DNA from: an uncultured delta proteobacterium
GTDB taxonomy: Bacteria > Desulfobacterota > Syntrophobacteria > Syntrophobacterales > Syntrophobacteraceae
Length of the DNA: 41,146 nt
Direction: 5' to 3'
Assembly: GCA_963808625.1 (NCBI GenBank)
Contig: CAWEHK010000016.1
Span: 1-41,146, forward strand
Every line of letters starts with the position of its first letter. Position 1 is the stretch's first letter. A program made the position numbers and the translations under genes. The notes under the pieces were generated by a model, which was given only the letters and a program-made list of their open reading frames with translations, did not search any database and was not told the origin of the DNA. Positions 1 to 41,146 of this stretch are shown here, piece by piece.

Positions 1-1314
1 CGGGGTCCTCGGGTTGGGGTTGGTCGATTTGTTCGATGAGGACTTTGTCCACGCGATGCCCGTCCATGTCGAGAATTTCAAAGCGCAGGCCGGAGCATTC
101 GAAGCGATCGCCGACAGATGGGATGCGCTTAAGGTGCGTCATCGCAAATCCCCCCAAGGTCTGGTAATGGCCTGCCTTTTCTTCCGGCAGCAGCTTAATG
201 TGGAACATTTCTTTCAACTCGTCCACCGGCAGCAAACCATCCACCAGCCATGAGCCGTCCTCACGCTGGACCACTTTCGGCTCTTCGCGCTGATCAACCG
301 AGGGCAAATCCCCCACCACCGCCTCCAAAATGTCCTTCAGGGTCACCAAACCCTCGATGGTGCCGTATTCATCGATGACCATCGCCATATCGGTGCCGGA
401 TTCTTTGAACATCTCCAGCACCTTGGGAACATGTATGGTTTCCAGTACAAACAGGGGTTGTTGCAGGGCGGCTCTCAAATCAAAGGGCCGTCCGGTCAGG
501 CTGCGAACGAGAAGGTCTCGCACATGCACAATGCCGAGGATATTGTTCAATCTGCCTTGGCAGACCGGAAAACGGGAGTGGATGCTCTTCGCGATGATGC
601 GGCGATGCTTTTCGGGAGGGTCATTGAGATCCAGCCAGATAACCCTTTTGCGTGGCGACATCAGCACACCGACCCGGCGGTCACCCAAACGGAAAACACG
701 CTCCACCATCTCCTGCTCGGCTTCCTCAAACACTCCGGCGACGGTGCCCTGGCTAATCAGCAGCTTGATTTCTTCCTCGGTGATCGGGGATTCGGGGAGG
801 GTTTCATGCCCACGACGCGCAGCACCAGGTCCGTCGAAGCGCTAAGAAATCTGACGGCCGGTGAGGCGATTCGGCTAAAAACCCATTGCAGGAGAAACAA
901 ACGAGCAATGCGCTCGGGATTGTCCAAAGCCAGACGCTTCGGCACGAGCTCGCCGATGAGCAGAGACAGGAAGCTGATGGCAAGCACGACCGTGCCCAAC
1001 GCGAGAGAGTGGCTATACGGTGCAAGCACTGGGATCAGACTCAGCCAGTCGGCCAGGTCGTTGGCGATCTTGAAGCCTCCGAAAACGCCGCTCAAGACCC
1101 CGATCAGCGTGATACCGACCTGCACGGTGGCGAGAAAAAGGTTCGGCGAATTAGCCAGTTTCAGCGCCGCTCTTGCCTTTTCATTTCCGGTTTCAGCCCA
1201 CTGCTGGAGACGCTCTTTCCGTGCCGAAATGACTGCAATTTCAGACATGGAGAGGGCCCCATTGACCAGAATGAGCACCAAAATAACCAGGATGTCCAGG
1301 CCTTGCGATAACAT
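1..1314 (-). CDS. Hemolysin family (HlyC/CorC, CNNM-CBS-CorC) transporter; frameshift near 790; runs off the left edge
   Basis: ORF 757..1314 gives the DUF21 start (VNGALSMSEIAVISARK...FLATVQVGITLIG...GELVPKRLA). A shifted frame continues with ITEEEIKLLISQG...HSRFPV...VIDEYGTIEGLVTLKDILEAVVGD...REDGSWLVDG...DMDGHRVDKVLI, with no stop before base 1. Confidence 0.9.
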
Positions 1315-1362
1315 ACTACGGTTTCCTCTGCTCTGAATAACGATGAGGCAGTGCCCGCAGAG

Positions 1363-2584
1363 TTACTCTTTGAGTGTGGATTTGACGATGATTTCCGAGT
1401 GCAGCGTTCGGTGCACCGGGCACCGGTCGGCAATTTCCAGGAGTTTTTGACGCTGCTCCGGGTCAAGAGGACCCTCGAGCTCGATTTCACGCTCGATGGT
1501 GTCAATCTTGCCGCTCTTGGTTTCGCACTGCTGGCAGTCCTCAGCATGGATCTTCCGGTGTTTCAGCCGGACCACACCGGATTCCAGAGGCCAATCTTTG
1601 CGGTCTGCGTACATCCGCAGGGTCATTGAGGTGCATGCTCCGAGGGCGGCCAGCAGGTAATCATAGGGGGTGGGACCGGTATCCGCACCTCCGACCGCGA
1701 TGGGTTCGTCAGCGATGAGTCGGTGGCCATCGGCGACAATTTCGGTCTGATAGCCCAGGCGGCCGGTACGCGTCATCACCCGGTTGTCCGCCGGATCTCT
1801 TCGAGGACTGGCGGGCAGCGGGAATTTCCAGGTATTTGCGCGCCCAGGCGGCCAGCACCGACCCCACGTAGAGTGAGTCCTCCCGGTTGGATAAGAGGTG
1901 GTCGGCGCGATCAAGGGAGATGAAGCTTTTCGGGTGCCGCGCCGCCTGGAAAATCTCCGCGGCATTCTCGATGCCGACGATGTTGTCCACTGGTGAATGA
2001 AAGAGGAGCAGGGCTTTGTTGAGGTCATGAATGGTTTCGTGCATGGAAACCAGTTCGAGGTCATTGAGGAATTGCTTCTTGACCCGGAAGGTCTTGCCGG
2101 CCAGGGTGATTTCCGCCTCTTCTCCGGTCGCGAGCGCATTTTGTTGCGGCTCAAGGTAACGCGCCAGGTGGGTGAGATTGGACGGGGCGCCAATGGTTGC
2201 AACGGCAATCGAGGAAGGAATGTATTTCGCCGCCTGCAGGACTGCCGCCCCGCCCAGGGAGTGGCCGATAAGCAGCTTGGGAGCGTCGAATTCCAGCTTG
2301 AGGAAATCCGCCGCGGCGATGAGGTCTGACACATTCGAGGAGAAACTGGTATGCGCGAAATCACCCTCACTTTCGCCCAGTCCCGTGAAATCGAACCTGA
2401 GGGTGGCAATTCCTTCCCTGGCGAGGGCCCGGTTAATATTGACCACGGCGTTGAGGTTCTTGGTACAGGTGAAGCAATGGGCAAAAACGGCGTAAGCCGA
2501 GGGCTTTTCATCGGTTGGCAAATCCAAACGAGCAGCCAGCTGTTCCCCCTTTTCATTCTTGAAAGACAGTTTCAAGAAATGCAT
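1363..2584 (-). CDS. Bifunctional alpha/beta hydrolase - OsmC family protein; frameshift near 1795
   Basis: N-part has [30 protein letters not shown] (ORF 1709..2584). The OsmC part in another frame has [31 protein letters not shown]...[10 protein letters not shown]. Confidence 0.9.
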
Positions 2585-2807
2585 TTCCTCCTCTCCCGTC
2601 GTTGTTCACACCGGTTTACGGTTCGTCGTTGCGCCGGAAAACGTGGTCCCCGGCAACCCAACTGTTGTGAGCTTTCCCTCAGGGCAGGCTAAAGGCCCTG
2701 CGCGGCCAGGTCTTCCGGCGACAAATTGAGAATAGTTCCACCTTCGAAATGATATCACACCGGCTGGGCTGGCGGATCAAAATAAGTGACCGGTGACAAA
2801 TACTCTC

Positions 2808-2837
2808 TTGACAGATAAAGAAATTTTTCACTACAAT
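2808..2837 (+). promoter_or_regulatory. Sigma70-type promoter of the cytochrome c3 gene
   Basis: TTGACA (2808-2813), 18-nt spacer, TACAAT (2832-2837), about 80 nt upstream of ATG 2915. Confidence 0.6.
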
Positions 2838-2914
2838 GGCGCCACGTGGACTTGTTTGGAGTTGGTGAAGGGTTGTGTTGAACGGTCAGTGTTGAAAGGA
2901 GGTTAGGAGAAGCG

Positions 2915-3352
2915 ATGAGAAGAGGAAAGTTGGTTTCATGTGGGATTTTAGTTGCCTTGGCAGTCTTTATGGCATCCTTTGTCGTGTTTGCCCAGCAAAA
3001 GGCGGCGGACACGATATCGATCAAGGCCTACCCCACCCCCACCAAAGCTGCGGTGGAATTGACTCACAAGAAGCATGCCGAAGATTACAAGATCGCATGC
3101 AGTGAATGCCATCACGTCTACAAGGATGGCAAGAACGTCTGGAAGGATTCGGACCCGGTAGACAAGTGCGGAAAGTGCCACACCAACATGGTGATCGACC
3201 AGGAGAAGAAGCTTCCCCCCGAAGAGCAGAAGCTGAATCTCAAATTGGCCTATCATAACAACTGTCAAGGCTGCCATGCGAAGCTGAAGAAGGAAAAGCC
3301 GGATACCAAGGCCCCGGTAACGTGCGCTCAATGCCATCCGGCGCAGAAGTAA
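2915..3352 (+). CDS. Periplasmic tetraheme cytochrome c3 (class III)
   Basis: Signal peptide, HKKH distal-ligand motif and four CxxCH motifs (CSECH, CGKCH, CQGCH, CAQCH). Lys-rich; AGGAG RBS. Confidence 0.92.
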   Translation: MRRGKLVSCGILVALAVFMASFVVFAQQKAADTISIKAYPTPTKAAVELTHKKHAEDYKIACSECHHVYKDGKNVWKDSDPVDKCGKCHTNMVIDQEKKLPPEEQKLNLKLAYHNNCQGCHAKLKKEKPDTKAPVTCAQCHPAQK

Positions 3353-3381
3353 CACCGTTAGCTTATCAGGCCTGTTCACCG

Positions 3382-3416
3382 AACCCGCCACGTAAAACTG
3401 GCGGGTTTTCTTTCTC
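3382..3416 (+). terminator. Rho-independent terminator after cytochrome c3
   Basis: AACCCGCCA, 8-nt loop, TGGCGGGTT, followed by TTCTTTCT. Confidence 0.75.
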
Positions 3417-3537
3417 GAGGTCCGGGTGGTGATTGGGGTGAATCGGGATAAATGCGGTGGCCGGGGCCAAAAAGGAACGAGCCACCCATGCTGTGGGCAC
3501 GAGCGGCTCGTCTGTAGACGGGAAAACTAAGCGCGAA

Positions 3538-3723
3538 CTAGACTTCTTCTATGGTGATCGCATTCTGTTCGCAAACCTCGACGCAGCTTTCGCATCCGAG
3601 GCACTCTTCTTCGTTCACGGGGTCTGCCTTACCGTCGACCAGTTCATAAACATCCACGGGGCATACATCGACACATTCAGCATCGCCAGTGCACTTGTCC
3701 TTGTCTACCGTAACTTTCCACAT
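3538..3723 (-). CDS. fdx: Dicluster ferredoxin, 61 aa (CxxDxxCxxxCP plus CxxCxxCxxxC; 7Fe/8Fe type)
   Basis: MWKVTVDKDKCTGDAECVDVCP...CLGCESCVEVCE. GGAGG RBS precedes ATG 3723. Confidence 0.92.
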   Translation of the reverse strand: MWKVTVDKDKCTGDAECVDVCPVDVYELVDGKADPVNEEECLGCESCVEVCEQNAITIEEV

Positions 3724-3977
3724 CTTCTTTTTCCTCCATTCACTTGAAACTAAAATAGCTTTTCGAGCATGGCTCAACGAGGGGGATTTAGTCTCTTCGC
3801 CCAGCTAGTCTCGCTCGGGACCGATCCTTCCTATCCTCTTCTCAGATGAATGTCAAGTCGAATTCGGAAGGTTTTTTTTGCATTTTTTGAACACGGTGAT
3901 CCGAATAGTTCGATGCTGAGCCCGTGCCGCGGTCCGCCGGTCTGATGGCCGGGAGTGCAGGGAGGGCGTTGGTGCGC

Positions 3978-4023
3978 AAAACGGCCCCAGGTAAAGGTGT
4001 TCCCTTGGCCTGAGGCCGCTTTT
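3978..4023 (-). terminator. Hairpin/terminator after dsrC
   Basis: AAAACGGCCCCAGG...CCTGAGGCCGCTTTT imperfect inverted repeat with A/T tails, 20 nt past the dsrC stop. Confidence 0.6.
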
Positions 4024-4042
4024 GTGGGAAGGGGGGTGACGA

Positions 4043-4360
4043 CTAGACGCAACCGGTCGGCTTGGGAAGTCCTGCCATCTTGCAGGCGCCTTTCCCTGGT
4101 CCGGAGGGGAACAGCTCATAAATGTATTTGAGCTTGTAGCCCGTCACTTTGGTGAGAATGCGGACCATGGGAGCGATTCCATGCTTACGGTAGTAATCCT
4201 GAAGCACATTGATGATCTTCCAGTGCTCTTCGGTGAGCTCCTTGATGCCTTCGGAGGTCTTCACGTATTCAACCCACTCCGGAGCCCAGGTGTCAAAACT
4301 GGCGATGAAACCATCCTCATCCACTTCGAAACTCTTTCCCTGAAATTCAATTTGTGCCAT
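4043..4360 (-). CDS. dsrC: DsrC sulfur-carrier protein
   Basis: VDEDGF...LFPSGPGKGACKMAGLPKPTGCV; both C-terminal cysteines (C-x10-C) are present. Confidence 0.97.
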   Translation of the reverse strand: MAQIEFQGKSFEVDEDGFIASFDTWAPEWVEYVKTSEGIKELTEEHWKIINVLQDYYRKHGIAPMVRILTKVTGYKLKYIYELFPSGPGKGACKMAGLPKPTGCV

Positions 4361-4375
4361 GAATATTTCCTCCTT

Positions 4376-5846
4376 CTACATTGCTGTTGAATATTTGGTG
4401 GTTCCCACCATACTCCGAATGGGAACGACCCGACCATCCACAGGCTCACCCGACCGCTCCCGGCGGAACGACCGAGCCTTTCGGACCATCGCATCGGCCC
4501 AATCCGCGTTTCCTACTGCATGGATGTGAGAGTAATTTGCCAGGGTGTTTTTATAGCATATCCCGTCCCATCCGGCCACTATTCCGTGCCCCTTTCGCAA
4601 GCGAAAAACGAAGGGGAAAGCCGGATCACTGCCAACGATTCGTGAGTAATGGAATTCGTGCCCTTTCAGAGCGACGCCCTCGGCAAAAAAAGGGTTTTCA
4701 CTCACGCATTCCATAAGGGTGTATCCGTGTCCTTGCGGCTTCTTCTCCAGCACCACATCAAACGGAAACAGACCCGTCATCGGAAAGAAACTCTCCGCTC
4801 GGTAGATTCCTCGACAGAGAAACATCAAGCCACCGCACTCGGCATAAACCGGTAAACCCCTCTCGATCTCATCTTTAAGGGATTCCCGAAAAACCGAATT
4901 CCCGGCCAACACTTCCAGGTGAGTTTCCGGGAAGCCTCCGCCAATATAAAGAGCATCAAGGGGAGGCAGAGGGCGCGAGGCAAAGCTCGAGATTTCCTTA
5001 ATGATTGCCCCGCGTTCCTCCAGGGCCTCGAGGTTTTCCGGGTAATAGAACTGAAAAGCTGCGTCGCGGATAACGCCGATTACGACCGGTTCGGCCGCTT
5101 CCAGGCGCCGTTGCGTCGCTGCTTGAGCCCGTGGCCATCCCAGTGGTTTTGCGGTTTTCGCCACGCGCCAAAGCGCCTCGAGGTCCACGTGCCTGTTCAT
5201 CTGCTCTGTCGCTAACGCGAGAGCTCCCGAAATGTTATCCGACTCCTGAGGCGGTACCAGCCCCAGATGACGTTCGGGGAAAAGGTTCCGCTCCTGTCGT
5301 GGAATGACCCCAAGTACAGGGACCTTGCAGTAATGCTCGATGGCTCCTTTAAGCACCTGCTCATGGCGCTTCCCTGAAACCGAGGTTGAGAAGCACCCCG
5401 GCGATTTCCACGTCGGGATCAAAGTGAATACACCCGAGGACCTGCGCGGCCGCAGTGCGAGTAACCTTCGTTGCATCGACAATGAGGATGACCGGTGCCC
5501 GGAGAAGCTTGGCAAGCTCGGCAGTGGAAAAGCTGCCTCGGATGTCAACGCCGTCGTAGAGACCCCGGTTGCCCTCAATCACGCTGACGTCACCGGTGTT
5601 CGAGCGCTGCACAAAGGAGCACAGCATCTCTTCGGCCGTCATGAGAAACGGGTCCAGGTTGTAGCACGGTTGATCGGCAGCCATTGCCAGCCAGCCTGAA
5701 TCGATATAATCCGGTCCTTTCTTGAACGGGACCACTCGCAGCCCGTGATAACGCCGCCATGCTGCCAGCAGGCCAAGGGATATCAGGGTCTTGCCGGCGC
5801 CGCCACGCAATGCCGCAATCACGAGACGCGGTTTTTGAAACACCAT
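4376..5846 (-). CDS. dsrN: DsrN siroheme amidase (CbiA/CobB family); frameshift near 5381
   Basis: GGAGKT, FKKGPDYID and IEGNRGLYDG in ORF 5361..5846; ERHLGL, AFQFYY, GGGFPE, YAECGG and GHEFHYS in ORF 4376..5578. Lies between dsrB and dsrC. Confidence 0.92.
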
Positions 5847-5903
5847 GAAAGCTCTTCCGGAAAAGGCGCCGGAAAAATCCTGCTCCGGCGCCCGGGTTAA
5901 CGC

Positions 5904-7004
5904 CTAGAATTTGAATTGAGTCGTGGTTCTCCACGTGGTCATAGCCAAGCGGTAGTCATCGATATGCTCATGCTTGAATTCCAGACCGGTTCTCTCGAAG
6001 AAACGCTCCCAGCCAATGCGGTTGATCCAGTCCCCGATCCGCTCATAGCGGCGGCCACCGGCAGCATAGGCCTCAACGATCTTCTTGATCGTGTCCACCG
6101 TCGTCGGCCAGCGCGGCGGCTCATTGGGAATGAACGGCACTGCCAGCTTGGAGAACATGGGCTGCGAGATCACATTGGAAACCTTGCCGCCCACCCACAG
6201 GGCAATTCCGTCCCCTTCGCCGTCGGCAAGGGGCAGGGCCGGGCACATGGTGTAGCAGTTTCCACAGAACATGCACCGGCTGTTGTTGATCTCAACACTC
6301 TTCAGCTCACCAACCTTTTTGGGCTTGATGGCGGCCGTCGGGCATGCGGCGATGACCAGCGGGATCTCACACACATTCTGCACACGGTCGTTTTCCACGA
6401 GCGGAGGCTTCCGGTGCACACCCAGAATAGCAATGTCCGAACAGTGCACGGCGCCGCACATGTTGAGGCAGCAGGCCAGGGCGATGCGGACCTGGGCGGG
6501 GAGTTTGTGCGACCCGAAGTAATCGAAAAGCTCATCCATTACTGCTTTTACGACGCCGGAGGCATCGATTGCAGGGGTGTGGCAGTGTGCCCAACCCTGG
6601 GTGTGGACGATGTTGGTAACACCGGTGCCCGTTCCGCCAACCGGAAACCAGTTGCCACGGCCCTTGAGGTCATTCAGGAGTGGCTGCAACTTGGCTTTGT
6701 CGCTCACCAGAAATTCGACGTTGTTGCGGGTGGTCCAGCGCAGATAGCCGTCACAATACTTATCGGCGATATCGCACATTTCCCTGATCAGCTCGACACT
6801 GATCAAGCGCGCCGATCCGATACGCACGGAATAGAGCTCCGCTCCGGTTTCCGAAACATGGACCAGGACTCCGGGTTGAAGAATTTCGTGGTACTTCCAT
6901 TTCCCGTAGTTTTCCTTCACCACGGGGGGGAAGAACTTATCGTACTTCGGCGGACCGATATCGGTGATGCGATCTTTCATGAGTTCATTTGGATCAAAAG
7001 CCAT
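5904..7004 (-). CDS. dsrB: Dissimilatory sulfite reductase beta subunit
   Basis: [61 protein letters not shown]. Confidence 0.99.
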
Positions 7005-7015
7005 CGTTTTATCTC

Positions 7016-8290
7016 CTAAGCTTGGTGTCGTTCACGGTAAGCTTTGCCGTCATGTTCCCAACCACCGGGGACTTCCGCGGGATCGTAGAAGATGTAGGGA
7101 TTGTAGCGTGGAGTATTGACCATGCGTGGATCGGGAGTGAGCTCGCAGGCCTTCAGGAACTCACGGAGACCGATGCGTTGAATCATCTCACCCAGGCGCT
7201 CCCGGTTCTTTCCTTCTTCCATCCAGAGGTCCCACATTTTTTCCACAAATTCCTTGAACTCGGTATAGGGTGGTTCCATCTTCAGGAACGGAATGACCAC
7301 GCTGGAAAGCTGCGCCCCTTCGAGGATAGGTGCCTTCGCGCCAACAAGAATGGTGGCCCCGGTGTCTAAGCCCGGTCGCAAAGCTCGTGGCATGACTCGG
7401 ATACAATGCATACAGCGCGTGCAGTCCTCATCCCAGATCTTGAGGCTCTTACCATCCCATTCCATGCACTTAGTCGGGCACAAATCGATGACTTCAGCCT
7501 TGATGTCGAAAGCTTCTCTCTTGGCGCTCTGAGCCCCGGCGTGCGGGACGAACTCGCCGCCCACGTAGGCTCGCACCGCTTCCTGGTCGATGCGGACATT
7601 GTCTCGCCAGGTCCCGATGATAGAGCAGTCGGAACGTGCAATGGCCGCCACACAGTCGCACGGACAACCGGATGATTTGAACTTGAACTTATAAGGAAAC
7701 ATCGGGCGGTGGAGGGCATCTTGATACTCTTGGGTGAGATTATAAATGATATCTTGAGTATCAATACAGGACCATTCACAGCGTGCCTTGCCGATGCAAC
7801 CCTCCGGAGTTCTTAGATTGGAGCCCGAACCGCCCAGATCCATCTCCAGTTCATGAGTCAGTTCATAGAAAATGGGTTCCAGTTGGTCCGTGGTGGTCCC
7901 TAAAAGGACGATGTCACCCGTGGACCCATGCATATTGGTGAGTCCGCTGCCTCGCGCTTCCCAGATGTCGCAGAGTTTGCGCAATACTTCAGAATTGTAG
8001 AACTTGCTCGCGGGCTGATTCACACGCATGGTATGGAAATGCGCCACATTGGGAAAAAGGTCCGGGCGGTCGCAGTAACGGCCGATAACGCCTCCACCAT
8101 ACCCGAAGACACCCACAATACCGCCATGCTTCCAATGTCCTTCCTTGTCCCGGAAGGACATTTCCATCAGACCCAGCCAGTCTTCGCACACGGTTTTCTT
8201 CTGTGCCATTCTCTTGACATCGGTCACAAAACTGGGCCAAGGCCCCTTTTCCAATTCATCAAGCATAGGAGTCGCATGCTTTTGTGTCAT
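7016..8290 (-). CDS. dsrA: Dissimilatory sulfite reductase alpha subunit
   Basis: [58 protein letters not shown]. Start placed at 8290 (GGAGG 8 nt upstream) rather than 8305. Confidence 0.99.
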
Positions 8291-8522
8291 TCCATAAACC
8301 TCCATAGGCCAATTTCTTGCTTTTGGGTTACCAGGATTTACGCTGGTCTCTTAGACAGGGACTTGCACAAGCTTTTTGACTTCACCTCCTTTTTCCATGG
8401 TGTAAAAATCCAGCCCGGAATAATCCTCATTAAATGCGCATTGGTCGAAGTGCAGAATGATCAGAGATCAGACGGAGATCATGGCAGGGAGCAGGGAGCG
8501 GGAACCTCGGCAGGCTTGAATA

Positions 8523-8759
8523 CTAGTTCATGCCTTTTTCTTCTTTGGTAACATCATCCTCTGAGGGGAGCATGTACATGGTCGTGCTACCACTCGACCA
8601 ATACTTCAATTTGCCTTCGTTGACCAGTTCGTTGATGACCTTCTTCGCTTGCATCATCTTGATTTCAGGAACAGCCTTGCACAAGTCGTTGAAGTAGTGC
8701 TTGGTCTTCTTCTGCTGTTTAACCCATTCAATAATACGCTGTTTAGCCTCCTCACTCAT
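8523..8759 (-). CDS. dsrD: DsrD (winged-helix DsrAB activator)
   Basis: 78 aa: KTKHYFNDL...KKVINELVNEGKLKYWSSGSTTMY signature; GGAGG RBS. Confidence 0.95.
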   Translation of the reverse strand: MSEEAKQRIIEWVKQQKKTKHYFNDLCKAVPEIKMMQAKKVINELVNEGKLKYWSSGSTTMYMLPSEDDVTKEEKGMN

Positions 8760-8998
8760 GGTAACCTCCTCTGGAGAATTCACTATACGTTAAGGCAAAA
8801 TGGTCTTGCACCTTGTAAAACCTTGAAAAATTTTACCTGCGGTAAGATTCAGAGACTTCCATTAAAGCCTTCTCAAATCTTTGTCAATAGAAAAGTCCCG
8901 TAATAATTCTTGAGAAAACGATCACATAACCCGGGCCATCAACCTTGCCCGGCCTTGACACCATTCCTTGGCATGGTTAAGAAGCACTGCTTTGATGT

Positions 8999-9036
8999 GG
9001 GTGTTGGGTGTTGGGTGTTGGGTGTTGAGTGTTGAG
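8999..9036. repeat. Heptanucleotide tandem repeat (GGGTGTT)4 GAGTGTT
   Basis: Four exact copies and one variant, read directly, in the dsrD/TPR intergenic region. Confidence 0.9.
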
Positions 9037-9286
9037 GGACGAGGACCGGGTAACGGCGGGTGAACAGGGCCGGTCGATGTCGCGAAGCCGCCGGCATCGC
9101 CTGCGGGCCTGTCAGGGCGGAGAAATCGTAACTTTTCAATAAACTCTGGTACACAAGGCACCCTGGCGGTCCCAGATCAACCCGCATGCTTCGGGCGGGA
9201 ATTCAGAGTTTGCAGAAGGGGCCGCTTTCCCGCTTTTTTGAAAAGCTACGAAAAATCAGCTTAATTTTGCGAAAGGAGAGCAGAAA

Positions 9287-9934
9287 TTGGTCACGAAAGC
9301 GGACGCCAATGTCGATCAGAAGTTAAACTTGTACATTAAGTTCCTCAAAGAGAGATTATTCTTTGAACCGCTCTCCGCTACGCTTCATTACAATCTCGCC
9401 CTGGCCTACAGTCAAAAAGGACAGGTTGACGAAGCGCTTTCCGAATTCAAGCAGGCCTTGGAGTGCGATCCAAACCTTGCGCAGGCCCATGTCAACATGG
9501 GTGGGCTTTTTTTCAAAAAAGGCGATTTGGATCAGTGCATTGAGGCCAATCTCAAGGCCCTTTCCCTCGACCCCAACCTGCCCATGGCCCATAGCAATCT
9601 CGGGCTTGCCTACCTGACCCGGGGAGACTGGCGGGAAGCGATCGCATGCAGCGAGAGGGCGATTGCAATGATGCCCAACCTGATTCAGGCCCATAACAAC
9701 CTGGCTCTCGCTTACCTCCAGGCGGGTCGGGCCGAAGCAAGCATCGCCGCTTCCCTGAAGGTCCTGAGTCTCAATGAAAACTTCCCGTCAGCACACTATA
9801 ACCTCTCGGTGGCCCTGCAGATGGCAGGCAGGATGGAAGAAGCCGGAGAGCATTTCGAACGAGCGAAGCTGCTGGGTTATCCCGTTGACGAAGCCGCCCA
9901 AAGCCGGCTTCGAGAGACGCCCGCACCCGAGTAG
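9287..9934 (+). CDS. Tetratricopeptide-repeat protein (dsr-linked)
   Basis: Repeated units HYNLALAY/HVNMGGLF/HSNLGLAY/HNNLALAY/HYNLSVAL spaced about 34 aa apart. TTG start after AGGAG. Confidence 0.9.
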   Translation: MVTKADANVDQKLNLYIKFLKERLFFEPLSATLHYNLALAYSQKGQVDEALSEFKQALECDPNLAQAHVNMGGLFFKKGDLDQCIEANLKALSLDPNLPMAHSNLGLAYLTRGDWREAIACSERAIAMMPNLIQAHNNLALAYLQAGRAEASIAASLKVLSLNENFPSAHYNLSVALQMAGRMEEAGEHFERAKLLGYPVDEAAQSRLRETPAPE

Positions 9935-10069
9935 AGCGGATCAGGCAGCGCTTCCCATTCGGCCCCTCCAAAACCTTTTGCCTTCTTTTGTCTGCGCGCG
10001 TTTAAATAGGGCTTGAGAGCGTCACCTGACTCATCCGGTTTTGTTCTTTATTACGGAGGAGGAACCACC

Positions 10070-10762
10070 ATGGTAAATGGCACAACCTCGGCGGCCCAGG
10101 CGCTTGTGGAGACCATCCACGATGTGCTGTCCGGTGTCGAACAACAGATTCGCCGGCACGCGTATCTGCAAGCCCTCGAGGAGGGCAGCATTGCGCCCGC
10201 CCGGCTGCGATGCTTTGTTGGCGAGCAGTGCCACATCATCCCCGGGGATTTGCGCAGCATTGCGCTTCTTATCTCGCGCTGTGAACAGCCGGCCGGTCAG
10301 CAGTTCTTTCGCGATGTGCTGCAAGGCGAAGCGGCGGCGCTGGACGGCCTGGAGGTGTTGGCCGCGGCGGTGGGGATGTCGCCGGCCGCTTGTGCGGAAT
10401 ACGAGCCGGCGCCCGGCGCCCAGGCTTACAGCGCCTACCTGGCCTATTTATGTCTCTACGGCACCGACGCCGAAGTTGCCGCCGCCTTGTCGGTAAACTT
10501 TGCTGCCTGGGGGGCCAATTGCGGCCGTATGGCGCAGGCCTTGCGCCAGCGCTATGACATGCAGGAGGCCGACTTGCGGTTCTTCACCCAGTTCGCCGCG
10601 GCGCCGCCCGAGGTCAGCCCGCAGGCCCTGGCACTGATCAGCGCCGGCCTGCAAAGGGGCGTTGAGCCCCACCGCATCGTGCGGGCTGCCAGGATGCTCC
10701 AGGGGTATGAACTGCTGTTTTGGGACACGGTCTATGCCCTGAGCACGGCCGCGGTGGAATGA
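10070..10762 (+). CDS. TenA/PqqC (heme-oxygenase-like) family protein without the catalytic Cys (TenA_E-like)
   Basis: HAYLQALEEG...FVGEQ..I..DLRS, AQAYSAYL, VNFAAWG, YELLFWD. GGAGGAGG RBS before ATG 10070. Confidence 0.75.
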   Translation: MVNGTTSAAQALVETIHDVLSGVEQQIRRHAYLQALEEGSIAPARLRCFVGEQCHIIPGDLRSIALLISRCEQPAGQQFFRDVLQGEAAALDGLEVLAAAVGMSPAACAEYEPAPGAQAYSAYLAYLCLYGTDAEVAAALSVNFAAWGANCGRMAQALRQRYDMQEADLRFFTQFAAAPPEVSPQALALISAGLQRGVEPHRIVRAARMLQGYELLFWDTVYALSTAAVE

Positions 10763-10787
10763 CCACCGTCGCCAAAGGAGGATCACC

Positions 10788-11453
10788 ATGGCAGCATTTT
10801 CCGAGACACTCTGGCAGGGCGTTGCGGGTATCTATGACCGCATTCTGGCACATCCCTTTCTGACGGGGCTCACCGACGGCACCCTGGCGGAGGACGCCTT
10901 TCGGTTCTATGCCATTCAGGACGCACTATACCTTCGGGACTTCGCCCGTGGACTGGCGCTGCTGGCGGCCAAGTCGCCCACCGACGACGCCATGATCATG
11001 TTCAGCGACCACGCCAAAACCGCGATTGTCGTGGAGCGTGCGCTGCACGCAAGCTTCTTTGCCCAGTGGGGCCTTGCGCCCGAGGACGTTTATGCCACGC
11101 CACCGGCCCCGAACAACCTGCTCTACACCTCCTATTTGCTGCGCATTGCCTACGAGCGCCCGTTTCACGAAGGGCTGGGCGCCTTCCTGCCGTGCTATTG
11201 GATTTATTGGGAGGTGGGAAAGGAGCTTGAAAAGCGCGGCTCGCCGATATCCGTCTACCAGCGCTGGATCGACACCTATGCCAGCACCGAGTTTGGCGAC
11301 ACGGTGCAGCAGGTCATCGCCCTGGCAAACCGCGTCGCCGAGACGCTGACGCCGGAAGACAAGGCACAGGTGGCAGTCCACTTCGAGATGACTTCCCGGT
11401 TTGAATACCTCTTCTGGGACATGGGTTACCGTCGGCAGGCGTGGGAGGTATGA
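10788..11453 (+). CDS. tenA: Thiaminase II / aminopyrimidine aminohydrolase (TenA_C)
   Basis: HPFL..L.DGTL...FRFYAIQDALYL, LPCYWIYWEVG (catalytic Cys), YQRWIDTY, EYLFWDM. Confidence 0.9.
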   Translation: MAAFSETLWQGVAGIYDRILAHPFLTGLTDGTLAEDAFRFYAIQDALYLRDFARGLALLAAKSPTDDAMIMFSDHAKTAIVVERALHASFFAQWGLAPEDVYATPPAPNNLLYTSYLLRIAYERPFHEGLGAFLPCYWIYWEVGKELEKRGSPISVYQRWIDTYASTEFGDTVQQVIALANRVAETLTPEDKAQVAVHFEMTSRFEYLFWDMGYRRQAWEV

Positions 11454-11559
11454 GTTGAGGAGCAGTTCGAGCTGGAACGCGACAAACGTTCGACTCATCC
11501 AAGGTGGTCAAGGTCCTCTCCTGGCTCTTTTGCCCGTTCCCGTCAGTGAGTCTGGCGCT

Positions 11560-11700
11560 GGGCTCAAGGTAGGAATCCGGGAAGAATGATCCGTGTTTCG
11601 GGTCAAGAGAGGCCGTTTTCGGGCGATGCTGAAACCAGTGATCAGAATGTCCTGTATGCCGATCTTCCCATGCGCATTCAAGCATTCGAATGCCCATCCG
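11560..11700 (-). pseudogene. C-terminal remnant of a VapC/PIN toxin
   Basis: GKIGIQDILITGFSIARKRPLLTRNTDHSSRIPTL matches the PIN C-terminal pattern (D.LIA..A.....LLT.N..HF.RI). The N-terminus is absent. Confidence 0.6.
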
Positions 11701-11738
11701 TCGAAGACATCAAGCGCTGATCCCAAGTTTAGAGGTCT

Positions 11739-12028
11739 TCAGGAGCAGCAGGCCTTGCCTGATCCTTTGACATTCCGCTCCCTGAGCCATTCATTGATGA
11801 GCCCGGAAGCACAGCCGACCCCGGCGTCAACGGTAATGACCGCAAGAGGGCAGTTCCTGGCGCAGGCGCCGCACTCCATACAGGCATCGCGGTCAACGAT
11901 GCGGGCCCGCTTTGCTGCAAGCTCGAAGACCTGGTGCGGACAGACCTCCACGCACCGGCCGCACCCGGCGCAGCCGTCCGGGCGAGCTCAAGAGTCGTTA
12001 CATCCTTGAGATAACGGAACCCTCTCAT
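11739..12028 (-). CDS. hgcB: Mercury methylation ferredoxin HgcB; frameshift near 11984
   Basis: MRGFRYLKDVTTLEL, then a shifted frame with CAGCGRCVEVCPH...CMECGACARNCP...V.AGVGCA...CCS. Lies directly downstream of hgcA; AAGGAG RBS. Confidence 0.93.
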
Positions 12029-12087
12029 CGATTCTCCTTATACTTTAGTGTTCCTTAGTATGCTCGTTTAGGCTGAAAATCTTCAGT

Positions 12088-12175
12088 TTTACCAGCGGAG
12101 AGCGCAGAGTGCGCAGAGAGATTTTGCTCTGAAATGCTTTGATTCCTCTGCGATCTCAGCGTGCTCTGCGGTTAA
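12088..12175. repeat. Palindromic element built from 9-nt CGCAGAG-type units, between hgcA and hgcB
   Basis: GCGGAGAGCGCAGAGTGCGCAGAG...CTCTGCGATCTCAGCGTGCTCTGCGG; related to 35156-35225 and about 27690-27718. Confidence 0.7.
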
Positions 12176-12235
12176 TTCCGGTCCACCAAGATGAACCTTT
12201 TCATCTTTAACGTTATAGCCAGCAGGTCGATAGGG

Positions 12236-13393
12236 TCACAGGAATTTTCCCACCACGACCAGCAGGAGGCTGACCACCAGAGCGCACCCCATGGCCGGAA
12301 TGGCAACCCGCATCTCCTTCTTTACCCCGGAACGGGAGGTAAAGGTGGTGCAGCCGGTGAAGTTGAGCGTGTAGAAAGCGCTCACTGCCGGCAGCGCGAG
12401 GAAGGCGGCGATGGTTACCGGGATGCTCCAGGCGCTGCCGCCGGCAAGCAAGTACCAGGCGGTGCTCCAGACCAGCCCGGCGATGGCGCCCTTGACGGAA
12501 AAACTCCTTCCCGGAAGCCAGGGAAGGAGAAGCGGCCCGAGAACGATCCCGGTGAAGACCGCTCCAAGATAGGCGATACTCACCTTTATGCCGGTTGCGA
12601 AACTGCCCAGGAGGGCTCCCAGGATGAACAGGCAAAGCGTGATGACCGCCGTCGATTTCAGGGCCTGGACCATTTCCACCGGGAGCAATACCAGCCGTTC
12701 CCGAAAGGTAAAGGTCATTTCCCGCATTGCCGCAGTGGTCACCAGGCCGTTTTCGAGATATTGCGGCAGGTCTTCGGCCCTGATGGTTGCATAGCTCACC
12801 ACAAAGCCGGTGCGCCGGGCCACCTCGTGGGCCGCCACGCCGGGCGCGCCGAGGATCGGCAGAAGCAGCCGCCGATGGTTTACAACCTTCGCCAGCCCGG
12901 TCGCACCGATCCGCCGAACCAGTTCCTCCGTGCCGAAGCTTCCCTTCCCGGCCGCGCACCAGACGTTGATGCCGAAGGTCTCCAGCACCAAAAGCCAGGC
13001 ATTGCGCCCGGCCATGACTTTCCGGACGATGTCGTAGCTCATCTTGTAGTTGGCGGTGACCACCACCGGGTCGTCCGGCGTGGGATGGCCGAGGGCATAG
13101 AGACCAGGGGGGACAATGTAGCTCATGCGGCCGATCCCCCAGCGTGCCTTGCAGGCGCCCAGGCGGTCGTTCAGGTCGAGTTTCGTCGATACCCGCGGGA
13201 CCGGTCCTGCTCCGGTCGTCAACCACTCCTGGAAACCGGGGACCTTTTCGTCTATTTTCCCGCCTCCGGTCGTGGCCGGCGGTCCGCAACAAGGGGGCTT
13301 GTCCGGGTTATCATGAGGAGGAGGGCCGCAACGTCCGGACAAGACCGCTTTCTTGTCCGCATCCGAGAGCTTTCTGATATCCATCAGTTCCAT
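12236..13393 (-). CDS. hgcA: Mercury methylation corrinoid protein HgcA
   Basis: PGLYALG, VTANYKMSYD, cap-helix motif GINVWCAAGKGSFG, then a hydrophobic C-terminal membrane domain ending NFTGCTTFTSRSGVKKEM. Start at 13393 (GGAG RBS). Confidence 0.97.
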   Translation of the reverse strand: MELMDIRKLSDADKKAVLSGRCGPPPHDNPDKPPCCGPPATTGGGKIDEKVPGFQEWLTTGAGPVPRVSTKLDLNDRLGACKARWGIGRMSYIVPPGLYALGHPTPDDPVVVTANYKMSYDIVRKVMAGRNAWLLVLETFGINVWCAAGKGSFGTEELVRRIGATGLAKVVNHRRLLLPILGAPGVAAHEVARRTGFVVSYATIRAEDLPQYLENGLVTTAAMREMTFTFRERLVLLPVEMVQALKSTAVITLCLFILGALLGSFATGIKVSIAYLGAVFTGIVLGPLLLPWLPGRSFSVKGAIAGLVWSTAWYLLAGGSAWSIPVTIAAFLALPAVSAFYTLNFTGCTTFTSRSGVKKEMRVAIPAMGCALVVSLLLVVVGKFL

Positions 13394-13412
13394 AGAATTT
13401 CTCCATCCCCAT

Positions 13413-13880
13413 TTACTTGCAACACGCAATATTTTTGCCGGGACGTGTGCAACAGCCCGACCTGGCCGCCGCCTCGTTCAAAAGTCCCAGCGACTTGACG
13501 ACGGTCTCCCGCTCGAAGGGAGTCATGGGCGCGAAGATCTGTTCCAGTTTTGCCGCCATATAGCGGTCGATCTGTTCCAACATCCGCAGTCCCTCGTCGG
13601 TCAGCCCCAACAGGCTCACGCGGCGATCATCCGGCCGCACCTGCCGCACGATAAGCCCCTTGCCCTCGAGGCTCTTGGCCTGCCGGCTGAAGGTGGTGAC
13701 ATCCATGCCCAATTCCTCCGCCACCCGCTGCATGGGGGGGTTGCCGTTTCTCCGGATTTCGTAGAGGATGTGGCTCTGGGCCATAGAAATTTGTTCTCCG
13801 CAACATTCGTCGCAGCACGATGCATTCAGCAGCCCAAAACGGCGCACGAATATCTGCAGCGCTTCCCTAACCGATTCCAT
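13413..13880 (-). CDS. Cysteine-rich MarR-family transcriptional regulator
   Basis: Q.HILYEI...VAEELGMDVTTFSRQAKSLEGKGLI.R....DRR...L.LTDEG winged helix. Also CCDECC and C-terminal GCC...ACCK. AGGAGG RBS before ATG 13880. Confidence 0.92.
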   Translation of the reverse strand: MESVREALQIFVRRFGLLNASCCDECCGEQISMAQSHILYEIRRNGNPPMQRVAEELGMDVTTFSRQAKSLEGKGLIVRQVRPDDRRVSLLGLTDEGLRMLEQIDRYMAAKLEQIFAPMTPFERETVVKSLGLLNEAAARSGCCTRPGKNIACCK

Positions 13881-13912
13881 GGCGTTCCTCCTTAGAGCCT
13901 TCGTATCATTTC

Positions 13913-13931
13913 TATTTGCATTATGCAAGTA
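13913..13931. promoter_or_regulatory. Palindromic candidate MarR operator upstream of marR-hgcA-hgcB
   Basis: TATTTGCATTATGCAAGTA (core TTGCAT-T-ATGCAA), 33-51 nt upstream of the marR ATG. Confidence 0.6.
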
Positions 13932-14091
13932 TCTCTCGAACGACTCCTGGTTCAAAGACCCTGGATATGCGATCAAGGTAAGGTTTGGTGAAGTCCCAAC
14001 CAAGCCGGGAGAGGCCTCGTGGGAGTGGCGGAAAGGAAGCTGATGCTTATAAATAGAATACGCAAAGCAAATTTAGAGGAGGTGCCAGGAG

Positions 14092-14565
14092 ATGAGATGG
14101 ATTACCCGCGAACGTGTCAAAGTGGATCGCGTGGCCTGTCCATGGCTGATCAAGAGGTATGTGGACAAGGATGCGGAATTTTATTTCGTCGCTGCCGATC
14201 AGGTAATGCGCGAAGCAGAGCGGCTGGGGGCGATTCCTTTCGACGTGCCGGATGTGGAGCTGGGACATCACGGCAAGACCTGTTCCTTCGAAGCGATTCT
14301 TCAAAAGTACCAACTGGATAGTGACCCGGTGCTGCTCTTGCTGGGCAGGATTGTCAATGGGGCGGACACGGACAATTCTCTTTACCAGCAGCCCGAAGGA
14401 CCGGGATTGAAGGCCATCGCCGAAGGTTTTCGTCATCTGGGATTCAAGGATGATCATGAAATCAATGCCGCAGAATGGATTGTCTATGACGCATTGCACG
14501 CATACTGCAGGGAAATGGTAAAAGAAGGAAAACTCGAAGCTTGGCATGAGCGGTTTAAAAAATAG
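14092..14565 (+). CDS. Chromate-resistance ChrB C-terminal-domain protein (ChrF-like)
   Basis: MRWITRERVKVDRVACPWLIKRYVD..AEF.FV...GAIPFD...HHGKTCSFEAIL...IVNGAD...YDALHAYC. Confidence 0.85.
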   Translation: MRWITRERVKVDRVACPWLIKRYVDKDAEFYFVAADQVMREAERLGAIPFDVPDVELGHHGKTCSFEAILQKYQLDSDPVLLLLGRIVNGADTDNSLYQQPEGPGLKAIAEGFRHLGFKDDHEINAAEWIVYDALHAYCREMVKEGKLEAWHERFKK

Positions 14566-14889
14566 GTTGACAAATGACACACGACTAGTAGGTCAATCCG
14601 GAATTGGGATTTTGGATTATCGTCCTGCTCTGTTCAATGAGTGCCTTGGTGATGGTCGGGTGAGCATGACCAAGGCATATCACTCCCCAACCTGAAGTGA
14701 AGACCGAGAACCTGTTTCCATCCTCATCCCAGGCGTAAACACCATCCTTCTCTCAGAGGACAGCCCGCGTCAACGAGACAGCACGCCACGATCCTGCCCG
14801 GATGGCTGGCGCACAAGATCTCCGGAGCGGCGCTGGTCGGCATGTTCAGGGTCCGTGGAAAGGCCGTCATGGACCGATCCGAACCGTCC

Positions 14890-15048
14890 TCGATAGGTGC
14901 AGACATAGGCCACATCGGCCTCAGCCTCGATATCAAAGGAGACCTCGGGTTGGACCACGATTTCCAGGCCCTTGGACAAGAGCTTCCAGTCCTCGCCGGG
15001 CAATCTCACGCGGAGGGTCCCTTCTATTAGAACGATGTGCTCTTCCAT
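14890..15048 (-). pseudogene. C-terminal half of pyrimidine/purine nucleoside phosphorylase (PpnP/DUF1255)
   Basis: EEHIVLIEGTLRVRLPGEDWK...VSFDIEAEADVAYVCTY; the N-terminal half is missing. Confidence 0.6.
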
Positions 15049-15637
15049 GGACCGGGATGGCTCCATTTGTTGTGGTCGTCCCCTTCAACTGGCCGGAAAG
15101 GAGACTGATGCGTTACTGCTGAAAGAGCATAACCGAAAGCTCATTCTGGGCAGCGGCGCCTCCGTGCTGGTGACTTCCTGCCCCATTTGTCTGCGTAGTT
15201 TCAAACAGCAGTACGGTCTGGATATGACCATTCTCCACCACACCGAGTATCTCGAGCAACTGGTGAAAGAGGGCCGCTTGAACCCAGGGCATCTGTCCGG
15301 AACCGCGGTCTATCATGATCCGTGTGAGCTTGGGCGGGGACTGAAAGAATACGATTCTTCCAGAGCGATCCTGGATACAGTCGTGTCGCTGCAAATCCCC
15401 AAGCAGGAACGCCACGAAGCGCTCTGCTGCGGAGGAAGCATCGCCGAGCTCGCCATCCGTCCGGCCGAACGGGTGAAAATCGCCGCCGCCGCCGCCCGCG
15501 AGCTCTGTGCCGGCAACCCGGATCATCTCATCACCTCCTGCCCCCTCTGCAAGAAGACCTTCGATGCCGTTTCTCCTGCCAAAGTGAAGGATATTGCCGA
15601 GGTGCTGGAGGAGGCGTGCAAAAGTTCAGCACCTTGA
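15047..15637 (+). pseudogene. N-truncated CCG-domain Fe-S protein (HdrD/GlpC-like)
   Basis: ICCGRP, VTSCPIC, YHDPCELGR, LCCGGS, ITSCPLC; no N-terminal ferredoxin domain. Confidence 0.7.
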
Positions 15638-15939
15638 TGGTCTTGATTTCCAGGGGGCCGGGTATAAACTTTCGCCTTTCAGACGGGGAAGTCTTCATTG
15701 CATGTTCTTTCGAGGACGGATGCTTTGGCAGTATATTCTCTTCCGACAATTAACCTTACCGGCCGTTCACGCCCATAACAATCTACAGGCTTTTGGCCGA
15801 TAATCATTGAATTGCTTGAACATTTTGTTTCTCTCAGGGCCTTTAACCACCTCGGTAGTTGAGTGCAGACGGTAATGGGCTTCCGCTGAGCAAGATCTGC
15901 ATTGTATTTATGTACCACATATGATACAGGATGAGGACG

Positions 15940-16275
15940 ATGGACTGGACGATCGAATACTACAGTGAAGCAGTACAGCAAGAAATCATGTCCCTGCCTG
16001 CAGGGATTCAGGCCAGGTACATTCATTATACGAAACGGATGTTGATCCATGGCCCCAATCTTGGTATCCCCCATACGAATGCAATGGGTGACGGTCTTTT
16101 TGAGCTTCGAATGAAGGCAGCTGAAGGGATAGGCAGGGTCTTTTACTGTACTCTCATTGAGCAAAGAATCGTCATGCTTCACACTTTCGTTAAGAAGACT
16201 CAGAAGACACCGGCCAGAGAACTGGCTGTTGCGAGGAAAAGGATGAAGGAGGTAAAAGTCAATGCTCAGCCATGA
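15940..16275 (+). CDS. RelE/HigB-like (Gp49/DUF891) type II toxin
   Basis: WTIEYY...GPNLGIPHT..MGDGLFELRMK..EGIGRVFY.....IVMLHTFVKKTQKTP. Confidence 0.9.
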   Translation: MDWTIEYYSEAVQQEIMSLPAGIQARYIHYTKRMLIHGPNLGIPHTNAMGDGLFELRMKAAEGIGRVFYCTLIEQRIVMLHTFVKKTQKTPARELAVARKRMKEVKVNAQP

Positions 16276-16552
16276 GGAAATGGTAGGCAAGATGCTGCAA
16301 CATCCTGAGGTTAAGGCCGAATACGATGCCCTTGAGCCGGAGTTTGAACTTCTGGATGAACTATTGAAAGCGAGGGATGAAGCAGGACTTACTCAAGAGG
16401 ATGTCGCAAAACGCATGGGCACATCCAGACCTGCAGTAGCTCGGATAGAGGCAGGGGGAGGCAGCAAGAGGCACTCACCATCCATAGCCACACTTCGCAA
16501 ATACGCAGAGGCGGTCGGATGCAAGTTACAGGTTAAGTTTGTTCGTAAATAG
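16262..16552 (+). CDS. XRE-family HTH antitoxin (HigA-like)
   Basis: EVKAEYDALEPEF...AR.EAGLTQ..VA.RMGTSR.AVARIE...PS..TL.KYA.A. Overlaps the toxin 3' end in toxin-first order. Confidence 0.9.
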   Translation: MLSHEEMVGKMLQHPEVKAEYDALEPEFELLDELLKARDEAGLTQEDVAKRMGTSRPAVARIEAGGGSKRHSPSIATLRKYAEAVGCKLQVKFVRK

Positions 16553-16825
16553 GCTGGAAGTGTGGAGTGGTCATCAATTGCATCGTTCTCGAAAAGATCT
16601 GTGGCCAATAAGGCCTACCGGGTAGCGCGGGCTAACGTATCGAGAACCCACGAGCAAGCGTAGCCACGGACTTGCGAAGAGAATGACAGGACATGTTTCG
16701 TGGTTGTTCGTCGAGTTGATTCGCTGGTTAGCCAATGCCTTGATATGGATAGGTGAGCAGGTCTAATCCCGCATAGAACCGATAGTCACCTGGGCCGGCA
16801 TTGATCAGGATGTCTGCCGTCTGAT

Positions 16826-17065
16826 TCATAAGGTCGCCCATTCACACTCGCGAATGCCTCTAACCCACCTGCTGCTATCCGCCATATCTTCACGGTTACC
16901 CCACATTCCAACAAACGGCTCATCCTCCGATTCTGTCCTCATCGACTCATCGCTTGGGCATGGGGGTTTGTATCGGGTTCGCAAGAAAGCGATAGAATCA
17001 ATCTCTTCACGCTACGCTTCAGGAGGCAGCGATTTGATGTCGCGCCATAGTTCTTTCTGGTTCAT
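16826..17065 (-). pseudogene. DUF2281-type antitoxin with an internal TAG; possible PIN remnant follows
   Basis: Manual translation MNQKELWRDIKSLPPEA*REEIDSIAFLRTRY...EPFVGMWGNREDMADSSRWVRGIRECEW; TAG at 17012-17014. Confidence 0.6.
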
Positions 17066-17113
17066 CTCGCAACCCCATTTTCCTTGTCCTAACTGCGACA
17101 CAATCTCTCGCCA

Positions 17114-18274
17114 TCAGAGCTCTCCTTTGAAGGCGCGGTCGAGGATTGCGGGGAGGAGGGCGTTGAGCTCTGTGGCGGTCTCGGCTTGCAACTGTTTCAA
17201 CGCGTCAACCTGCACCTGCAGCCCTTCCAGATACGCCACGATCCGGCGTTGCTCCGAAATTGGCGGCAGAGGAACCTGCCACCGAAGAAGGTCTCCCTCG
17301 CGAATGTAGGGATAGAAATTAGGGTCTGCGAGATGATCATCCAAATAACGAGTCACCTGTTGGCCTAGCCATGCGGAAAGAAAGCTCTGTTCAAGTCCAT
17401 CCTTTGCTCGAAGCATCACGGCGTTCTGGTTCAAGACCGCTGGAGGACCGGCCCATTGACACATGGCACCAGTTGAGAAGGAAGTCTTCGCAAGGATAAT
17501 GTCACCAGGCTCAAGCCACACATTTGCGTAGTTGCCAGGGTTTTGAAGATAGACGGTAGGTTGTTTCGTACCGATCTCCTTCAATCTGACCACGGGCACC
17601 TCGCCTGAATCGACAAAATCCTCCGCTTTATACGCAATCCCAGTCTTCTTCTCCGCCACCTCAGCAAGTGTTTTCCGGCGATAACCCATTGCCTCAAAGA
17701 TATTTGTCATGGTTCTCGGGAGAATCTTTTCTGTCTCTTCGGTTGCTTGGCAGCGGAGGGCGCTGGCTTCGGAGATTTTGGCGGCCAGTTCGTCGATCCG
17801 CGCCACGATCCGCCGCTGCTCCTCCAATGGCGGCAGGGGGATTTCGAGGGCAAGGAACGTTGCAACCGAGACGGTTTCGCGTCGTGCTCCAATGCCGCGC
17901 GAGTTCTGCTGTAGCTCTGCCCACACGATTCCACGCCTGCAAAACCATTCGAGAAAAGTTGGCTCCAGTCGCGACCGGTTGGCACGAAGCGTTGGGAACA
18001 CGGGAGAAAGATACCAGCCATCAAACTCTGCTGTGACTCGCGCTATGGCGCCTTCCCAAGCTTTCGGTTGGCTGATTACGTAGTCGTCAGCCACCAGCAT
18101 GTTGTAGGTCTTGTAGATGGTCTCGGCGGGTGAAATCGGGCCTCGCGCGAACAATCCGCGTCCGAAGCTGTAAACCCCTGCCAAGTTGATCTCGGCCAAT
18201 TGCTTACACGGCGTTGCCGTGCTCGACAGCGCCATCACCTCGCCCAACCGCACCCTAGGCCAATCCTTACTCAT
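17114..18274 (-). CDS. hsdS: Type I R-M specificity subunit
   Basis: W..VRLGEV start, two conserved repeats (IPLPPLEEQRRIVARID and VPLPPISEQRRIVAYLE), C-terminal ILDRAFKGEL. Confidence 0.95.
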   Translation of the reverse strand: MSKDWPRVRLGEVMALSSTATPCKQLAEINLAGVYSFGRGLFARGPISPAETIYKTYNMLVADDYVISQPKAWEGAIARVTAEFDGWYLSPVFPTLRANRSRLEPTFLEWFCRRGIVWAELQQNSRGIGARRETVSVATFLALEIPLPPLEEQRRIVARIDELAAKISEASALRCQATEETEKILPRTMTNIFEAMGYRRKTLAEVAEKKTGIAYKAEDFVDSGEVPVVRLKEIGTKQPTVYLQNPGNYANVWLEPGDIILAKTSFSTGAMCQWAGPPAVLNQNAVMLRAKDGLEQSFLSAWLGQQVTRYLDDHLADPNFYPYIREGDLLRWQVPLPPISEQRRIVAYLEGLQVQVDALKQLQAETATELNALLPAILDRAFKGEL

Positions 18275-18463
18275 AGGTTCCTCTTGTTAATGAGGTTCAC
18301 AATGCCCCCCGCCAGGATGTTTTTGTCCTGGGGACGGTCTTCGGCCATGAGCAACGTCACAGCCACCAACGCGTTGCCAACGGAATATCTGGTTCCGTCC
18401 GCAGATGTGGAGATGCTGGGACGCGGCCGTCGGTGCACCATTTGAAATCTCGAGAACGGTGTT

Positions 18464-19247
18464 GGGCGGGGATAAACCCCGCCCCTCCGCACTGGTGGAA
18501 CTCAGGGTATCCCGCAATCGGAGTCAATGGGCGTGAAGCCTGACTTCGATAGTAAAGCTTCGATATCTGGACTGGTACGGATACGCTTTTGCGTTTGCCT
18601 TGAAAAGGTGTTTGGGAAATCGGCAGAATCCCCGTGAACAAATGTAGGGGAGGGGTTTATCCCCTCCCGCGACCCACGATGAGCAAACGCCGATTCGAAT
18701 TGCTTCACGTCTCTACCCTCCCACCGACTGATCGACAAATTCCCTCCAATTGCCCCACACCAGAGAACCAGACCATGGATAGGCAGAAGCGCAATCGACT
18801 ATTCCCGCGCGAACAGGGTTATGCCAGATGTAGCGCGCAACATCGCCCAATGCCTCTTCTTTTCGTAGCGCATGGTCATAAAAACTCCGCTGCCACAACG
18901 CCCGTCCTTTTTCCAGACGACGGGCCTCCGGTGTCAGCTTCCCTTTGAGCAGACGGACAAAATCAACAATATTATTGTCCTGCAAAAGCAGGTGAACGTG
19001 ATTCGGCATGATGCACCATGCAAAAAGAAGGGTTTCGCATTCCCCAGCTATCTTACAGAGCAAATGAGTGGGCCCATCTGCGAGTTCAGGGTGCAATCGA
19101 AACCACGGATGTTTTTCATGTGTCGCGATGGTTATGGAGAAAGCATTACCCTTTTGGTAGCTGTCGGGTAATAAGCGAATTGCTTTTCGGGTCGGCAATT
19201 TTTCCGTCATGCGGGCTCCTTCGGGCGGGGATAAACCCCGCCCCTAC
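18464..19247. repeat. Three GTAG-class REP palindromes flanking the RAYT (consensus GTAGGGGCGGGGTTTATCCCCGCCC)
   Basis: Copies at 18464-18489 (reverse), 18644-18668 (forward) and 19223-19247 (reverse). Confidence 0.9.
18713..19210 (-). mobile_element. REP-associated tyrosine transposase (RAYT/TnpA-REP, Y1 HUH)
   Basis: FSITIAT, AWCIMPNHVHLL (HUH), LWQRSFYDH, YIWHNPVRAG, YPWS. Flanked by REPs; no tnpB. Confidence 0.9.
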
Positions 19248-19605
19248 GTGCTCTGATCTTCCCGCTGCTGACGGGAATGCCCCAGTTGCATTTCAGCAAG
19301 TAGCCAGTAGGAATGGAGACATGTGGGCCACAATAAAGTGACGGCATTATCCTGATTTGCAATGTGCAAATTATACACATTGCATTCATGAACTACCGAG
19401 CATTTCTCGGAGGTTGGGGCCTCAACCATTTTGGTTCCCTTGTAATTGTTGCGCAAGTGCAGGCAAAACTTTACCGTCCATGGCAAACTGTACATTAGTT
19501 ACATGGGTGGAGAATGAACTCGCCCGCTACAAGCTGTGCATTTTTTGCACAGGTAGATAACGATCTCGCCGTCTGTCGCTTCATCCGTTCGCAGCGTCTT
19601 ACCGT

Positions 19606-21141
19606 TCATGGCGTGTCCCTCAGCATGGCCTTAATTTCCGCCATCAACTCAACAATGCGCTGCTCTTTTTGCAGGATGTCGTCAGCAAGCCGTTCCGGAG
19701 GGAGATGTTCAAAATCCTCCCTGCCCCTTGGGTTCTTGCGGTCGAGATTGCAGCTGCCATCCAGCAATTCCAGAGCATTCACTTTCCAGGCGCGGTCGTT
19801 CTCCTCCCGCTTTTTCCACCATTCCATGCACGCGCGGAACTCCTCGAACTGAAGGGCCATGGTTTTTGTGTAGTTTTTCCGGCCTTCGGGGAGCGGGTGC
19901 TCGTAGTACCAGACGTCCCCAGTCGGCCCGGAGCGGTCGAAGAAGAGAACATTCGTTGGGATGCTGGTATACGGAGCGAAAACACCGTTCGGCAGGCGGA
20001 CAATGGTGTGGAGGTTGAACTCCTTGAGCAGTTCCTCCTTGATGCGGGCGCAGATGCCGTCGCCGAAAAGCGCGCCGTTGGGCACGACGACGGCGGCGCG
20101 GCCCGGTTTGGGCGGCCGCCGCAGTTTGCGCATGATGAGCTGAAGGAAAAGCAGCGCAGTTTCCGCCGTTTTCTTGTCGTCCGGGAAATTGCCGAGAATG
20201 CCGCGTTCTTCCTCGCCGCCGAAGGGTGGGTTGGTGAGGATGATGTCCACGCGGTCCTTGTCGCCGATCTCGCGGAGCGGGAAGCGAAGGGCGTTGAGCG
20301 GGTCGATGTTGGGCGCCTCCGCCCCGTGGAGGAGGAGGTTCATCTGGCAGAGGAGATAAGGCAGCGACTTGGCTTCGACGCCGAAGAGGGTGTCGCGCTG
20401 GAGGCGGCGGTGATCTTCGGTGGTCTTGCACTGTTTCTTGAGGTGCTCGAAGGATTCCACGAGAAAGCCGCCGGTGCCGCAGGCGGGATCGAGCACGGTT
20501 TCACCGAGGCGCGGGTTGACCACGGCGACGATGAACTTCACCAGCGGGCGCGGGGTGTAGAACTCGCCGGAGTCGCCCGCCGCATCGCGCATCTCCTTGA
20601 GCATGGACTCGTAGAGGTGCCCGAGAGTGGAAATCTCTTCCGAGGATGTGAAGTGGATGGAGTGAATCTTGTTGACCACGTCGCGAAGCAGGTAGCCATT
20701 GAGCATCCGGTTAACGGTGCCGGTGAAGACGGCGCGGATAACATCGCGGCGGTCTCCGCCGTTGGTGCCGGTGAGGGACCGCAGATAGGCGAAGAGGCCC
20801 GGTCCTTTGGACCCGTCCGGGCGGGTGGCTTCGTCGTTCTGAATGAAGGCGACGAGGGCGTCGCCGGTGATGCCGTCGGCCTGGGCGGCCCAGTCGCGCC
20901 AGCGATAAGGCGGCTCGATGGCGGGTCGGAAGCGCTTTCCTCCCAACGCGGCCTCGGCCTCCCGTACCTGCTCCATGTCGTCGAGGAACTTGAGGAACAT
21001 CACCCATGTGAGCATGGGCAGCCGGTCAAGGTCACCATTGAGGCCCTTGTCCTTCCGCATGATGTCGCGGCAGGACTTGACGAGGCTGCCGAGGGATTGA
21101 GCTGTGGTCGTCGGTGCAGGGGTTCTTTTCATTCTTGCCAT
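19606..21141 (-). CDS. hsdM: Type I R-M N6-adenine methyltransferase
   Basis: DIMRKDKGLNGD, GEFYTPR, DPACGTGGF (motif I), NPPFGG (motif IV), IVRLP.GVF.PYT. Start is uncertain (21132-21150). Confidence 0.96.
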   Translation of the reverse strand: MARMKRTPAPTTTAQSLGSLVKSCRDIMRKDKGLNGDLDRLPMLTWVMFLKFLDDMEQVREAEAALGGKRFRPAIEPPYRWRDWAAQADGITGDALVAFIQNDEATRPDGSKGPGLFAYLRSLTGTNGGDRRDVIRAVFTGTVNRMLNGYLLRDVVNKIHSIHFTSSEEISTLGHLYESMLKEMRDAAGDSGEFYTPRPLVKFIVAVVNPRLGETVLDPACGTGGFLVESFEHLKKQCKTTEDHRRLQRDTLFGVEAKSLPYLLCQMNLLLHGAEAPNIDPLNALRFPLREIGDKDRVDIILTNPPFGGEEERGILGNFPDDKKTAETALLFLQLIMRKLRRPPKPGRAAVVVPNGALFGDGICARIKEELLKEFNLHTIVRLPNGVFAPYTSIPTNVLFFDRSGPTGDVWYYEHPLPEGRKNYTKTMALQFEEFRACMEWWKKREENDRAWKVNALELLDGSCNLDRKNPRGREDFEHLPPERLADDILQKEQRIVELMAEIKAMLRDTP

Positions 21142-21146
21142 AGGGT

Positions 21147-23501
21147 TCAAGCTGCCTCAGCGTAAAGGAGTGTTTGCATGTTCTCGATTGCGGCGCGGAG
21201 TTGGTCTACGCCACCGAATTTGTTTGCGATCTCCAGCACATTGCCGTGGCTGGAGAGCGGTGCGATCTTCAAAATATCCGGGACCTTGAATTGCGCGGTC
21301 CCGTGTTCGATGTACTTGTCGAGAATCTCGTTCAGGATCTCGCGGGACTCCGGCTTGAAACGCTCCCAAAAGTCCACGCGGCCTTTGCGCAGTCGTTCGG
21401 CCCGCTCGCGGCGGGTGCGCAGGGGTGCGTTGAAGGCGACGTAGCAGAGCAGGTCGAACGGGTCAGCTTCGGGTTGGCCGGTGTTTTCGGCGAGCTGCTC
21501 CAGGGTGATGCCGCGCTCTTCAAGGGCTTCGATAATGGCGGTGCGCTCCTGGGCGTTGCTCCAGCGGGCGCGAAGCTCGGCGGCGGAAGTCCACAGCTTG
21601 CGCACCTTCTCGGAGGCATAGTCAGTGTATTTGACAACGCTAAGTTGCTTGCCGTCGGAGTCGAGTTCGTAGACCACATGCGCAGCGATGGCGACCAAAC
21701 CTCCGTCCACGTAGAACTTGCGGGGAGGCGGTTCAGAAGCTTCCAACGGCTCTCCGGAAGGATCGCCCACCTCGGGATAGACGATGCCTTCCGGGAGAAC
21801 TTCCGGCTCGGGGATCGGCTCGTCAAGAGAGGTTTCCGTGGGCAGATCGATGGGGTCTCCGTCGAACTCCGGGTCGGCAAAGAGCCGTGTCGCACTACCG
21901 GTGTAGTCCAAAATGGAGAACCAGAGCTTACCATAGTCGGCGCGAACGCGGGTCCCGCGGCCGATGAGCTGTTTGAATTCCGTCATCGAGTTGATGATAC
22001 GAACGATGGCAATGTTCTTACAGGTGGGAGCGTCAACGCCGGTCGTCAGCAGTTTCGAAGTGGTCAAAACGACTGGTGTCGCGCGTTCGAGTTCCTGAAA
22101 ACGGCTCAGGTGGCCTCGCCCAATGTCGCCTTCGTCGGCAGTGACGCGGGCAACGTAATCGGGGTGTTTCTGCGCCAGATCGGAGGAGTAGTTGTTGATC
22201 GCCTGGCGCATTTCATCGGCGTGTTCCTGGTCTACACAGAAGACCATGGTTTTGGCGTAGGGGTCGGAGCGTTTCAAGAAATCAACGATGCTCTTGGCGA
22301 TCGCCTGCGTGCGAGCCTTGAGCGCGACGAGGCGTTCGAAGTCCGGGGTCTGGTAATCCTCGTCAGGGATGGCGCGGCCATAGCGGTCCAGTTCGTCTTT
22401 GGACGGCCGCCAACCGGTCGCATCGACATCGGTGACGATGCGATGGACGCGGTAAGGCGCCAGGAAACCGTCGTCGATGCCCTGCCGCAGGCTGTAAGTG
22501 TAAACCGGGTTGCCAAAGTAGGCGTAGGTGTCACGGTTGTCTTGGCGGAGCGGGGTGGCCGTCATGCCGAACTGATAGGCGGGCTGGAAGTAGGTGAGGA
22601 TTTCGCGCCAGTTGCTTTCCTCACGAGCACTGCCCCGGTGGCACTCATCGACAATGATCAGATCGAAGAACTCCGGGCTGTAGTCACGGTAAAGACCGGG
22701 CCGGTGTTCGTCTTTAGCAATGGCCTGGTAGGTGGCAAAGTACATTTCACGGCTCTTGACGGCTTCGCCCTGGATCTTCCAGCGGGCATCCCCGAAAGGC
22801 GCAAACTGCTTGTCCTTGGGGTCATCGACCAGGATCGAACGGTCGGACAGGAAAAGGATGCGGGGACGGCGCGGTTTGTCGGCGCGGTTCCAGCGGGTGC
22901 TCCAGAGTTTCCATCAAAGGTGAAAGGCAATGTCGGTTTTTCCCGTACCGGTTGCCATGTTGACCAGGACGCGGCGCTGCCCGCTGAGGATGGCGCGGAT
23001 GATGCGGTTGATGGCAATTTCCTGGTAGTAGCGAAGCGGCTTTCCTGGTACGGGCAAGCTGGGTGAGAGGAACCGCTGTTCCTGCTCGTCACCCTTCAGC
23101 CCGATATCGGGTTGGAGACGTTTCCAGAGATCGTCGGGCGAAGGAAACGCATCGAGATTGGTTTCCTTACCGGTGAGGAAGTCGTGCTCCACAATACCAT
23201 GCCCGTTCGTCGCGTAGGCAAACTTCAGGTCCAGAATCTGCGCGTATTCCTTAGCCTGCTGCAGACCATCGCCGGGATTCTTGTGTGAGGCCTTAGCTTC
23301 AATCACAGCGAGCATCAGGTTGGGCCGGTAGCGCAGGAGATAATCGGCTCGTTTTTGTGGACGTCGCCAGACCTTGGTACCCGCGACCATGATACGCCCA
23401 TCGGTAAAGGTCCGCTGTTCGCTGATCTGGTCATCGTCCCAGCCAGCCTCGTAGAGCTTCGGCAAAACGTACTTTCGACAGGTATCAGCTTCAGTTGCCA
23501 T
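21147..23501 (-). CDS. hsdR: Type I restriction endonuclease subunit (EcoEI/EcoAI-like) with an in-frame TGA at 22914-22916
   Basis: ADY...VIEAK nuclease motif, MATGTGKT, DECHRG, GMTATP, QLIGRGTR. ORFs 22914..23501 and 21147..22745 are in the same frame and joined by 56 open codons after the TGA. Confidence 0.92.
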
Positions 23502-23525
23502 GGTTAGGATTGGGATTTCCAGCTT

Positions 23526-23702
23526 TCAAGCATATTGGGCAACAGCCACTGGGCGCTTTGTAGCAAAATTCTGGCGATGAAGCTTGATTCGTTCGATCTC
23601 ATGGAGGGTCTCTGCCGTGAGATAGCTCTCGCCACAATGGGGACAACTAACGACCGGGACATTCTCGATGACCAGCAGGCGGTCCCCTTTGCCGTAACTC
23701 CG
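23526..23702 (-). pseudogene. N-truncated YgiT/MqsA-type zinc-finger protein
   Basis: Manual translation RSYGKGDRLLVIENVPVVSCPHCGESYLTAETLHEIERIK...*; the first CxxC pair is missing. Confidence 0.7.
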
Positions 23703-23899
23703 CAAGATACGGGGACGGCTCTACCCGGGTGAGTTTGCTCGATCAGTTCCGAGATGAGATCTCTAAAAAGGCCTCACTCAATCCAGATCGATCAGGCTCA
23801 CAGCAAGCGGTTACAACTTCCACGGCAAACGACGGGGCAAGAATAAGTCAAAAAAGGAAAGTCAGCAACATCTTTCAGTCAGGTTGTTGGTGATCCCGC

Positions 23900-24110
23900 C
23901 ACCGATTGCCTTACAGAGCTTGCCCACTTCTGCGGCGTGATTATCCCCAGGAACTCTCACTCCGCCTCCACCTTGAATGGGCTCCAGAATCAGCGCCACC
24001 ACATGATCGTCGTGCGCTCTTCGCAGTGCTGGGATATCATCATATGGGACGAACCTGTAGGCTGGCAGCAAAGGGCTGAACTTTCGCCAACAGATGGCTC
24101 CCATCGTCAA
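23900..24110 (-). pseudogene. Internal fragment of a class III aminotransferase (ArgD-like)
   Basis: FSPLLP.YRFVPYDDIPALR......VALILEPIQG.GGV.VP. Confidence 0.7.
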
Positions 24111-24318
24111 GGTTCTAAATCGGTTAAGCGGGATCCCTTTAGGTGGTGGCAGAGTCGCAAGGTTTCAACCGTCCTGTCCCTCTTCCCCGTCTTTTGCACC
24201 CCCTTCGGTCAGCGCCGGGAACGGTCAAAACCTAGACTTTTGTTGCGTCGAATGCTATTCTCATCCACTAACAGCGGCGACGAATTCTTCGATAAGGATA
24301 ATTTTGCAGAAACAGAAT

Positions 24319-26262
24319 ATGCAAATCTCGAATTGTTTTTCCCACCGTCATGGGGGAACTTTTCTCTTCCTCATACTCTTTCTTCTTGCATCATTTTTGA
24401 CGCGCGTCGTCCTCTTGTTTAAATCCTATGATTTGATCACCCGAGGGCTATCAAGCGTTATCGCCGTTTTCTTGTGGGGGTTTCTCTATGACCTGGCGGC
24501 AGCATTTTACGCTGCCATCCCCATCGTCCTCTATCTGACCCTTTTGCCTGAAAGGGTCTTCGCAACGCGTTTTCATCGAGGGCTCGCCGCAGTCTTTTTC
24601 TTCGTTGTCCTCTATGTCTTGCTCTTCACCGCGGCGATCGAGTGGTTTTTCTGGGAAGAATATGGAACTCGTTTCAACTTCATTGCCGTCGACTATCTCG
24701 TTTATACTAAAGAAGTCCTGGGCAACATCTATGAATCCTATCCCCTGGTCCCCATCATGGGCGGAATATTGCTTTTGGCCGGCCTCCTTTTCGGCGTCCT
24801 TCACCGGACCGGCTGGATGAAGCTATGGTTCCAGTCTTCCAGTTCGTGGAAAAGCCGTCTGGCCACGGGTGCAGGCATACTGTTCGTGCCGGTGCTTTTT
24901 ACTATCGGGCTGGATAATCGCGCCGCAGGAGGGTTCGCCAACAATTACCATCAGGAGCTTGCAAAGAATGGCCTGTACTCATTTGTCGCCGCCTTTCGCG
25001 ATAATGAACTCGATTACTCTAAATTTTATCGGACCGAGAGCGATCGGGAAGCCTTCCGGCGGGTGCGGGATCTTATCGGGACAGACAACTCAAGCTTCCT
25101 TTCGGATGACCCTTTCGACATCTCGAGATTCATCAACAACCAGGGTAAGGAAAAATTCTATAACGTCATTCAAATTACGGTTGAAAGTCTTAGCGCGGAA
25201 TTCTTGTCAGCGCTCGGCAGTCAGGAAAACCTTACCCCAAATCTTGACCAGTTGGCCAAGCAGAGTATTTTCTTTACCAACTTCTTCGCAACCGGCACCC
25301 GAACCGATCGCGGCATGGAAGCCCTCACCCTTTCCGTACCCCCGACACCGGGACGATCCATCGTCAAGCGTCCTTATAACGAAAATCTTTTTTCCCTGGG
25401 TTCGGTCCTCCAATCGCGTGGTTATGACACGGCATTCATCTATAGTGGTTATGGCTATTTTGATAATATGAATTATTTTTTTGCCAACAATGGTTACAAA
25501 GTTATTGATCGAGCCACAGTACCAAAGGAGGCAATCACGTTCGCCAATATCTGGGGAGCCTGTGATGAAGATTTGTACAATTGGGTATTGGATGAGGCTG
25601 ATCGCTCTTACAGCAACGGCAAATCGTTCTTTCATTTTGTCATGACCACATCAAACCATCGGCCTTTTACTTATCCGGCCGGGAAAATCGATATTCCTTC
25701 CGGCGCCGGTCGGCACGGTGCGGTGAAGTACACGGACTACGCCATTGGAGAATTGATCCGCAGGGCGAGGGAAAAGCCATGGTTTTCCAACACCGTATTT
25801 GTGATTGTGGCCGATCATTGCGCCGGGAGCGCAGGAAAGACCGATCTTCCCATCGACAATTACCGAATCCCTCTTATTGTCTACAATCCGGATCTGCTGC
25901 CCCCTCAAAGAGTTGACAAACTCTGCAGCCAGATAGATTTCGCACCCACCCTTCTGGGGTTGCTGCAATGGAGCTATGAGAGTCAATTTTATGGGAAAGA
26001 CGTATTGCGGATGAGCCCCGAAGAGGAGCGCGCCCTCATGGGAACCTACCAGGTGCTGGGCTATATGAGACAGGGCCTTCTGACTGTTTTAAAGCCGATT
26101 TCTGCACTGGCGACCTATCGCTACGATCTCGCAAGTGGACGTCTCGATCCCGCAGGTGAAGATGCAGAACTGGTCAAGCAGACCATCTCTTATTATCAGA
26201 CGGCCAGCTACCGGTTTCGCCATCATCAAACAGGACTGGTGGCCAACGCCGGTCATGACTGA
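24319..26262 (+). CDS. LTA synthase family / membrane sulfatase
   Basis: N-terminal TM helices, FWEEYGTRFNFIAVDYL, VESLS, TPNLD, GTRTDRG, TTSNHRPF, VADH, SQIDFAPT. ATG 24319 preferred over 24094. Confidence 0.9.
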   Translation: MQISNCFSHRHGGTFLFLILFLLASFLTRVVLLFKSYDLITRGLSSVIAVFLWGFLYDLAAAFYAAIPIVLYLTLLPERVFATRFHRGLAAVFFFVVLYVLLFTAAIEWFFWEEYGTRFNFIAVDYLVYTKEVLGNIYESYPLVPIMGGILLLAGLLFGVLHRTGWMKLWFQSSSSWKSRLATGAGILFVPVLFTIGLDNRAAGGFANNYHQELAKNGLYSFVAAFRDNELDYSKFYRTESDREAFRRVRDLIGTDNSSFLSDDPFDISRFINNQGKEKFYNVIQITVESLSAEFLSALGSQENLTPNLDQLAKQSIFFTNFFATGTRTDRGMEALTLSVPPTPGRSIVKRPYNENLFSLGSVLQSRGYDTAFIYSGYGYFDNMNYFFANNGYKVIDRATVPKEAITFANIWGACDEDLYNWVLDEADRSYSNGKSFFHFVMTTSNHRPFTYPAGKIDIPSGAGRHGAVKYTDYAIGELIRRAREKPWFSNTVFVIVADHCAGSAGKTDLPIDNYRIPLIVYNPDLLPPQRVDKLCSQIDFAPTLLGLLQWSYESQFYGKDVLRMSPEEERALMGTYQVLGYMRQGLLTVLKPISALATYRYDLASGRLDPAGEDAELVKQTISYYQTASYRFRHHQTGLVANAGHD

Positions 26263-26514
26263 TTGTGTCTCTCCGCCGGTCATTTACTTTGAAGGACGCA
26301 GGTTACCCGGAGTTACGCACGCTGACGGAAACGGCAGAAGACATGGGGAACTCTTCATCAATCGAAGCCAGGCCCATCTGCACTCCACAGAAAGGTCGGA
26401 AGCGGTGGAAGGCATGGGGAACATTTTCATGCCGGGCGAGGGAGAACAATCCTCAAACGGTCGGCCAGAGGGGGGACTACGAGGCAGGGGCCGCGTCTCT
26501 GTGCGTGTTTGCTC

Positions 26515-26908
26515 CTAAAATTTCTTTTCAACCGCGAGGCCGAACTGCTTGTTTGACCCGGTACGAATCAGCGGTCTTAAGATGAGTTTGTCGGTGATGA
26601 GGCGTGCCCGCCGCCACACCCAAGAAATCGGCCAACAAATCGGCGCCCGAAAATCCGGCATCGCCCATGGAATCCAAGACTTCCACTGTGAGTCCGGGGA
26701 CCATGCCGAAGATCATTCCAAAGGCGAACCGGTATTCAGGTACAATCTGGCTACCCACGACGGTGGCGATGCTTCCAGCCGCAAAGCCGCCCACAAAATG
26801 CGCCCTCTTGTCCGGCTCGATGCCTCCAGCGTGAACATCAATTACATTGGTCAACAGGAAGAAAGCAGCAAGCAGCAGAAATCGTCTCACGCAAGTTACT
26901 CCTCTCAT
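26515..26908 (-). CDS. YfiM/DUF2279-like exported or membrane protein; frameshift near 26606
   Basis: Signal peptide, DKRAHF and GFSGADLLADFLG. The shifted frame ends LITDKLILRP...FGLAVEKKF*. Confidence 0.55.
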
Positions 26909-27025
26909 CGCAATTCCGGCGAACACGTGCCCGAAGCCACCATCCGCAATTATCATGCCCGGGGTGTAAGGAAAAACCGATGGTCAGCACTACAAAGATG
27001 TTGAAGGATCGCTTTCAGGCGTTGT

Positions 27026-27054
27026 ACGATACGAAAGCACAAAACACCTGTCAA
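27026..27054 (-). promoter_or_regulatory. Sigma70-type promoter candidate for the YfiM-like gene
   Basis: Minus strand TTGACA, 17-nt spacer, TATCGT. Confidence 0.45.
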
Positions 27055-27086
27055 GAATAGATTTTTTCCCAAAAGGAGATGGTTCG

Positions 27087-27479
27087 ATGGTGAGGGGATT
27101 GAAGTGCTTATTCGCAGTATCGGTTCTCGTATTGGTTGGGTGTGCAAGCACCAGGCAATTTGTGCCCGAGGCAGGCGTACGTAATGTCAGTGCCGAAACA
27201 GCAGTCATTTCAGTCGAAAGAAAGCATTCTATCCTGGTGGGGACCGTCAGGGCTGTTACGGTCGAGGACAACGGAAAAGCGGTCGGGGAAATTGGGAGGT
27301 GTGGCAAACTTACGTGGGAGCGCCCGGCGGGAGATATGAAATTGACGCTTGCCAAATCTTTCGGGATGGTTAAGGGCGATGTTCAGCCCGTGGAAGCATC
27401 CGTGCAGGCTGGAAAAGTTTATAAATATTATGTGGAGTGGAGTGAGGAGAAACACAGCTTCATTCTCGTAGGGGAATGA
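27087..27479 (+). CDS. Hypothetical lipoprotein
   Basis: Hydrophobic signal with lipobox LVGC; AAGGAG RBS upstream. Confidence 0.7.
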   Translation: MVRGLKCLFAVSVLVLVGCASTRQFVPEAGVRNVSAETAVISVERKHSILVGTVRAVTVEDNGKAVGEIGRCGKLTWERPAGDMKLTLAKSFGMVKGDVQPVEASVQAGKVYKYYVEWSEEKHSFILVGE

Positions 27480-27756
27480 GAGCCGTCATGATCGAGAATC
27501 CATGAAATTGGGCGTGCCGATTGAACCCGGGAATCTTCCTAAAAGGAGCAAGGCAGCGCCTGCAGCGGGAACCCGACCGGCATGGTCTCCTCCAGCAGCC
27601 CAGCGGTGCGCCCGACGCGGGTCGGGTTGCGCCCGGGCAGCACTTTGATGCGGTAACAGTGGACTCCACCACCATCGTCCCTCTTTCGTTCTCCGTCGTT
27701 CTCTGCGCCTCTGCGCGAGTTTATTTTCATCATGCAATACTGCAACGAGACTTCTC

Positions 27757-27789
27757 GCAGGGTGGGCAAAAGCGGAAGCGTTGCCCACC
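27757..27789. repeat. REP palindrome (G[T/C]AGGGTGGGCA class)
   Basis: GCAGGGTGGGCAAAAGCGGAAGCGTTGCCCACC; same class as 29338-29428. Confidence 0.65.
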
Positions 27790-27908
27790 GAAAAAGGCTG
27801 CCACGCCTTTCCCGTGGGCAAGATAAACATCTGCTGGCACGGATGAAATGGGGAGGAATTGTGTTGAGAAGCCAATAGAGACCGTTTGCAACGTGCGATT
27901 TGCACTTG

Positions 27909-28039
27909 GAAACTATCTCAAAATCGTCAGGACGCTCTCAATCGTCATTCCGGCGAACGCCGGAATCCAGGTTTTCAGTGGGGTTCTGGACCCCGGCTTC
28001 CGCCGGGGTGACAATATGAACCAGTTTTGAGATGGTTTC
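27909..28039. mobile_element. 131-bp MITE, copy 1
   Basis: TIRs GAAACTATCTCAAAA / TTTTGAGATGGTTTC, internal GTCATTCCGGC...GCCGGAATCCAG palindromes, flanks TTG/TTA. Homologous to the reverse complement of 38823-38953. Confidence 0.8.
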
Positions 28040-28560
28040 TTACGGGCTTTTCTCCACAGGATAGTCAGCCTCAAGCCATGCCTTGATTCCGCCCGGTTGG
28101 CGATAGACATTGGTATAACCAAGCTTTACGGCCCACATGGCGGCATTGTGGCTGCGAGCGCACTTGGTGAAGCCGCAGTAGAATACGATCTTGCGGTCTC
28201 TTGTCGGGACCGAGGAGCTTTTCGAACTTCTCCCTGGCTCCGGCATCCATTTCCTTCATTTCCTCAAGGGGAAACTCCATCTGTACGGCACCGGGGATGT
28301 GGTTCTTCTTGTAGCTGTCCTCGAAAGGCATGGTATCGACAATCAGCATCGGCTCTTTCTTGTCGATCCACCCTTTGAGCTCTTCCGTCGAGACTATCTT
28401 GTATCCGCCTTTGGAGACCTGATTGGCGAACGCAATGGCGAGCTTTTCATTTTCCAGTTCCTTCGTTCCCCATTCGAGGGCAAATGCATTGCCGCAAAGA
28501 CAAAGCATGAAAACGACTGCCATGATCCATAACCCAACTCCGCCTCTCTCTTCCTGCCAT
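28040..28560 (-). CDS. Exported rhodanese-domain protein; frameshifts near 28530 and 28200
   Basis: Signal peptide, LIVDTMP...Y...HIPGA, then KIVFYCGFTKCARSHNAA.WA.KLGYTNVYR.PGGI.AW. GGAGG RBS before ATG 28560. Confidence 0.88.
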
Positions 28561-28589
28561 CTGAACGCCTCCCTTTGATCATCTTCGAT

Positions 28590-29060
28590 TTATGATTGAA
28601 CTCCGCACTCCATTCCAGAACGCTTCTGAAACCTGCGCCACATGAAAAGATAGCTCACTATTCCCAGCAGCCCCAGGTCCCGGTAAAAAGCGATCCAGAG
28701 GCTGTTCCGGGCATTGAGCTCTTCGGCCGAAAAGCACCCGCAGTCGACGTCCAGGTTGTTCATGATGCCGTATCCCAGGAGGGCAAGGAACATCACAAGC
28801 AGCCCCGAGATGACCTTGAGGCTTCCCCGAATGTCAAAGACGAGTCCCAGGCCTGCCAGGAGCTCGATGGCAGGAAGACCGATGGCCACAGGAACCAGCA
28901 GACTATCCGGAACGAGGCCCCACTCGGAAATCGTTCGGGCAAAAGCACGCGGGCTTATGAGCTTCGCTCCCCCGGCCCAGATGAAGACACTACCGAGGAG
29001 GACTCCACTTGCACGGTATAGCCAGGGCGAACAGAAAAAAACACGTTTTAGGGGCGACAT
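28590..29060 (-). CDS. MauE/DoxX family redox-associated membrane protein
   Basis: LG.VFIWAG..KL..P..FA, LP.IELLAGLGL, DVDCGCFS, RDL. Confidence 0.88.
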   Translation of the reverse strand: MSPLKRVFFCSPWLYRASGVLLGSVFIWAGGAKLISPRAFARTISEWGLVPDSLLVPVAIGLPAIELLAGLGLVFDIRGSLKVISGLLVMFLALLGYGIMNNLDVDCGCFSAEELNARNSLWIAFYRDLGLLGIVSYLFMWRRFQKRSGMECGVQS

Positions 29061-29337
29061 AGGGAAATCCCTGCCTTATTCAAAGCAAGCACGATCCTCT
29101 TGACTACTGGACTCATGGCTCCTCGGTGAAGCCTGCAACGATTAAGATGTGAGGATTTGCTCCCCAAGTCAAATTGGTTGTGCAAATGGTTTCTGATGAT
29201 ATGGATTGAAATGGTCTATGGGGTTTGCAACCGAAAAACCGGATTCCGCCGGAATGAGGAAACGGTGCCCGGAAAATCGCGCTTATGATTGCGATCAAGC
29301 ACTGGTACCGCTTAGGCGAGAGTCCGCAACCAGTTCC

Positions 29338-29428
29338 GGTGGGCACCAAAAGACGTGCCCACCCTACGTCAGATCCCTGCGAGGAACAGAGTATCGTAGG
29401 GTGGGCACAGCGCTTTATCGTGCCCACC
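29338..29428. repeat. REP doublet (GTAGGGTGGGCAC...GTGCCCACC class)
   Basis: GGTGGGCACCAAAAGACGTGCCCACCCTAC and GTAGGGTGGGCACAGCGCTTTATCGTGCCCACC in opposite orientations. Confidence 0.8.
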
Positions 29429-29458
29429 AGGATTGGATGAGATTTCTGCCGTGCCGTA

Positions 29459-30118
29459 CTAGCTGCCTACCAGGCGATAGATCAGGATTACGGGCTTATC
29501 GCCGCCGGGAAGAACATCTTCCCTGCCCTTGAAGCGTGAATTGGGAATGATGAAACGTTTTGCGGGCGAAATGTTCGGATACTCCGCATTGCTGGTAATG
29601 GCGACCCAGCAACTCTCCAGGCAGGTAAGACAGCCGGTGTGGTTCCCCTCGGCCGCCTTTCTGTTTCCTCCAAACCGGATTGCAAAACCTTTGCCACTTT
29701 CGTCGTAGAAAATGTCATCGACCTTCAACTCCTTTCCCAGACCGGGCCAGGTGGCGGTCAACTCGAGCAGGTCACCTTGCACGGGAACGTTCAGGACGTC
29801 TTTGGTAAGGTTGTTGCCGGGTTTGGCTCCAATCTCGAGGAGCGCATCGTGAAAGGCAAGATGGTTGACATATGCTTTCAAGATGGCCTTGTCGCCATAC
29901 TCGCCGTCTTTGGAAACGACGCCCCAGTGGGGGTTGGTCTCATGGAGGCCCTTCTCGTTCACTTCGGTGTAGATGAGTACCCGCTTGCCTTCCTTGTCAA
30001 CGATTAACGGATTGTCCCTGGTGGGCAGCTTGTCCTCAGCGGCAAACGCTGGAGAGATGGAAACCGTAAGTAAGACCACCAAGAAGAAAGCAGTCAGGAA
30101 ATACGGGAACTTTTTCAT
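29459..30118 (-). CDS. YdjY-domain exported protein
   Basis: Signal peptide MKKFPYFL...AFA, HWGVV..DG, FHDALLEIGAKPGNNL, RFGGN, TGCLTCLESC.V.ITSNA. AAGGAG RBS. Confidence 0.75.
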   Translation of the reverse strand: MKKFPYFLTAFFLVVLLTVSISPAFAAEDKLPTRDNPLIVDKEGKRVLIYTEVNEKGLHETNPHWGVVSKDGEYGDKAILKAYVNHLAFHDALLEIGAKPGNNLTKDVLNVPVQGDLLELTATWPGLGKELKVDDIFYDESGKGFAIRFGGNRKAAEGNHTGCLTCLESCWVAITSNAEYPNISPAKRFIIPNSRFKGREDVLPGGDKPVILIYRLVGS

Positions 30119-30129
30119 TAGAAGCTCCT

Positions 30130-30470
30130 TCATTGATTTTGCCTTGAGGAAGGTCGTACCGGGTGTAGCGGCGAGATGTTCCGCGGCGCTCATAAGCGGA
30201 GGATTTCAGAATGCTCCGGATAATCCCCATCACCCCCGCGCACAGTCTTACGGCGCAGATCAAGGAACATCTCTGCAGGATCGATATCTTCCGGACAGAC
30301 TTCCCGACACAGCCCGCAAAGGTAGCACTCAAAAGCTTTTGCCCGTGCTCTTTGAGGGAAGGATCGAAAATGGCCAAAGCCTTTGGACTTCCGGATTGCT
30401 GCAGGAACTCGCATTCCTTCCGGCAAAGATCGCACTCGATGCATTTTTCGGACACCATTTCCGCAACCAT
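30130..30470 (-). pseudogene. N-terminal 4Fe-4S dicluster fragment of an Fe-S oxidoreductase
   Basis: CIECDLCRKEC and CYLCGLCREVCP lie in different frames, followed by YERRGTSRRY; truncated where ydjY begins. Confidence 0.65.
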
Positions 30471-31312
30471 CTTCCGCTCCAGGGGATTGACGCGTCGCAA
30501 CAGGAGCAGGCTAAGGCAGCCCGCTGGTTGTCACTTCCGGTCTTTTTGGCCTCGAGGAACGCAAAATTCCGCAGACCACAGCAGGGACATCCATCCCCCT
30601 TTTCCACGCGGAGGGAATTGAATGTCCCATTCCAGCAGTCGATTGAAACCAGGCGCGGTTCCGGCGGCGGTGAACCTACGATGAGGCGCAGCGCGGTCGT
30701 CACCTGCCATGAAGCGATGATCGCCACGGCAGCGTTCAATACCCCGCTGGTGTCACAGGTCGGCAAACTTCCCGGCGCCGGCGGAACCGGCATGAGACAC
30801 CGCAGACAGGGGCCCTGGTCGGGAAGGACCGGCATGGTTACGCCTTCCGTGCCGATCACCCCGCCATAGATCCAGGGCTTGCCAAGCTTGACGCAGGCAT
30901 CGTTGAGGAGATAGCGCGTCTCGAAATTGTCCGTGGCGTCGAGCACCACATCAACGTCTCCGATGAGCGCTTCGACATTGCGCGGGGTCACCTCGAGCGC
31001 TTCCGCCTCGACCACGATGGATGAGTTGATCGCCCGCAGCCGGCGCGCCGCAGCCTCGGCTTTCGGCGTCTGGGCGATGGCGTCATGCTCATCGAAGGCA
31101 ATCTGGCGGTGGAGGTTGGGAAATTCCACCAGATCACGGTCGACGAGGCGGATATTCCCGACGCCGGCCCGGGCCAGGAGCTCACCATGGATGCAGCCAA
31201 GCCCACCGTAGCCGACAATAAGCACCGAGCTCTTCGCCAGCCTCTCCTGACCTTCCGCACCGATTTCCGGCAGGATTTGTTGCCGAGCGTACCTGTTTTC
31301 ACCGAGGGTCAT
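30329..31312 (-). CDS. ThiF/MoeB family adenylyltransferase (recognisable homology ends near 30540)
   Basis: RYARQ, VLIVGYGGLG, LVDRD.VE..NLHRQ, DATDNFETRYLLND, CLRC, CPCC. Confidence 0.9.
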   Translation of the reverse strand: MTLGENRYARQQILPEIGAEGQERLAKSSVLIVGYGGLGCIHGELLARAGVGNIRLVDRDLVEFPNLHRQIAFDEHDAIAQTPKAEAAARRLRAINSSIVVEAEALEVTPRNVEALIGDVDVVLDATDNFETRYLLNDACVKLGKPWIYGGVIGTEGVTMPVLPDQGPCLRCLMPVPPAPGSLPTCDTSGVLNAAVAIIASWQVTTALRLIVGSPPPEPRLVSIDCWNGTFNSLRVEKGDGCPCCGLRNFAFLEAKKTGSDNQRAALACSCCDASIPWSGRWLRKWCPKNASSAIFAGRNASSCSNPEVQRLWPFSILPSKSTGKSF

Positions 31313-31458
31313 TTTGCTGTAATTCTCCTCTCCCTGCTCCTGGTACCAAGGATTCTTCGCAGGTCGGCGGGAGTGCCCTCCGTCCGCCCTGCGGATTGCT
31401 CAGGACTATTCGGATTAAGGCAGAGTGGTTTCGACTTTGCCGGAACCACCACCTCTCC

Positions 31459-31675
31459 GTAGGAGCGCCTCTTAGAGGGTGTCTTAGAGACTGTCCAAAA
31501 ACAACTTGCACTCATTTCAGCCCTTTTTCAACCACGAGAACCACGAAGAAGCACGAAGAGCACGAAGAAATCACTTCGTGTCCTTCGTGTTCTTCGTGGT
31601 AAAAGAAGGCCTTTTATTTTTGGCCGCCCCCTTAGGCACGATTTTATCAAGGTCGCGGCAAAGTGCCGCTCCTAC
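31459..31675. repeat. Composite element: GTAGGAGCG REP doublet interrupted by a MITE-like insert with CACGAAG inverted repeats
   Basis: GTAGGAGCG...CGCTCCTAC outer arms; CTTAG at 31471, 31483 and 31631; CACGAAG / CTTCGTG repeats at 31531-31600. Confidence 0.7.
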
Positions 31676-31694
31676 GGAAAGCGGATTTCTAACC

Positions 31695-32846
31695 TTAACG
31701 AGTACAATTCGAAATGGAATAGAACCCCTCCGCTAAATTGCCTTCTTCACTCTTAGTGGAACGTTCGATCCAGCCCCCTCCGAGCACCCGGTCCCCGTCA
31801 TAGACCACCGCTGCCTGCCCGGGTGTGACGGCCCTGACCGGTTCCTCGAAGATTACCCGAAAGCTCTCCGCTCCCGACATGCTCCACCACCGCCCGCGCC
31901 GCTTCATGGCGATAGCGGACCTGCACCGCACAAGGGATTGGGGCGGACGAGTGAAGAGGGATGACGCCACCTGACGCCTGTGGCGATCAGGCCCTTCGAC
32001 AACAACTCGTTCTCATCAAGGGCAACGACAACCCTGGCGCTTTCGGGATCGATTGCCTTGACCCAGGCCTTTTGGCCCAGGGCGATCCCCAGACCCCTTC
32101 GTTGCCCGACGGTAAACCGGTGAAAACCCTGGTGCAGCCCCAGGACTTTTCCCTCGACCGTCGACGATTTCTCCCGAGCGCGCCACCCCCTGGAAACGCT
32201 GTCGCAGGATTTCCGCATAAATCTGCTCCATCTGCCATGAAACAGGCGTCCTGGCTCTCTTCGAGGTCCGCATTCGGCAGCCCCAGGCGTCGCGCCTTTT
32301 CGCGCACTTCCGTCTTGGTGAGGGCTCCCAGAGGGAAAAAGCGCCGCCGCCAACTGATCGTCGTCGAGCGAGAAAAGGAAATAGGATTGGTCCTTGCTCC
32401 GATCCAATCCGCGCCTCAGGAAGGTCGCTCCGCTCTCGTCTTTCTCGATGCGCGCATAATGGCCCGTGGCGATTTTGTGAGCTCCCAAGGACCTCGCCGC
32501 ATCGAGCAGAAAGCCGAATTTGATCCGTTCATTGCAGATGACGCAAGGATTGGGGGTGCGCCCGCGGGAATATTCCAGCCAGCTGTGGCGCAGCACGGCA
32601 TCGTGAAATGGCCGGCGGCAGTCGAGCACGTAATGGGGAATGCCGAGAACACCCGCGACCGCTCTGGCCTGGGTCGGCCCGGCGGCGCTGCAGCAGGAGC
32701 GGCCATAAGCGGCATCCTCGCAGGATTGGAGCTGGAGGGTGGCGCCGATTACTTCGTAGCCGCGTTCAAGCAGCAACGCGGCCGCGACGCTCGAATCCAC
32801 GCCTCCGCTCATGGCAACAAGGACTCGCGTCCTTATGAGAAGTCAT
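31695..32846 (-). CDS. mnmA: tRNA 2-thiouridine(34) synthase; several frameshifts
   Basis: [74 protein letters not shown] spread across frames. Confidence 0.93.
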
Positions 32847-33127
32847 GGCCTCTCAGCTCGGCAGCCACCTGCGCCACCATTTCGATGACGCGATCCACTT
32901 CGGCTGCGGTGTTTTCCGGTCCGAGGGAGAAGCGGATGCAGGTTCGATGCCTGATCATCGTCGCGACCCATTGCCCGAAGCACATAGGACGGTTCGCGGC
33001 TTTCCGCCTGGCAGGCCGATCCGGTAGAAACCGCCACGCCCATCAAATCGAGATTCATGGCGAGCAACTGGCTATCCACAGCGTGAACTGGTGTCGTCGC
33101 ATGACGATCGAAATAGATCCGTTCCAT
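32833..33127 (-). pseudogene. Cysteine desulfurase (IscS/NifS) with a large internal deletion
   Basis: MERIYFDRHATTPV is joined directly to the C-terminal LDLMGVAVSTGSAC...PSYVLRAMG...IRFSLG.ENT. The PLP-binding core is absent. Confidence 0.8.
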
Positions 33128-33302
33128 ATCCTGCCTGAAGTAAAGGTCGCTGCCGGGCTGTGTTCCGCGACGAGGCGCCGCCTTTTGCGTCCACAATCAT
33201 CCTCCCCCCTATAACTTCTTATACACTGGAAAACAACGCTGAGCTCTGAGTCCCGACTGTTCAGTAAAGCTCCAAAGAACAAAGTAATCCTTATCCCCGG
33301 TC

Positions 33303-33392
33303 GTCATTCCGGCATGCTTCTGGCGGGAATCCAGAAAGAAAGCAGAATGCCCGCCCCGACCTTCGCTGGGGCAGGTGTTTCGAGGGCATGAA
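33303..33392. repeat. Degenerate GTCATTCC...GGAATCCAG palindromic repeat
   Basis: GTCATTCCGGCATGCTTCTGGCGGGAATCCAG...ATGCCC...GGGCATGA; same core family as the MITEs. Confidence 0.6.
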
Positions 33393-33607
33393 GTGTTGGA
33401 AACCTCCGGACTATTGAACTCGCGAAATTGGTTATCTTGTAGGCGCCGAAACCCCTGATGCCCAAGTGGTGATGGGAGGAGTACGGCACCCTTGTTGCGC
33501 CATCTCGAAAGAATGCGTATGTTTACCTTGCTATTCTACGATGCAGGGTGACGGCAATAAAGCGCTGAAGAGCGGCGGGCAAACGGCGCAATAGAAACGG
33601 GTTACCG

Positions 33608-34279
33608 ATGACAACAAACAAGGTGGCTATCGCTGTCGGAGAGGGAGAAGAAGTCTCCGGAGTCTTGTGCGTTCCGGATGGCGATGCGAAGAAAGGCGTG
33701 ATCCTGGCACATGGTGCCGGCAACGACATGAATCAACCGATGATCGTCTTTCTCGCTGATAAGATGGCTGAGGCTGGTTACCTCACGCTCCGTTTCAACT
33801 TTTTGTACCAGGAGCAGGGCAAGAGGGAACCGGGCAGTCAGGAAAGGCTCTATCTCGCATGGGAGGGTGCTTATCGATTTCTCCGAGAACATCCTCAGTG
33901 TCCAACGGAGCACCTCGTAGCAGCAGGAAAATCCATGGGCGGAAGAATTGCATCCCAAATGGTCGCCGAGGGCAGACTCCCGGCAGCGCAACTTATCTTC
34001 CTCGGCTACCCCCTCCATGCTCCGGGCAGGAAGGACAGAGTCCGCGACCGGCACCTCTATGGGATCAAAATTCCCATGCTCTTTTTCGCTGGAACAAGGG
34101 ACCCGCTGTGTGATTTGGAATTACTCCGCGGGGTCCTGGCGCATCTCACGGCCCCATGGGATTTGGAACTCATCGAAGGCGGCGACCACTCCTTCAATGT
34201 GCCAAAATCGATGGGCTCCGATCCCCAAGAGGTCTATGGCCGAATCCTTAACAAGGCCCTGGTGTGGCTCGGCAAGTGA
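33608..34279 (+). CDS. Alpha/beta hydrolase (KANL3/Tex30-like)
   Basis: LAHGAG, LRFNF.Y, GKSMGGR, LGYPLH.PG, GTRDPLC, GGDHSF. Confidence 0.88.
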   Translation: MTTNKVAIAVGEGEEVSGVLCVPDGDAKKGVILAHGAGNDMNQPMIVFLADKMAEAGYLTLRFNFLYQEQGKREPGSQERLYLAWEGAYRFLREHPQCPTEHLVAAGKSMGGRIASQMVAEGRLPAAQLIFLGYPLHAPGRKDRVRDRHLYGIKIPMLFFAGTRDPLCDLELLRGVLAHLTAPWDLELIEGGDHSFNVPKSMGSDPQEVYGRILNKALVWLGK

Positions 34280-34404
34280 GGTCGCAGGATCACCCCGGAG
34301 AAAAACCTGAACGGTGGCAAGGGATGAGGGATGATGAAGAACTGGCGGACAGTAAGGCGGAATGATAGCGAACACCACTTCAAACTTGTCCAGGAGGAAC
34401 GGAA

Positions 34405-35016
34405 ATGAAAGTTTTGATCGTCTACTACTCAATGTACGGACACATTCATCGTCTGGCGCAGGCCATGGCCGAAGGCGTGCGGGAGCTTCCCGGAGCGGAA
34501 GTGATCCTGCGTCGAGTGCCGGAGACGCTCTCCGCGGAGGTGCTGAAAAACATGGGGGCGGTCGAGCCCCAAAAGGCCATGGGCGACGTGCCGGTCTGTA
34601 CGGTGGATGAGTTGCCAACTGCGGACGCGATCATCTTTGGCACGCCCACACGGTTCGGCAACATGTGCGGACAGATGCGCCAATTCCTTGACGCTACGGG
34701 GCAGCTTTGGGCTCAAGGAGCATTGGTGGGCAAGGTAGGGAGTGTCTTTACCAGCTCCGCCACCCAGCATGGCGGACAGGAATCCACGATCCTCACCTTC
34801 CATGTCACGCTCCTCCATCAAGGAATGGTTATTGTGGGATTGCCCTACAGTTTCCAGGGCCAAATGAGAAATGACGAGATTACGGGTGGTTCCCCTTACG
34901 GCGCATCGACGATCGCCGGCACCGGGGGAGAACGGGTACCGACAGAGAACGAGCTTGCCGCCGCCAGGTTTCAAGGAAAGCACGTCGCTTCCATCGCCGC
35001 AAAGCTCTCGAAATGA
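34405..35016 (+). CDS. wrbA: NAD(P)H:quinone oxidoreductase WrbA
   Basis: [44 protein letters not shown]. Confidence 0.96.
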
Positions 35017-35155
35017 GTTCTCGGGGGGACGGTCAAGCGTTCTGACGGCTGACTGGCAGTTGCACTGCCTCGAAGGAACATCCTCTTGACCGTCACTCCA
35101 GTTTTATCCTCGTCTAGGATGAGATCCCTCACGCTGAAGGACTTTTGAATACTCA

Positions 35156-35225
35156 CCGCAGAGGCGCAGAGGTCGCGGAGAAAGACCGCCAAATAAAAGC
35201 CTCTGCCTCCTCTGCGCCTCTGCGG
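35156..35225. repeat. Perfect 17-bp inverted repeat (CGCAGAG-unit family) between convergent genes; possible bidirectional terminator
   Basis: CCGCAGAGGCGCAGAGG...CCTCTGCGCCTCTGCGG. Confidence 0.8.
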
Positions 35226-35309
35226 CAAGAAAGAAGGATGTCAACCTTCACGGGCATAGCGCGAGATTGGATCCTGGCATACCGTAAGTCGATTCAGAGA
35301 GGTGGTCGG

Positions 35310-35628
35310 CTATTGTTTCTTGGGTGCCGCTTTTTGCGGTTCGGCCTTGGCCGGTTCGGCTTTCTTTCCCGTCCGCCTTCACTTCAATGCTTGAAGCCTT
35401 CATGGTGTAATAGACCGTGACTTTGGAACCGACCTTGAGGTCTTCCCCCGTTACCTTGGTATCCTTGTCACGGGCAATCTCCCATTTATCTTTTCCTTTT
35501 TCCACGACCAGGACGTCGTCCTTCATCTCGATCACGGTACCCGTCCATTGGTACTCCTTGGGACCTGCGGCAAAAGCCATCGTTGAGAAAAAAACTGCCA
35601 CAAACAGAAGGATCAGACATCGCTTCAT
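35310..35628 (-). CDS. Small exported beta-rich hypothetical protein; probable frameshift near 35365
   Basis: Signal peptide ending AFA, YQWTGTVIE...EKGKDKWEIARD..TKV...LKVGSKVTV.Y.M.A. The shifted frame gives the tail AEPAKAEPQKAAPKKQ*. Confidence 0.75.
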
Positions 35629-35795
35629 AACCAAATCTCCTTTTCTAATGTGCTCTTTTTGAAGCAGGGATACGAAAGGGAAAGTCTCACAAAAGCACTA
35701 TTCAGTGCCTCCAATACCGCACCATGCATCACTCAGCCATAGGCTTCACCCCCCTTCGAGACAATCAAAAGATGATCTTTTTGATGAACGGGGAG

Positions 35796-35812
35796 AGCAG
35801 AATTTATGCCAA
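35796..35812 (-). promoter_or_regulatory. Sigma54-type promoter candidate
   Basis: Minus strand TTGGCATAAATTCTGCT (GG-N10-GC), about 170 nt upstream of ATG 35628. Confidence 0.4.
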
Positions 35813-36116
35813 AATCTACCGCGAGGTGGTGGTTCTTGCCACGAAGCTTACCGCCTTGGATTTTTCGCCAACAGGACCATGAGCAAGGGAAATCAGACGA
35901 AATACATATAGACTGGGCAGAAGCGTAATGCACCAAATTTTTCGCTTTGCCTGAGTCGTCGCGCAAAAATGGTTCATTTTCCAGCTGAACTGGATTCATT
36001 TCGAATATGACATGCTGACATGTTCTTGACCGCCTCCTGAAGACCTGTTAATCAAAAACCTCCAAAGAACAATCTCTCTTCACCCTATCACCTGAACCTG
36101 CAGGCAAAGGGAGTCG

Positions 36117-36912
36117 ATGGTGATCAGGCGCATCGAGGTATTTCCCGAGCTGAAATTTCCGCAGTGGATGCCCGAGGGGGCCGCGTGGCGGATTGCGAAC
36201 GAGAAGGACGGGACTCGGCTGCTGCTGGTGCCCGGCGGAACGTTTCTGGCGGGTGGGCCGGGAGCGGATGAAGGCGGTGGTGCGCCGTTCCCGGTGGAGC
36301 TGCCGCCGTATTACCTGGGGCTGCACCCGGTGACCAACAGGCAGTACCTGCGTTTTGTGGAAGCGACGGGGCACCGGACACCGGACCCGCCCTTTGGGGC
36401 GCCGGTGTGGAAAGGGCGGAGCTTTTCCGCCGGAGTTTTCTGACCACCCGGTGGTGTATGTGAGCTGGGAAGACGCGAAGGCCTATTGCTGCTGGGCGGG
36501 TTTGCGGCTGCCTTCCGAGCTGGAGTGGGAGAAGGCGGCGCGAGGCGTGGATGGACGGAAATATCCCTGGGGCGATGGATGGGATGAGACGAAATGCCGC
36601 AATGGTAAAAATCAAGGCGGTGAGACGACCTGCAGCGTCTTGAGCTACGCTGCGGGCTGCAGTGTGTGGGGCCACTACCAGATGGCGGGGAACGTCTGGG
36701 AATGGTGTGAAGACTGGTATGACAGCGAGGCTTATGAGCGATACCGGGCGGCTGACCTGCAGCCGCCCTCATCCGGGAAATTCCGCGTGGTTCGTGGGGG
36801 CTCGTGGGTGCTGGGCAACGAGGACTACTTCCGGTGCGCGTTCCGCAACCACAGGCCGGACCTCCGCAGTGTCAGTTACGGCTTTCGTGTGGCAAGAAGG
36901 CTTGCTCTTTGA
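36117..36912 (+). CDS. FGE-sulfatase (SUMF1/C-type-lectin fold) domain protein; frameshift near 36425
   Basis: [28 protein letters not shown]...[30 protein letters not shown]...GFR. Confidence 0.9.
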
Positions 36913-36950
36913 AGTCTTACCTCCTTGCCCCCTGACTCCCGTTCCCCAGG

Positions 36951-37088
36951 TAGAGCGCCAAATGGGTGTCCAGTACCCAACCGTCATGCCCGCGAAGGCG
37001 GGCATCCAGACTTTCCTTCTGGATTCCCGCCAAAAGCGAGCGGGAATGACGACCCGTGATTATGGGCACTTTATTCAGTGGCGTTGTA
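36951..37088. mobile_element. MITE-like element with TA flanks carrying the GTCAT...CCAG palindromic core
   Basis: TA-GAGCGCCA...TGGCGTTG-TA imperfect TIRs; core GTCATGCCCGCGAAGGCGGGCATCCAG...CTGGATTCCCGC...GCGGGAATGAC. Confidence 0.6.
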
Positions 37089-37089
37089 C

Positions 37090-37977
37090 TCAGACCGCTG
37101 GCAAGCCTACAAATCCTCGAATCTGCTGGGTCACCTGTGGTGCCAGTCCCAGACCGGAGGCCAATTGGTTAAGATATTCCTGTTCGGCGGGAGTGTCCAC
37201 CTCGATGGCGAGCAATGAGGCCGCATAGACCTGCGCCGCGACGTCCGGACGACCCTGGGCGGCAGCGATCAACTGCGGTGTCTCCATCGGCTTCTGCATT
37301 TCCATGATGAGGAATTGCTGGTCACTCTCCTGGATGCCGTCTTCCTGCAATTTACCAACAATACGCTTCACTTCACCGGTATCAATCTTGCCATCTGCTT
37401 TGGCGGCATTGATCATGGCCTTGACGATCAGTTCGGCATGCTGCTCGAGTTCCTGCCGGTCAACGTCTGTCTTCGGCTCTGCCAACCCGATGGGCACCGT
37501 CTGGGGTTCCGCGCCGCTCCCCTGCAGAGCCTTGTAAGCCATGGCTGCAAGGAGCGCCATCACCCCACCCCCCAAAGCACCGCCCATGGACTTGCCGCCA
37601 CCGCCAAGGAGCGCCCCGGCAAGCGCCCCAAGTCCGCCAAGGGCGAGATTGTCTTTACCGCCGACCGCCTGTTCCGCATTGCCCAGGACACTTCCCAGCA
37701 ATCCCCCCAGTCCACCCAGACCGCTCTGACCGCCGCCACCGCTCCCGGAGCCGCCAAGCATTGAAGCGAGGCCCTCCAAGAGCCCGCCACCGGTTCCAGT
37801 ACCACCACCAGTTCCAGTGCCACCACCGGTCCCGGTACCACCGAGCATCGAAGCCAGACCCTCCAGCAGCCCGCCCCCACTTCCCGTGCCTTCGCCAAGG
37901 GAGTTTTTCAACCGGTCGTTGGACGACGGCGTCATCCCTGCCTGGATGAGGGAACCTAAAATTTCATTGAGACCCAT
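37090..37977 (-). CDS. DUF533/YebE (TerB-like) protein with a Gly-rich repetitive N-terminus
   Basis: LALGGLGALAG, AYKA, KAMINAAKADGKID..E..RI, A.QVYAASLLAI.VD..AE..YL..LA..L.L; (GGGTGT)n and duplicated GGGLLEGLASMLGG. Confidence 0.88.
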   Translation of the reverse strand: MGLNEILGSLIQAGMTPSSNDRLKNSLGEGTGSGGGLLEGLASMLGGTGTGGGTGTGGGTGTGGGLLEGLASMLGGSGSGGGGQSGLGGLGGLLGSVLGNAEQAVGGKDNLALGGLGALAGALLGGGGKSMGGALGGGVMALLAAMAYKALQGSGAEPQTVPIGLAEPKTDVDRQELEQHAELIVKAMINAAKADGKIDTGEVKRIVGKLQEDGIQESDQQFLIMEMQKPMETPQLIAAAQGRPDVAAQVYAASLLAIEVDTPAEQEYLNQLASGLGLAPQVTQQIRGFVGLPAV

Positions 37978-38068
37978 GACATTCTCCTATTCCTCAAGTA
38001 AATTCAGATTTATTCCCTACCGGCCCTCGCACTGGGAAAGGGCCGGAAAGCGATGCTTTCCAAACGGG

Positions 38069-38500
38069 TCATTTCAGAGGAATCCGGATTTTCTGGCCGA
38101 CAAAGATCAGGTTCGGGTCCCGGATGACTTCCCGGTTGGCTTCAAAGATCTTGGGGTAGTCATTGGCATTACCCAGGAACTTCTTGGCGAGGGCCGAGAG
38201 GGTGTCTCCCTGCTTGATGACGTAGTATTCCACCTTTTCCTGGACCGGTGGGGCTTGAAGACCATCGACCTTGACTTCCGAGACGCCCGCCACATTCCCG
38301 GCCATGAGGACGGCTTTTTCCATGGCCTCGGGGCTGGATGCCTGTCCGGAAAGAGAAACGACACCGTTCTCGAAGGAAACATTCAGCCCCGCGATCCCGG
38401 GATTGGCTTCTTCAATGTGTTTCTTGATGTTCTCAGCCGCGTCGTCTTCGCGGCTGAAGAGCTTTTTCCCAATTTCTTTCACGAAATCAAAAAGTCCCAT
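38069..38500 (-). CDS. BON-LysM protein (Kbp/YgaU family)
   Basis: MGLFDFVKEIGKKLF, EKAVLMAGNVAGV..V, Y.IKQGDTLS.LAK..LG....Y.KIFEANR..I.DP.LIF.GQKIRIP. Confidence 0.93.
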   Translation of the reverse strand: MGLFDFVKEIGKKLFSREDDAAENIKKHIEEANPGIAGLNVSFENGVVSLSGQASSPEAMEKAVLMAGNVAGVSEVKVDGLQAPPVQEKVEYYVIKQGDTLSALAKKFLGNANDYPKIFEANREVIRDPNLIFVGQKIRIPLK

Positions 38501-38822
38501 GGAGGTTCTCCTCGTTCTGAGATTTTTCATGCCAGTACTTCATGTCCCTTCCGGACACTCCGAACCATGAAAAGGCCTGGGAGTAAATCGCAACGTGCAA
38601 CTCGCAACACGGAACTTCTCACCCCAGCGAACCAATTGACCAGACCTTCTCCAAAACTGCTCAAACTCCGTCTTGCTTCTCCTCATCACACCCGATCCGG
38701 CATTGGTCGGCCCTCCTTTCCCCAAGTCTCAAAATGCTTCGACCAGCCTTCCGGAATACCTGCAACCTGGATGATGACTCCCCGTTTGTCGGTAAGCCCG
38801 TCCGGATATCATTGCCAGCTAA

Positions 38823-38953
38823 GAGACTATCTCAAAACCGGCGTACCCCGTCACCCCGGCGGAAGCCAGGGTCCAGATTCCCCAGGAAAACCTGGATTCC
38901 GGCTTTCACCGGAATGACGATCAGCATCGTTTTGACCATTTTGAGATGGTCTC
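38823..38953. mobile_element. 131-bp MITE, copy 2 (inverted relative to copy 1), with TAA target duplication
   Basis: TAA-GAGACTATCTCAAAA...TTTTGAGATGGTCTC-TAA; same internal palindromes as 27909-28039. Confidence 0.85.
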
Positions 38954-39409
38954 TAAGGGGTGAAGCACTCAAACGAAAACCATGATTTGTCGTCGTAGAA
39001 GCATTCGAAGTGCACGATGAGGGCGAACAAACGCTCTGAAACGGTCAGCTCGGGCATGATGCGATTGAAATTCAGCTTCTTATTGTAAACCATGTTGGAC
39101 TGTTTATCGACAGAATTTTTCCAGCGTCATTAAAAAGACGTCCTGCAAGCTGGAAGACAGGGACCGTCGGACCTTGGCCCGGCAAGTGCAACAATGAGGG
39201 CTCGAACGAATGCATTCACCAGTTTTCCGTTGCTTCCAGGGGTTTATTTGGATAGTGTCCGTTCGAAAAGCCATTGTCTGATATTGCAGAATCGACCAGG
39301 TGCAGGCCCTTTGGGAGCCTCCTCGGGCAAACTGGTGAGGGCGAATGGAAAGATTGATTGGCAGGAACCTGGACATTACTGAGGATACCTGCTGGGGAGA
39401 TTCGCTGAA

Positions 39410-41146
39410 ATGAGACGAGAAATTCTCAGATATCTGTGGCCTTACCGCGTTCCTTTCACTATTGCACTCTTTCAGGTCTTTTTGATCAGTGCCTTTGAAA
39501 TTCTGAAACCCTGGCCTCTCAAGGTCGTGATCGACAATGTGCTGACCGGAAAACCTGTGGCGTGGGAATTCCTAGCGTCCTACAACAGCGAGACGATCCT
39601 TTTTCTCTCGTGCTTCAGTCTTGTGCTGATCTATCTGCTCTCGGGTGGTTTGACGATCGTCAACAACTATACCACCATCAAGATTGGCCAGCGCATGGTG
39701 AACGATTTCAGAAGCGACCTCTACAGCCACCTCCAGCGCCTCTCTCTTGCCTTCCACAGCAGAAGGCAGGTCGGCGATCTCCTCTACCGCGTCACGGCGG
39801 ATACTTACTCGATTCAAGCCATCACCATGAATGGCGTTTTTCCCGTCGTCACCGCTACCGCGCTGCTCGGGATGATGTTTTTCGTCATGATCAGAATGGA
39901 CTGGCAACTGACCTTGCTGGCGCTCAGCATCTGCCCGGCGCTGGTTATTACCATATCCCTCATGAGCAGGAAGATCATCGATGCGGCGACCCATTACCGG
40001 GAGCGGGAGAGTGAAGTCTTTTCGGTGGTGCAGCGGGCCATGTCCGCCATGCGGATCATCCAGGCCTTCACCAAGGAGGAGGAAGAGCACAGGAAGTTCA
40101 TGAGGGCCAGTGTCGAGAGTCTCGGCGCCAGCCTGCGCCTGTTCACCCTCGAGAATTTTTATTCCGGGGTCGTGAACGGGGTGATGGCCCTCGGCACGGC
40201 TTTTGTCATCTGGATCGGGGCCAAGCACGTGCTTTCCGGCACCCTCAGTGTTGGTGACATCGTCGTTTTCACGTCCTACCTGGCCTCCCTTTATGCCCCG
40301 ATCAACACCCTCAGCCAGACCTGGGGGGTCATTCAGACGGCCAAGGTTGGAGTCCAGCGCGTGTTCGAAATTCTGGATGTCGAAAGGGACATGAAGGATG
40401 GCAGCCGTTTCTTTCTCCGACCAGGGAGCGAAAGGGGAGATCACGCTGGAAGATGTGTCCTTCCAGTACGTGGCGGATCAGCCCATCTTGAAAAAAATCT
40501 CCGTGCATATTCAACCCGGCCAGAAAGTGGCCATCGTGGGTCCCACGGGCGTTGGCAAATCGACCCTGGTGAGCCTCGTTCCCCGCTTTTATGATCCCAT
40601 CGAGGGCCGGGTCCTGGTCGATGGGGTCGACGTCCGGGAATATCAGCTCAAGTCGCTGCGGCAGCCAGATCTCCATGGTGCTCCAGCCGCCCCTGGTTTT
40701 TCCCATCAGCATCAAGGAAAACATCGCCTATGGCCGCCCCAAGGCGAGCGATGACGAGATCATTGCGGCGGCGCGTCTCGCCCGGATTCACGATGCCATC
40801 ATGAAGCTGCCCAAGGGTTACGATACCCTGGTGGGGGAACAGGGCGCCACCCTGTCCGAAGGGGAGAGGCAGAGGATCACCATCGCCCGTGCCATTCTGC
40901 GGGATTCGCCCATCCTCATCCTCGATGAACCCACCTCATCGGTGGATGCCGAAACGGAAGCCGCCATCATGGATGGGTTGAATCAGCTCATGGTGGGGCG
41001 CACGACCTTCATCATTGCCCATCGTCTGTCCACCGTCAGGGAAGCGGACAAGATCCTGGTGCTGCGCGCGGGGGAAATCGTCGAGCAGGGGAGCTTCAAT
41101 GAACTGGTGCATGCGGGTGGGTTCTTCGCTTCCCTGTACCGCACTC
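39410..41146 (+). CDS. ABC exporter, fused permease/ATPase (MsbA-like); frameshifts near 40410 and 40665; runs off the right edge
   Basis: PWPLKVVID, HLQRLSL.FH..R.VGDL TMD; Walker A GPTGVGKST, signature LSEGERQR, ILILDEPTSSVD, IAHRLST. Confidence 0.93.

What the first reader, a model, noticed from the sequence alone, without database searches (positions are those of the whole stretch)
11739..13931. Candidate metal(loid)-sensing control system for Hg methylation: octa-Cys MarR, operator and hgcAB
Seen: marR ends 19 nt before hgcA on the same strand. The MarR has four vicinal Cys pairs (ASCCDECCG, SGCC, IACCK), and a near-perfect palindrome TATTTGCATTATGCAAGTA overlaps its likely -35 region. 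Known: the characterised hgcAB regulator is ArsR-like and arsenic-responsive, and MarR repressors typically bind such palindromes at their own promoter. Inferred: this is an alternative autoregulated thiol sensor for Hg(II), As(III) or another soft metal that controls methylation. All three proteins carry Cys-Cys pairs. This is the best candidate for an undescribed system in the window.
Basis: partly seen in the sequence, partly recalled or inferred. Interest (0 to 1): 0.82.

Follow-up and report, generated by a model that had tools for sequence, protein, structure and literature searches.

The report
Arsenic-type double-operator switch on hgcAB
A cysteine-rich repressor gene sits in front of the mercury-methylation genes hgcA and hgcB with two copies of a conserved DNA palindrome, one over the likely promoter and one spelled by the repressor's own last codons; its relatives use the same layout in front of arsenic-defence genes, so arsenic-like metalloids likely switch these methylmercury genes on.

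Summary
Observation confirmed: marR (four Cys-Cys pairs) ends 19 nt before hgcA, and the palindrome (O1) is the best such site in the genome and covers the likely -35 box. The cassette recurs: 62 of 63 Geobacterales genomes with this MarR have it directly before hgcA. The nearest outside relatives, in Bacillota, carry the same operator and head arsenic-defence genes (arsM, arsN, arsI, arsP/arsV-like), so this works like MarR_ars, and As(III)/MAs(III)/Sb(III) is likelier than Hg as inducer (untested). New here: a second operator (O2) lies after marR in Bacillota, but in the hgc clade it is overprinted on marR's last codons and spells the fourth 'Cys pair' (IACCK). In 22 of 58 loci it also holds the hgcA start codon. 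So 'octa-Cys' overstates the sensor. Corrections: hgcB is frameshifted here, probably an assembly error (24 of 83 orthologues are too). MarR before hgcA was already noted in one sentence for Geobacter daltonii, and this scan found the arsenic-type reading before on other DNA; O2 was not found in those notes. Verdict: new variant of a known kind.

The parts
13913..13931 (.). Operator O1 (TA-N-TTGCA-N3-TGCAA-N-TA type), overlapping the likely -35 box
   Evidence: Matrix score 31.0, best in the 4.8-Mb genome, next best 19.6; conserved in 37 of 40 upstream regions
13900..13928 (-). Likely sigma-70 promoter: -35 TTGCAT (13928-13923), 17 nt, weak -10 TACGAA (13905-13900) with an extended TG
   Evidence: In 37 relatives the hexamer at this spacing has T, A and T in 29, 31 and 30; several relatives lack a Shine-Dalgarno site and have the box 35-38 nt before the ATG, as for leaderless mRNA. 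Not found by the consensus scan
13887..13892 (-). Shine-Dalgarno AGGAGG of marR
13413..13880 (-). marR, MarR_ars-type repressor, 155 aa. CCxxCC (C22, C23, C26, C27) at the end of helix 1; C143/C144 just after helix 6; C153/C154 in a disordered tail
   Evidence: C22/23/26/27 invariant in 120 of 120 close homologues; C143 87, C144 90, C153 102, C154 112 of 120
13414..13432 (.). Operator O2, overprinted on the last marR codons (I-A-C-C-K-stop), about 499 bp from O1 and 20 nt before the hgcA ATG; weak in this genome
   Evidence: Score 10.7 here, the lowest of 40 such tails, with 19 sites as good genome-wide. Score 12 or more in 50 of 58 hgc-clade loci and 66 of 69 Bacillota-type loci, against 0 of 1149 background windows
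12236..13393 (-). hgcA, 385 aa, with the cap-helix motif NVWCAAGKG and the Cys form (PCCGP) of the N-terminal extension that is PCUGP in many homologues
   Evidence: extension described in 10.1101/2022.07.06.499078
12059..12212 (.). REP/MITE-like repeat inserted between hgcA and hgcB, about 43 places in the genome
   Evidence: absent at this place in three relatives
11739..12028 (-). hgcB ferredoxin with two CxxCxxCxxxCP motifs and a C-terminal CC; one-base frameshift at about codon 16 (near 11984), likely an assembly error
   Evidence: In frame in 33 of 33 relatives; 24 of 83 orthologues are frameshifted in this assembly

Best explanation
The MarR dimer likely represses a marR-hgcA-hgcB operon by binding two copies of the same palindrome, and is likely released when a trivalent metalloid (As(III), methylarsenite or Sb(III)) binds its cysteines. 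Shown: the gene order, both sites, their conservation, and the same two-site layout in Bacillota in front of arsenic-defence genes. Inferred: O1 blocks RNA polymerase at the -35 box and sets a basal, autoregulated marR level. O2, about 500 bp downstream at the marR/target junction, acts as a roadblock or looping partner that keeps hgcAB lower than marR until induction; it has no -10 box at the right spacing in the loci inspected, so it is probably not a second promoter. Inferred: the ligand site is the CCxxCC at the helix 1-2 junction plus a C-terminal Cys, as in AdMarR_ars (Cys36, Cys37, Cys157). Inferred history: an arsenic-island marR-O1/O2 cassette was placed before hgcAB, and marR's frame extended over O2, so that TTGCA-TGT-TGCAA-GTAA reads as I-A-C-C-K-stop; in many Geobacterales the ATG inside O2 also became the hgcA start.
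For: Linkage: hgcA directly downstream in 36 of 39 close loci. In an unbiased order-wide search, 63 of 239 genomes have this MarR, all 63 are among the 176 with hgcA, and 62 are adjacent: 55 by coordinates, 6 by fetching, 1 via L020. Specificity: O1 score 20 or more in 30 of 30 marR-positive loci (partly the training set) against 1 of 48 marR-negative hgcA upstream regions. Arsenic link: 9 of 11 plasmid regions opened carry annotated ars genes, with marR heading arsM, arsN, a permease or a flavin oxidoreductase. In 63 distinct metagenome relatives, 57 of 62 have O1, the next gene is arsenic-type in 47 of 55 (9 of 12 for those with CCxxCC), and none has hgcA. Tree: the hgc clade (SH-aLRT 96) sits in a clade (100) with six Bacillota ars-island MarRs. 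A homologue with AdMarR's RDRICC context (paper primers) aligns to C26/C27. O2: 66 of 69 Bacillota-type loci and 50 of 58 hgc loci. Tail codons are ATT 30/31 against 53/269 in the gene body, GCA 39/42 against 76/429, and TAA 42/42; the observed tail score averages 18.8 against a synonymous null of 0.5 +/- 6.4. The DNA site survives where the peptide is lost (L008, L024, L029, L030, L065). The unrelated ArsR2 of ND132 also ties hgcAB to arsenic.
Against: No binding, ligand or transcript data. No ars gene lies in this window; the genome's ars cluster is on contig C49 with its own ArsR and no O1-grade site. Ars genes are no more frequent near marR-hgcA (12 of 39) than near marR-negative hgcA (13 of 48), so that proximity is not MarR-specific. 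The arsP-, arsV- and arsO-like labels are mine, from similarity to plasmid genes that fall below the NCBIfam cut-offs; only 13 of 55 next genes are arsM, arsN or arsI. AdMarR_ars itself was not in the tree, which is a quick tree with long-branch outgroups inside the large clade. One paralogue with O1 heads a MerB-like gene. In this genome the -10 box and O2 are weak and hgcB is broken. All counts are on related genomes and overstate independence.
Confidence: 0.64

Rival explanations
1. Same repressor and operators, but the hgc clade has been retuned to sense Hg(II) or methylmercury, using its extra cysteines.
For: The regulated gene is hgcA in 62 of 63 genomes. CCxxCC is invariant in 120 of 120 homologues. 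One paralogue with O1 (L007/L191) heads a MerB-family gene that reads open with two UGA as Sec (PF03243, E 1.4e-18). Vicinal thiols bind Hg(II) tightly (general chemistry, recalled).
Against: CCxxCC also occurs in 66 of 119 Bacillota-type homologues, and those head arsenic-type genes in 9 of 12 cases. The operator is unchanged between the groups. The fourth pair is largely DNA-determined. Two other hgc-clade paralogues sit beside arsD, one of them also beside arsA. MerB-like selenoproteins may act on other organometallics. No MerB match in this genome (a search with no positive control).
Confidence: 0.1
2. A broad thiol-stress sensor (Cu, Zn, Cd, oxidants, electrophiles) with no particular arsenic preference; hgcAB is induced as part of general thiol stress.
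For: Six to eight Cys exceed the three needed for As(III). Paralogues head thioredoxin, DsbD/CcdA and AhpD-like genes. Cys-based Cu sensing is known for E. coli MarR.
Against: The nearest outside relatives are almost confined to arsenic contexts: a core ars gene lies in 51 of 55 loci. Thioredoxin and CcdA genes also occur inside the ars clusters here. This genome has one strong site only, so there is no broad regulon.
Confidence: 0.16
3. The cassette works in relatives but is decaying in this organism, with an hgcB pseudogene and weakened control sites.
For: hgcB frameshift, a repeat inserted between hgcA and hgcB, weak -10 box, and the lowest O2 score of 40 tails.
Against: Frameshifts hit 24 of 83 orthologues in this assembly, about 0.35 per kb. 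marR and hgcA are intact and 77-86% identical to close relatives. The O2 deviation (GCG) is shared with L001 and L002. O1 scores 31.0.
Confidence: 0.07
4. The IACCK tail is conserved only as protein (a metal-binding pair), and its likeness to the operator is coincidence or shared ancestry.
For: C153 is kept in 102 of 120 homologues, and the spacer TGT is not the A/T-rich spacer of O1. Nineteen of 120 homologues have terminal Cys only.
Against: Extreme synonymous bias. The site persists out of frame or between genes in at least five loci, and a Cys-to-Tyr change gives the best score (L023, 30.4). An intergenic O2 exists in 66 of 69 Bacillota-type loci. TGT is also fixed by the overlapping hgcA ATG in 22-27 of 58 loci. 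The tail is disordered in the model (pLDDT below 50).
Confidence: 0.08

Closest known systems
MarR_ars subfamily; AdMarR_ars of Achromobacter sp. As-55 (10.1101/2021.08.12.456183, whole text read)
   Same: MarR fold; vicinal Cys pair before helix 2 plus a C-terminal Cys; autoregulation; close relatives head arsM, arsN, arsI and arsP/arsV-like genes.
   Different: The target is hgcAB; doubled CCxxCC; two-operator layout with O2 overprinted on marR. The paper's main text gives no operator sequence and does not mention hgcAB. The ligand is untested here.
ArsR2 (DND132_1054) of Pseudodesulfovibrio mercurii ND132 (10.1101/2022.10.17.512643; abstract, section 17 and passages read)
   Same: Cys-rich repressor directly upstream of and co-transcribed with hgcAB, responsive to arsenic.
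   Different: ArsR/SmtB family, not MarR; close homologues reported only in Desulfovibrionaceae; also responds to SAH; no operator terms found in the passages searched.
MarR genes upstream of hgcA in Geobacter daltonii FRC-32 and Dethiobacter alkaliphilus (PMC10349881; passages and supplement rows read)
   Same: The G. daltonii protein is by eye an orthologue with all four Cys pairs and the VACCK end; the Dethiobacter protein is a CC...CC MarR.
   Different: [quoted passage not shown]
arsR-(arsC)-acr3-hgcA arrangements (PMC7438021, PMC11984097; passages read)
   Same: hgcAB placed in an arsenic-regulated context; seen here too in about 11 of 48 marR-negative Geobacterales loci (counted by eye).
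   Different: Uses an ArsR and lacks the MarR operator.
Transcriptional roadblock and auxiliary operators such as LacI (PMC4132739, PMC10310618; search listing only, rest recalled)
   Same: A second operator downstream of the promoter, inside transcribed and coding DNA.
   Different: Here it lies at the repressor/target junction, is written into the repressor's own C-terminus, and often holds the next gene's start codon.

Membership tests
MarR_ars | MarR winged-helix fold | tested here: met
   PF01047 E 1.5e-12; model pLDDT 87.6; top Foldseek hits are MexR and MarR structures
MarR_ars | Vicinal Cys pair equivalent to Cys36/Cys37 | tested here: met
   By proxy: P0272 carries the RDRICC context read from the paper's primers and aligns to C26/C27
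MarR_ars | C-terminal Cys equivalent to Cys157 | tested here: inconclusive
   C143/C144 lie 116-117 residues after C27, against 120 in AdMarR; they align with the terminal CC of ars-island relatives. The AdMarR sequence itself was not obtained
MarR_ars | Falls in the clade of ars-operon MarRs | tested here: inconclusive
   Groups with six Bacillota ars-island MarRs (SH-aLRT 100), but this is a quick tree with long-branch intruders and without the founder
MarR_ars | Located in an arsenic-resistance operon or island | tested here: not met
   Not in this genome; met for 12 of 39 close loci and 51 of 55 Bacillota-type loci
MarR_ars | Binds its own promoter and is released by As(III)/Sb(III) | not testable with these tools
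   Only the conserved sites can be shown
ArsR2-type hgcAB regulator | ArsR/SmtB (PF01022) domain with the four-Cys site | tested here: not met
   No ArsR family among the Pfam or NCBIfam hits of P0001
MerR-type Hg sensor | MerR domain; long-spacer promoter with the dyad between -35 and -10 (recalled) | tested here: not met
   No MerR hit; the spacer is 17 nt and the dyad overlaps the -35 box
HgcA | NF040863 above cut-off; cap-helix motif | tested here: met
   454.7 bits against 275; NVWCAAGKG
HgcB | NF040864 above cut-off as one open frame; two 4Fe-4S motifs; C-terminal CC | tested here: inconclusive
   Motifs and CC present, but the frame is broken; the C-terminal piece scores 91.3 against 99

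The most novel reading that the evidence does not exclude
HgcAB occupies the slot that ArsM, ArsI, ArsV and ArsP fill behind the same sensor and operators because its selected job is handling trivalent (methyl)arsenicals, with Hg methylation a side reaction. Arsenic would then be a real on-switch for methylmercury genes in about a third of hgcA-bearing Geobacterales. In addition, the repressor has captured its own operator as coding sequence, so one 20-bp stretch is at once operator, Cys-tail and hgcA start, and in lineages that lost C143/C144 the operator-spelled cysteines became the third metalloid ligand.
Probability: 0.2. Interest if true: 0.9.

Novelty: new variant of a known kind. Interest (0 to 1): 0.66.

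Why it matters
What controls hgcAB, and what the genes are for, are open questions. This cassette precedes hgcA in 62 of 176 hgcA-bearing Geobacterales genomes sampled and in some Syntrophobacteraceae and a Nitrospirota MAG, including cultured strains (G. argillaceus, Oryzomonas japonica, and G. daltonii in print). It gives an exact operator, ligand candidates and residues to test. If arsenic-responsive, it is a second, unrelated regulator family linking hgcAB to arsenic, which bears on As/Hg co-contaminated paddies and wetlands; in ND132, though, hgcAB transcript level predicted methylation poorly. The two-operator layout also applies to the wider MarR_ars family, for which the founding paper's main text gives no site.

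Tried and rejected
Homodimer prediction gave no verdict (score 0.28, mark 0.42), so the Cys geometry across subunits is unknown. No public run holds this organism (best share 0.10), so the hgcB frameshift could not be checked on its own reads. In one soil RNA run a 191-nt contig about 95% alike spans the marR/hgcA junction; contigs cannot show a single transcript and DNA carry-over was not excluded, so it is not counted. 'hgcAB replaces arsM': arsM-like matches occur in 13 of 63 marR-positive and 20 of 113 marR-negative hgcA genomes, and only 6 of 239 pass the cut-off (tallied by hand), so no support. Compensation between C143/144 and C153/154: 1 of 120 lacks both, against about 1.3 expected by independence, so no support. 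Wider regulon: none; the second exact core at 19357 scores 17.5 and lies upstream of an IS200-like transposase fragment. Control of the divergent chrB-domain gene: not found near marR in 48 related loci. O2 as an internal promoter: no -10 box at 17 nt in the loci inspected by eye. The sigma-70 scan found no promoter. The ESM Atlas returned only generic MarR clusters. The careful MarR tree did not finish. Cluster names for distant homologues could not be retrieved. Whether the regulator before hgcAB in 112 genomes in PMC7438021 is this MarR is unknown: the word MarR is absent from its main text and its figshare tables were not seen. PMC7862947 and PMC8060452 were irrelevant.
Full report
OBSERVATION. 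The minus strand carries marR (13880-13413, 155 aa), hgcA (13393-12236, 385 aa) and hgcB (12028-11739). The 19-nt gap, the four Cys pairs and the palindrome are as described. HgcA passes the NCBIfam cut-off. The window also holds dsrAB, and the closest loci are Syntrophobacteraceae records. hgcB changes frame at about codon 16 relative to three relatives and is in frame in 33 of 33 related loci. In this assembly 24 of 83 orthologues taken from three same-genus genomes are also frameshifted, 37 events in about 106 kb, so an error is likely (roughly a 10% chance for a gene this size). The organism's own reads were not found.

LINKAGE. Of 39 loci with 54% or more identity, 36 have hgcA directly behind marR. 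Because that search is biased, I searched one whole order (Geobacterales by the named records): 63 of 239 genomes have the MarR and 176 have hgcA. All 63 are on the hgcA list (compared by eye). Adjacency is shown for 55 by coordinates and 6 by fetching, and for one via L020; one is split over two contigs. Four extra paralogues are not beside hgcA. Elsewhere the gene is rare: 6 of 81 genomes in the window's family, counting its own, and 3 of 400 in a phylum-wide draw. In an HgcA tree the window's protein groups with marR-bearing Syntrophobacteraceae inside a clade with Geobacterales, and marR-negative hgcA genes are interleaved. The direction of transfer was not tested.

OPERATOR O1. The core is present with at most one mismatch upstream of 37 of 40 starts, against a shuffle mean of 0.16. 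Its left half is followed at 17 nt by a TAnnnT-like hexamer, and in several relatives the geometry implies a leaderless mRNA, which supports the -35 assignment. A matrix built on these sites scores the window's site 31.0, the best in the genome (next 19.6). It scores 20 or more in 30 of 30 marR-positive order loci (overlapping the training set), but in only 1 of 48 marR-negative hgcA upstream regions; 50 of 113 such genomes were fetched and 2 dropped for short flanks.

WHAT IT SENSES. The best plasmid matches (40-51% identity) are Bacillota MarRs. I opened 11 regions picked from 64-108 records; 9 carry annotated ars genes, with marR heading arsM, arsN, a permease or a flavin oxidoreductase. 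Among 63 distinct proteins from the 80 best of 235 metagenome loci, 57 of 62 have O1, 47 of 55 are followed by an arsenic-type gene (13 of them arsM, arsN or arsI; the rest carry my arsP/arsV/arsO-like labels), and none has hgcA. The CCxxCC motif is not hgc-specific: 66 of 119 Bacillota-type homologues have it. The founding MarR_ars represses its own gene and arsV and is released by As(III) and Sb(III) through Cys36, Cys37 and Cys157. A homologue with its RDRICC context aligns to C26/C27. Against this: no ars gene lies in the window, ars proximity does not differ between marR-positive and marR-negative hgcA loci (12 of 39, 13 of 48), and one paralogue heads a MerB-like gene.

SECOND OPERATOR. 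The last codons of marR form another copy of the site. In 42 tails the codons are ATT 30 of 31 (gene body 53 of 269), GCA 39 of 42 (76 of 429), TGC 42 of 42 and TAA 42 of 42. The mean score is 18.8 against 0.5 +/- 6.4 for synonymous redraws. The site persists where the peptide does not: out of frame in L008 and L029, across or after the stop in L024, L030 and L065. It scores 12 or more in 50 of 58 hgc loci and in none of 1149 windows in the marR and hgcA bodies. In Bacillota-type loci a strong copy lies between marR and the first target gene in 66 of 69. The spacing fits an extension of marR's frame over an ancestral intergenic O2 (inference). In 22 of 58 loci the only ATG for hgcA lies inside O2 with a Shine-Dalgarno site; 5 have both starts, 28 (including this window) start after the stop, and 3 are unclear. 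All 22 lack the C143-region cysteines. The tail is disordered in the model. The window's own O2 is the weakest of 40 (10.7; 19 sites as good genome-wide), with a deviation shared by L001 and L002. These genomes are kin, so the P values overstate.

MECHANISM. Shown: order, sites, conservation and context. Inferred: repression at O1, roadblock or looping at O2, release by trivalent metalloids through CCxxCC plus a C-terminal Cys, and co-transcription. Overall confidence is 0.64; repression through O1 alone about 0.85.

WHAT IS KNOWN. PMC10349881 (passages; supplement rows; 2 of 14 files not searched) notes MarR upstream of hgcA in G. daltonii and Dethiobacter. ArsR-like control is established in ND132 (abstract, section 17 and passages) and noted in PMC7438021 and PMC11984097 (passages). 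The Cys-Cys or Cys-Sec motifs of HgcA and HgcB are family features (section 25 of 10.1101/2022.07.06.499078; PMC11588087 passages). PMC10083202 has no MarR mention. Ten searches showed no paper that ties a MarR_ars-type protein or this operator to hgcAB, or that describes O2. The library lacks most subscription journals, and bioRxiv supplements (including the MarR_ars alignment, Fig. S3) were not seen. This scan's earlier AI notes reached the arsenic-type reading on other genomes (seen after I had stated the same reading); a look-up for the tail-encoded operator found nothing, and none lies near this place.

VERDICT. A real, widespread cassette: a MarR_ars-like module recruited to hgcAB, with a two-operator layout and an overprinted second operator. 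It works like MarR_ars; membership is probable but not fully met, because the ligand is untested, the founder was not in the tree and the locus is not an ars operon. New variant of a known kind; interest 0.66.

Noticed in passing
L007:6528-7238 (= L191): A marR paralogue with O1 heads a MerB-family gene that reads open only with two UGA as selenocysteine at Cys-like positions (PF03243, E 1.4e-18; SaoL model below cut-off), followed by AhpD-like, thioredoxin and CcdA-like genes.
   Followed up: partly
L127, L132, L152-L154, L157, L162-L164, L173, L183: In marR-negative Geobacterales, hgcA often follows acr3 or arsC directly on the same strand (about 11 of 48, counted by eye): a separate route by which hgcAB may come under arsenic control.
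   Followed up: partly
window 12059-12212: A palindromic repeat of about 150 bp with about 43 places in the genome sits between hgcA and hgcB; it could affect hgcB expression.
   Followed up: partly
L066-L071, L204-L286: Bacillota MarR_ars-type operons carry two copies of the operator, flanking marR (66 of 69 have the downstream copy); no site is given in the founding paper's main text.
   Followed up: yes
L005, L009, L021, L026, L035, L036, L037: marR appears leaderless: no Shine-Dalgarno site, and the -35 box lies 35-38 nt before the ATG.
   Followed up: partly
window 14092-14565: Divergent gene with a ChrB C-terminal domain 160 bp from O1; not conserved beside marR in relatives.
   Followed up: partly
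window 5904-8783: dsrA, dsrB and a dsrD-like ORF (label recalled) with a CobB/CobQ-like gene downstream, about 3 kb from hgcB: a sulfite-reducing host.
   Followed up: no
window 17114-23501: Type I restriction-modification genes with an IS200-like fragment between them; hsdR is split in two ORFs, probably another assembly frameshift. An exact operator core at 19357-19369 scores 17.5.
   Followed up: partly
L003, L004, L030, L192: A SigZ-like ECF sigma factor gene lies divergent from marR.
   Followed up: no
L038, L039, L193, L194: hgc-clade marR paralogues without O1, inside arsD-, arsA- or arsP-containing islands; L038 is frameshifted.
   Followed up: partly
window 10013-11453 and 15931-16552: Two tandem TenA-family genes convergent on hgcB; a Gp49/HTH toxin-antitoxin-like pair.
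   Followed up: no
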